Shown: one piece after another, positions 1 through 64,000 of the stretch | Position numbering within the stretch: the first letter of the stretch is position 1 | How the letters are laid out: each line of letters opens with the position of its first letter | Assembly (NCBI GenBank): GCA_038496445.1 | Contig: JALMLS010000278.1 | Coordinates: 7,831-71,830, forward strand | Direction of reading: 5' to 3' | From: Trichosphaerium sp. ATCC 40318 | Taxonomy: Eukaryota > Protista > Tubulinea | Length of the DNA stretch: 64,000 nucleotides | The notes under the pieces: generated by a model | The model's input: the letters and a program-made list of their open reading frames with translations, nothing else | The model's database searches: none | Told to the model about the DNA's origin: nothing | Position numbers and translations under genes: made by a program

Positions 1-633
1 TTTTCAATTCCAGGGATGCACTACATCTCGTGGGTGAACAAGGTAACATTGTTGTGATATCACTACTGCTTAACAAACATAATAGTGTCCACTACACACA
101 ACGGTTAATACGAAATACTGCCATGATCTCATAAAACAGCATATCGATCCTACAAAGGCAACTTGTTCATCTGATCGTTTTATTGAACGCATATACAATG
201 TTCCTACAAATCAGACGTTTGTGCCTCAGCTCCACAACATCCTCCAGTTTTACTCACAACAAAAGCTTGCTCGCAGACCCGTACCTGTTATGGCACGTGA
301 TAGACACTGTTTTAGGCAAGTTTCCTTCGTTGTTTTTCTTTTGCCTAATGGCAATCTCAGGGATCAAAATACAATCATAAGCTTGGATGAATTTAAACTG
401 CTGTTTAACTTTGCTGTTGAATCTCATAACACATAATAAATAATTGAGCTGCAACTCCTTTGATCCTTACAAGTGGAATACGCCTCTTTAAATATCTAGC
501 CTAAAATGTAATACCTGGTATGGCACTACAGTTCGTGGAGCTGTATTAGCTCTTCCCAGAATCCTTGGCAAAGATTCAAGTGTTACGAAAATTAGTTTTT
601 TTTTGTAAAATTGGTCTAGACTGTTAAAGTACA

Positions 634-2269
634 ATGAGCGCTACAGCAGCTGAGAAAGAACTCGCAGTAAGCTTTGCCAAGGCCGTCACGCGCCTAACGG
701 ATGAAGTATGTTTTACAAACTCCCACTTGTGTTTATTAATAGTGGTGTGATGTTAACTGGTGCGAGCAGGCGTCAAAGGGTGTTGTTTGTGAAAGCCACG
801 CGATTTTGCCAATTGATAAAGACTTGTACGTGTTTTAGCATCAAAATGCATTACGTGACATTGTTTAAGGGTTCATGGCGTATTTACAAAAAATGTACGT
901 TATTCTCCATCCTACAACGAAACAATGCAAAGACCAATATGTTAGTTTCAACCTGCCTTATCACCAGTGGGTCAATTTTGGCGCGTAGTTAAAAAAGAGG
1001 TTTATTCAGACCCAAGCATCCACAAACACCGTAAAACAGGTGGCTACAAAGGTGTGTGGCGTTTGGATCGTATTGTACACCAACCTTTTCATCTAGGGCT
1101 GAGCGGCGTCCAATTTCGTGATTTGAAGGATGATGAAGGTATTTTTTCGAACATTTTACATAAACAAACCACTTTATTCACAACTTGTGATAGAGGCTAA
1201 AGCGGTGAGAAATGAGTTGGCTGCGTTGGAAGAGCACGTGACCACGTCAGTGGATGCAATTATCAAAGATTTACAAACCGCAGCAGCCAAACTGGCTCAT
1301 CAAATCGCCAATAGGAGGTGACTTGTAAAATGATTTGGTATTTAATCTTTATAAATTTTCAGGATGCCAGTCGTGAAACGGAAAGCTGATGCGCTTGCTA
1401 CAGAACAAGCTCTTGCTAATATGCTGAGAGATGACGAGCCACCAAAAAAAAAGCGCAAAACGGCACGTGAATTGCAAATTTTGCTTTATTCTTCACATTT
1501 TGGAAAAGGTATTTAATCTACTTCCTAAAGGGTACCGAGAAAGCAACACCGAAAAAAGCCGGGTACACTGTAGAGCAACTACAAAACTTTACCAAAGCAC
1601 AACTCAAGGAACTATGTGAAAAAGAAAACGTGCCGAGAACAGGCAACAATTTCACCCTCATAAAACGGCTTCTCACTCCTGACGGTACTTTCAAGTAATG
1701 TGGTGTGAGCGTGACTTATTTTTCTTTTAGCGTATCGTAAAGGCCGCAAAAAGATAACATTAGCAACAATGCAAAAAAATTTAGTAAAATTAGGATTAAC
1801 TGCACAAGAGGCCAAAGCTTCCAGTAGGTGCTGCATGGCTGCTATTTCTCGTGGTTTTATACCATTACCAACATGTCTTGACGACGAGGTACCTGGCAAG
1901 GTTTGGACGTGTGATGAGTGCCAAGAGTTGGTTACAACGACTTATCGTGCCCTCTTGAAACAGCCTGATTATGCAGGGTATGATTATGAAGATGGTTCAT
2001 CAAAGGGAGCCTTGGCCTGCGAAAATTGTGAATGGCGCAATTACGTTGCTGGTATGTGTCAAAATAACTTCAACCAAGATTCTGGCAAGTTTCACAACCA
2101 CTGCAGAAAGTGCAAGGTAATTGTTTTCTTTTTATGAAGCAGTATCTAAGTATAATTTTAGGGTTATGGTCAATGTATAGGAGACTACAGAGAAGTTCAT
2201 TGCGATTCGTGCGGTCGACACGGTTATGGTGGTTGTGATTACTGCGACGGAGGAGGCAGCTTTTGGTGA
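634..2269 (+). CDS. SAP-domain protein with C-terminal Cys/His-rich putative zinc-binding domain (multi-exon; 5' exon linkage uncertain, alternative start near 1364)
   Basis: Exons read PPKKKRKT (NLS-like), EQLQNFTKAQLKELCEKENVPRTGNNFTLIKRLL (SAP-like), then CDEC..QPDYAGYDYEDG..CENC..GKFHNHCRKCKGYGQCIGDYREVHCDSCGRH; TGA at 2267-2269. Confidence 0.7.
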
Positions 2270-2390
2270 TTCAAGAGAGGTGGTGGGGTAAGCTTAGTGT
2301 AACTTCTTTTTTTTGGGTTAGAAACATTTTGTATATTTTCAGGGTCTGTCTTAATAAAAGTATAAGTTTATTTGGACAAGTTTTTTTTGA

Positions 2391-3423
2391 TTAGCGTCTT
2401 CCGCCCATAAGTCTTAAAATCATGAGAAACAAGTTGATGATATCTAAGTATAGATTGACGGCAGCCTAAAGTAATATTTCATAAGCAAAAGTTGTCGAAA
2501 TATTTTTTTTGTTTTTTTGACTTACCAGAATGTATTCATCTTCTTCGTAAATGGTCATTAAAGCACTAGTATCATAGAGTATGAATAAAGTGAATAGAAT
2601 AACACCAAAGGCAGAGTACAGTGCGCTCATGAGAGGGCTTGGAAAGAAGACGAACTAAAAAAGAAATGAGTAAATAACATCTGATAAAACGACAATTCTC
2701 ATTTTTGCCATTTCTTTAAACTCTTTCAAACGTACGAAGAATAGTCCAACCCAAAGTAAGGCCCACAAGCTCAAGATCAAACCAGCACCAAGAAAGTTGA
2801 AGTTGATCTTTGTTTGAAGTGTGAACGCTGTAAGAGACAAGAATATAATCATGGTAATTGCAGCAGCTGATAGTACTGAAGAAACAGAGTATATTGTGCA
2901 GATAGAACCAACTGAGAAACCCAAGCAGACGCTCTAAAGTAAAGAAATTTAAAAAAGGAGACATGTTAAAAGTGGTGGTTTCACGTACGAATAAGGACAA
3001 TACTACGAGGTTCCAAATACGGATTTTATGGACAAAGAATAGTGTAATAAGGAAAGCCAAGGTTAATCCAAAGTTAAGCCAGTAGAACCACCTACAGATT
3101 AATAAGTTGTTTTATCGACAAATAATACAAAAAATCACGTGACGTACACATTTGTGAGGTAGAAATACGCCAGTTTAGTGTACATCATATTAAAAAATAT
3201 GAGAGCAACGGTAATGAGTAATTGACATGTTAAAATACCATAGATCTTGAGGAGGAAACCTTGAAGAGAGTTAACAAAAAAGTGTACAGCAGATTGTAAC
3301 AAAAAATAGCTTACGTGTGCGTCTTGGCCCATCCATATGTGCCGCCTTGGAACTTGTACCAAATTCGTCGTCTGGGATAGATTGATACATAAAAGGTGTA
3401 CCACCAGCAGCAGCTTCGTTCAT
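2391..3423 (-). CDS. Bax inhibitor-1 / Lifeguard (TMBIM) family membrane protein
   Basis: GFLLKIYGILTCQLLIT, AAAITMIIFLSLTAFTLQTKINFNFLG, C-terminal AAVNLYLDIINLFLMILRLMG; short GT-AG introns. Confidence 0.93.
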
Positions 3424-4460
3424 TTCGTAGTAGGTTGTGTATTCTTTCTAAAAGAAAAAACCCCAAAATCAGATATTGTACAACATGTTAACAATTTCAA
3501 AATTTGGCGTACACGTGTGCCTCTAGCTACCCAAACAATTGTTGTGATTCCTGCGATGACTATTGGGCGGGATTAGAGTTGGGAACAACGACAGTCCATT
3601 TGTACATACCCAAGATTGCGCCAATTATAGGTAAGACGTATGCCCACACTGTAGCGTATGTTGAAAGGCTAGGGCTTTCCCATATGATATCGTGCAGGTC
3701 ATTTTTATTGTACCAACACTGCTTGTTGCGGTCTACGCCAATGGTCTTCAAAAAAAGTTAGTTTATGGCGTTTTCGAGTGGAAAAATAGAGCGAACGCAC
3801 GGTATAGCGAGGTAGTGCGATGTGCTCAACGTATAAGCGTGTTGAATCAGATACAGCAACTGAGGTTCCATTTATGGTTTCGTTAACAAGCTAGGCACCA
3901 TTAAGAACGTAGAACATCTTTTTTACGCGGTATAGGCGTACTGTGTACGTGTAATCCACATTTAGTTTACACATTATATCAAACTTCCCAGCGCAAGATA
4001 TTACAGGATTGGAAACCTTGCAGTTCCATTTTACGTATGATGGAGCCTTTGTGACCTTCATCAGAGATGTAGATCCTATACCAAGGCAAATACAGGCGCC
4101 AATCTATTACATAATAAGGGGGCTTCCGTTTCCGTCCATTATTGGTAACCGTACCAAAATAAAAAACCCAATGCCAATAGATTTTACAGTAGATAGCTTA
4201 AAAAGCATACCACAGCATATTGTTTTGCCCATGACGTGTTAACTTAGTTTATTGTTTGAGATTATGTTAGCTGTGACTTAATTTTCATTTCGTAAATTTT
4301 CAAGCTTTCAGAATACAAAGTACTTTCTGTGAAGGACCCACTTGAACTTTCGTAAAAATACATCAAATGTGAGAAACAACTACTGCAATGTGGGACCATT
4401 ATTTATTTTTATACAAGCGTCACCATACACGTCTATTTTTTGCCTCACGTGCTTTTTTAA

Positions 4461-7400
4461 TTATTTGTACATCAAGTCATTACACGATTGCAGGATAGCT
4501 GTAATTTGAGGTAAAGCTTGTTCGCCAATAGCAAAGAGCTCCTGAAGTGCAAGACCAGCATCTATAGAAGTGCGTTAGCTTAACATGGTATCACAGTGCT
4601 CAACACTTAGTTCAAACACCAAAAACGTACCAGCGAAATGAAAGAACTCAGTCGCATAATCTAGAGCTGAGTACTTTACGACGTCGTTACGAGAGGATAA
4701 GCACTCCATGTAAACACCAACTATCCTGTCCGTTTCCCTAAGTTTTGGGTTAAACACAATTCACACTTACAGTTGTTCGCTATTATGGCTGAAAAACTAC
4801 AAAGGTACCTCAAATCCTCGTATAGGTAACGCAGTGACAACGAATAAGCTAGGTTTCTCAACGTCGCTGTAGGAACTAGTTCGTTACCAATACTTGCTGT
4901 ATTATCAAGGTTCAAGAACGGTGTGAGATACATCACGAACTCTCGTAGAACAATAGGATGAACAACCTAATAATTTTTTTAGTTTTGAAAACTACAAAAG
5001 CAAATATCACAAGTACGTACACTGGCCTTGTCCAGTTCTTTTAGAGCTGACACGCGGTTATCCATACTACAATTTCGCTCCAAATCCAAAGCGTTCTTTA
5101 TCACAGCCTTTTTATCGTCTGCAAACGGACTACGAAGCGCAGGAGGTGACCCATTAGCACCATCTACAAGCCATCGAAGCTGTTTAATTGCAGGAAATAA
5201 GTCAGCCACCCGTCTAAGCGTCTTGTTAATCAATGGCGGTCTAGAGCATATTGCGTACGATATGAATGACGAATACTTTACTAGTGATTTATGTTGTGGT
5301 ATTTCAAGCTTCAAGTGGCATAAGAATTGCGCAATCTTGAGAACCAGGTTCTAATACACAGTCAGTACCTTTGACACAGGTCTTAGAAGCTCGTACACGT
5401 AGTTGACTATGGTTGTAAATAGTGTTGGCAAGAAATTCAAGATACTCTCTTAAAATGAGTTCCAAGTGTTTACTCTGTAATAACATAAGCTTTAATATTG
5501 TAGCGTATCCATACCTTGAACAAAAACGGACGCATTACATCCATAATACCAAGAACGTAGGAAAACAGTACATGGTACTGAGAACGTACGAACTCGCCTG
5601 TAGGAACATGTGTTTTACCATGTAGTAATGCACACAGTGAAGGCAAGTATCGCAGTACTACAGAAGGCGAGGTAGCTGCTATTTTTCGCAAGCGCACAAA
5701 AGCCAATCTTGACAAGTCTACAATACCCAAATTTTGTACAAGTTTATGTATCTTCACGTCAGCCTGGAGAGAAAATATGTAAGTGATAATTTCATACGGT
5801 GATGATCGTACTTTTGAAGATAACGCATCGAACGATGTGGAAAGTAAGTGATCAAGTGTTGGGTTTCTAACTTTTCCCAAAGTGCTGGCATTGAAGTACA
5901 AGCCTGCAAGTAGCATCATAGCGCCAGTAGGCCTTATGCTCTCCTTAAAGGGTATTAGAGGATAGATAGTAAGACAAAGATGTACCTCCGTATTAGTAGT
6001 TCGTGTGAATATACCAAAGAGTCCATTAAGGGGAAATGTTTTGGATAAAGCCTAGTGCTACGATTAACTAGGTTCTTGGTTTTTTAAATATTAATAGCGT
6101 ACTGCTGCTCTAGGGATATCTGAGTGATGCAACAAATAATGAATAAGGTCTTGTAAATGCTTTGGATCACTTTTTGTAACACCAAGTAGAAGTTTTAGCC
6201 TAAAAATTAATTAATGAGACCGTACAGTTTTAACTGCGTGTAAACTAAGCACCTCTTTTCAACTATAGAACCATGGAATTCGTCAACTAAGTTAAGGGGT
6301 TAGTATGAGAATTGTGCAAGCTATTTAAAGGAGCACATACGAGAACTTTCTCTAATTTCTTCCAAGGTAATATCACACAACTTTAAAATGTTCGCTTGAG
6401 TTAATGCATAAACATCTGATTGAGCTTTCAGTTGTGTCTTTGATGCAATGTGAACCCACGACTGAGGTTGATACAAATACATAGACACGAATTCTAGAGC
6501 AGACGTGGGATTCAACTCCTAGACACAAAGTTAGCAATAATAAATTACAAAAAAAAAATGATGTAACAAAGTTGCTTGCCTTTAGCGGTGTTCTCATTAA
6601 TCTATCCATGTATTTCCGTTTTACAGACCACGCTGCTTCATGAACAAGCTTACTTAAAAGTAGTGGTCGTATGTTCTTGCCAACATGTGGATCACAACGC
6701 TTAAATAGCAAGTCAAAAATTCCCTCGTTTGTCATCCCGCTATCCAGCTTTAAAAGCCATTCAACAAGAACTATTGAATATCCAGGAATATCCTCTGCTT
6801 CTTGTGTGAACTTGTGCATACTGTTCAAAGTTGAAACAATCCCTGACGTGATTTGAACATTCGAAGATGGCTGATACGTATCAGGAGCATTCTCACTCAT
6901 GAAATGAAACGCTTCTCTGACAATTGAAGAAAAATGTGGTGTCTGTTCCTGAAGCAATGTCGTAATGAGTTTGAAAGTGTCTTCAGCTTCGAAAATAACT
7001 CGTTTGTCGCTTGTTTGTAAATGAGAATACAGTATCTGTGCTACGTTTCCTTGATGAGTTTCCGCTAGTTTTGCGAAGATTACATCTTCTTGAGCAACTT
7101 CACCAACGCCTCTAATTGATTCCACAATACCAGTAACTTCTGTGACAGTTTGGAAGAGTTGTAAAGTAAAGAACTCTGGTTGCTTAAGCAAGAAGCCTTT
7201 GAGCTCTTCCAGTATATGTAAGAAAGGCTTGGCATCTCTAGGTGGTGGGAAGCAAAGGCATATACAATTCAGCAGTGGTATAGAAAAGCACGATTTCTTT
7301 AATAGCTCAAGTAAAAGACTATCGCGTTGAGGTGCTGATGCTATACCAAGTTGAAGATATTGTACAATAGCATCAGCTAACCCAAACTCAGAAGTCAACA

Positions 7401-10400
7401 ATGAAGTATTTAGTTCATTGAGACACCATCCTAAGTAATCATCTCGAAGACTCTCAGCTAATGAATCAGGGCTACAAAGATCGTTACTATCATTGGAAAA
7501 TGATCATGTAGAGAATACGTACTTTACAAACAATGCATTAACTATACTTCGTGCTTGATTTTCTACGTTTTGGCTTGCCAAGTCATGTTGTTGAGGTGCT
7601 GGGAATTCAGAAAGATCTCGGAATAATTTTTTTGGGTACACTAATTCAGGTTTATCCACAGACATCCTATAAGACGATTAACCAAAAATACTCGACAATT
7701 CAAGCCAAAAAAACGTTACCCGTCAACTTTAGTTGTCGCAGAAATCTTTGCTAGTATTGCTTGTCCACCCGAAATACCCATATTATTATACATTGTTATA
7801 CGTTCCGCAACCTTCTTCAAGTCCCAACCAGTAGTTTCTTCAAGAAACTCAACAGCATGACTGTTACAAACAGCGTCAGCATTTTTATCCAAAAGAGACA
7901 TGGAAAGTGCCACACATTCATCAGCCAAACCGTTTTTGGTCATGAGTATAAGCAAATTCGATGGAGCCAAAAAATTAACAGCTAAATTTAAGAAATGAGA
8001 AATTGATTTGGTTCTGGAGTGAAGTACCCGGCCGAAACAAGCGTTTGTCTGTAGCAAGACCAAGTGTCAACGCTTGATCTTGGGTTATGGATGGCAGTGT
8101 ATTCCCTTTACGGAGCATTGGTGGCAGCTCACCACTTTTAAAAAATATATCGATGAGTTTATCTTGTTCAACTACTATTTCTTCGGTTTCTGCTGCGGAG
8201 TTAGAATAGTTTAAATGAAATCTGGGCATACCGTAGGGTTGGGATAGCAAGGTTATGATACCATCCCACACTTGTGTTGGTAACTTAATAGACGCTTTAT
8301 CTTTAATTTGTAGCGTAAGCGATGAGTGAGACGTGTCCATCTAGGAGTGATAAGAAGTTTTTTTATCGGTTGTTTATTGGAAGTACGTCATCTGTAGATG
8401 TTGCTGCATCAATAAATATCCGTATAAGTTTTGAATAAATCTTCTCAAGTCCCAAGAAACGCCTTATAACTCTTTTTGAAGATAAGAGCTGTTTGCACAA
8501 ATCCTACAAAATATTTAATAAGCTACTATTTGCTTATGTTAAAACAAATAATGTAGTGTTCCTACACAATGTGCATGGCGATATCTAACGCCACACACAT
8601 ACTAGTGAGGTACACAAGGTAATTTAGGGACTTTGTATCAATGAAGAGCCAAAGCTGGGGCAAACCATTTTCTATAGTCCCATACTCGTAAACTGAGCTT
8701 AGTTTTTTGATTTCCTTACCTGTGCTAGTTCCCCTGAAGAATCTGCGTGTTCAACAAGAAAGTCAATGTATGTACATATGACCTCAGTCTCATCCTCGTA
8801 CGCGATGACTTTTATCAAGTGATCAAAAATTACACCTAAGAATTATTTAAGCTCGCACGAAATTCAAAAAAAAAAATTGTGGTTTGTGACTTTGTTAAGG
8901 CACACCAAGCTAAGTACTGGATTTTTGGCATAAAAAAACCACGAAAAATGATATTAGTACCTTTAGCGATTATAAACCATCGTAATAGCGGCAGTTTGGT
9001 CAACCATCCACGCTTTGAGCTGTATGTAATTGAGAAAAAGAAAAAAAAGTGCGGTATTCGTACCCTCCATCTACATCCATTGGATCGCTTCCAAGTATGC
9101 TACTTGACTCTTCCACTGTATCCGATTTGGTTGGTGGCCAATTGTGAAAAAGCTTGTTGAGTGCAGCATCACTCATTGTTCTGTCATGTACATCCCTAAG
9201 AACGATTAGCTTGAGGCACATATAGTTTTGTTACGCACTTGGAAGCAAGTTTGCTCAAGAAAAAGTCAACAGCAGCAATTGTTTCCGTTTTGCCATTAAA
9301 TCCAGTGCGAAGAAGTGCTAAAATTTCATTTGCTAGTTGCGCTGGTGCTGACTTTATGTCGGCAGCACGTGTAGATTGTGAAATTAGTAGAAGCTCAGCG
9401 AGAGCACGTGTTGGAAGTACACTCAACGTGTTTGGCGAATTAATGACTATAGGACCTAGCCACGTAATAGAACTGGCACCTTGGCGCTTCATTATATCTA
9501 CCAAGAAATCTGAAAGATAAAACAGTAAGTAACAACTACACTAATATTCCTCTTAACATGCCTGGTTTACGAGAACTGCAAAGCAGGTGTCCAACACAAA
9601 TGAGCTGCTTATCTACATAATCAAGTCTTTCAATAAAATCTCTTGGAGCTGGCATAACATCTGTTGAAATATCGAACGCTATTAACTAAGTTGTATTTAA
9701 TAAAAATAACAAAGTTGTTTGTTTTACCTTTGAAAATAGATCCGATGTCTCTGAAATTACTGGCGCTACGTCTTCACCTAGTACATTGTAAGGATATTTA
9801 ATAGTAAGTTGGTATACCGTCACGTGTAGCAGCTTCTAATTGTGTTATTAGCTGACGACCTTTCTGTAATACATCAACCTATTGAAGTAGTTTAATTTGT
9901 GTGCGTGTATTGAATATTAATACCCTTGGCGATGATTCCCAGCGTTGCATAACTGCCATTTCCATGAAACTCTTCAATGTTGGTATATTTTCCCACAGGT
10001 ACTTTCCAATTGTCATTGGGTTCAAAGAAGCGCAAATAATTAACAAGAGCGTTGCCTAGTGATCATTAACACAGAAATAAATTTTGATTTTGATTTTACA
10101 TACCACCCAGAAATCTTCGTTAACATAAAACTTTGTTGTTAGTGGCAGATTAAGCTTAGCTCTGGTTTCGTCTGACATTGCGTACTCTGCCAATAGTAGC
10201 ATACCATCACAAACGGATGTATTTTGTAATACAATAGCTCCCTCAGAAGCATAACCTTTCTAAACAGCAATTACTATGTGGTGATGACAGCAAACGACGT
10301 ACTGTTCTATCTGCAGCACGTGCCACTAAGTGCTCAAACATTTGTAATACGTCAACATTAGGTAATCGGACAGGCATATTGACATTTAGGGCAAGTGACA

Positions 10401-12741
10401 TAAGACTATGCGAACGTATAAGATACTTAAAGTAAAAAAATCTACATTTCGTACATGTGGAACGTTTCTTCTTCAACTGGTACATTACGTGTTAATACTG
10501 CAAAAATTGTGTTCATTGATTCCCCCTTAAAGAAAGGTTGCTTGAAGATATTTAGTTTTGATGTCTAGATAGAAAAGAAGTAACTTACAACATCCGCTGT
10601 AAAATAGGTTTGTTGCGGCTCTAAGAATAGCAACTTCCTAACCATCTTGGCATACACAGGCAACACTTCGTCAGTGTCTGAAAGGTACTGCGGTATTGTC
10701 GAACAAAACTTCATAGCTTCTCTCTAAATTCAACAAATGAGTAAGGGCACTATTCTCTGAACAAAAAATGACATTTTGACATGTGTCAAAAGAAAATTTC
10801 TGAAAACGCACTTGTATTACGGCAACATGTTTTCTCGCTTTCCTCAATACTGCTGCCTTATCCTTTGCTTTCAATAAAGTATTAGTACTCAATATTAGGG
10901 AATGTGAGCGTACATGCAACTGTGCCAGTAAGTATGCTTCCAGGAACTGTCAATATAATACACAAACAAACTAAGTCTACTATTTGATGGACCCAAAATT
11001 CTTTTACGTAATCTTCATAGTTTGACAAATCCAGTGGTTGCATCAATCTATAACCAATGCTTTCAAAGTTTATGTTTGTGTAGTTTCCCAATGTACGTAT
11101 TGAATTTATGAAAAGAGGTACAATAACTGACTGAAGCTTAGGGTCTGTAGGTATCTGCTGAATTATTTGAGCGAGGTGATACTCCTTGTTATCTGGAAGT
11201 GATTGGTAGATAATCAAGAGCTTCTTAGAGTTATTAAGTATGCCAGGATTCACAATGGCTTCTTTATATATGAATCCACGAAGCGCTAAAGTTATATTAA
11301 TAAAGACCATTTCCAAAGAATTATGTTTAATATTTACCTAGCCACGGATAGTTTTTATGACTTTGCATCAACTGTTTGATTTTATCTTGAATAAACTGCG
11401 CATTCATGCCAACTACTCTCACAGCGAGTATGTTCTCCAAAGTTACAATATCTTGTTTAGTGTCCGTATTACACTGTACGACAATGTTACTGATAAGATC
11501 CTTAGCAAAGCGTGTAGTGCTTGGCATTGTCATCCAGGCTAATTGTTTTAGTGTTTTAATCCTTGTTACTTTTTAGGTGCTCCTTGCGTACTTTGTAAGT
11601 GCATTGAAGCAAGTTCTCGAACTTCTGGGGAAGTAACAGTAGCAGACATTAATCGTACGACATTTTTTAGGTTTGTATCTTCCTTGGATAGGCATTCATT
11701 TAATATAGTCAGTACGAGATCTTGAACTTCTCTGCGTTGCACAGGATCAGGATATCGATCACATACAGCTTCTGTGTTAGCGCCCTATAATAAAATTCAG
11801 AAAGAAAAAAAAAAAAAATGTTCTTTTTTTTTCAAACTCACCTCAGCAGAGAAGACTGTTAGCACATTAGCCACAAATAACCTAGAATTTTCGTCATCAA
11901 CCCATACTCTGTCATCAAGAGAGTCTTGAAAGAAAGCCTTGTCTACATTAGCACTGACAATTTTTTGAAGAAAAACTGATGTGCAAAGTACCCTCACAAA
12001 ATCCACCGGCCAACCTTTTACAGATTTGTACGCTTGATACAGTAAATTGCATACTAGTATAGGTACAATAGGCGCTCGTTTAAACGAACGAGGCTTGCCC
12101 TTGAGAATAGAAAGGAGGTACTAAAAACAGACGTGTTAGAAGAAATACGCAAAGTCATTTGACATTGTGCTAACCTTTTGAATTGATGGCTCTTTGAATA
12201 TTGAAGCCTTTACTTTACAAGCGTACATAAGTCCCAAGTAGCAATGTTCATCTGGATTTAAAGGGGAAGCTTGCAAGACATCGAGGTTGGCCTTAATTAT
12301 ACCAATAACAGCACCAAAATTTTTGCTGTCAGCGGCCGTTAAAATTTCTTGAGCTATGTCCTTGGCTAGCATTGCGTTTAGTGTAATGTTGATTAGCATA
12401 ACCAACGAAAAGTTATTAAATTGTCAAGGATAGTACCATGAGAGTCATTCTCAATCTTTTTCATGCTGCCTGGGCGTTCTACAAGGTGTTAGTAATGTTT
12501 TTTTCGTTTTATGTTTTAGACATTTACCAGCAGGTGGCATTGAGCGTTGTATGTACGGTTTAGGTGCCTACGGGGTGTTAATAAATTAGTTTAGACAGAT
12601 GTTAACCTTGTCCTGGCTTTTGGTTCGACCTATACACTGTCAGATGTAAAATAATTGCTCTACGGCGTTTGTACCCAATGCGACAATATCATCACCACCA
12701 TACAGGTTTGAGCCCCTTGGAAACTTACCAGGGTTGCTCAT
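4461..12741 (-). CDS. INTS1: Integrator complex subunit 1
   Basis: Many exons; DDIVALG near N-terminus, DSLDDRVWVDDENSRLFVANVLTVF, and VLRYLPSLCALLHGKTH..LFSYVLGIMDVMRPFLF match motifs recalled from metazoan INTS1. Confidence 0.88.
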
Positions 12742-12895
12742 GGTGGCACCAACGCCTAATTGTATGGCGTTTGCGCGTAATTGTTAAGTCTTGTTTTTTT
12801 TCAAAATACCCCTGAATAAAGCGCGAAATAGTTGTGCTACGGTATTTGTTTACTTTATGACATTGCGCTACACATACAAGTACAGGTTGTTTGCT

Positions 12896-13884
12896 CTAGC
12901 TTTCAGGTTTTTTATCTAAGAATATTTCCCACCTATAACAACCTTCATGGAGTGTCTTACTGTGTGCGTATGACCCACAAACCCTACAATGATCAGACAG
13001 CAAAATGTCTTCTCACAAGTAAAACGGCACACGAGGCCGTGGCGTTGTTTACAACGCAAACCGCATGAAAAAAGAACGGGTTGGTTTAAACCGTATGCAA
13101 TAGTACCTGTCAAAGAGCCTTTGCGTCGCGATATTGTCTGGCATAGTTTCAGCAATGCACGTCTTCTTTCCTTCCATCGCTGCAATTTCAAGCAAATACT
13201 TTGTCTAAAGCAAAGATTAAATACTATTCACGCTGTATTTCGACGGCGTACAATGTACGTAGCTATCCCTCTACCTTGTCAAAGGTTAAAATATGACACG
13301 AATATTGTCTCACCTTGAAATTTATCTGCAACTGTCACGGCCATTTCACACGTGTCACCATCATTCTTTGGGCTCATGTAACGTGCTATACCAACGAAAG
13401 AGTCGGTGGTGCTGTCTACAGCCGCGAGAGCTATACGTCACGTGAGTAAAAAGGAAAAGAAATCCAATTTATTTAATAACGTACCAAAGTCGTGCGTGTA
13501 ATCAACGTGGGTGAAGTAGTGAACCTCTTTGGGCGTCAGCTTTGTTTTAGCGTGAAAGAAACGCATGTAGCGAGAGTGAGGACTCTAAATACGCAGTTAA
13601 ACATAGCGGTAGGTGTGTTGACTAACTCGCGTACCATGTGTTTCTCCACAAACATTTTTTCGCGAATCTTGGGATGAATAAGAAACAAATCCGTTAACAA
13701 TGCGGACCTCGTCATCTGGAGTAATAGGGCGAATAACTAATAATGTTTTGGATGGTTTTGTTCCTCTAGAGAGAAATGTAACATCTCGTGAGAATTTACT
13801 GTTTGGGTGGTGCTTAACAGACACGGGTATGCGCTCTAAATGTTTGGAAGATATTTAGTGTATTGTTCAATTACCTGGTTTCAT
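12896..13884 (-). CDS. GNAT-family N-acetyltransferase (resembles the GNAT domain of Pat/acyl-CoA synthetase fusions)
   Basis: IRPITPDDE..SRYMRFF..YFTHVDY..VGIARY..CEMAVTVADKFQG.GRGIAT..AETMPDNIATQRLF. Confidence 0.85.
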
Positions 13885-15158
13885 AACTCTACGCAGGCGC
13901 ATCTGAAAGAAAACTACAAGGGAAAATTGTACCTGACATTTCTTGACGTTGATAGTTATGTTACCGTAACAACCTAATTAGGTGAACAAAGAATCACAAC
14001 TCAGTCAAAGGCTGGAAATAATAAAACGTTTGACCAAAACAATAGTCCACCAAGGACGCTGTCATACTTTTCTAGTACTGTCCTTTCTCACAATGGAATA
14101 GTGGTAATAGTTAACGTTGTTGGAGGCTGTAGTGACAGAAAAATTATTCAAATTTCACAAAAGTCGAAAAACAGCTACTGTTTCACTGAGGTATTGCAAT
14201 TCTCATAATTCATTTGTCGCGCCTTAAAATCGCCTATATGTGTTATCCAAGTGCGTAGAATAGTAATATACATCCCAAAATTTTTACATCAAGTGACACT
14301 TTGTTTCAAAAGGCATTTCTTTTTAGTGGCTAATGGATGAGATATAAGGTGCATCAAACAACGTTCATACAGCTGTATATGAGACTGCGTATGAGTTCGT
14401 TTCGAGTTGAAGTCTGCCGAAATTGTAAAGGTTTAAGCAATGAATCAGAAACGGACTCTTGTGGGGTAGTAGAATGCTTTGTAAAATATATTGTAACTAA
14501 GTTACGTTGGTACATCGGAAATCAACTAAAATACCAATACCTTGTCGACTTACTTTGCCGTTTCTACTTCTGATTACCACCAGTTACTTCTTGGGCCCTT
14601 TGGGCACTTGAGTCAGATCAATGCTATCACCTATCATCCTTTTTGCAAAACCTACAGATAGTACTCCACATCTCTTTCACCAGCGTTCTTTTTAAGCAGT
14701 AACTATAACCAGATCTCTTATACAATGGTAGCTGCACTACTAAAACGAAAGGAAGTACCGCACGTGCCAACATTAACAAACGTTTACATTTGCGTAGAAA
14801 ACATCAAAGCTTGTGTCTCGTATCATTGTAACCGTGAAAAAAAACAGGAATAAAGGACTTAGTGAATCTACAACACTTAGTGGTTAAGGACTGTCCAAGA
14901 TTACGAAATCATGTTGAAATATATGAGCTTACTTCTAACTAGTCAAATAAAGTAATGTAATATTGACTTCGTATCGATGTTCATTCCTTCTCATTTAAAT
15001 AATACTGTATCGGTTGGGCTTTGTTGAACAAGGAACTACTTTATGTATCTATTCTTTACATCTACAATTACTTTTATTAAGCACTGTACTATGAGCTTAA
15101 TGGCATTCAATATTATCTATAGTTGACTTCTTTGTCTCGGTTTAAATCTGTTTGAGTA

Positions 15159-17419
15159 CTAAGGAAAGTCTAGGTTTAGGTCATCATTTGGAAACAACTC
15201 AAAGCCCTCTTGAAGGGGCCAATCTATTTCTCCAGGCATACTCGCCAAGTTTTCTGTAGGTTCTAGAACATCAGTAAATTGTTCAGCGTCGACGTGACCT
15301 TTCTCATCTTTTTTAGTCATAGAGACTTCATCCATGATAAACATTTTCAACAAACTTTTTTTGTAATATTCTAATCCAGTTTTATCGGCCATTGTGAACA
15401 AAGATCTACATTACAATCCGTTAAACATATGGGGCGGTAAAAATATGCACATGAGGCACCCAATTTGAGCTTACTGTATTAAGTGGTTACAGTCATCGAA
15501 ATTAGTGTGCAAGTAAATCATTACCTAAAAGAATTTTGTATTGGCTTTTTCACTTTGATAATCTTACCTCTTGAAGAAATTGTGCATCTTTATTATGAAT
15601 AGAAATCACGCCAATATCGTGTAAAATATGCATGTGATGAGGGCATTTGTCAGGGTAGATAACACAACGGTAGAACAACTCTTTGCTTCTCTGTTCTAAA
15701 GTATCAGCATAAGTCCTTCAAACACAACCAGCTTGCCTTTAGCGCTTCTACTAAGTGACCACCAGCAAAGTAAATAAACGCAGAAACTGCAGTGCTCATT
15801 GTTATGAATCTTACATACAGTTCTGGATACTGTTTTGGATCTAGTACATCTAAAGCAAGCTGTTTCATTGTAGAATACTCATACAAGTAATTCGCGAACA
15901 TATCTTCAGACTACATTACCAAGTTAGTGAATGCCTCTAAATCAAGAAACTGCTTTTAAAACAATTTTAGCTGCATGCAGCTGTGCCCTATGATTCTAAT
16001 ACATAAAAACTTATTTAAGCGTACGACACTATTTAGTTTGAAGGCCAGGCCACTAGATGATGGAGCTTGCGTTGAAATTGTAAGCCATATCTTAACAAGA
16101 AAGTGTTAACAGATAACGTTCAAATAGTCAAAAAATTACACCTTTCCGAAAGAACACCACACTAACTGAGTTGCTAGCGCCAAACATGGCCTACTTGAAC
16201 TCTCCAATTTCCTACGAAGGTCTTCACCTATTACTTTTAAGCGATGAAGTGCGTTCTCCCTACAAATCACATAAGACACGTTCTCATTTTTTTCTTTTTT
16301 TTTTGAATGCCTGTCTGTAAACACGTGATGAGAGAATAGTTTACAGCCTCTCTCAATGAGTTCCAGATACTTAAGGGAAGAAAACTCAGGATCTTTTACT
16401 AGTTTGGCGAGCATATCTACAGTGCTTAGCGAACCAAACAACAACAAAAGTGCTAGAACATACTTTGCCCCTTAATAGAGTACTCAGATATTTCCGGCTT
16501 TCCTGCAAAGAATCCAGTATCTCTACCAAGAAGAACCAAACCAGCTATTTTATTCTCAGTCATCACTTCAAGTTGTATTTGTGACGTACTGGCGACAGAA
16601 GGGTGAACAATACCATCAAGGTTAGCCTCTATTTGCTCACAAACACCAAATAATTTTTCAGATGCTACTGGGAATACGTGACGTGCTCCTGTCGCAATAA
16701 TAGTCGTTATTTCAAATATGGTTGGGTCCGCAGACCATGCTGTAACGCATTAGTAATTTTTTTGGATTCAACATAGCCGCACAATTGCAGTTCCGTATTG
16801 CCGAGAGTACAGTTTCAGAGTTCCAGTGACGCAATGGTACACCCTTTATGGACAAATTAGCGGCGCTAGTAAATTCTCCAGCTTACAAACTTTGGGAAGT
16901 AGAGTCTATCGTAGTTCATTATCCATGTTGTAACACATGCTGAGATATTCAAGTCTATGCATAGATTCCACAGAACATTCTGCAAAACAATCGAATAAAT
17001 AAAATTATACTGGTAAACAGTTTTTGGGTAAACGCTAGAAAAAATGTTCGCTAGTACTAGCGACGGACACATTACCTCGTTTTTGGTAAGCCTCGAGTAC
17101 TGCTTGCGCCAGTGGTCAGCCTCACGTGCTCGTAAAGCGAGTTGGGCTTTTAGGTTTTCGATGGTTGTAATATATTCGTCCTCTAATAGAAATTAATGTC
17201 GATTTGGACCGTACTACACGTGCTAGATACTGCACCCCTTTTTTTGGGTTTTAAGTAAATACATTCAATATCTCTTTTAATACAACGACTACATGGCCTT
17301 CCTTCGTCGCACTTTGCATGGGACCTCCTACAAGCAGCGCAAGCGAGACTGCCGCGTCTTGTAACTCTACATATCGGCATGGCCAAACGTCTTTTTTTTA
17401 AAGGTGGTTCTTCACTCAT
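15159..17419 (-). CDS. Zn(II)2Cys6 zinc-cluster transcription factor
   Basis: ACAACRRSHAKCDEGRPCSRCIKRDIECIY binuclear cluster, then coiled-coil exon (YITTIENLKAQLALR) and further spliced exons ending at 15159. Confidence 0.88.
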
Positions 17420-17508
17420 CCTAGAACAGCTATGGCGATGTTGGTACTGTGCTCCAACCTGCTTTCAAAAGCACGTGTTTCATTCAAGAAAAGTCTTTTT
17501 TTTTCTAC

Positions 17509-17653
17509 CTGGTAAATACGGTGTTGACGATATCAAGGACAATCATACTGACAGGGCTGCATCTGCATACATTTCTTATCGTGATGCTTGGGTACCTGTT
17601 GTGTTGGCAGGAGGAGATAAGAAAAAGTTTGGTGAATAAACACAACTCAAAGC
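17509..17653 (+). pseudogene. Internal fragment of the GST gene
   Basis: Near-identical to about 23097-23246 (GKYGVDDIKD.HTDRAASAYISYRDAWVPVVLAGGDKKKFGE) with small deletion and stop; no 5' or 3' exons. Confidence 0.9.
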
Positions 17654-17699
17654 TGTTAACGTATTACAATTTATTGTCAGAATAAGACATAGTGGGTTC

Positions 17700-19892
<2,193 letters not shown>

Positions 19893-20358
19893 CGTTGTAC
19901 TTTGTTGTAAAGTAGCAGAAGTCAGGTAAATCATATTTTTCGTTATTGCCACGTCATGGTTGCGCTGTTGGCAAAAAATTCAATTAATAAAAAGCAAATA
20001 ACAAGTGAAATTTCTAATAATCCGCTATTTACAGTTATAGCACACGTGCTGAATATTTCCTTTTTTTGACCACCTGTGCGCACTAAAAGATAGCTCTACT
20101 ACAGGTTATGCAAACAGACACTTATTGGCTTGTTCGAGTGTCAATGGGTTAATAATAATAGCGAGCTGACTGAAATTACGGAGATGCCAACCGCACGTGT
20201 GACTAACGCCCTTGCACGTACGAACTCCACTTTTTTACATGAAGTATCAAGCGTTACAATATTTTTGTGGGTTTTGATACGCAAAAGCTTGGGTCGTTGT
20301 AGTTCTGATTCACATTGTTACTTTTTTTAAGTGGAAGCTCGGATCACCGTAAATCTGT

Positions 20359-20446
20359 CAGGGTTTACCCTGTCAGTCAGGGCTGAACCCTGAGATAACC
20401 TAAATCCGACCCAGGGTAACCCTGTCTACCAGGGAGGTATCCCCTG
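20359..20446. promoter_or_regulatory. Array of four CAGGG-N(3-7)-CCCTG palindromes upstream of metallothionein copy 1
   Basis: 20359-72 (N4), 20378-92 (N5), 20412-24 (N3), 20430-46 (N7); 45-130 bp before ATG; regulatory role inferred. Confidence 0.7.
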
Positions 20447-20490
20447 ATAGAATTAAAATATCAACAAACTAAACGAACTAACAACACATC

Positions 20491-20871
20491 ATGTCCTCAG
20501 ACGCTTCAGCAGAAATCAAACAACAACAATCTTCTTGCAGCGATTGCAAAGAATCTTGTAAGTCGTGCACCTACAAGACGGACTGTTCTAACTGCACCAA
20601 CTGTAAAGGCCAAGGTACGTATACGCTCGTTCTACATCAAGAGACATGATCTAGCTTCTCCGCTTGAACCTTAAGTTTTCAAATGCTAATTTTAGTTCCT
20701 AGATAACGCAGATTGTTGTTCAAAAGACGCTGACGGCAAAGCAACGTGCAGCTGCGATTGTTGTAAAAAGGTACGAAGAGACAAGACCTGTTTTTTTTTT
20801 GTTCATAAAATTAACTCCGCGTGTAGTGTGTCTGTGATACATGTGATACAAGCAAGTGCGGATGTAAATAA
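20491..20871 (+). CDS. Metallothionein-like protein (78 aa, 18 Cys), copy 1
   Basis: Exons 20491-20614, 20703-20770, 20827-20871 splice in frame (GT-AG) to MSSDASAEIKQQQSSCSDCKESCKSCTYKTDCSNCTNCKGQDNADCCSKDADGKATCSCDCCKKCVCDTCDTSKCGCK. Confidence 0.9.
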
Positions 20872-21068
20872 AGATATACTAAACCCATCTATCGCCATTG
20901 TACAAATCTGTAATCAAGAATAAACATTAATTAAACAAATTGTCAGATGTAATCTTTTAGTTAGATGTCTTTTACTGTGATTCCTACATCGCAACCGAAC
21001 GTAATGTAGACTGTAAAGAACAACGCCAGAAGGGGGAACAATTCGATACGATTTATTGTTAACAAAGC

Positions 21069-22328
21069 TCACTTGGCCCAGTTAATCTCACCTGAGTTTT
21101 TCTTCGTATTCCAAGTGACAGATGTTCCTGAAGCGAATTTACGAGTGTAAACATCTCCTTCAACTGTCGCTGGACCGAGTGGATTTCCAAGAGGCTTTTC
21201 AAATTGAGGATCCCATCCATTACAGCCCAGAATACATCCTTCTTCAACCGCAAGTAAGAACATAATTATATCTCTTTGAGTACAAATAGACTTTGGTGAT
21301 GGTGATACATCCGAATGGTGATCCACAATCTAGAATTTTTAGTTCATTTTGATTATACATTAACGTGTCCTCGTACCATGAAGTATACGTAAATTGCACC
21401 ACTTTTGAAAGCGTTTTGGACGTTTTCTATAATTGCAGATGGTTCTCCTTTAGCACGTGCCTGGACCGTTGTATTGAAAAAAATAAAACCTTCCTTTCCG
21501 AATAGCTCATAAATACCATCCATCAAGAGTTCCTTTCCTTCGTTGTACGCACTCGCAGTAGCTTCTGGTATCTCTCCACATGATAGGTCCCATGTTCTAC
21601 CATCGTTATGTTCGCACAACTGCCTAAAATTCACGTCAGACGTCATCAAACGTTTGTAAAAAAAAAAGAAGAAGCAAAAGAAAAGAAGCTGGAAAGTTCA
21701 GAAGAAGATTTCACCATGCCAAGACATACCAAATGTTTGAAGACTTGTTGTATTGTGCCCGAATGGTAACCTTGTCAGGGAAAACACCATCGACTTTTTT
21801 ATCAGCCAAAAACTTTAACCACATATCACGTGTCTTTTTCTTCCCTTGATCGAATGCGTTTATGCCAGGCATACCGTTGTCATTTTTTATGGCCAACAAT
21901 TTACCGTCAGTCTTAACGACATCTGCACCAATAGCCAATGCCTGTTCGTGTAAACCTATGAATCCAAAGTCGTACAACGTGTTTAAATAGAAAACAACAC
22001 ATAATTTTGGGTTAATCGCCCTTGCTGCGTTAATGGTAGCCTCCTGGTATTTCTCGGCACCGCAAGACGCTTGACAAGGCAGTGGCGGCTTTTTTGTCGC
22101 ATTGGCAAGACATTCGTCCCAACAAGGACCTTCCCACTTTTCTATCACTATCATACGCATTTTAGCGAGCATTTCGAGGCTTTCTTGAGATCTGTGGCTC
22201 GAGTTCTGACCACCGAAATAACCAACAGGTATCGTGGATAAAGAAACATCTGGCGGCACTATACACACCACGTGGATGGCGAATAAAGCGACAAGTATCC
22301 CAGCAATTCGGTTTGTTTGTTGTAACAT
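21069..22328 (-). CDS. Secreted putative glycoside hydrolase (GHL15/GH168-like), copy 1
   Basis: Signal peptide; IVIEKW, RAINPKLCVVFYLNTLYDF, VDGVFPD, C-terminal FLLAVE..KPLGNPLGPA..VYTRKFASGTSV; three exons. Confidence 0.7.
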
Positions 22329-22729
22329 TTGTGTTAACTAAGAAAAGTAGTTCGAATTTATTTGATGTATTTTGCTGGTTTTAAATGTGATTATTCATAC
22401 CAATTACCGTCTCAACGCACGTGGTTTACTGGGTTGTATTAAAACTATACAATTAAAACATTATTTAGAGCTGTACGACGTAAGATGACATTGTACCGCT
22501 TTAAAAGACTGACTTGGGTCTACTTCTAAATAAGGAAAGTGACCTGAGGAGAATCCAAATACCAGCAACTCAAACTAGAATAATAGAATAGAGCTGAGCA
22601 TAGCATGAATACTTCTTATAACGTGGTTAGTACACATTAGTAATGGTTTACCGAGGAAGATTTCTAAATGGAGAATCGAAACATAAAATAGTTGACACTT
22701 CATCAACTCAAAATCAAAAAACAACAACA

Positions 22730-23499
22730 ATGACAACAGCAAATGATAAACTCGGATGTACTCCAAATCTCACTTACATTCAACTTGGTAAACTTGGAGG
22801 ACGTGGTGGTCCAGTCAGGTAGTACAACCTAGTACAACAACCCAACTAAAAACTTGTTTAGATTCTTTATGTTATTGAACGGTATCAAGTTTACTGAAGA
22901 GATTATTGACTTTCCAGGCGATTGGCCTGAAAAAAAGAAAGAGATAATCAACAGTGGATTAAATCCTTTTGGCGGTGTTCCAATATTGCACTTGAATGGT
23001 AAGGTAACTCTTTCGTGTTTAAACAATCTGAAAAAAATGATGAAGGTCTTAACATGTGCGAACATGTACCAATGATAAGATACATGGCAAAGAAACTTGG
23101 TAAATACGGTGTTGACGATATCAAGGACTATCACACTGACAGGGCTGCATCTGCATACATTTCTTATCGTGATGCTTGGGTACCTGTTGTGTTGGCAGGA
23201 GGAGATAAGAAAAAGTTTGGTGAATATCAAAAAACACAACTCAAAGCATTTGACACCATTTTGGGTCAAACTGAGGGTGATTACTTCTCAGGTACAAACA
23301 TACATTGGTTATTATTCAGTGTTAACGCTCTACTACAGGCAAAGAAGTTTCTTTTGCTGACATCTTGGTTGCATCAATGATAAGAGATGTGTCTTTGACT
23401 GTTCCTGATTCTCTTGACCTCAAACCTGTACCTCGTTTGAGCAAGATGTACAATGCTGTTATTTCTCTTGATCCAATCAAGCAATGGATTGACGCCTAA
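22730..23499 (+). CDS. Glutathione S-transferase, copy 1
   Basis: LTYIQLGKLGGRGGPVRFFM..W...K...NPFGGVPIL..EHVPMIRYMAKKLGKYG..YFSG..SFADILVA; three introns. Confidence 0.9.
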
Positions 23500-23632
23500 A
23501 TGCCTCTCCACAAATAAAGTATCAGATTTCAAATAGACTTGTAAGTTAGATGTACTTATGAAGCGCTTGTCTGTACTACAAAATTAATAGCATATTTACA
23601 TGTATGTACATTTTATTGGTCAAGAGAGAGTT

Positions 23633-26600
23633 TTAAGTCAAGTCAATAAAGATTGGCTTTTTCTTCTGTTTTTTGAAGATTCTCTGGGCTACTGCAGCAT
23701 TTTTACGGTACGAAAATATCTTTCTCTTCTTTCTTGCTTGGTTATATCGATTATCAACATCAACAACTGGTTCAAAAGGTTCAAATGGCTCAGCATTTTC
23801 GTCAACAATTAACATGGGTTTCAATCTCTTTCCATACTCATTCAATGGCGTAATAGCACTTGTTTTTGATGATCTGTGTTCATTGGTATCAGCAATTTCA
23901 TCAATAAACCTAGATGGATCGTGATACGAGGTCATACCTGAAATCAAAAAGTTAGAATGAAAGTTCTTGTGGTTTTGTATGAGTGCTACCTCTAAACATG
24001 CGTCGTTGAGCATAACTCATGTGTAGTACTGCCTTTGCACGTGTTGCGCCAACAAAGAGCAACCTCTTTTCTTCTGCTATTTCATCAACTGTTACAGATC
24101 TCGAATGAGGTATAGAATCTTCTTCAACAGCTTGATAAAAATAGTTAGCGTCAATCGAATGGAAAAAAGATTGTATACCAACTACAAATACAATTGGCCA
24201 CTCTAATCCCTTTGATGCGTGAAGAGTACATATAGTAAGAGCATCATGACCCTTTTGATCTTTAGCCTCATTCGATACAGCATCACCAACCTTAGATCTG
24301 TTAATACAAAAGATGCGAATAAAACAAGAAATAAGTACCAGCAACATGTCCTGAATAAATCGAGGGAGTGGAGCCAAATCATTCGAAAATGCATTAGCTG
24401 CAGGCGGATCCCATGATTGTACCATGTCACTTTTACCATCTCGTTGATAATTCTCACTTGCTGTAACATTCAAAAGTTCCTGAACATTCTCCCATCGCGA
24501 TTCCCATGTTTCACTGTATTGTTTTGTTTGTTGTAAATACTCTCGGTACTTAATCTTCTCTAACAACTGAGCTAGCAATTCATCTAAGCTTATAACATCA
24601 ACCATATCTCTCTATCAAACCGTTAAACAAGGTTAGACGTTGAAAAAAAGCGTACAAGCTCTTCAATAGTTTGAACAAATGATAGAAATCCATTGCTTCG
24701 CTTTAACCCAGCAACAGGCATACCGGAATTCAACATCTAAGGAACGGCTTGTTAATAATCGTTCTCTTCTGAAATCTTATTTATTACCTTGAGGGCTTCA
24801 TATGGGGTAACTTTAAGAAGCTTTGAAGCATTATATAGACTATCAAGTGTCTTTGCTCCTATTTTTCTTCTTGGGACATTAATGATTCTATTCAATGCCA
24901 ACAAGTCATTAGTGTCGTTGATTACCCTCATATACGCTTCAACAAAAGTTAGAAAAGTGTATCACACGTGAGATGAATAAAATGCTACACGTGTTTTTTT
25001 GGAACGTACCTATGATGTCTTTGACTTCCATTCTATCGTAGAATTTTCTTGCACCAACAACACGATAAGGAACATGTCGTTTAGTACACTCACTTTCCAA
25101 AAGTCGAGTCATGCTATTTACACGGACAAGTATAGCGAAATTATTCAAGCATAAGCCTGGATAGTTTTTTCGGTACTTATCAACAGATTTAATCACCCAA
25201 CTTGCTTCTTTGAGATCTGAAGATAACTCTTTCTAAAAAACCCAAGTTAACAACCAAGTAGCTCAGGTAAATAAGTGTTAAAAGGTCTAGCTATTGGCTG
25301 CCTTAAAGCCAATATTTCCTACAATTAACTTGACGTACAATAACAACAGGAGGACCTTGATCGTTGTCTGTCCATAAATTCTTTTCAGAATCTTGTTGAA
25401 ACTAGAATACATAAGTACCAACATGTTACTTATTTAGAAACTTACGTTCTTAGCAACAGCTAAAATATGCTTTGTAGAGCGATAATTTTGATCCAAATAA
25501 ATCTTGAGAGTCTCAGGAAAGTCTTTAAGGAACAGTAACAAATTTTCTGAGGTGGGTGTCAAGTTAGTATGAAAAATGTTACGTGGTCATTTTAGTACTG
25601 TAGGTTGCATAGCGCCAACTAAATATAGCTTGATCTGGATCACCAACAATAGTGACATTACGCTACAGGAAGGTAAGAATGCGCATTTAATAGATATAAG
25701 AGGTGAGGTACATGGACTGATGCGAGTAGTTTGACAATAGAATATTGTAGGTGATTGGTGTCTTGAAACTAAAAAAAGTTAAGTTTCTTGCAATGACTCC
25801 AACATACCTCGTCAACTAAGATGTGCTTGAACCTATTACTATAATAATGACAAGTTCTAGGCTCACTCTCGAGTAGTTCCAAACATTTAAGAAGTATATC
25901 TGTAAAGTCTACATAGCTATGTGTTTCACAGTAGTTAACATAACCAGCAAATATTTTTTGAATTTGCTAACATAAACCAAATTAGAAAACATTCCCTTTG
26001 TTATACCTTTACGTACAACAGCATCAAGATCAGTATTATATGCTCTAGAGTAATTACTAGGAGATATTCTAGAGTTCTTAGCTTTGTTAATCTGAGACAT
26101 AACGCGGTTGATACCGGAAGCCTTAAAATAAAAAAGTTATCTCAAAAGTTTCTGATACTGCTTAACGAATAATGTTGTATGTGCGTTTAAGTCGTGATGG
26201 TCATTCCAAGGAAAAGAGTGGGTATGCGTACGGAAGTATCAAATCCTATATCTAATTCTTTGATAACTCCTTTTATAATTGAACGTTGTTCAGAAGTATC
26301 TGCAACTTTAATATTTTTCAAACCAATCTTACTTCCGTTTCTCATCAACACACGCATACAGAAGCTATGAAAAGTGCCTATTACGATCTTGGATGCTACT
26401 GATACGCCCTACCACAAGTAAACAATCATACCTCGCTGATAGAACCGATAAAAACGCAAAAAGTTTAAAGTCTCACCAAGATACACTTTACTCGTTCCTT
26501 CAACTCTGCTGTTGCTTTTCTTGTGAAAGTCACACCTAGAATACGCCAAGGAGCAACGTTGGGTTGACCACGAATAAGGTAAGCGATTTTATGCGCTTTG

Positions 26601-26875
26601 AGTTGTTAGTCAATATATGGAATTCGCCTGGGACGAACCTATTACCTTAAAAGATGTATTAGAGCGCAATTTGTACAACTTACAACGATGAAGAATGAAT
26701 AATGGCGTACTCGTGTTTTCCCACTTCCAGGCCCAGAAATAACTGCCAGAGGACCATCATTATGCTTGACAGCCTCTTGTTGGCGTTCGTTGAGCGATTC
26801 GAGGCATTTCGTCTTAAAAAAGAATCTATCATTTGCTACACGATTCCATAGTGTGGATACCTTATTTTGACGCAT
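23633..26875 (-). CDS. UvrD/PcrA/Srs2-like SF1A DNA helicase
   Basis: LNERQQEAV..GPGSGKT, VTFTRKA, GTFHSF, LVDEFQDT, VGDPDQAI, QNYRST, TLHASKGLEW, EEKRLLFVGATRAK; start approximate. Confidence 0.92.
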
Positions 26876-27267
26876 TAGGAGCGCTGTGTATGTGATTGAT
26901 TTCAATTTCACGTACTTTTTTCACAACTGTGAGCTGTTTATGGTCCAAATGAACAAATACGCGTAGAAAAAGCTCTGAGTAACGTCAGTTATGTTTGTGT
27001 AAATATTTAACACAAAGTGTACCATTTGGCAAACAAAAAGGTGAATTCTCGTCCATGAGTGGTTGTAGGCGTTCTACAGTGGGAATCTATTGAATTGGAC
27101 TTAATAACTTCTCACTTAGTGACACGTTTTTCAATCAAAAAATCGCTCAAAATTCTATCAAGTATCGATCTTTTTTTTTGGACTACTGATTGAACTGTAC
27201 AACAAGTAGAAGCTACTTAACTTTTATGTATGAAATGTATTGTGAAGGTACATTGTTATTTCGGTTA

Positions 27268-27471
27268 TTAACCAATATTTGGTGCATAAGCTACCTTACC
27301 AGCAGCGTTTACATTAATCCTAACGCGGTCAGTACGATAATCGTCGGTAGTCGCCATATCCGGTGTAATGATCTCAATGACGGTTATATCTGGCCTGTCT
27401 TTAGCTACAGCTTCTTTTGCTTCAGCGCCATCCTTTCCAACTAACTCTGGCCACTCGCTCTTATTGCTCAT
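27268..27471 (-). CDS. Potato type I (I13) serine protease inhibitor
   Basis: KSEWPELVG...DYRTDRVRINV...APNIG signature, single exon. Confidence 0.95.
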   Translation of the reverse strand: MSNKSEWPELVGKDGAEAKEAVAKDRPDITVIEIITPDMATTDDYRTDRVRINVNAAGKVAYAPNIG

Positions 27472-27720
27472 TTGTTCTATTACAAGTAAGTTCTGGTACT
27501 AATATCGTTAACGTACAGTACTCTGTATCTCAGTTTTTCAAGATAGCATTTTCGTCGCACAGTCAAGCATGGTAAAGCAGCGAGAATTATTCCACGCCAG
27601 TAAATCCAAGTTGCGATGCTTGTATAGTATGACAACATACTGTTGTACTGTTGCAGTTGCCAACAGTGAATCTGAATAAGTATGGTACAAAGCTTTATTT
27701 CTTTCGGGCTGTATTTCACT

Positions 27721-29160
27721 TTAAATATTCTCTGGAATCACTCCAAGAATCAAGTCACGCAAACCACTTCTCTCAATAGTATTCTTTACATGTACTAACT
27801 CCTAAACACGGTTAAAAAATCACGTGAGCGGCACGTGCGAAGAACAAAAAAAAACGTACAAGAGTCAAAGGTTCCACAAATTTAAAGTACTTCTTACGCA
27901 ACCGGCGTAGTTTTCCAGGACTTATTTCGCCAGCTTTTGCTCGCCAATCATAGATTTTAAGAATATAAGGTGAAAATATTGTTGAAAAAGTCAAGTATCT
28001 TTCCAAAGCTGTTGCATTCGTTCTACGTTTGTTTATACTATTCATTGTATCCAAAAGTACTGTTCGTTGTGTTTCTGTTGGCTTCATACCAATATCTGGG
28101 AGTAGAGAGCACATACAAGACGAGAGATTGCCGTCATCGTTCATTAGAACTTGAAATTCAATTAATATATAATCTGCCTTCTTTGGCTTAAATTTCCGCC
28201 TCTTGAATTTTGCTACATCTCCAAATTCCTTTGCAAGCTTGTATAGATATGAGTTACCTAAATAATGGATGAGAAATTAATTCAACTTATAACAACAACG
28301 TACTCAATATAACTTGTTCAAAGAATCCAAAGGTCGTTCCCCAACTATCCCAAATCTTGTCACTATTGAGCGCTGGCCCATACTCCTCTATTGGATATAT
28401 ATGATGGCTAGTGGCCTCTGACAACATGCCTACATTACATTAGACACATTGGCGTATGATAAAGATCACCAAGTACCTGCACAGTCCATTTTTGCCAAAA
28501 TTCTGGCTTGCTACAATAACAATTACTTTTAGGAAGTATGAACATTTTTTAAAAGCGTACACGGTATTCATCCGGACTTCCATGCTCCTTGTAAAATGAT
28601 TTAATCTCGCCAAAAGCGATTTGAAGGGTTATCAAGTTTGACGTTACTAACGAAAATTCCTAAACCGCGTAGTCAGTAACACATGAATGTGCTCACGCGA
28701 AAGCAAACACCAAAACCGTTTTTCATAAAAATTATTGTTCTATTTAAAATTAAAACGAACCTCGAATGAATCTTTGAGCTCCTTGCGCGTCTCTATTCGC
28801 AGAATCTCCTTGTGAATCACTGATACGTTTGATTTTGATATTTTAGACTGCAACCAATCTTCAAATGACTCAAAGTCTCTATAAACGCGTTTTAGGAGCA
28901 ATTTAGATAGCAAACAGCCTCTAGTAGCTCACGTACAATGCTGACGCTTTGTGAGGGTAAGACTCCATCATTTCAACTAGATCATGTCTAAAACCCAACC
29001 CTGGTACTGATTGTGATCGTTTTCTGAAGGCCATTGGACTCTTTTTAGCTTTCTTCCTCTTTTTACCTTTCTTATCTCTCTTCCTTCGAATTGACGTTAC
29101 GACATCATCATAAATGTCTTCAAACGTGAGTGATCTGTTATTTTGGTGAGGAGACGCCAT
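27721..29160 (-). CDS. Hypothetical multi-exon protein with basic N-terminus
   Basis: Several open exons bounded by GT-AG signals; no family recognised. Confidence 0.6.
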
Positions 29161-29838
29161 TTCTGCTTTCTACTTGTTGGTAATATGATTTTTTATTCGT
29201 TTGGTGAAACGGGATTTTAGCAAACACGACATTGCGCAAAAAAAAAAACTTATGAGGAAATTCGTGTTTTTCGTGTCGTTCAATGACTGTGAACTGACTC
29301 AAGGCAAGATGTCATGAGAGCATAGATAGCGCGACTGCTGTTATAATACTGGGTACCATTCAATCATTTTTATCCTTATTACGGTGCAATATTTATCGGC
29401 CTTTTCCTGATACAAAGTTAGAAAAAGTGAAATTACTTACTTCCGCTGTATCTAGTTCGTCTGTAGATGTGAGTCGGTTATTGGTTAGAACGAACCATGT
29501 ACGTTAACCAAACCATTCAAATACTGCATGTTTTCACACGTGCTCGGAAAAGGCGTAGATGCTATACCCTTTGATGTAACGTCATAGTGTTTACCATTTA
29601 CTCCGCTTTTACGACATATGCATTTACTGCGCCGACAAGAAACACCAAACAGGAGGCACAGTGTACACTAACGGTAGTGACAGAATGCAAACTATCAAAT
29701 TGCTTGCTGTCAACTAGCGGGGAAAGCACGTTTGGGAATGTGACATGTAGGGCCATTTAAATAATAGAATCACAGAAATTTCATTCAAAAACCTCCGCTA
29801 AAGCCCACCATTGAAGCGACGCGCAGTACGGAGCTAAA

Positions 29839-31347
29839 ATGACATCAAAACCAATACGCAGTAGACCTCGTGCTTCTTACGACCATGGAATAGCCCCAAG
29901 AAGATCTAGTAGAGACAGAGCTGTACTATCTTCATCTCGCACCCGCAGTGCCTCTTCTTCTCACTTGCGCAAAAATAACGACTCTTTGGCCCTGAAAAAG
30001 ATTTCAAGGTATGTATTTATACTAAGCTACATCTTTACGACAATCTATAAAATATTTTAAGGATTACCCACGTGATAAGAGTCGGAACGCCTCAAGAGAT
30101 TTTTCTCTTTTTTTTTTTTTCAAACAAAATGGATTTCTGTTTTACCTTCTTTATTATCACGTGGGGATGCTTTCCAATTAATTATTTCCCGAAAACGTTC
30201 TTTATGGCTCGTTTTTTGGGAGGATTTGATTTTTACTGATATAACCAGTACTCCTCAGGCCCAATTTTTAGTTTACAAGTACTATTTCTCGAAAAAAATT
30301 ATAAAGATGCTTTTTGGCGAAGTTCTTTGCGACTTTGACACCCTGAGATTTTGAAATCTCGCGTTATGGTTTCATGTAAATACTAACCAAGCAATAGTAC
30401 ACCAAGTGACAGCTCACATGACGCAAAAAAGAAGAAAAGATCAAAGTTTTCTCTTTCAAAACCGAAGAGCAAGAACAGTGAAAGCAACCAGCGTAAATCA
30501 GCACCAGAGCCTTTCCTGACAGCTAAAAAAAGGTAAACTCGGTGAAATTAAATCCTTCGGTTCCTTCGCCGAACAGAATACCCTCGAACTTTCTGACACT
30601 ATTTTTAAAGGAAAAACAACGGAGAACCAACATTTCAAATGGTTTGGAAGCGTCCAGAGCTTATGGTTAAATTCCGGTTGTACCTTCAAAGAAAACATTG
30701 TGCTGAGAACTTGAAGTTTCTCATTGAAGTCCGTACGTACTATACACTATTAATGAACACCAATGTTTGTTTATCACGTGTTTTTCTCCAGCGGAGAAAG
30801 TTCACCCTTTTCAAAAAACGTAAGTCTCATAATTTCACAAAACTTATGGATTTAGATTACTTCCAATGTATAAGACAAACCAAAGAAAAAGGAGAAAAAG
30901 CGAAGGAAATATTTAATAAATTCTTCAAGCTCTCCGGATCTCATCTTTTAAATATAGACGCAGATATAAGAAATGTACGTGTAAACATATCTTTTTTTGT
31001 TCGTACATTGCGTGATATGTATCACGTGACTTGCCGATACAAGGACATTTGTTCTTTTTTTTTTTGGTTTGTTGCTATTTTTTACGTTTTATTTCTTATG
31101 GCTTACACTGTTTTTCTAGCGCGTTGAGGAATGTATAAACACGAAAAAGTATCATAAACTATTCAGTGGAGCTTATGTTCATATCGAAAGTATGCTCGTA
31201 CATGGACAGTGGCCTGACTTCTTGCTATCAGACTTATATAAAGAAGCCCGTAGGAAACCCATAAAACCCCATAAAATACAACACAAAAAATCAGACACTC
31301 TGATAGTGTACAAGAAGCTTTTTCTAATGGACGAGCATGCAGTTTAA
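29839..31347 (+). CDS. RGS-domain protein
   Basis: FRLYLQRKHCAENLKF..AKEIFNKFF..LLNID..LFSGAYVHIESML..WPDFLLSDLY; Ser/Arg-rich N-terminus; 3' end approximate. Confidence 0.85.
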
Positions 31348-32150
31348 GTATACTATTCGAAACTAATTTCTGATACGTGTGGGTAACGCTCAGCCCGATT
31401 TTTGCAGTTGTACATAAGCACAAAACAAAATAATGTTACAATACTTTAAATAAAAGAATAAATTTCCTATGTCACGCTTGTTTAAATAATAAAAATACTG
31501 CATAGTCCATGTTCCGGGGCATGCTGCGCAGTCATTTATAAACATACGACGCCAAATAAGACATGCAAAAAAGTGGAATTCTTACGTGACGACAGTTTTG
31601 GGCGTATTGGGATCTAGAGACCACGTGCGTTTGTGCCAGGTCCTCAGTTTGTTTATTTATAGTTTTACACTCAGTTCACAGTACTGTGTTTTTTGCGTAT
31701 ACCCTTCACCTGGCTATGTTAGCTCATGTTGGCTCCGCTCCAAGAAAACTAATAAGGTTTTGGCGCGTAGAGTTCAAACGGCTTACTGAACACATGTTTT
31801 AATTTTCCCAAACCTTCAAAACGTTGATGCGAATTGTGATCTGTTTTTATGCAGACTGCTGCGCCTTTTGTAACTAGTTGTGATGGTAATGCCCTACAAA
31901 GACTAGTTTTGGCAACTCACCACTAATACAAAGCTAAAAACACCTACATAGAAAAATACTTGGTTGGATAGAATCTAAGATATCCAAGTTTAAATACAGA
32001 ACGAATTTCAAAACATGCAACAAGCGGAGCACGGTAGAGCCTACCAAGCCTTCTTTTATGCTACCAAAAAGTACGTCAACACATATTCACTTATAGCTGT
32101 AATTGTAACTTTTCCGTACATATAGTATTTTTAAAAATAAAGGTCGAGGA

Positions 32151-32480
32151 CACGTGATAATTTCAAAAGTGGCACTTTTGTAGAGGGAATTCCACCAGGT
32201 CCAATTGGCGAACCAAGGGTTGAAGTTACTTTTTACGTAGACAGTTTGTCAAACCCTTTTATGATACTCTGATTGGCTTATGTTTGGTTTTAGTGAATGG
32301 TGCTAGCTATATTTTTACAGAAGATATCATAAGAAAGGTAGAAGAGGCGGAAGAAAACAAAGTGGCTGATGAAAAGATAAAAGCAAACACAAGAACAAAG
32401 TTCTCAAACTTAAGAGTGCTGCCAAATCAAAACTATTTTTTGGAGATAGTGGCAATGTGTAGATAACTACAAGCTCTAAG
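32151..32480 (+). pseudogene. Decayed 3' fragment of the BiP-like Hsp70
   Basis: Homologous to the reverse complement of 17700-18125 (GIPPGPIGEPR.EVTFYVD, EEAEENKVADEKIKANTR) with intron retained and internal deletions. Confidence 0.9.
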
Positions 32481-32553
32481 AAGCCAAGAGTTTTAATTTA
32501 ACACCTACTTGTGAACAATAAATTGTCATACTCTGTTAGCAATGTAGTGACAT

Positions 32554-33333
32554 TTAGGCGTCAATCCATTGCTTGATTGGATCAAGAGAAATAACAGCAT
32601 TGTACATCTTGCTCAAACGAGGTACAGGTTTGAGGTCGAGAGAATCAGGAACAGTCAAAGACACGTCTCTTATCATTGATGCAACCAAGACGTCAGCAAA
32701 AGAAACTTCTTTGCCTGTAGTAGAGCGTTAACACTGAACAATAACCAATGTATGTTGTACCTGAGAAGTAATCACCCTCAGTTTGACCCAAAATAGTGTC
32801 AAATGCTTTGAGTTGTGTTTTTTGATATTCACCAAACTTTTGCTTATCTCCTCCTGCCAACACAACAGGTACCCAAGCATCACGATAAGAAATGTATGCA
32901 GATGCAGCCCTATCAGTGTGATAGTCCTTGATATCGTCAACACCATATTTACCAAGTTTCTTTGCCATGTATCTTATCATTGGTACATGTTCACACATGT
33001 TAAGACCTCATCATTTTCTTAGATTGTTTAAACACGAAAGAGTTATCCTTACCATTCAAGTGCAATATTGGAACACCGCCAAAAGGATTTAATCCACTGT
33101 TGATTATCTCTTTCTTTTTTTCAGGCCAATCGCCTGGAAAGTCAATAATCTCTTCAGTAAACTTGATACCGTTCAATAACATGAAGAATCTAAACAGATT
33201 TTTAGCTTGAGTCGTTGTACTTATTCAAGATTAGGTTGTACTACCTGACTGGACCACCACGTCCTCCAAGTTTACCAAGTTGAATGTAAGTGAGCTTTGG
33301 AGTACATCCGAGTTTATCATTTGCTGTTGTCAT
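32554..33333 (-). CDS. Glutathione S-transferase, copy 2
   Basis: Near-identical inverted copy of 22730-23499 with the same intron positions. Confidence 0.9.
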
Positions 33334-33768
33334 TGTTGTTGTTTTTGATTTTGATTTGTGATGAAACAAGCAACAATTAAGATTTGATTCTCCATTTAGA
33401 AATCATTCCTCGGTAAACCACTAATGTGTACTAACCATATTAAGAATATTCGTGCTATGCTCAGCTCTATTTTTATTATTCTAGTTTGAGTTGCTGGTAT
33501 TTGGATTCTCCTCGGGTCACTTTCCTTATTTAGAAGTATACCCACGTGATTTTTAAACCGGTAAGATGTCATGTTACGTGTAAAATAAGCCTATTGTGAC
33601 GTACAGCTCTAAATGGTGCTTCAATTATCGCGTTTTAATACAACCCAGGTAAAAGAGCACGTATTTTTTGTACGACAGTGGTCTGAATAGCCATAATACA
33701 CAGCTTTTATTTGCTGGTTTTAAGTATCGTCCCTTCAAAGTAAGTTCTCTAGTTCTTAGTTAACACAA

Positions 33769-35062
33769 ATGTTACAACAAACAAACCGAATTGCTGGTAT
33801 TCTTGTCGCTTTATTCGTCATTCACGTGGTGTGTATAGTGCCGCCAGATGTTTCTTTATCCACAATACCTGTTGGTTACTTCGGTGGTCAGAACTCGAGC
33901 CACAGATCTCAAGAAAGCCTCGAAATGCTCGCCAAAATGCGTATGATAGTGATAGAAAAGTGGGAAGGACCTTGTTGGGACGAATGTCTTGCCAATGCGA
34001 CAAAAAAGCCGCCACTGCCTTGTCAAGCGTCTTGTGGTGCCGACAAATACCAAGAGAGCACTATTAATGCAGCAAGGGCAATTAACCCAAAATTATGTGT
34101 TGTTTTCTATTTAAACACGTTGTACGACTTTGGATTCATAAGTTTACACGAACAGGCATTGGCTATTGGTGCAGATGTCGTTAAGACTGATGGTAAATTG
34201 TTGGCCATAAAAAATGACAACGGTATGCCTGGCATAAACGCATTCGATCAAGGGAAGAAAAAGACACGTGATATGTGGTTAAAGTTTTTGGCTGATAAAA
34301 AAGTCGATGGTGTTTTCCCTGACAAGGTTACCATTCGGGCACAATACAACAAGTCTTCAAAATTTTGGTATGTGTTGTGGCGTGGTGAAATCTTCTTCTG
34401 AACTTTCCAGGGTTCTTTTCTTTTGCTTCTTCTTTTTATTTTTTTCAACATGTGGTACCATCCTTGTTGACGTCAGAATCTTAGGCAGCTCTGCGAATAC
34501 AACAGTGGTAAGACATGGGATCTATCATGTGGAGAGATATCGGAAGCTGATGCGAGTGCGTACAACGAAGGAAAGGAACTCTTGATGGATGGTATTTATG
34601 AGCTATTCGGAAAGGAAGGTTTTATTTTTCACAATACAACAGCGTATGTACATCCTGGTGCCCGCTCTCCATCTGCGATCATAGAAAATGTACAAAACGC
34701 TTTCAAAAGTGGTGCAACTTACGTATACTTTATGGTACGCGAGCACTCACAAACCACATGTTAACACTCTTGCTCAAAATCTGAACTAAAAAAATAAATA
34801 GACAGCAGATCACCATACAGATGCACCGCCAACAACGAAGTCTATTTGTACTCAAAGAGAAATAATTATATTCTTACTTGCGGTTGAAGAAGGATGTATT
34901 CTGGGCTGTAACGGATGGGATCCTCAATTTGAAAAGCCTCTTGGAAATCCACTTGGACCAGCGACAGTTGAAGGAGATGTTTACACTCGTAAATTCGCTT
35001 CAGGAACATCTGTCACCTGGAATACGAAAACAGACTCAGGTGACATTAACTGGGCCAACTAA
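33769..35062 (+). CDS. Secreted putative glycoside hydrolase (GHL15/GH168-like), copy 2
   Basis: Paralog of 21069-22328; frame intact. Confidence 0.7.
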
Positions 35063-35240
35063 GTTTTGTTCGCAATAAAATAGTTCTCTTCTTTCCAATT
35101 TACATTTACGTTCAATTTACCAATCACTGAAGATAGTTAACTAGCAGATTACTTCAGGCATTTTGCTGCACGTGTAGTTTTTAATGTTTATTCTTGATTA
35201 CAGATTGTACAATGGCGAAGATGGGTTTAGTAGTGCATCT

Positions 35241-35624
35241 TTATTTACATCCGCACTTGCTTGTATCACATGTATCACAGACACACTACGCGCGGAGTTA
35301 ATTTGAAGAACCAAAAAAAAAACAGTCTCTTTTCTCTTCGCACCTTTTTACAACAATCGCAGCTGCATGTTGCTTTGCCGTCAGCGTCTTTTGAACAACA
35401 ATCTGCGTTATCTAGGAACTAAAATTAGCATTTGAAAACCTTAAAGTTCAAGCGGAGAAGCTAGATCATGTCTCTTGATGTAGAACGAGTGTATACGTAC
35501 CTTGGCCTTTACAGTTGGTGCAGTTAGAACAGTCCGTCTTGTAGGTGCACGACTTACAAGATTCTTTGCAATCGCTGCAAGAAGATTGTTGTTGTTTGAT
35601 TTCTGCTGAAGCGTCTGAGGACAT
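35241..35624 (-). CDS. Metallothionein-like protein, copy 2
   Basis: Same three exons as copy 1; protein appears identical (one synonymous ACG/ACA difference seen) while introns differ. Confidence 0.9.
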
Positions 35625-35668
35625 GATGTGTTGTTTGTTTGTTTAGTTTGTTGATATTTTAATTCTAT

Positions 35669-35862
35669 CAGGGGATACCTCCCTGGTAGACAGGGTTACC
35701 CTGGGTCGGATTTAGGATATCTCAGGGTTCAGCCCTGACTGACAGGGTAAACCCTGACAGATTTACGGTGCTCCAAGCTTCCAAAAAGAGTAACAATGTG
35801 ATTGTAGGATTTGTCAGGGTCCCTCCCTGGTCGACAGGGAAACCCTGACAGAGTGAGCCCTG
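35669..35862. promoter_or_regulatory. Array of six CAGGG-N-CCCTG palindromes plus one degenerate unit upstream of metallothionein copy 2
   Basis: 35669-85, 35691-703, 35723-37, 35743-56, 35815-29, 35835-47, degenerate 35849-62. Confidence 0.7.
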
Positions 35863-36727
35863 CTTTTGCGTATCAAAGCCCATAGATTACGCTTTGATCC
35901 CTTCTTTCATGCTTTGCGTGCCGGAAGGTACTTTGTACGTACACGAAACAACTTCACAAAGGTGATAGGAAAAGCCTGAAATCGCGAAGGTTTTCGTCAG
36001 CTCCTACGCTAATTACGCACATGTGTTATGCTGCAAAGTTTCAAATGAATCTAGTAGAACTCTACGTACGTTCGTTACAATTGACACGTGTTGGGTTGGC
36101 AAATCGGAAACAAATATGCTCAAAAGCATTAGTGATGCTATGAAAACTGTTCGACTTGGAATGACTTTAGGCAAAACGCCTAAACCGAAAAAACCCATTT
36201 TGTTTGGAATTGTCTTTGGTGAGGCGCTTGTTGTATCACACCCATTGCTGCCATAGGATCTTGAACTAACTCATTTTGGACATTGGATTTCGCATTAGTT
36301 TTTTGTTTTATTTGTCAAGCTTGTGAGACGTCTCAATTTTCCTTCACGTAGCGCATTATGTTTACAACCGTACTTGTACTGTTTAGATTAGCAGGTATTG
36401 TAGATCAGGGTAAAGCTGAAAGCTGGAATCAATTTGCTATTGATAAAACAACAATGTTACCTTTAAAGTGGAATAATGGATGGAAAAAAAAGTACAAGGT
36501 AAACGTGATAGATACATTTTTTCTACAACAGCTGTTGTAATGAAATAAACACTAAATGTACTACACTTAACAAATACGTATATAGAGCAGTACTATCATA
36601 GTCTATTGTATCAAGATCTGTTAGTTTGCGTAAACAAACTGAGTTGTAAGATACGCAGTGAAAAACATATTGTTTTACAGATGTTTATTTTACTTCTTTT
36701 TTACAACCTTAGTGGTATAACTACCCC

Positions 36728-39700
36728 TTATGGTGTATCCTGGCTAACTTCATCTGGTAACTCTACACAAGACTTGAATATAGGATATTCTAAAGGCGTA
36801 GTGAGACGCTTCAAGTCCTTCAAGAGAGTGTCCAATCTCTTTGATGTCATTCTCGGATTCTTGTCTTTACCTTCTTCAACACGTGATACTGAAACGTTTT
36901 TAAAGTATTTTACTATTCTATCTGGACGTGGTATATCGATATCCTGAGATTCTGAGTTGTGTATTTTTTGAACAAGCTCAATCAAGTCAGCAGTACCCAA
37001 ATCCTTCAGAAAAATAAGTAATTAAGTATTTTTTGATTTGACTCTGAGTACCTCAACCTCTTTACATAATCCTCTAATCTCAACCACAACTTCTTGAGAT
37101 GTAGGATCTGTTCTATGTAGCATTTTAAAACCATTCATACGGAAGCATTTCCTGTAAAACATTTCTTCGCTTGTAAGTATTTTCCATACTGTTTCCACTT
37201 CATCTTCTTCTGTAAACAATAGATTAGTAAAAAAGTTTCATAAATAGAATACTCTTCATTCTTAATCATACGTAGATTTGTTTCTTTTCCAAGATTCTCA
37301 CGTGTGAGAATTACAGGCTCTTCCAAATCAGGAGCAGTTAATTGAAAGTTGTTCATCAAATGTTGATAATCAATGCTCTCTCGTACACCTCTATAATCAC
37401 ATGCAAGTATAAGGCTATCAAGTTTAACCATATAAATATACGTCAAAGAAGATCCTAATGGACCAATAACCCTCATACGTGCAATATCTTCATTCTAAAC
37501 AAAAAAATCAGCAAAAACGAACACGTGTTAAAGAAGAAACTACAACGAGCTTTGGACTTACACTAACGATATCTACATCTACGTCTGGGTCTGTTGTATA
37601 CGGTTGTTGACTTGCTGGTGGTTCTTTATTAGTCTGGCTTGCAAGCTGTTGAGATGCATGAAACACATCATCAAGAGTAGCATCAAAAACTAAGTCTTCA
37701 GAACCAGTTCTCTTAAGTTTACGCTTTTTCTTTGGTTGTACTGGAGATTCTTCTTCGACTTCTTCCTCAACACCTTCTTCAAACATATCCCCTGAATCTG
37801 CTAGAGTGCGCTTGCGTTTATTATGTAGTGTCGCTGTAGTAGCTACGCTTTGGTCTTTATCTACAGTATCAGGAGCATCCGTCATTTGAATGTCGACAGT
37901 GACAGCATCTGGGTGATTCTTTGGTGTTGGGAAGATATCTGGAGTATCAGTTGTAGTAGTATCATTGTCTCTTTGAGCATTATTGAGGTCATTAGCAGTA
38001 ATAAATCCCTGGAGTGTTCCTTGTGTTTGCCTTGGAGCGTTATACATAGCATGATCCGAGTCAGCTGTGGCGTTGTTGATGGCTAGATAGCTACATTACT
38101 AACTAACAATAGTTGCTTTAAAATCGTACGCAGTTGTAGCTGAGTTACAGTATTATTATTGTCAGTTGGAGGTTGAAGTTGTGTTCCAGGGCTAGAGTCA
38201 AACCCACTGGTTCCAGTGGCACTAGGTATACATTAATCGCGCTAAAAATGTGGTACAAAAACAATGTGTACGGGGTAGCTGATGGAAACTTAAAAGGTGT
38301 TGCAGCTTTCGATGGACCGCTAAAAATGCCACCTTTTCTTGGAGAGTATGGAGGATAATGTGCCTCTAGGTGTTCTGTAAGAACACCAACAATTTCATCT
38401 TCTATTTTTACATCTACATCCATCTTATCAGGACTCAGAAGATCGTAATTGGTTGGAGAAGTTTCCAGGTTAAAATACATAAACGGAAACTTCTTCTTGA
38501 CTTTTGCAGTAAAAGAAAGATAATACAAGAGAAAAAAAAAGGATGAAAAATGGTGAGTAAGGATACTATTGTAGCAACGTCTGAAGTGCTTTGTTATCAC
38601 GGAAGAAATACCCCTTAAATGCACAGGCCTGTTATTGATATAAATAAATGTATGGCGCTGATCTCCTCTGCTGAGTTTGCTAACAAGGGATTCATCTGTC
38701 AATAGTCAGTAGTTTTCTAAAACGAAAAAAGTTCTTGACGTCACGTACCTAGACCGCTTTTTGGTATCAACGCTGTCCAGCTATATAATAACTCGCCATC
38801 TTCTTCCTCTTGATGATCAAATGGTACAATATTATCAGAAACAAACGGACCAAACATTGAAGCAATCACTTTAAGTGTATCCTTGTAAAAAAAACTAAGT
38901 TGTTGTACAAAACATTGTCACGTGTTATCCAAATAAATTATAACATACCGGTTTTGGAGAAAAAGTACAGTTGTGTAAAGGGTATTGCTCATTTACAAAT
39001 TTCATTCGAACATGAGGATGTGCTAGGCAGTAGACACTTAAAATATCATTAACCTTCTTATTTGCCTGTGACTGCGCATCTTTTAGAACCTACAACAAAG
39101 TCATTTAATAACCCCCTACCTAGTTTGCAAGCCCTACCTTTTTCCTTACAGGTACATTATGATATAGATTACATACTGATACTAAGGTGCCTTTAGGTTT
39201 ACCACTTACTTTTGGATCTCCTGCAGAGTGTCAGTAAGTAAAAATATTGAAAAGAAAAAAACTAATCGTTACATACCTACTGGGTCACCTTTATCATCAA
39301 ATCTCTGTTGTAGAGCTACCTCTGCACCTTGCTTACGAGTTGTGACAGTAACCTTATGCATCAAACGTCAATAACACTAAGAAACAGCGCAGAAAGCAAC
39401 TAAAAATTCGTACATCTCCAAGAGCGCACATTGAAAATAACGCAGATCCACGGTACCCATACCCTCTACATACGATCAAAAACAGTGATGAGACACGTAA
39501 AATGAGGTTTGAAAGAAAAAAATTACGATTTCCTGTAAAACCTTGTGGATAATTTATATTGTTATTGAAAGGTACCTGTAGTCGCCCAAATCGCCGTATT
39601 GAGATATTTTGGACGTAAAAAATTGTAAACAAGCACATTGTAACTGCCATTTGTTAAATACGTTTAAATGTACTTCAAAACGCGTTTTTTACCTCCTCTT

Positions 39701-39931
39701 TTGTCATTCCGTCGCCATCATCGCGTACATCTATGTTTTTAAAACCGCCATCACCAAGCGTTATCCATATAGACTTTGCACCAGCGTCAAGTGAATTTCT
39801 GATCGTATAAGCACCATTGTAACCGTATTAAACCGAACTTACTCCAAAAGCTCTTTAACGGCACTTGCTACATCTACAATCACTTGCTCTGATTGTATTT
39901 TGCGTACAGTTGAATCATCAAGCTTCTTCAT
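36728..39931 (-). CDS. PMS1: MutL-family mismatch repair protein, vertebrate PMS1-like
   Basis: QVIVDVASAVKELLENSLDAGA, DDGDGM, TSKI, GYRGSAL, NVPVRK, YINNRPV; C-terminus (NGFK..GTADLIEL..RPDRIVKYF) resembles human PMS1 and has no DQHA endonuclease motif. Confidence 0.8.
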
Positions 39932-40172
39932 GGCGCTTGGAAAAATTAATTAAAACTGTACAGAGCTTCGGTCAGCTTTAGTCAAAAACCGTTGGTGATC
40001 AATATCACGTGCGAGAAGCTCGTTCATTCGATTTTTCACGTGCTCTTGTATGGTTTTTCTATATCTCGCTCATGAACGAGCCTACGTTGCTATTTAAATG
40101 AATCAGCAGCATTCTTAATTTGCTGACGTTGCTTACATTCTTATTTTAGTTTTATTTTAGCGACAGCACATC

Positions 40173-40619
40173 ATGACAGAAGTTTATGTTTTTAAAATCC
40201 TTGGTGATTGGCAAGTAGTGCCGTACGTAGTGGGAATAGTCGCTAAAAGTGCGTCTCACATCGAGTAGAACAAGCGCGTACGAGCTAGATATCTGTAAAG
40301 GTGAAGTTGTTTTGAGACCAGTAAGATAACTTGTTTTAACTTTAGACTTACAGCCTTAGGTCAACACAGTGAGTGTTGGTATTAAAAACAAGGATGAAAG
40401 CGACGCTGTGCAACCTTTTAAAGTGCCAAGGTACACTATGACAACCAAACCTTTGCGTCCTTACCCTTTGGTTGCAGAGATGAGGGAAAATCATTTCCAG
40501 TCCACGTGTTTCCTTCAGCATCAAAAGGTGAGTAGTTTGGAATCTTGGCTACGTATCTTCTTTCCAACAATTTCTATGTAGCTTTAGAGTTCGTTCAAAA
40601 GGGCGCAGCACAACAATAG
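40173..40619 (+). CDS. Small hypothetical multi-exon protein
   Basis: ATG followed by short exons flanked by GT/AG signals; divergent from PMS1; no homology recognised. Confidence 0.3.
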
Positions 40620-40813
40620 AACAAGAGGGCAAGCAATTCAAATAAAAAAATCACGTGTCAATAAATTCAAAGTGGCTACAGCCATGTGTTCTTCAAGAAA
40701 AAGCGTACAGGCCCAGCTGTAAGAGTATGAGTGAAGTGGAATTCTTAACAATTTTGTGTAAAACAGAAGTAACCTCTTAAAATTATGGGATAAATAACCA
40801 TTATATTAACGCT

Positions 40814-42283
40814 ATGGCTTGCATTGAACATATTACGCCACCTGAAATACAAAGAGCCATACTAGAGCTACTTTATGACCCCAACGACATAATTGGAAGC
40901 GCACTCGTTTGTAAGCGTTGGTACGCGCTTATTTCGAGTACCTACTATTGGAAAGTACGTTTGACGCCAGTTTAGCCGTCTTTTCGCTAAATTAGCCCAG
41001 GATGCTTCTATGGCATTTAAACCGCTATTTCATAGAGGTAGAAACGGCATAACACTTGATATAGCTCAAGCGCGTCAATTTAAAAATATAACTGCCGTCT
41101 ATGCTTCCAAACTACGCAAGGTACCACTACGTTACCAATGGCAACACAACCAACCATTCCTGTCAAAGGCACTGCTTATTTGTGAGAAAAACAATTCAGC
41201 ACTAGTCAGTATAGACCTGGATGACTGCGCACAGCTTAATATGTTACTTACAAGCAAGACACAACCTTTCTTTAAGTACGAACAATTTTGCAGGAAATTT
41301 AAGTGTCTAAGTCTAAAATAGATTCAATGGGTGCTGTGAGAGCAACAATGGGCATATCATGTTACTCACAGACTATGGAGTTATGGCAGCAACTATTAAA
41401 TCAGGAGCGTTGGTGGTATGTTGTGCAAGATCTTTTTTTTCATTCTTTTTGCTTTTCTTAATTAATCACGTGTTATAGATGACAGAAGATATCGAACATT
41501 ATAACCAACATTTACTGCTAGGTTTCGCTGGTGTAGTCCAAGAGTAAGCCTATTATACAAAAGAAGGTGACATGAACTTATGTTTTTTTTCAATAGGAAT
41601 GGTCATAGAGATGGTAGTTTGGTTACTGCCCTTTTTGAAGAACCATCATGTACGTGTACTTACCATCAATATGCGAAGCAACCAAAATGACTGAAACAAC
41701 CTTAGCAATCTGTAAAACAAGCACAAGTGACTTCATCATCACTGACCAATGCAGAATCAGGTTCATAGATACTAAAAAGAGAATAGTAAGAACACTTCCT
41801 TACATACAAGGTAATCGACCTCAAGCACTTGCTATCGATGAAAGCGACAAAGTTTATGTTGCTGAACACGAACCGCCAAGTATCAACAGCTTCACTCTTG
41901 ATGCAGTAGAGAACGTGACAAATGAGAAAAGGTAGAGGCATTTGTCAGGTTTTTCTTGAACAACTTAACATGTCAATTGACCTGGTCCTAATTGTATGTT
42001 TAGAATGCAAAAAGCTGGTATGAACGCTCCTTTAGATATATCATTAAACGATAGAGGTGACATCTTATACGCTGTTGATGGACACTCGATTTGGAAGATC
42101 TTCTTGAAGACAAAACGAATTGTTCGTCTGAGGACTAAGTGTATTAATCCTAAGTGTATTACATTCCATGAAAACACTCTTCATGTTGTATGTGAATATC
42201 CAGGATACTCAGGGGATTTTATAGCTAGAATTTATTTGGATGAAAGAAGCAATGATGGTACCGCAGAATGCATTATTTCGTAA
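40814..42283 (+). CDS. F-box protein with NHL-type beta-propeller repeats
   Basis: PPEIQRAILELL..SALVCKRWYALI (F-box); GHRDGSLVTALFEEP, RPQALAIDESDKVYVAE, APLDISLNDRGDILYAVD. Confidence 0.8.
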
Positions 42284-42646
42284 AAATACGAGGACCATCA
42301 TTTGCGATTTTTGCTTTCAGACGTACCTGGATTGGAGGCTTATGAATAAAGCACTTGCTGCGAGAATTGCCTACCATTATCTTTATGGTGCAAGCCGAAT
42401 GGGTAATGTATCACTGTATATTTGTAGAAAATAAACACCTTTTCAACCAAGTTGATTGACTTAAATAACCAAGATATAAAGCTCAGCTCTCAAGTGCTGG
42501 ATACAACTTGAAGTCTCTACAATTGTTAGAATTGTAGAGTTTGTGGCGAGCAGTTTCACCCATAGTACAGACGAGAAAAAACATGATCACTGTTGAAATG
42601 TGGCTTAAATTCACTTTTTTAACTTACTCGAGCGTGCTGTAAAGCA

Positions 42647-44164
42647 ATGAGCTTTAAAGCGGGATACGGTATCATAGGCATATATCCAAACTTTATAGAC
42701 GCCACACATAGCGTTACAACAAAAGAACAAAAGTATCGCCTTTCAGCGTTGCTTACAATCGAAGACGTGCGTAAAAACCGTTAACTATAACTTTTTATAC
42801 TTATTAGCACTAGAGAGGCCGAGATAACACTCACGACTCAGGAGAAATACTAATACGTTATGGAGATGATATAAGTAGCGGTATTTTAACTTTTACAAAG
42901 TTTCACCACATCAGGGTAACGTCACATGTCTGAAACCATTCTCGGTTTTTTTTCCAATTTTTTTCATGTTATTGCTCGTTTAATGCACGTGTTTTTTCTA
43001 CTTGATAATAACAGTTGCAATTCGTGATTCCCAATAAACAGAAAATTCATAATTTTAAGGACGTCATTCATATACTTTCACGTGACATTGTAATACACAT
43101 CTATATTTTTTTTGACGATTAGTATAAGGTGACTTATGATTTAATTTAGGTCTTTAATTATCCCAAGGATATCCACGGTTTAAAGAATGTTTTAAGTAGT
43201 ATACATTATGTCGGTAATTCTTCTTACGTGACAGTAAGCTTAATCACAAACGAATACGAAGGAGGTAGCTTACAAGTTGACATTCACTTTGCTTATCATA
43301 GTTAGCATTAAAAGGAGTCATGCCATCAGAAAAAGATATAATAGCTGAATGTAGAACAACTGGTGTCAAGGTTTCAAGGTAATACAAACAGATTATTCTT
43401 TAAAGAGCATCTTGATGACAAGTGTTCCGGTTTTTTTTAACTTGAATTGAAGATATCCCAAAATACATACTATACCTTTGGACAATGAAACACGAAATCA
43501 CTATGAAGCGTTAAGAAAGAATAATCCTCTTCCTTCTCATGAATTTATTCTAACCCCAGATACAATGAAGTCAATTCCTAACTTCAGAAAACAAGCAACA
43601 GGTAAACAACATACAAACTTTTCTCATTTTTTTCTTGTTTGTTTTTTTAAAAGAAGCAGAAATTCCATCAAACGATTTAACCAATGCAACACATACATTA
43701 TAAAAACCTACATAATAAACCACGGAAGAAATGAAATACTCTAACTTTGAAATAGATGTTGTTTATAAGGACTACAAAGTTAATTCATGGGATCTTGATA
43801 TTTTTGGACATGTCAACCATGCTCAATACATGGTATGGTATGAAGACTTAAAGTTGACAGCAAGTGGAGATAAAGGATTCAATAATAAGAGTCTAAGACA
43901 TGTATGTTTATATGATGTTTCAGAATTTATAATAGACTATGTCGGCGAAACTAAACTCAGTAAGTTTTTCTTGCTTTTTTTTTTGACTTAACTTTTTTTT
44001 CTTCAATAGGCGATACAGTGCGTATTGAGATGTTTGAGATTGAAGGCATTGTAAAAGAGACATCTACTTTATTTGGTTTTCACGTTATTACAAAAGATAA
44101 CTCAGTTACAAATCGTTGTATTATGATGGTTCCAATATCACAAAAAACACTTTCTTCTCTTTAG
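42647..44164 (+). CDS. Hotdog-fold acyl-ACP/acyl-CoA thioesterase
   Basis: HYVGNSSY in the first half and DLDIFGHVNHAQY..EFIIDYVGETKL.D in the second half. Confidence 0.8.
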
Positions 44165-44738
44165 AAAATTCCTGAAGAAGTATAGCATAAAATATTTGAT
44201 CATTGATCTACTGTACTTTTTGAATATTTGGTGTTCTGAAGCTTCTTGTAATTCACTTGTGCGTTCCGAAAATAAAGAGAAGAAAAACGTGTCAATCCAC
44301 TATGAAATATTGCTTCGCAGTTGATAATTGCTCTGCTTTAGTCAGAATATTGTTGTTTGACAATTGCTTTTTTTTAAAGTGATATTCTTGTTTTTACGAG
44401 TATTATGTCCACGTGATCAACTATAAAACGAGCATATGACAATACACTTTCGCAAAAACGATCAAAACTATTGTTGTTATTGAACAAGCTGCAAAATATC
44501 AATGTCCAATATGGCCCAAGCTCTATGTTTGCTTGCTACGGAACAGGACTTAACTGTTACAGTTGCACGCGATGCATTTTTTGTACTATGTATTCTGCTA
44601 AGTCACTTGTGATCTGGCGTTTATAATATGAGAAAAGGATTATTAATTAAACCGATAGAATTTATTTCCTGCATATTTCTCTTCGCGTGTTGTTTTTTTT
44701 TACCGTTCAAATGAAAAGAGAAAAAAAAGAAAGCGATT

Positions 44739-47375
44739 CTACCACTCTTCGTCATCATCATCAGACCAATCACTTCCATCACTTTCATCTTCCATATTAT
44801 CAGCTCGTAAATTATTTCTTCTGCTCTCTATAGCCTTTGAAAGAATACCTTTTCAAACATTAGAACACGTGCACAAAATAATTTCTTTTAACGTTAATAC
44901 GTACCTGCAATACCGCTCAATTGACTGTTATCAAGCTTCTCAAGAGAAACATCCTTTGGATCCACCTAGGCATAGAATGTTAGTAATTTAAGCTCGTTAT
45001 GAATGAAGCTTAAAAAGGTAACTGAATTCTTAGATAGTACTCACGTGTTTAAGTTTGACACCAGAAGCGATCTCCTAATTGGAAATAAATATTACGAATT
45101 AACTAGATATTATAGAAGAAATAACGTACGCCCAATAAACCACCACGAGGAGCGGCAGGTTGTTTATCTTCATGTTCAACATGAGCTAACTTTTTACCCT
45201 TTAATTGATCAGCCAAACTTCCTCCGCTTGGAGCTACAGCTGCAGGTGGAGGTGGTGGAGGCGCTGGAGCATTGGCATCAGCCTCTATGGCTGGAGGTGG
45301 TGGCGGCGGTGTTGGAGCGTTAGGATCTGGAGCAGTATCGACACCTACATCCTTTCCAAGAACAGGAGCTTTTTTGGCTGGCCTCTTTTTGCTGCGTTAC
45401 AAGTTAGTATTACAATTACAAAGTTTTCTCCTTACGATCCTGGCTTTGGTGGTGCTGGTGGTGGAGGTAATGATTTTTCGCCGGTAGGTGGAGGTGGAGG
45501 AGTAGCCATATCCTAAGAAAAAATAAGTTTCCGTGTTCTAATATATTGTTATAGTCTTACAGCTTCTCCTACGCCACCATCTGCTGTTTGTTCAGCTACA
45601 ATACCAAGTACCTAAAGAATAAGTATTAATAACCCGACAATATTTTTCACGTGAAAGACACGTGATTTTATACCAGTCTAGCAACTTCAGGATCTAAAAC
45701 GCAAAAAATTAGCTGAAAGCCACAGTGTTTTTTTTTGCTTACTCTGCGCCTCCTTTTTAGAAATACCGGCTTCTTTGAATAACTGCTTCCACTCTGGTGG
45801 CATATCTTTGATCTATGTTTTATAAGGTTCAAACTCGCTTATTCTTATCAACAAACCTCGAATCCTCCAGTTTTGGAATCAAAGCCAATATGTGTTGTTC
45901 TTTTGAATTCTCGAGGTGCCGATAGAGTAACTATTCAAACTTTCTTTTAGCGTATCTCATTTCTAAATTAAAACATTCGCTGGTTGACATACATCCGACT
46001 GCTACTTTGATAGCCTTCAATGCTTCTATAAATTCTCGTAATTCTTTGGATGTTTTACCCCACTCCATGACTAAAATTAATAAAATTAGTCAAAAAAACC
46101 GGCGACATAGTTTGCGAGTTTGTTACGTACATTCACTTCTCTCTATTGCTCCATTTTTATTTGTATCGACTTTTTTTAATACTACGTCAACGTAATTTTC
46201 TAGAGGATCCTTCTGTTTGCTCGCTACGGTTCGAAAACTTAGAACAATAAAACTTTAAAATAAACAAAGTACATTTTCCTTTTGTAGCCCATTTTGGAAG
46301 CGTTATTGTGCTTACATCTTCGACTTCCTCAACGTGATTTGCTGGAGCGTATCCATGAGTCTTTCCCTTTTGAGTCCACCACCAACTTTCTGTATTCTCA
46401 TTAGCTGAATCCAAGCACTGAAAAAAAAAAACCAAAAAGGCCGTAAGAGGCACCAATCGGTAAAGAAAATACAAAGGAAAAGTAACAATGCGCCCTTGTA
46501 TTAATAGGAATAAGAGGATACTGTTTTGTTGGGTTTATAACGGTTTTAGAAAAAGATGTGAAGAGTGAGCAGTACCATCATTCTTTGCTTTTAGAATCAT
46601 GATATCGCCAGCTTTGAAAGACAACTCTTGGTCTCCACCAGCGTCGTAATCAAAGTTAGCTTTTAAATAAGTCACAGAACCATCAGCTACAGCCTAAGAA
46701 TAACATGTCAAAAGGACATGGTAACAATTGAAACCCCAAATGAACAACGAACGAAAAAGCGATTGATTTAAAAAAGTTACGTTTAGTTTTTTTCTTCAAA
46801 GGCGCACGTGCGCACTGATACATTACCTTTTGTTTCTTCTGTTTAGGTATGTAGGGTTCAAATAACTTTGATGAAAGAATAGAGGCCAATTCTTTTTTAG
46901 ATATAGCTCCAGTACCACTAGTATTAAACATCTTGAAGAGAACTAAAACACAAAAGAATTAAATTTAGAAAAAAAAAAGAGAAAACACCCTAAAACCCCA
47001 CGTGATAACTTTGAACAATAATTTCCCGGTTCATGCGTACACTCAATCTTCTCCTTCTTTGTTCCCTTCTTGATTATAGCGAAGCCTGTTGCCCAATCCT
47101 CAAACACGAGCATCTTTTTACCGCAACATAGTCTCTTATAAAACCTCTTTGATAGAGTAGGGTACTCTGTTAAGAAGGCTTTACAGAAAGTCTTCTCATC
47201 AATTACTCCCTTTTTATTACATTGCGCTTGGAACTTCTCTCCGAGATCCTTTAGTTCAAACTCATCGACTTTTGATAGACGTTAGCTAAAATAAAGGAGA
47301 ATCTATGATAAAACAAAAGAGAGGGTATGTACATCTCTTCTTGGCTATTTCGGGTACAACTTGCTTGCCACCCAT
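44739..47375 (-). CDS. WASP-like Arp2/3 activator with N-terminal calcineurin-B/NCS-like EF-hand domain and embedded SH3
   Basis: MGGKQ..FDEFELKDLGEKF..KEKIEFLFKMFNTSGTGAISKKEL; SH3 ANFDYDAGGDQELSFKAGD..ESWW..GYAPANHV; EF DTNKNGAIERSE; CRIB LSAPREFKRTTHIGFD..PPEWKQLFKEAGIS; poly-Pro; WH2-like ..GVKLKH; C helix ILSKAIESRR; acidic DWSDDDDEEW*. Confidence 0.88.
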
Positions 47376-47845
47376 CGCTCCTGTAACCAGATTGGTTCAC
47401 ACCAGACCTTACAAGACTAAAGTAGGATAAAACACAAAACGAAAAAAAAAGCAGCAAATACGAATAGTGGTCACGTGATTATTTGATGAGCTTTTTCCTT
47501 TCAAAGTAAGTCGGTTTTCAACTTTTACGGTAAACGTAATCGCTGAATCCAGCTCAACCAGTTAAGGTAATGTCGTGAAGTAGTGTCTCAAAAATAATGC
47601 AAAATGGAGACAATGAAGAAGTTGCTAAAATGTCTATGATATGGATAGTACTTTTATCTTTTCGTTGGCCTTTTACAGTAGCATTGGTACTTCTTGGACA
47701 TACTTACAACCAAGAAAATTTTATAGAAGACCCAGAGAGGGTTGTACCAATCGTACTTTCACAATTTACTCCAATTGTACTCCGTGGGTAACAAAGAGTC
47801 CTGGAATTCTTGCTGTCAGAAAGGCAAAGTGCGAATTTCGTGTAT

Positions 47846-49049
47846 TCATACACTTGTTACATTTGGATCCATAGAAAATATAGCAGCAATGGCAAGGTGA
47901 TCTGAAGGGTAATATGCTGCAGGTAATCTCTCAGGAAGTGATTCCTTCTTTGGGATTTCAAGAACTTCACAAAGACCTAACTCTTTAGGATTATAAAATA
48001 TATAATCAATAGTATGACAAAGCTCAACCGCTAGAAACACAACAGACGTAAGAATCGTTTAAAACTTGTTTAGTAAAGTATCTTACCTCGCTTCTTGAAC
48101 GTAGAGAACTCTGAGCGCTCCGTAGCTCCATAACACGACGTCAAAGGACCAATAGGTTGCGTACTGCAAAAAAAAATAAGTAAAACAATGACGTGACTTG
48201 ATGCAAACTTACTGGGTTTTATCGCCAATAGTAACGCTTCCTTTGGTAACCAGAGTATGTACTAAGCTATCTGGAGTAGCATTGAAATCGCCAAGGACAA
48301 TAACAGGTAGTTGCTCGGTGTTATACTTGTGAATTTGTTTCAACAAAATATTTCCTTGACGCGATCGTTTCTCGCATAATCCTGGACCCATCTTCGCTTT
48401 CAAGTGTGTAAGAGCAACACATAATCCCTAAGTACAGTTTAAGCATAATGAAGATGATCAACAAGTACTTTGTGATTGCTTTTTGTAGGAACCAAAGTGG
48501 CGATTATTGCAACCTGTGATGCTCCTTTATCTCCAAGGTCCGTGTATTTTACGTCCAACTTGCTTTTAAGCGTAAAAGATGAGGTGTCATAAAACAAAGC
48601 GCAACCATCGTATGAACCGCCTCCTTTTTTGTGAAATACACCCGCGTATCCTTTTATGGTTAATGGGAATCACGAATAGCATGTACCTTTAGGTTTTAGC
48701 GCTGTTTCAAAATAATTAAACTTATCGCATTCTTCTAGCGCTATAATATCGTGATGGTGTTCGCATATCGCAGCTAATACCATTGGGCCTCTATTAAACC
48801 GTTTTTAGTTTTGTGTTTTACGTAGACTGTTCGCCTAATACCTTCTATCCCATGGTAAAACTGACTGATCAGTATGAGGGAATGCTAGTTTGCCATGCAT
48901 AGAGGATTGAGACAAAGAATCAGCCAAGACGTTAAATTGCAGCACAGATACTTTATCAGCTAATAAACGTTAGTTCGCGTTAACCATACATACGTTCTAC
49001 CATTGCTAGTTGCTAATTTTCGAAATGATCGAGCTACCAACGTGGTCAT
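47846..49049 (-). CDS. NOCT: Nocturnin-like EEP-family phosphatase/deadenylase
   Basis: VLQFNVLADSL, DIIALEECD, DGCALFY, SQVAI, THLKAK, LGDFNATP, TIDYIFY, YPSDH. Confidence 0.85.
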
Positions 49050-49408
49050 TTTTTTCACAGATTTTCTTTCTTGCGTTTAAAAGAAGTCCCAACGGACTTG
49101 GTTTGACTATAAATACTGTGCTAGCAACTCTCTAGCAAAGTATAAATACAAAGCACCAGATGACGGAGATTAATGCCATTTCCTCGGCAAATTTTTGGAA
49201 TCACGTGACTTGCACAACTTTAACTGTTTTCCCGGTTTTTTGTCATTTCTTCAAGCTAGAGACGTTTGAACCGCAAGTCCTTTCGACAGGACAATGTGTT
49301 GGTAGTTACACACGCAAACAACTTCATTGATACTGTAGTCAATTCTGCGATCGGAGTACCCTTTTATTAAAAGTGTACAAGACTATGGCTGCAAACAGTG
49401 AATCAACA

Positions 49409-50281
49409 TCAATGTTGCTTTTCGCAAAAATGAATCGCCATCGGACCATTTCCTGTGGACTGATACCATATTGTAAATATCGTACAACTCTTTCTGTCCC
49501 ACAAAGGCCACTCGCGTTGTAAGTATCTGTATAAACAATGTTCATCACGTGGTACAAAGTACTTGAACGTAAATATGCGGCTTGCTTTGCAACAACGAAC
49601 TGTTTTGTTCGTATCTCTAAATAAACATTTGAAGCAGTAGCTCTTGTTATTCAATGAACAACATCCATCTTGCTCGCCGCATTCTGTACATAGTAGTTTG
49701 ATAACTTGTTTCTCTGATAAATACTCTTGTCTTTCAATGTATTGACTAGTGCACTCTCTACAAAGTCTCATAGCATCAACCACTGTAGACACGAAAGCAG
49801 AGCATATGTGGCATTTCATACCATAAGGTAGACTAACACTGTCAAGATGTGCGAGTTTGTTCCACTTTTCTGCACTGCCAGGTTTGTAAGGACAGCGTTG
49901 ATGCTGTGATTTATGAACGCGACAAGCTTTATCAAAAGTAATCATGGCATCCTGGAACGAAAGCTTTTGACCATGGAACTGCTCGTTGTATCTTGAATAA
50001 ACGAATACATATCTGTTATCCCTGAGAATCGGTACAAGCATTGGTAGACGTTTAGGGCATAAAATAGAGAGGTAGTGAAGGTTTGGAAGCAAGTTATCAT
50101 CATCACCAATAAAGTCATTTACATACTGTAGGCAATCTTTACTTGTTAATTTAAGCTGTATAATACTCCAAATGTTTGTACGGAGAAGTATATCGAGTAT
50201 TATAACAAAGGCATCGTAATAAAGTGTTGAGAGCGTTACCACATCTTCTTCAAACTCTGGCTGTTTTTTATTAGAATTCAT
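49409..50281 (-). CDS. Intronless hypothetical protein with multiple CxxC motifs
   Basis: 290-aa ORF; CHIC, CREC, CTEC, CFKC. Confidence 0.55.
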   Translation of the reverse strand: MNSNKKQPEFEEDVVTLSTLYYDAFVIILDILLRTNIWSIIQLKLTSKDCLQYVNDFIGDDDNLLPNLHYLSILCPKRLPMLVPILRDNRYVFVYSRYNEQFHGQKLSFQDAMITFDKACRVHKSQHQRCPYKPGSAEKWNKLAHLDSVSLPYGMKCHICSAFVSTVVDAMRLCRECTSQYIERQEYLSEKQVIKLLCTECGEQDGCCSLNNKSYCFKCLFRDTNKTVRCCKASRIFTFKYFVPRDEHCLYRYLQREWPLWDRKSCTIFTIWYQSTGNGPMAIHFCEKQH

Positions 50282-50633
50282 CCTAACGTAGTGGGTTGGT
50301 AATGGTACTGATACTGCAGTAGTAATAATTGGGTTACCCGTTGCCGTATTAATAAATGTACATATGAGAGTTGATGCAAGAGCGTTGGTTTGAAAGATTC
50401 TATTACAACTGTTGAAAATAAAGTGGGCACGTCACTAATCACTGAAGGGTACTTAGTTGAATGTTCCTACTCGCTACTTTCATACAATAAAATAAAATAA
50501 TTTTTTTGCAGATATAAATCACGTGATGCATGTTTACGAAACGTGTATAAAAACTTGTGACTCACAAGTTAAAGAAACTTGCAATGTTTATTTGATTTAC
50601 GGGCAGCCTGTAATCGTGGGGAAATTGTAAAGT

Positions 50634-51140
50634 TCATGGTGATAGAAGCTTCTATCACTGCTGAAGGAATCAAGTTGCTCAATGTAGTTCATACCATAAA
50701 GTTTGCTAATTTAGAAAAAAACAATGACAGAAAGAGTAAATACAAATTCTTATCAGAAACAATCTAGGATCTTGCTCAATACCTTAACAAAAAACTAACT
50801 TCTTTTACAAGCTAAAAACTCGGAAGACAAATGGTTAAAACATCTCGCAAATGTTCACACTGTCTATGCTTATGGGAAGTACCTTACTGATGATGGAATA
50901 AAAGAATTGGTAAGTGTCACTGTCAAACACTTGGAATTAGGTATATGCCCAAACATAAAAGATGAAGGGTGAAGACGTTAGTCAATCTTGAATATCTTCA
51001 ATTATGAATGTGTAAACATAGCACCATTGTGCCTGCAATACATGGAGTCTCTTAAATTTATTACAGTCTACGGAGATTCAAATATTATTACACAAGATGA
51101 TACTGAGGAATGGGGTATAATCTAGATTGTAGAAAATGAA
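50634..51140 (+). pseudogene. Degenerate LRR gene remnant
   Basis: ITAEGIKLLNVVHTI, DKWLKHLANVHTV, LTDDGIKEL, CPNIKDEG in shifting frames with stops; resembles repeats of 59392-60660. Confidence 0.65.
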
Positions 51141-51328
51141 CTAAAAAATACCAGCACTTGCAAATTTATTAAATTTATTTCAAACAACTAGACGAAAATA
51201 AAGCAACACCTCTTCACATCAAAAGGGTAGACCACGAATAAACTGTTTGCATATTTCTTCTGATATCAATTTCCAATGACTCTTGAAATCACCACTAACT
51301 CTGGCTGTCATCCTCACTCAATTCTTGT

Positions 51329-53397
51329 TTAGGTTGGTTTTGTGATATCACATTCTTCTTTCAAATGTAGGGCCACGGCGCTTTCTCTAATACGCAAAGG
51401 CACGTTTTGGTGCTTCTTTGTTTCATGAAGCCGAAGCAGCCATCCAACCACACCACAGTCTATTTCATAACTAGTTCAGGGATTTGTATCAAACCGCTCA
51501 TGCATGTGTTTCACTCATGCACATCTTGACAGTCTGAGATAGCCATCTATTTCAAAACATTAGCGATTACACCTTGGATGAGTTGGATGTTTTACCTTTG
51601 CTTAGACTTGAATACGGCTTGCTTTTGCCAAGCCCAGTTATGTTTAGGAAAAGCAAGTTGTAACGCACTGTGGAAGTGTGGTACAAACCCGCTAACGCCG
51701 AGGTTCATGATTTGGGAAAAAGATACATCATACCTTGTAATAAAATTAGTAAGAGTACTCCATCATCAAGTACAGAACGTTGTCTCCGTGTAAGTCCAAA
51801 ACAAGGCAAAAAAAAAATCAAAAAAGCCATATTATTGTCACGTGCAACTGCCAGTGACAGAAAAATATGATTTTTTGGAAGCATAATAAACAAGGCATAC
51901 CATCTATCCATAGTTGTTATCTTAAACTTATCTCTGATAACCTCAATGAACTTTACTTGATTTTCCACATTCCATGATTGTTTAAAACGTAGTTTATTCT
52001 CCCAGTTATAATCAGGGTAGAGCACCTTCAAACAAGCAATCTTAGAGTCACCATAACTAATAACATAATCGTAAGAAAGAAATACTCATCAAAATCTGAA
52101 GGAGCGTACACTCTAAGCAAGCCACCAGCTTGTACGTCATGGAGTTGTTCTTGAGTTATAGGTGCCCAATCACTAAATTGTTTTATACCAAGACGCTGAG
52201 CAATGTCTTCGAGTACAATACTATGATTATCAAAGTTGTCCCAGAAACCCATTGGAGAAACGCTACAATCAACTTTAGATATTCCACCTAATAACTGAAG
52301 TTGACTTTTAATTAACTTACGTGAAGCGCCATGCCTTCCATGCGAAGTTAGGATACAAATCTTGTAGGCAACGCAGAAAAGAATTATTGTAACTACAAAA
52401 AAATAAGCTCATAATCGCACGTGAGAGAAGAGAAGACAAAAAAAAAAACCGACGAAAAATATGTACCAAGCAAGTAAAGTTGAAAACGAATCAATTTGTT
52501 TACCGGATACGTTATACCAATCACTCAGAATATGTATGTGAAGAGACTAAGAAGTACTAGTGTTATAGAAACGCAATGACAAATAGTGCAAATGAACATA
52601 CCTTTGCAACACGTTCCATATCACTTCTTTTGTTTTCTTTATTTGACCAAAAAAATACTGGAAGATGCCTTTACATCGAAAGTAAACATCTTTTTGGAAT
52701 GTCTTGAGTCTAAACGTACTTGAAATACTTTCCATGCCACTCACGATGAGGATAAAGACTCTTTAAACACCTCACAAAGGAGTTTTCATACCTTTTATGC
52801 TCAAAGTCAGAAAAAACGTGAAACAAAAATAGCGCTGTGCAGAACGTACAACATTAGTAATCCGTGCGCGCCAGCGTCAATTAGCTCAGACAAGCCGTAG
52901 TCATACCAATCATCCAAGTGTTTGACGCCAAGATAGCGTCCTATGCCATCAAGACCACGAAGACGGTTTTCAATGGAGTGCCAGAACCCGTTTGGAGCCT
53001 TACTAAAGCCATTTAATGCGTGAATAAGCGTGTCAAAATAACACCAAAGCGTTATCAGTTTACTTGCTTGAAACTTACTCAAACCGCCATGGTTCCCATT
53101 TGTATGATATGTAGGTTGAAATTAAGCACGATGAGAGAGAATCGTACCTGCTGTAAATTAAAACGTGCTTTTCGTACATCTAGCGCACCCATCCATTGCT
53201 GAAGAGTATCCATGGCGATATACCGTCTCTTTACTTACACTATACCACCTGTCCATTGTATGTAATGTCAAAACTGCAGCACACTCTTCTAAAATAGCCA
53301 ATCTATTCGACAGCGTTTGTCGCACACGCTGACGAGCTATTGGAAGTTTTCTAACCGCAAGGCCTTTCATCGTTACAAAAACCAACGAAAACACCAA
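51329..53397 (-). CDS. Tandem-repeat protein (GFW..N....L.....DWY..GGLL..YP..W repeats)
   Basis: About five repeats, e.g. GFWHSIENRLRGLDGIGRYLGVKHLDDWY and GFWDNFDNHSIVLEDIAQRLGIKQFSDWA; termini approximate. Confidence 0.7.
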
Positions 53398-54067
53398 TTG
53401 GGGCGCGCCAGTTGTAAATTATCACCCCGTTGCGGTAGCGATCAAAAAAACACAAATGCTTAAGCGCGAGTAAGTGTGTATAAGTGAATTGGAGTTTTGA
53501 ACGGCGTACAGCATAGGCGACCTGTTGAGGGACCTATATTTACACTCAAACAAGGTGGAGACATCAAAGCTACTTTCAGGTGAACAATTACTCCCCAAAA
53601 CCGCCAGATGGACCTTCACGAAACCATACCGCATTTAAATGCCCGCGAACGCGTCGATCTAGCTTTAGAACGACTGAGCGCTAATAAAAACGGCGCTACA
53701 GTCCCAGAAATACAACAGCTCATAGACAGGTGCCAATAGGATTATAAAAAATTCCTTTTTGTAAATTATTTAAATCTTTACGTTCTTTCTAGTCATCTTA
53801 AAGAGCACCAACCTAAATCACGCGCACCATATATACAAAGAATATTACAAGAGGTACGACGAGTAGCTGAAATTTTACTACAACGGAAATTTGCTTCCAC
53901 AAAGCAGGAGTCGTTTTTTTCTTCACGACGCGTTGCAAATGTCGGTTTTATAGCATGGCGACGTTTCTGTTTAAGAATCAAAATGTCGCTCGAAAACACA
54001 CTTTTGAGCTTTGCTTCCTGAAACAAACAATGTGCGTTGTGTTGTTCCTCACAACAGTGATTAGGGT

Positions 54068-56238
54068 ATGAACTACAAATGGTTCAAGCAAATAGGACGT
54101 CAAAGATGGGCTTGGGGCGAATGTCGATTTCAAGCGGAGGAAGACTATAAATACCTTGCTGCAAGTCTTCCTACAGGTTCTTATGTACCAAGGAGGATGC
54201 AATATATGAGAAATAGATACATACGACATAAGAAGACAGGGATCTTATCATCAGAGAGAGCTCTTTTACAAAAAAAGGTAGCAGCAGCTCAAGAAAAACG
54301 TTCAGTTATTTCATCCCAACCTGTATCAAAGTTACCACCCTGGGGGAATACACTACCTCCTCTGACGCGTTACGAATGTCCACCTAAACTACTACCTTCT
54401 GTACCACAACAACAAGTTCAGACCCAACAAGTACAAGAGATGAAGAAAGAACCACAAACACATCAACCTAAAGTGAACATATGTAGCCTGCCTATACTAC
54501 AAAAACCACCTCCTTCTTCTGTACCTGATTCAGATATGGTTGATATGGTTGATATGGATGATGGAGAATCATTGGATGCTTGGAAAGAGTTCGATCACAC
54601 AGACTGTTCAATTGACGATGTACGTTGGCAGTTTTTTTTTTTGTGTTTTATTTAAAAGCCATTTTCTTTGTATTGACCTGTTGTCTTTGTAGCAAGAAGA
54701 AGGTGATTCTGATGCTTGGGAGGGTGAGTCCAATGTCGTGATAGAGGCAGATTATTCCGGTCTTTCTTGTATACCACGGGCCAAGGGATTGGGTACTTAT
54801 AGCCGTGTACGTTGTATAGAAGTGTTTTAATTCAAAAAATTACTTTGGCTCATTCTAATTCCTTTTAAGGGTTGGTCCAATAAGGTGCTTTTACTTGATG
54901 ACAAGAGGCGCGCAATATTCAATAGCATATTAGCACGCCCTCACCGACACAAAGAGTGCGTTAACGCCTAAAACACGCGAATTTCTTTACGATATTTTTT
55001 TTCTGTTAAAATTATTTCGAGATTTTTTTCAGCTTTTGTTCACAATTTTCAAGCTCGCCGTTACCTCTTTGGGTTTTGTTGTTTAAATAGCTAATTGGCT
55101 TTTTAAGGTATCAATGGACAGACGTACTTTTCTCTCATAAAACCAAGACTACTACGAGGACTGTTAGAAAGGTAATAAATCAACTAAATCAGCTGTTTAA
55201 ATCAATTTTTTTTTTCAATTTTGGTTGTGCTTTTTTCGTTCACACGTTACCCATTGTGTCATAATTGACTTGCCACCCAGGGTTACAAAAAAACAAATGG
55301 AACACCTATATTTATAGCCGGCAAATTTATTGAATACACCATGTCGGAATGTCCTAGTTCAAAATTTTTATATCTTATTGATGAAATTCATATTATGCTT
55401 GAGTTGAAGAATTTGAAGCATATTGTACAACTTATAGACTACTATGTCGATCCTGTAGTACGTATTTATTCTACCATGTTGTATGCCTACGCTTGGTGTT
55501 AATATGGTTTTGTTTAGAAGCTTGCTTTGGTCATTGTTATGCCTCTTTTGGCTCGATGTTTACCAAACCCAAAACAATATAATATATGCGCTAAACAGTT
55601 GATTACTGCTACAGCAAATATGCATAGAAGTGGTTACTTGCACCACGATATAAAGCGAGGTAATGTAATGTGGGAAAAGGAAGGAGAGGTACGTCACAGC
55701 GTCCGACTTTTTAATAGAACGTTCCTTTTTTTGTTGACTTTTTTTTGTATTAGAGTATTTGTTTAATTGACTTTGGGATAAGTCGTCCGTTTTCTAATCT
55801 ATGTAAACATACACCTGATTTTATACCTGGTACACCAAAGTACAGACCAAAGGATCTTTGTTGCACAAAGGCTTTTGATGGCTATGGTGTAGGCAAGACA
55901 ATAGAGCGGTGGATTGAGGTACAATAGTTTTTTTTTCTTTGCTTTTTTTTATGCTTTTCTCACTCCTTTTGTTTCAGCTCTCTGGAACTCCACTTCCAAA
56001 AGATCGAGCCCGGTTAGAAGCATTAGTTCGAGTTTTAACAACAGAAAGTCGAGCGAGCAGGATGGATTTAGAGTCAGTTTTGCGACGAAGCGATGAGTTT
56101 TTTGGAACGAGTTGGACAGAGTCAAGCTCTGATTGGAGTGACGCTGATGCTGAGGATGATGACGATGACGACGACGATGATGATGACGACGATGAAAACG
56201 ACGACATTGACGATGTCTCAGGCGTTAAGCGCATGTAA
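54068..56238 (+). CDS. Divergent Ser/Thr protein kinase with Pro/Gln-rich N-terminus and acidic tail
   Basis: GLGTYSRV, HHDIKRGN, LIDFG, GTPKYRP; Asp-rich C-terminus. Confidence 0.8.
56153..56215 (+). repeat. GAY trinucleotide repeat encoding poly-Asp
   Basis: gaggatgatgacgatgacgacgacgatgatgatgacgacgat. Confidence 0.85.
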
Positions 56239-56644
56239 TTTTTTTTTTTTCATTTTTCTTACCTCCCGTCTACTTGTTTTCCAAAACAATTAGTTGTAAA
56301 ACAGCGTTGGTTCTGTGGTTTATAATAAAAACCGTCCATGTACAAAAAAAGCAACTGTGTTGTAAAGAAGGTTACTTTTTTGATTTTTCTGCTCGTATCG
56401 AACACACAAGATGTATGCAGTACGTATTAGGCGAATTGAGGCTCAAACGGCCGTTGACAAATACAGACAGTGCAGCCTGTAGCTTTGCGTTACGTTTTCT
56501 TAGCGCATACTCAGGTGTAATAAGATGGAGAACAGTTTGTAAAGTGAAATTAGTTGACTTTGTTACTCGGAAACCGAAGCAGTGAGGTTGAGCGTATTTC
56601 CCAACTTTGATAATAAGTTAGTGGTTCCTGAGTGTTAGTACATC

Positions 56645-59056
56645 ATGATGGAAACAACTGTAAGTTTCGATGTGCTCAAACAGCACAACAAGCGTGATGA
56701 CGCATGGTACGTAACCGTTAGATACTGTTTTTTAAGGTTTTAAGGATTGCTGTGTATGGAAAAGTTTACGATGTTACGCAATGGTCAAGAACCCATCCTG
56801 GTGGTAAAAGCGTAGTGTTGGGATACGCAGGTACGTGTTTTGGTGCACTGGGGTTTTTTTGCACTTTTACGAGTTGTAATTTATAAATTTTGGGCGTTAT
56901 ATTGTTCTGAGCACTCAGTTTTTGCTAGGCGAAGATGCTTCTGATGTCGTTACTGCTCTACACCCAAAAGACAAGACTAATTTCAATAAGTTCCTTGCAG
57001 AGCTCCCATGCAAAGGTAAGCAACACAATTTACCCTATGAACCAAGTCAAATTTTCACTAAACACGAAAAAACCCAATTCGTTTGCAGACATTGTGACAT
57101 AGAATCCACGCTTGCATACGTCTAAATAAGCTTATAGGAACCTTGGATAAATCAACAGCACCACCTACACCACCTCTCGTCCAAGACTTCAGAAAACTAC
57201 GTGCTGAGGCTATAAAGGAAGGTTTATTCAAGCCTGAGCCGGTACGATAAACTATTAAACTATAGTTGGTATTCTATGAAATACCTTTTCCTAAAAGATG
57301 GCTTCATTTCTCATTTTTGATTTGAGGTTTTTGCGGTTAACAATCTGTTTAGATTTTTTACGTATTACACCTCTTGCATATTATCCTTCTTGAGGCTGCT
57401 GCTTATTCTGTGTTTTATTTTTTTGGTGTCAGTTGGACTAGCTTTCTTTGCAGTTCTATCCTGCTCGCTACAGCTCAGGTACATAAAAATCCCAATTAAT
57501 GAAAAAAAAACACCTCCTCAACAGCCCATTTTTCTTTCTCAGATTATTTCGTGGCGAAGACCATTAGTGTGGTTATCAAATGGCTCAAAACTTTAATTTT
57601 CACATTTGATCAGATCTAAGAACCACCGTTAATAATTTCTTTTTTTTTGGGTTTGTTCGTTTTCGTCAATTACGTACACTTACGTTTCTTGTTGTTAGGC
57701 ACAAGCTGGTTGGACACAACATGATTACGGACATCTCTCTGTATTCAATGGATCTAAAATGAATCATTATATGCATTGGTTTGTTATGACAATACTCAAG
57801 TCTGCTTCTCCAACATGGTAACATCTTTTGTTGTTTTTTTTAAGTGAATTTTATTTTATTTTCTAACTTGGATCAAACAGGTGGAATTGGCGCCATTTTA
57901 ATCACCACGCTAAACCAAACGTTGTTAATAAAGATGCTGATATCAAAATGACACACTTTTTCGTATTGGGTGATCAAGTGTCCAAGCTTTGGGCTAAAAA
58001 AGGTACGAAGAACCTTTTCTTTTAAAATATTGAATTCTAACCCTCCTTGCCAATAGACAAAGGTTTTCTACCATACAACTACCAACAATACTACTGGCAT
58101 TTGATTGGACCTCCACTATTGCTTCCTGTTTACTTCCACATTGAAATCTGGTCCTTCCGTACGTCGAATAAAGATTTCTTAGCAACTTCTCTTTTTCTCT
58201 TTTTCTCTTTTAACTTCGCACAATTGATGTTATCTTGCTTACCCTTGTATTCTTAGTTCTCAACAAGGGACTATTTTTTGAGATTGCAATCGTATTGTTT
58301 GGTATGTCACGTATAACTTGGTTCACAGCACCTTACATTGGTTTTTGGGGTACGTTGGAAAAGATGCCTAATCGAGCACTTTTTTTGTGTAACTTTTTAT
58401 GTTAGGATCTTGCCAGATGTACATGTTTGTACGATTACTTGAGAGTCATTGGTTCGTTTGGGTTACTCAAATGAGTCATATTGTAATGGGTGATTCCATC
58501 AGATTCGATACACAAAAGAATTGGCCTCAAATTCAGGTAAACAAAACGTTCCGTCATTGTTTTTTCAACCTTTTTTTCCTCCATTCGTGCTTAGTAGCAT
58601 ATTTTTTTACTTCTTGTTCTTTTATTTTATTACGTACGTAGTGCTTACTGTTCGAATCTAGGTTGATGCTACATGTGATATTGAAGGTGGATTATTCAAT
58701 GATTGGTTCACAGGTCATTTGAACTACCAAATTGAACATCATCTTTTCCCTACAATGCCTCGTCATAGCTTGCCTAAAATACATGAACGTGTAAAGAATC
58801 TATACGCAAAACATGGTATAAAGATACAGGTACGGTATAAACATAAAAAACCGAACACCCAGACGAACAGCCTTGCTGTCCTTTGGATTTAAAATTATTC
58901 CAAAAAACCCACCAACTCACATACTATTAGGTAAAACCACTTTGGCGTGCATTTGCTGATGTTCACTCATCTCTCGAGACCTATGGTAATGCATGGCGTG
59001 AAGCTTATACAGAACACCATGGCAATAGCCACAGTCACGGTGTCAAAGTAGAGTAA
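56645..59056 (+). CDS. Cytochrome b5-fused front-end fatty acid desaturase (delta-5/delta-6 type)
   Basis: HPGG heme motif; His boxes HDYGH, HFNHH and QIEHHLFP. Confidence 0.95.
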
Positions 59057-59391
59057 AATCACTCTATTGCAAAAAAGACAAATAAAAATATCGATTGGAC
59101 ATACAATTGCTGCACGTGCACAATGTTCTACAAAAAACTAAGCCAGGTTTTTTACTTAAACAAATTCAAAGTCTTGATACTTTTCCATGTGTTTACACGC
59201 ATTTTTGTTGTTACTGTAGGGCATTTACCAAAGATAGAATTGTTACGAATTTATTTAGTAACACATTTCTGCGGGACTATGTACAAAATATATTCTCTTT
59301 TGTTAGAAATATGTAAGATAGAACAGCGGATGTAGCGCTGTTCTCTGTTGGTCGCGCCTGTTGCTTGCTCGGACAAGAATCCGACCTTCGC

Positions 59392-60660
59392 TCACATAAT
59401 TTTATCTATTTTTAGAATTGAATAAAATTCATCTATTCTGTAACCTTTTAGTGTTTTCAGATACTCGAGCATAGTTTCAGTGCTGAGCAAATATATCTCC
59501 TTAACGCTGGAGAGATGGGTGAGCCAATCGCTTGATATTACATTATCGATTATTAAGTTGATAGTGTGCGCTTTTGAAAGGTATTTCATACCCTCGCTGG
59601 TGATACCTGAACATGCTTGTAGATTGATAGTGTGCACGCCAGACAGATGTTTAAGCCAATCATCTGTTGCATTTGTTCGAGATAGGTTGATAGTATGTAC
59701 ACCTGCGAGGTATTTCACGTGATCTCCGTTGATATTATTACAGTATGATAGATCAACTTCATGCGCACCAGATAGGTATTTGAAACACGTTCCAGTGATA
59801 TCACAACAACGAAGATGGATAGTGTGTACACCAGACAGATGTTTAATCCAATCATCTGTTGCCTTTGTTTTAGATAGGGTGATAGTATGTACACCCGTAA
59901 GGTACTTCATAGACTCTACAGTGATACCCTCACACTCGTATAAATTGATTGTATGTACACCAACCAAAGCTGAGACACCTTTATCTGTCACCTGTGTATC
60001 ACACAACTTTATGGAATGAACACCAGCCAAAGCAGAAATACCTACGTCCGTAATACACTCACAACCAGCTAAAACTATTGTGTGTACTCCCGCTAATGCA
60101 ACTAAGACGTCATCTGTAACTAAGGGAGAGTACGGAATACTTATAATCGGGATCCCAGCAAGTGCTTTCAAAGCGTCCGAGGTAATGTTTGTGAGCCTGT
60201 ACAAAAAAATGGACTTAAAATATCCCACTAGTGGCACTAACCCTGCGTCTGTGACACTTTCAGAACTCTCTATGAGTAAAGAGCGTACACCACAAATAGA
60301 GTTCAATCCGGTGTCTGTTACCAAGGTACCCTTTTTAATGCTAAGGTCTCGAACACCTGAAAGCATACTAAGATCTGAGTCTGTTGGGTTCCATACAGTT
60401 ATTTGTGTATTTTTTAGTAGTGGACTGTCACGAAGATATGAACAACTCAAAGTCACTTCATCTTTCAGAATAGTGATTGTTTCGTAGCCAACGTGATGCC
60501 TTATAATGTCACATAGTCGTTTACAGCTCTGGGAAACTGCAAATCGATAACAACGGCTCAAAAACGCGAGCAAATGAGCGATGATCTCCGTTGGTATGTC
60601 TAATAGCTTCGTATCGATATTGGTGTTGCTTGAGACTTCTTTGTAACGTTTTGCTAGCAT
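59392..60660 (-). CDS. Intronless F-box / leucine-rich repeat protein
   Basis: LLDIPTEIIAHLLAFL..SQSCKRL F-box, then many 21-22-aa repeats of the form L.GVHTI.L..C..ITD. Confidence 0.88.
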   Translation of the reverse strand: MLAKRYKEVSSNTNIDTKLLDIPTEIIAHLLAFLSRCYRFAVSQSCKRLCDIIRHHVGYETITILKDEVTLSCSYLRDSPLLKNTQITVWNPTDSDLSMLSGVRDLSIKKGTLVTDTGLNSICGVRSLLIESSESVTDAGLVPLVGYFKSIFLYRLTNITSDALKALAGIPIISIPYSPLVTDDVLVALAGVHTIVLAGCECITDVGISALAGVHSIKLCDTQVTDKGVSALVGVHTINLYECEGITVESMKYLTGVHTITLSKTKATDDWIKHLSGVHTIHLRCCDITGTCFKYLSGAHEVDLSYCNNINGDHVKYLAGVHTINLSRTNATDDWLKHLSGVHTINLQACSGITSEGMKYLSKAHTINLIIDNVISSDWLTHLSSVKEIYLLSTETMLEYLKTLKGYRIDEFYSILKIDKIM

Positions 60661-61126
60661 TGTTGGCTCTGGAATGATACTATAGTTGTATTGAATGGTG
60701 CAAGTAAGATATACTCCTTGTAAAGTGGCGCTATTTTTAACGTTGCGCGTATCGGTTCGTTGTGCGTGTTTATTTTAACAGGTCAAAGTCCGAACAAAAG
60801 TTACAGAAGAAAAATTATCGAAGTCAAAACCAATCAACGTAGTGTCACATCATGAAGGGGATGATAGGATATGGAGAAAATGACCGTGTCACTAGTTTAT
60901 AGCTCAGGTTTGAAGTTGATGAATATATAAAAAAGATTAACTGATATTCCATTGGGAGATTATTTTTTAATCATAAAGTAGTACCTTATCCGGTTGACGC
61001 CTTTGATTTAACTAGCAACATCTACGCTATGTTCAAACAAACTACTTGAAAGGTTGGGTAGTACAAACGCAACTTTGTAGACTTAGAAAGCAACACTTTC
61101 ATTATAGGTATAACGCACGTGATAAT

Positions 61127-61456
61127 TGAAGAATTAAAGTACCAGAACTACGTATTTTGATTTCGTACTACTTGTGGACAGAAGAGCTTTTCTTTTCTTC
61201 AGGAAGTATCAAAATCTAAACATTTCTTCACAGTGAACATCCAGAATTGCGGTACTGTTCCATAATCTCCCAGACTGGTTGAATTTTATTCAAAAACCTT
61301 ACAGTGATGTTAAAACTGTGGGAGGTTTATATCCAAAGAGTACGAGAGAGGAGCTGTTAACTTGTTTTTCCCGTGAGATAGTGATCTCCGGGTGATATAA
61401 GATACAAGGGAACCAATCTCCGAGATTACGGAGATAGGTTAAATTACGTTCTTACA
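61127..61456 (-). repeat. Putative 3' LTR (about 330 bp)
   Basis: Minus strand starts TGTAAGAA right after purine tract AAATGAGGGAGA (61459-61470), contains GATATAAA and AATAAA, ends TTCTTCA; distal end inferred. Confidence 0.65.
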
Positions 61457-61704
61457 AATCTCCCTCATTTAATAAAGATACTCCGTATCGCTAATCATCT
61501 TGCAACATCACAGGAAACCCAACAACCTTCGAACCTTGGTCAACGCCTAAGGGGGACGATTTGTGATCTTGTTGCAACTCCTCTGTCTTCTTCGTTGAGA
61601 CCAAGAACTTCCTGTACAGCAACGAACAGCCAATAATAAAAATCAAAAACCAACAGTTATTCTTAATAAACACCAACAGTAGTACGACTCCAAAAGGAGA
61701 ACAA

Positions 61705-64000
61705 CTAAAACTCGATAAGGCAAAGGTTAACCTCGCTAGCTAAACGGGTAGGAAACTGCTTGATCAGAACAGTCAACCATTCACGTAACGAGTCAGCGCT
61801 TGGACAAGCTTTCATCTCCGTGAGTAAACGCTGTTGAAGTGTATTACTACGAATGTAGAGGGAACCTCTACCGATGAGCCACTTGAGTTGTTTGTCAAGC
61901 GTTTTTCTGTCAAATTTAGAAGAGGAAGACAGTAAATCCCTCAATAGATCTCTAAGGATCTCGACTCGAGGAGCACGTCTATGTTTACGTGAGTTATGTA
62001 CTTTTTGAATATGTCTAGCTCCCTGCGCCTTGATGCTTTTAAGCTTGGTAGAGAACTCATCTACTGGCGGTAAATCCGGGAGTGCTTTTTCATTTTCAAC
62101 ATAATTGTCACTCTTATCCCCATCAGAAATAGGAGGAGTGACCACACTACGTTTCAAATAAGCATCTCTAGCCATAGTACGACTAACTTGACCAAGTGGT
62201 CTTAGGTAAGAATCAATAAACGGCTTGAGTCGGTCAACATTAACCACACGTGACATTTGACTGTCAGCTGGTAAATCTAACATGAAATTGTTAGGACCTG
62301 TTTGTTGCAAAATACTATAAGGGCCGTGCCACTTCATAGTAAGTTTGCTTTTTTGATCTTTTTTGAGGGCTGGAACCCATAACCAGACAAGTTGACCTGG
62401 TTTATATTGAACTGCGCGACGATGCTTGTTATAGTATCTCGCTTGCTCACGTTTCGCCTTGAGTATATTTGCTTTAGCCAATTGGTAAGCGTATTTCAAG
62501 CGATGAGCTAACCTATCTGCCCAATCACCGATCTTGTATTTATCAGGCATTGAAACTCTGATATCATCTGAGACCAAGTCGATGGGGAGTATAGGCTTTC
62601 TACCGAACACCAACTGATAGGGTGTATGCTGAGTCGCATGATGGTAAGCGGTCCTATATGCAAAGAGCGCATAAGGTAACCAATAGTCCCAATCACTTTG
62701 TTGCTCATTAACAAACGCTCTGATAACCTCAATCAAAGTGTGATTGAATCGTTCAGTTTGACCATCAGTCTGAGGATGGTAGGCGGTAGTTTGCCTTTTG
62801 TCAATGTGCAGTGTGTTGTAGACTTTGTTTGAGAACTCGGAGACAAACTCACCCCCTTGATCAGTCAATACCTGTTTAGGAATACCGTAACGAAAGCAGA
62901 ATTCAGTTACAAATTTGTAGGAGACCTCAGAGGGATCTTTACTTGTAATTGCAAATGCCTCAACCCACTTTGTAAAGTGATCTGTGAGCACCAGAAGGTA
63001 TTTATTCCCTTTCGGTGTTTCAGGTAACGGCCCTACCAAATCCATTGCGATTACCTGGAGTGGCTCAAGTACGGCAAACGGTACAGCAAAACCTCCTTTT
63101 GGTAAACGTGCTTTTTTATTTCGCTGACAGGTGTAACACGAGCGGCACCATTCACGAGTATCAGCGTACATATGAGGCCAATAAAACCTTTCAGCTAATC
63201 GCTCATAGGTTTTAATAAAGCCAAAATGCCCTGAGAAAGGCATGTCATGACACTGTCTAAGCACAACACTTCGCATGGCATGGGGTACTACTATTTGAAA
63301 GATCAGGTTACTACCATTTGGATCCGCTGCATCAACAACTTTCTTAACATGGTATAACATGCCAGTGTTAGCGTCAATGGTGAGCTGTCTCGCATTGGTA
63401 ATAAAAGTTTCTTCTTTGAAACCATGTCTACGCCTGAGATGCGTAGGGATCCGTCCTCCTTCCAGATATTCAATGAATACTGTGAGGTTAGGATCTTGCC
63501 TTTGCAGGTGAGCCCAGTTATATACTGGTTTGTGTTTAGTAACCAAATTGCAAATTTTGGCAATTGGTTTTCTAGACAAAGCATCGGCGTCGGTGTGATT
63601 GACACCTTTCTTGTATACAACGTTAAAGTCGTACTGTTGTACTTCCATTAACCAACGTGCTACTACATCTTTAGGATTCTTGAGAGAATTTAAATATTTG
63701 AGAGGTTTGTGATCGGAATAGACAATGAGTTTAAATTGAGAAAAAGAGATATAACCCTTGAACTCTCTCAGCGCCATCACAATACCCAAACATTCTCTGT
63801 CAATTGTAGAATAGCGTCGTTGGGTGTCAGAGAAGGTATAGCTATGATAGGCTATGACGTGCTGCTTCCCTTTCACTCGTTGCACAAGAGCACTGCCACA
63901 AGCGCGACCAGAAGCATCAACATGGATCTCAAATGGTAAGTTGAAGTCTGGATGTTGCAGTATAGGGGGCGTGATGAGAGCCCGTTGAACGTAATTCGAA
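61705..64000 (-). CDS. Gypsy Pol: RT connection/RNase H, HHCC zinc finger, DDE integrase, GPY/F motif, C-terminal extension
   Basis: YSTIDRECLGIV, SDHKPL, ADALSR, H..GH..CRSCYTC, MDLVGP, TDQGGEF, YHPQTDGQTERFN, WHGPY; uninterrupted ORF. Confidence 0.95.
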   Translation of the reverse strand, partial: SNYVQRALITPPILQHPDFNLPFEIHVDASGRACGSALVQRVKGKQHVIAYHSYTFSDTQRRYSTIDRECLGIVMALREFKGYISFSQFKLIVYSDHKPLKYLNSLKNPKDVVARWLMEVQQYDFNVVYKKGVNHTDADALSRKPIAKICNLVTKHKPVYNWAHLQRQDPNLTVFIEYLEGGRIPTHLRRRHGFKEETFITNARQLTIDANTGMLYHVKKVVDAADPNGSNLIFQIVVPHAMRSVVLRQCHDMPFSGHFGFIKTYERLAERFYWPHMYADTREWCRSCYTCQRNKKARLPKGGFAVPFAVLEPLQVIAMDLVGPLPETPKGNKYLLVLTDHFTKWVEAFAITSKDPSEVSYKFVTEFCFRYGIPKQVLTDQGGEFVSEFSNKVYNTLHIDKRQTTAYHPQTDGQTERFNHTLIEVIRAFVNEQQSDWDYWLPYALFAYRTAYHHATQHTPYQLVFGRKPILPIDLVSDDIRVSMPDKYKIGDWADRLAHRLKYAYQLAKANILKAKREQARYYNKHRRAVQYKPGQLVWLWVPALKKDQKSKLTMKWHGPYSILQQTGPNNFMLDLPADSQMSRVVNVDRLKPFIDSYLRPLGQVSRTMARDAYLKRSVVTPPISDGDKSDNYVENEKALPDLPPVDEFSTKLKSIKAQGARHIQKVHNSRKHRRAPRVEILRDLLRDLLSSSSKFDRKTLDKQLKWLIGRGSLYIRSNTLQQRLLTEMKACPSADSLREWLTVLIKQFPTRLASEVNLCLIEF

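Follow-up and report, generated by a model that had tools for sequence, protein, structure and literature searches.

The locus carries a small gene for a metallothionein-like protein, split into three exons and preceded by an array of palindromes built from the pentamers CAGGG and CCCTG, and both the gene and its array recur in inverted orientation elsewhere in the window (the whole stretch of DNA analysed, 64,000 nucleotides); the coordinates are collected in Table 1. The existence of the gene, its splicing and its expression are confirmed. It had originally been predicted that three small exons join here into a 78-aa protein that has 18 Cys and one aromatic residue but no His, and the spliced transcript on which that prediction depended was found: the GT..AG joints are present in contigs of public runs, in which the intron skips are exact, both introns being skipped in two runs (X4 and X6) and intron 2 in two more (X1 and X12). 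Over exon 1, coverage by RNA-type contigs of public runs extends from 20476/20480 to 20612. The run type itself is a software guess, and the runs were taken as RNA because of the spliced form and the presence of a cDNA adapter. A second AG lies in frame 9 nt 3' of the intron 1 acceptor (20703-20711), and its use would yield a form shorter by 3 residues; in the public-run contigs the upstream acceptor alone is used.

Table 1. Features of the metallothionein-like gene, its upstream array and the second copy (positions are those of the window)
Feature	Position	Strand	Basis or remark
Upstream island, TTTTG-N5-CAAAA (TG-N5-CA geometry)	20272..20288		16/16 between copies, flanks unrelated
Unit A, CAGGG-N4-CCCTG-N5-CAGGG-N5-CCCTG	20359..20392		-96 to -63 from start site
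Unit B, CAGGG-N3-CCCTG-N5-CAGGG-N7-CCCTG	20412..20446		-43 to -9 from start site
Probable transcription start (~20455) and A/C-rich 5'UTR	20455..20490	+	template-switch adapter, X1, one contig
Exon 1, metallothionein-like gene, ATG at 20491	20491..20614	+	7 Cys, CxxC clusters
Intron 1, 88 nt, GT..AG	20615..20702	+	88-nt skip joint in X4, X6
Exon 2, CC and CxCxCC	20703..20770	+	sequence, run contigs
Intron 2, 56 nt, GT..AG	20771..20826	+	56-nt skip joint in X1, X4, X6, X12
Exon 3, CxCxxC, CxC and stop	20827..20871	+	sequence, run contigs
AATAAA, probable polyadenylation signal	20919..20924	+	sequence; X6 contig ends at 20919
Gene copy 2, exons 35624-35501, 35411-35344, 35285-35241	35241..35624	-	identical protein
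Units B and A, copy 2	35669..35756		motif scan
Unit C, CAGGG-N3-CCCTG-N5-CAGGG-N5-CCCTG, copy 2 only	35815..35847		motif scan
Extra half-site and conserved upstream island, copy 2	35858..35878		copy comparison

The 5' end of the mRNA is marked in a single X1 contig, probably from a copy-2-like transcript, in which the loose end before 20455 matches a template-switch adapter in its 3' part, presumably that of the SMART system. Both kinds of gene copy seem to be transcribed, since an X1 contig carries the 3'UTR indels of copy 2 and an X4 contig is without the copy 2 insertion. A minor contig with the copy 2 base at 20398 spans the array at ~2% of the main depth and may represent DNA or an upstream transcript.

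The joined exons encode a protein of 78 aa and 8.2 kDa (pI 5.2) with 18 Cys (23%), no His and a Tyr as the only aromatic residue. The Cys residues, divided 7 and 11 between residues 1-41 and 42-78, are spaced as CxxCxxxCxxC-x5-CxxCxxC-x7-CC-x9-CxCxCC-xx-CxCxxC-x4-CxC, so that the predicted succession of CxxC, CC, CxCxCC, CxCxxC and CxC clusters is confirmed from the joined exons. The N-terminus is hydrophilic and, as read from the sequence, is without a signal peptide; the hydrophilic N-terminus disfavours a secreted disulfide-bonded peptide. Metallothioneins are characterized by a mass of <10 kDa and about 18-23 Cys in CxC, CC and CxxC clusters (PMC1808422). Of the features expected of the family, the size, the number and clustering of Cys, the scarcity of aromatic residues and His, a cytosolic character and a spliced mRNA are present, and the product is probably a cytosolic metallothionein of an amoeba-type protist. 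Composition, the absent signal peptide and the splice joints uphold the original prediction as far as a spliced, expressed, metallothionein-like protein is concerned, and metal binding is the part of it that we infer: judging by its CC and CxxC clusters and its 7+11 split, the protein would probably bind ~6 divalent ions of the Zn/Cd type, an estimate that leans on what is generally known of 18-Cys metallothioneins. Searches of Pfam, PDB, the ESM Atlas and large protein collections with exon 1 or exon 2, which as single short exons are weak queries, returned no relative, and the same was true of protein searches with an alternative exon 1 query, the unspliced reading frame (20491-20646, 52 aa), which continues into intron 1 and admits 78-aa proteins by length. 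A search of the locus against Rfam gave no match. Two Cys-rich proteins from a representative protein library proved to be unrelated to the metallothionein exons.

Directly upstream of the gene, all four of the predicted CAGGG-N3-7-CCCTG palindromes were located, at 20359-20372 (N4), 20378-20392 (N5), 20412-20424 (N3) and 20430-20446 (N7), and together they span -96 to -9 relative to the start at ~20455. Because the adapter-marked start, seen in one contig, lies 3' of all four, the array is promoter DNA and not 5'UTR, which decides between the two placements that had been considered and rules out 5'UTR hairpins for the main mRNA. The prediction that the motif is restricted to the two metallothionein copies also held: in the 64-kb window CAGGG-N2-10-CCCTG has 10 matches against 0.05 expected, and all 10 lie at these copies, while allowing one mismatch adds matches only inside the copy 2 array. 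Among 5-mers, CAGGG/CCCTG forms the densest cluster in the 64-kb window (8 in <100 bp, the runner-up having 6). No TATA consensus was found in the metallothionein promoter.

Inspection of the spacers leads to a better parsing of the array than one based on single palindromes. The inner spacers are variable (3, 4, 5 and 7), within the range of 3-7 originally described, but the geometry that stays constant is that between neighbouring palindromes, where 3/3 junctions read CCCTG-N5-CAGGG, with the spacers TCAGT, TCTAC and TCGAC. The array is made up of units of 33-35 bp, each with four half-sites in alternating orientation and centred on CCCTG-N5-CAGGG; units A and B are found in both copies and unit C is confined to copy 2. 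When units A, B and C are aligned, the pentamer columns are invariant (20/20) as opposed to 8/26 of the other columns (Fisher p 6e-7, a value that is inflated, since the pentamers served to define the units). Tandem copies that evolve neutrally are expected to decay evenly, and selective retention of the pentamers is supported. The units probably arose through tandem duplication, and gain or loss of a whole unit is possible, as with unit C. The only other conserved island upstream, at 20272-20288 with the 16 identical bp at 20273-20288, contains a word of the form YYYTG-N5-CARRR, a pattern that was picked after seeing the data and that occurs 12 times in the window against 5.6 expected; 7 of these words lie at the two promoters, and the 5 elsewhere equal the background of 5.6.

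The second copy belongs to an inverted duplication of 3.3 kb (20310-23510 against 35801-32543; 88% identity by blastn within the window), and the two metallothionein copies are therefore dependent evidence. The motif had been noted at this copy before and is indeed present there, but as six palindromes rather than four and, owing to the inverted duplication, as no independent support. The duplicated block holds the metallothionein gene, a GHL15-like glycoside hydrolase gene and a GST-like gene, with exons 92-100% identical and intergenic DNA 55-76% identical. Between copies, array identity is 109/110 against 91.5% for the pooled introns (p 6e-4), yet intron 1 alone reaches 86/88, so that the likeness of the arrays can be explained by, and may reflect, gene conversion. 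The palindrome motif is absent from the GST, hydrolase and Hsp70 promoters of the same cassette in the window, and the idea of an element shared by a stress cassette was rejected on this ground. Upstream of copy 2 there is no counterpart of the Hsp70 gene that lies head-to-head with the first copy, which assigns the array to the metallothionein gene.

The cassette and its surroundings show further features. Older rearrangements of the cassette are marked by a third, isolated GST exon fragment (17507-17653) and by partial Hsp70 3' duplicates (17750-18126 against 32149-32448). The divergent Hsp70 gene itself (~19760-17700, - strand), of which the read check in public runs covered the far 5' end only, encodes a short C-terminus ending in FNEL, possibly an ER retention signal. 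The hydrolase (21050-22328, - strand) is a secreted GHL15-like protein with relatives of about 35-65% identity that include Picozoa and eukaryote contigs; three tandem copies of a homologue lie on one long contig, and the copy 2 hydrolase shares 99.3% identity with a transcript from JGI sample 3300016894. On the long contigs with homologues of this neighbouring hydrolase, neither an array nor a convincing metallothionein exon was seen.

Our working hypothesis, which on balance we consider probable, is that the metallothionein gene is driven by a dimeric factor bound to the fixed N5 pair in response to metal or to a metal-linked stress signal. A dimeric factor at the N5 core is deemed likely because the central CCCTG-N5-CAGGG is the sole fixed geometry of the array. 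According to this hypothesis, a sequence-specific dimeric transcription factor would occupy the central CCCTG-N5-CAGGG, the flanking half-sites, about one per helical turn, would contribute cooperative occupancy, and the outcome would be strong, probably metal- or stress-inducible transcription starting at ~20455. That the array presumably activates rather than represses has to be set against the position of the nearest palindrome, which ends 9 bp before the start site, unusually close for an activator. It is plausible that the palindromes are a metal-response element. The further proposal, that CCCTG-N5-CAGGG is a true metal-response element whose sensing factor is unrelated to MTF-1, Ace1/Mac1, Zap1 and CRR1, is a tentative one that we regard as possible but doubtful; if true, it would mean that metal sensing was invented independently in eukaryotes and that, as far as the searched literature shows, no metal-response element had previously been defined in an amoeba.

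The closest parallel to such an arrangement comes from Tetrahymena, where the motif MTCM1 is clustered, metallothionein-specific, present in both orientations, tandemly duplicated and better conserved than the surrounding repeat (PMC1808422). As in Tetrahymena family 7a, a protist metallothionein with CC clusters is here combined with an upstream motif that has these same properties (clustering, specificity to the gene, both orientations, tandem multiplication and conservation above that of its surroundings), although the amoeba protein differs in its length of 78 aa, in having CC but no CCC and in the CxxC clusters of its N-terminal half. The motifs also differ, that of Tetrahymena being the AP-1-like TGANTCA and that described here CCCTG-N5-CAGGG, and MTCM1 has cross-species and binding support. 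The resemblance of MTCM1 to AP-1 sites, and its later association with AP-1 bZIP factors, a general stress class (PMC6205968), lend some weight to the view that the array is functional but serves a factor of a known class, devoted to general stress or high output, and not a dedicated metal sensor. As to anatomy this view overlaps with our working hypothesis, and it parts from it over the signal. The metallothionein contigs are, in addition, far deeper than those of the neighbouring genes in X1 and X6, two runs with unrecorded culture conditions; depth of this kind reflects expression poorly. Nevertheless, we consider a general stress factor unlikely, as the motif is missing from the other genes of the stress cassette (GST, hydrolase and Hsp70) and neither promoter has an AP-1 or Yap site (TGA[CG]TCA is absent from both promoters and TGANTCA from the array units); an HSE-like word occurs far upstream in copy 1 only.

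Several proximal copies of a motif in front of a small Cys-rich gene are likewise a feature of animal MT genes (MRE/MTF-1) and of yeast CUP1 (Ace1), and in this respect the dimeric-factor hypothesis calls for a kind of system that is known. The word itself appears to be new. The claim that it differs from known elements was sustained, with no match among the MTF-1 MRE, Ace1, Mac1, Zap1, AP-1 and Yap elements tested: the proximal promoters of both copies contain no TGCRCNC, Ace1-core or Mac1 word, and the yeast Zap1 ZRE (ACCYYNAAGGT) has no match in the promoters. Copy 1 has a lone TGCRCNC palindrome, ~410 bp before its ATG, to which nothing corresponds in copy 2; the GTAC words are all located further upstream and are not the same in the two copies.

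A more specific likeness is that to the C2H2 factor ZafA, in that CAGGGT, found in 7/13 half-sites, is an allowed form of the ZafA core CARGGT; ZafA acts as a repressor of zrcA, a gene for zinc detoxification (PMC6070888). A Zap1/ZafA-like repressor could thus be envisaged that, in zinc shortage, sits on the CAGGGT half-sites and obstructs the core promoter, and that releases the gene as zinc rises; one half-site scores 15/15 on the 15-mer consensus, and the sites cover -96 to -9. This explanation appears quite unlikely to us, since what is invariant here is CAGGG rather than CARGGT, the essential final T is missing from 6/13 half-sites and the commoner CAAGGT occurs in none. ZafA sites are, moreover, single motifs, whereas the half-sites of the array are paired at a fixed N5 spacing, and consensus matches that are as good (14-15/15) are found elsewhere in the window.

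It might also be argued that the units have no regulatory role, being ends or subterminal repeats left by CAGGG-ended DNA transposons and homogenized through recent gene conversion, for the whole block of unit C is either there or missing and the conservation of intron 1 equals that of the array. We attach little likelihood to this argument. The units are without flanking target-site duplication, the window yielded neither a dispersed copy nor an element that ends in CAGGG and has extended terminal repeats, every window copy lies at the start of one gene, and the pentamers persist while the spacers diverge. An origin from a transposon followed by co-option would fit a role of the array in the metallothionein promoter. 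Still less probable is that the array works through DNA or RNA structure (a cruciform, hairpin or G-quadruplex) and not as a protein-binding word, even though the region folds far better than its shuffles, with z at -4.15 (-3.3 for unit C), and long hairpins can be formed by both unit A and unit C: the main mRNA begins 3' of the array, an identical pentamer in every arm is unneeded for a structural role, and folding is expected of any palindromic site. A G-quadruplex was rejected, the canonical spacing being absent.

Returning to the dimeric factor that we favour, symmetric half-sites at a fixed spacing are also seen in Zn2Cys6 sites (AflR TCG-N5-CGA, PMC12501005), and a multi-exon Zn2Cys6 gene (PF00172, E 2e-11) lies beside the edge of the duplicated cassette, from 17419 to ~15160 on the - strand. 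Its product has the loop CRRSHAKC, which is followed by a coiled-coil-like region and, towards the end, by a His-rich CPHHMH stretch, and its middle exons gave no Pfam or Atlas match. The half-sites of Zn2Cys6 factors are of the CG/CGG type (PMC12501005), and because such factors anchor on CG and the pentamers here contain none, the Zn2Cys6 protein is only a weak candidate, and a very improbable one, for the factor acting on the array. The gene, ~3 kb from the array, is outside the duplicated block, and nothing ties it to the array.

Searches for related arrays detected no related promoter from other species in the metagenome, bacterial or viral collections. A metagenome scan with the four-half-site pattern yielded at least 118 loci, mostly prokaryotic-looking REP-like or tandem repeats, and among the metagenome loci listed there was neither similarity to the amoeba locus nor a convincing metallothionein. 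Ga0207102 and other contigs carry REP-like palindrome families of the form CAGGG-Nx-CCCTG-N5-CAGGG-Nx-CCCTG, in many copies in one sample and unrelated to the array. An exact 23-mer match in bacterial genomes lies inside bacterial coding sequence and was attributed to chance, and the viral matches are unrelated, the best one lying inside a phage terminase-like gene. Neither the motif nor a characterized amoeba metallothionein promoter is described in the literature searched, which included few subscription journals.

To our knowledge, each of the eukaryotic lineages studied so far has a different factor at its metallothionein promoters. For amoebae, the searched literature holds metallothioneins as database predictions only (PMC7216689) and no description of a metallothionein metal-response element. 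The present locus offers a short bait, some 100 bp in length and with its start site mapped, that is sufficient for a factor pull-down. Metal sensing in amoebae would thereby become testable, which bears on the handling of zinc and copper during the digestion of bacteria.

Two observations concern the remainder of the window. A reading frame of a Ty3/gypsy-type retrotransposon, with RNase H and integrase, occupies 61705-63885 on the - strand, and the word CACGTG occurs 69 times in the whole window.
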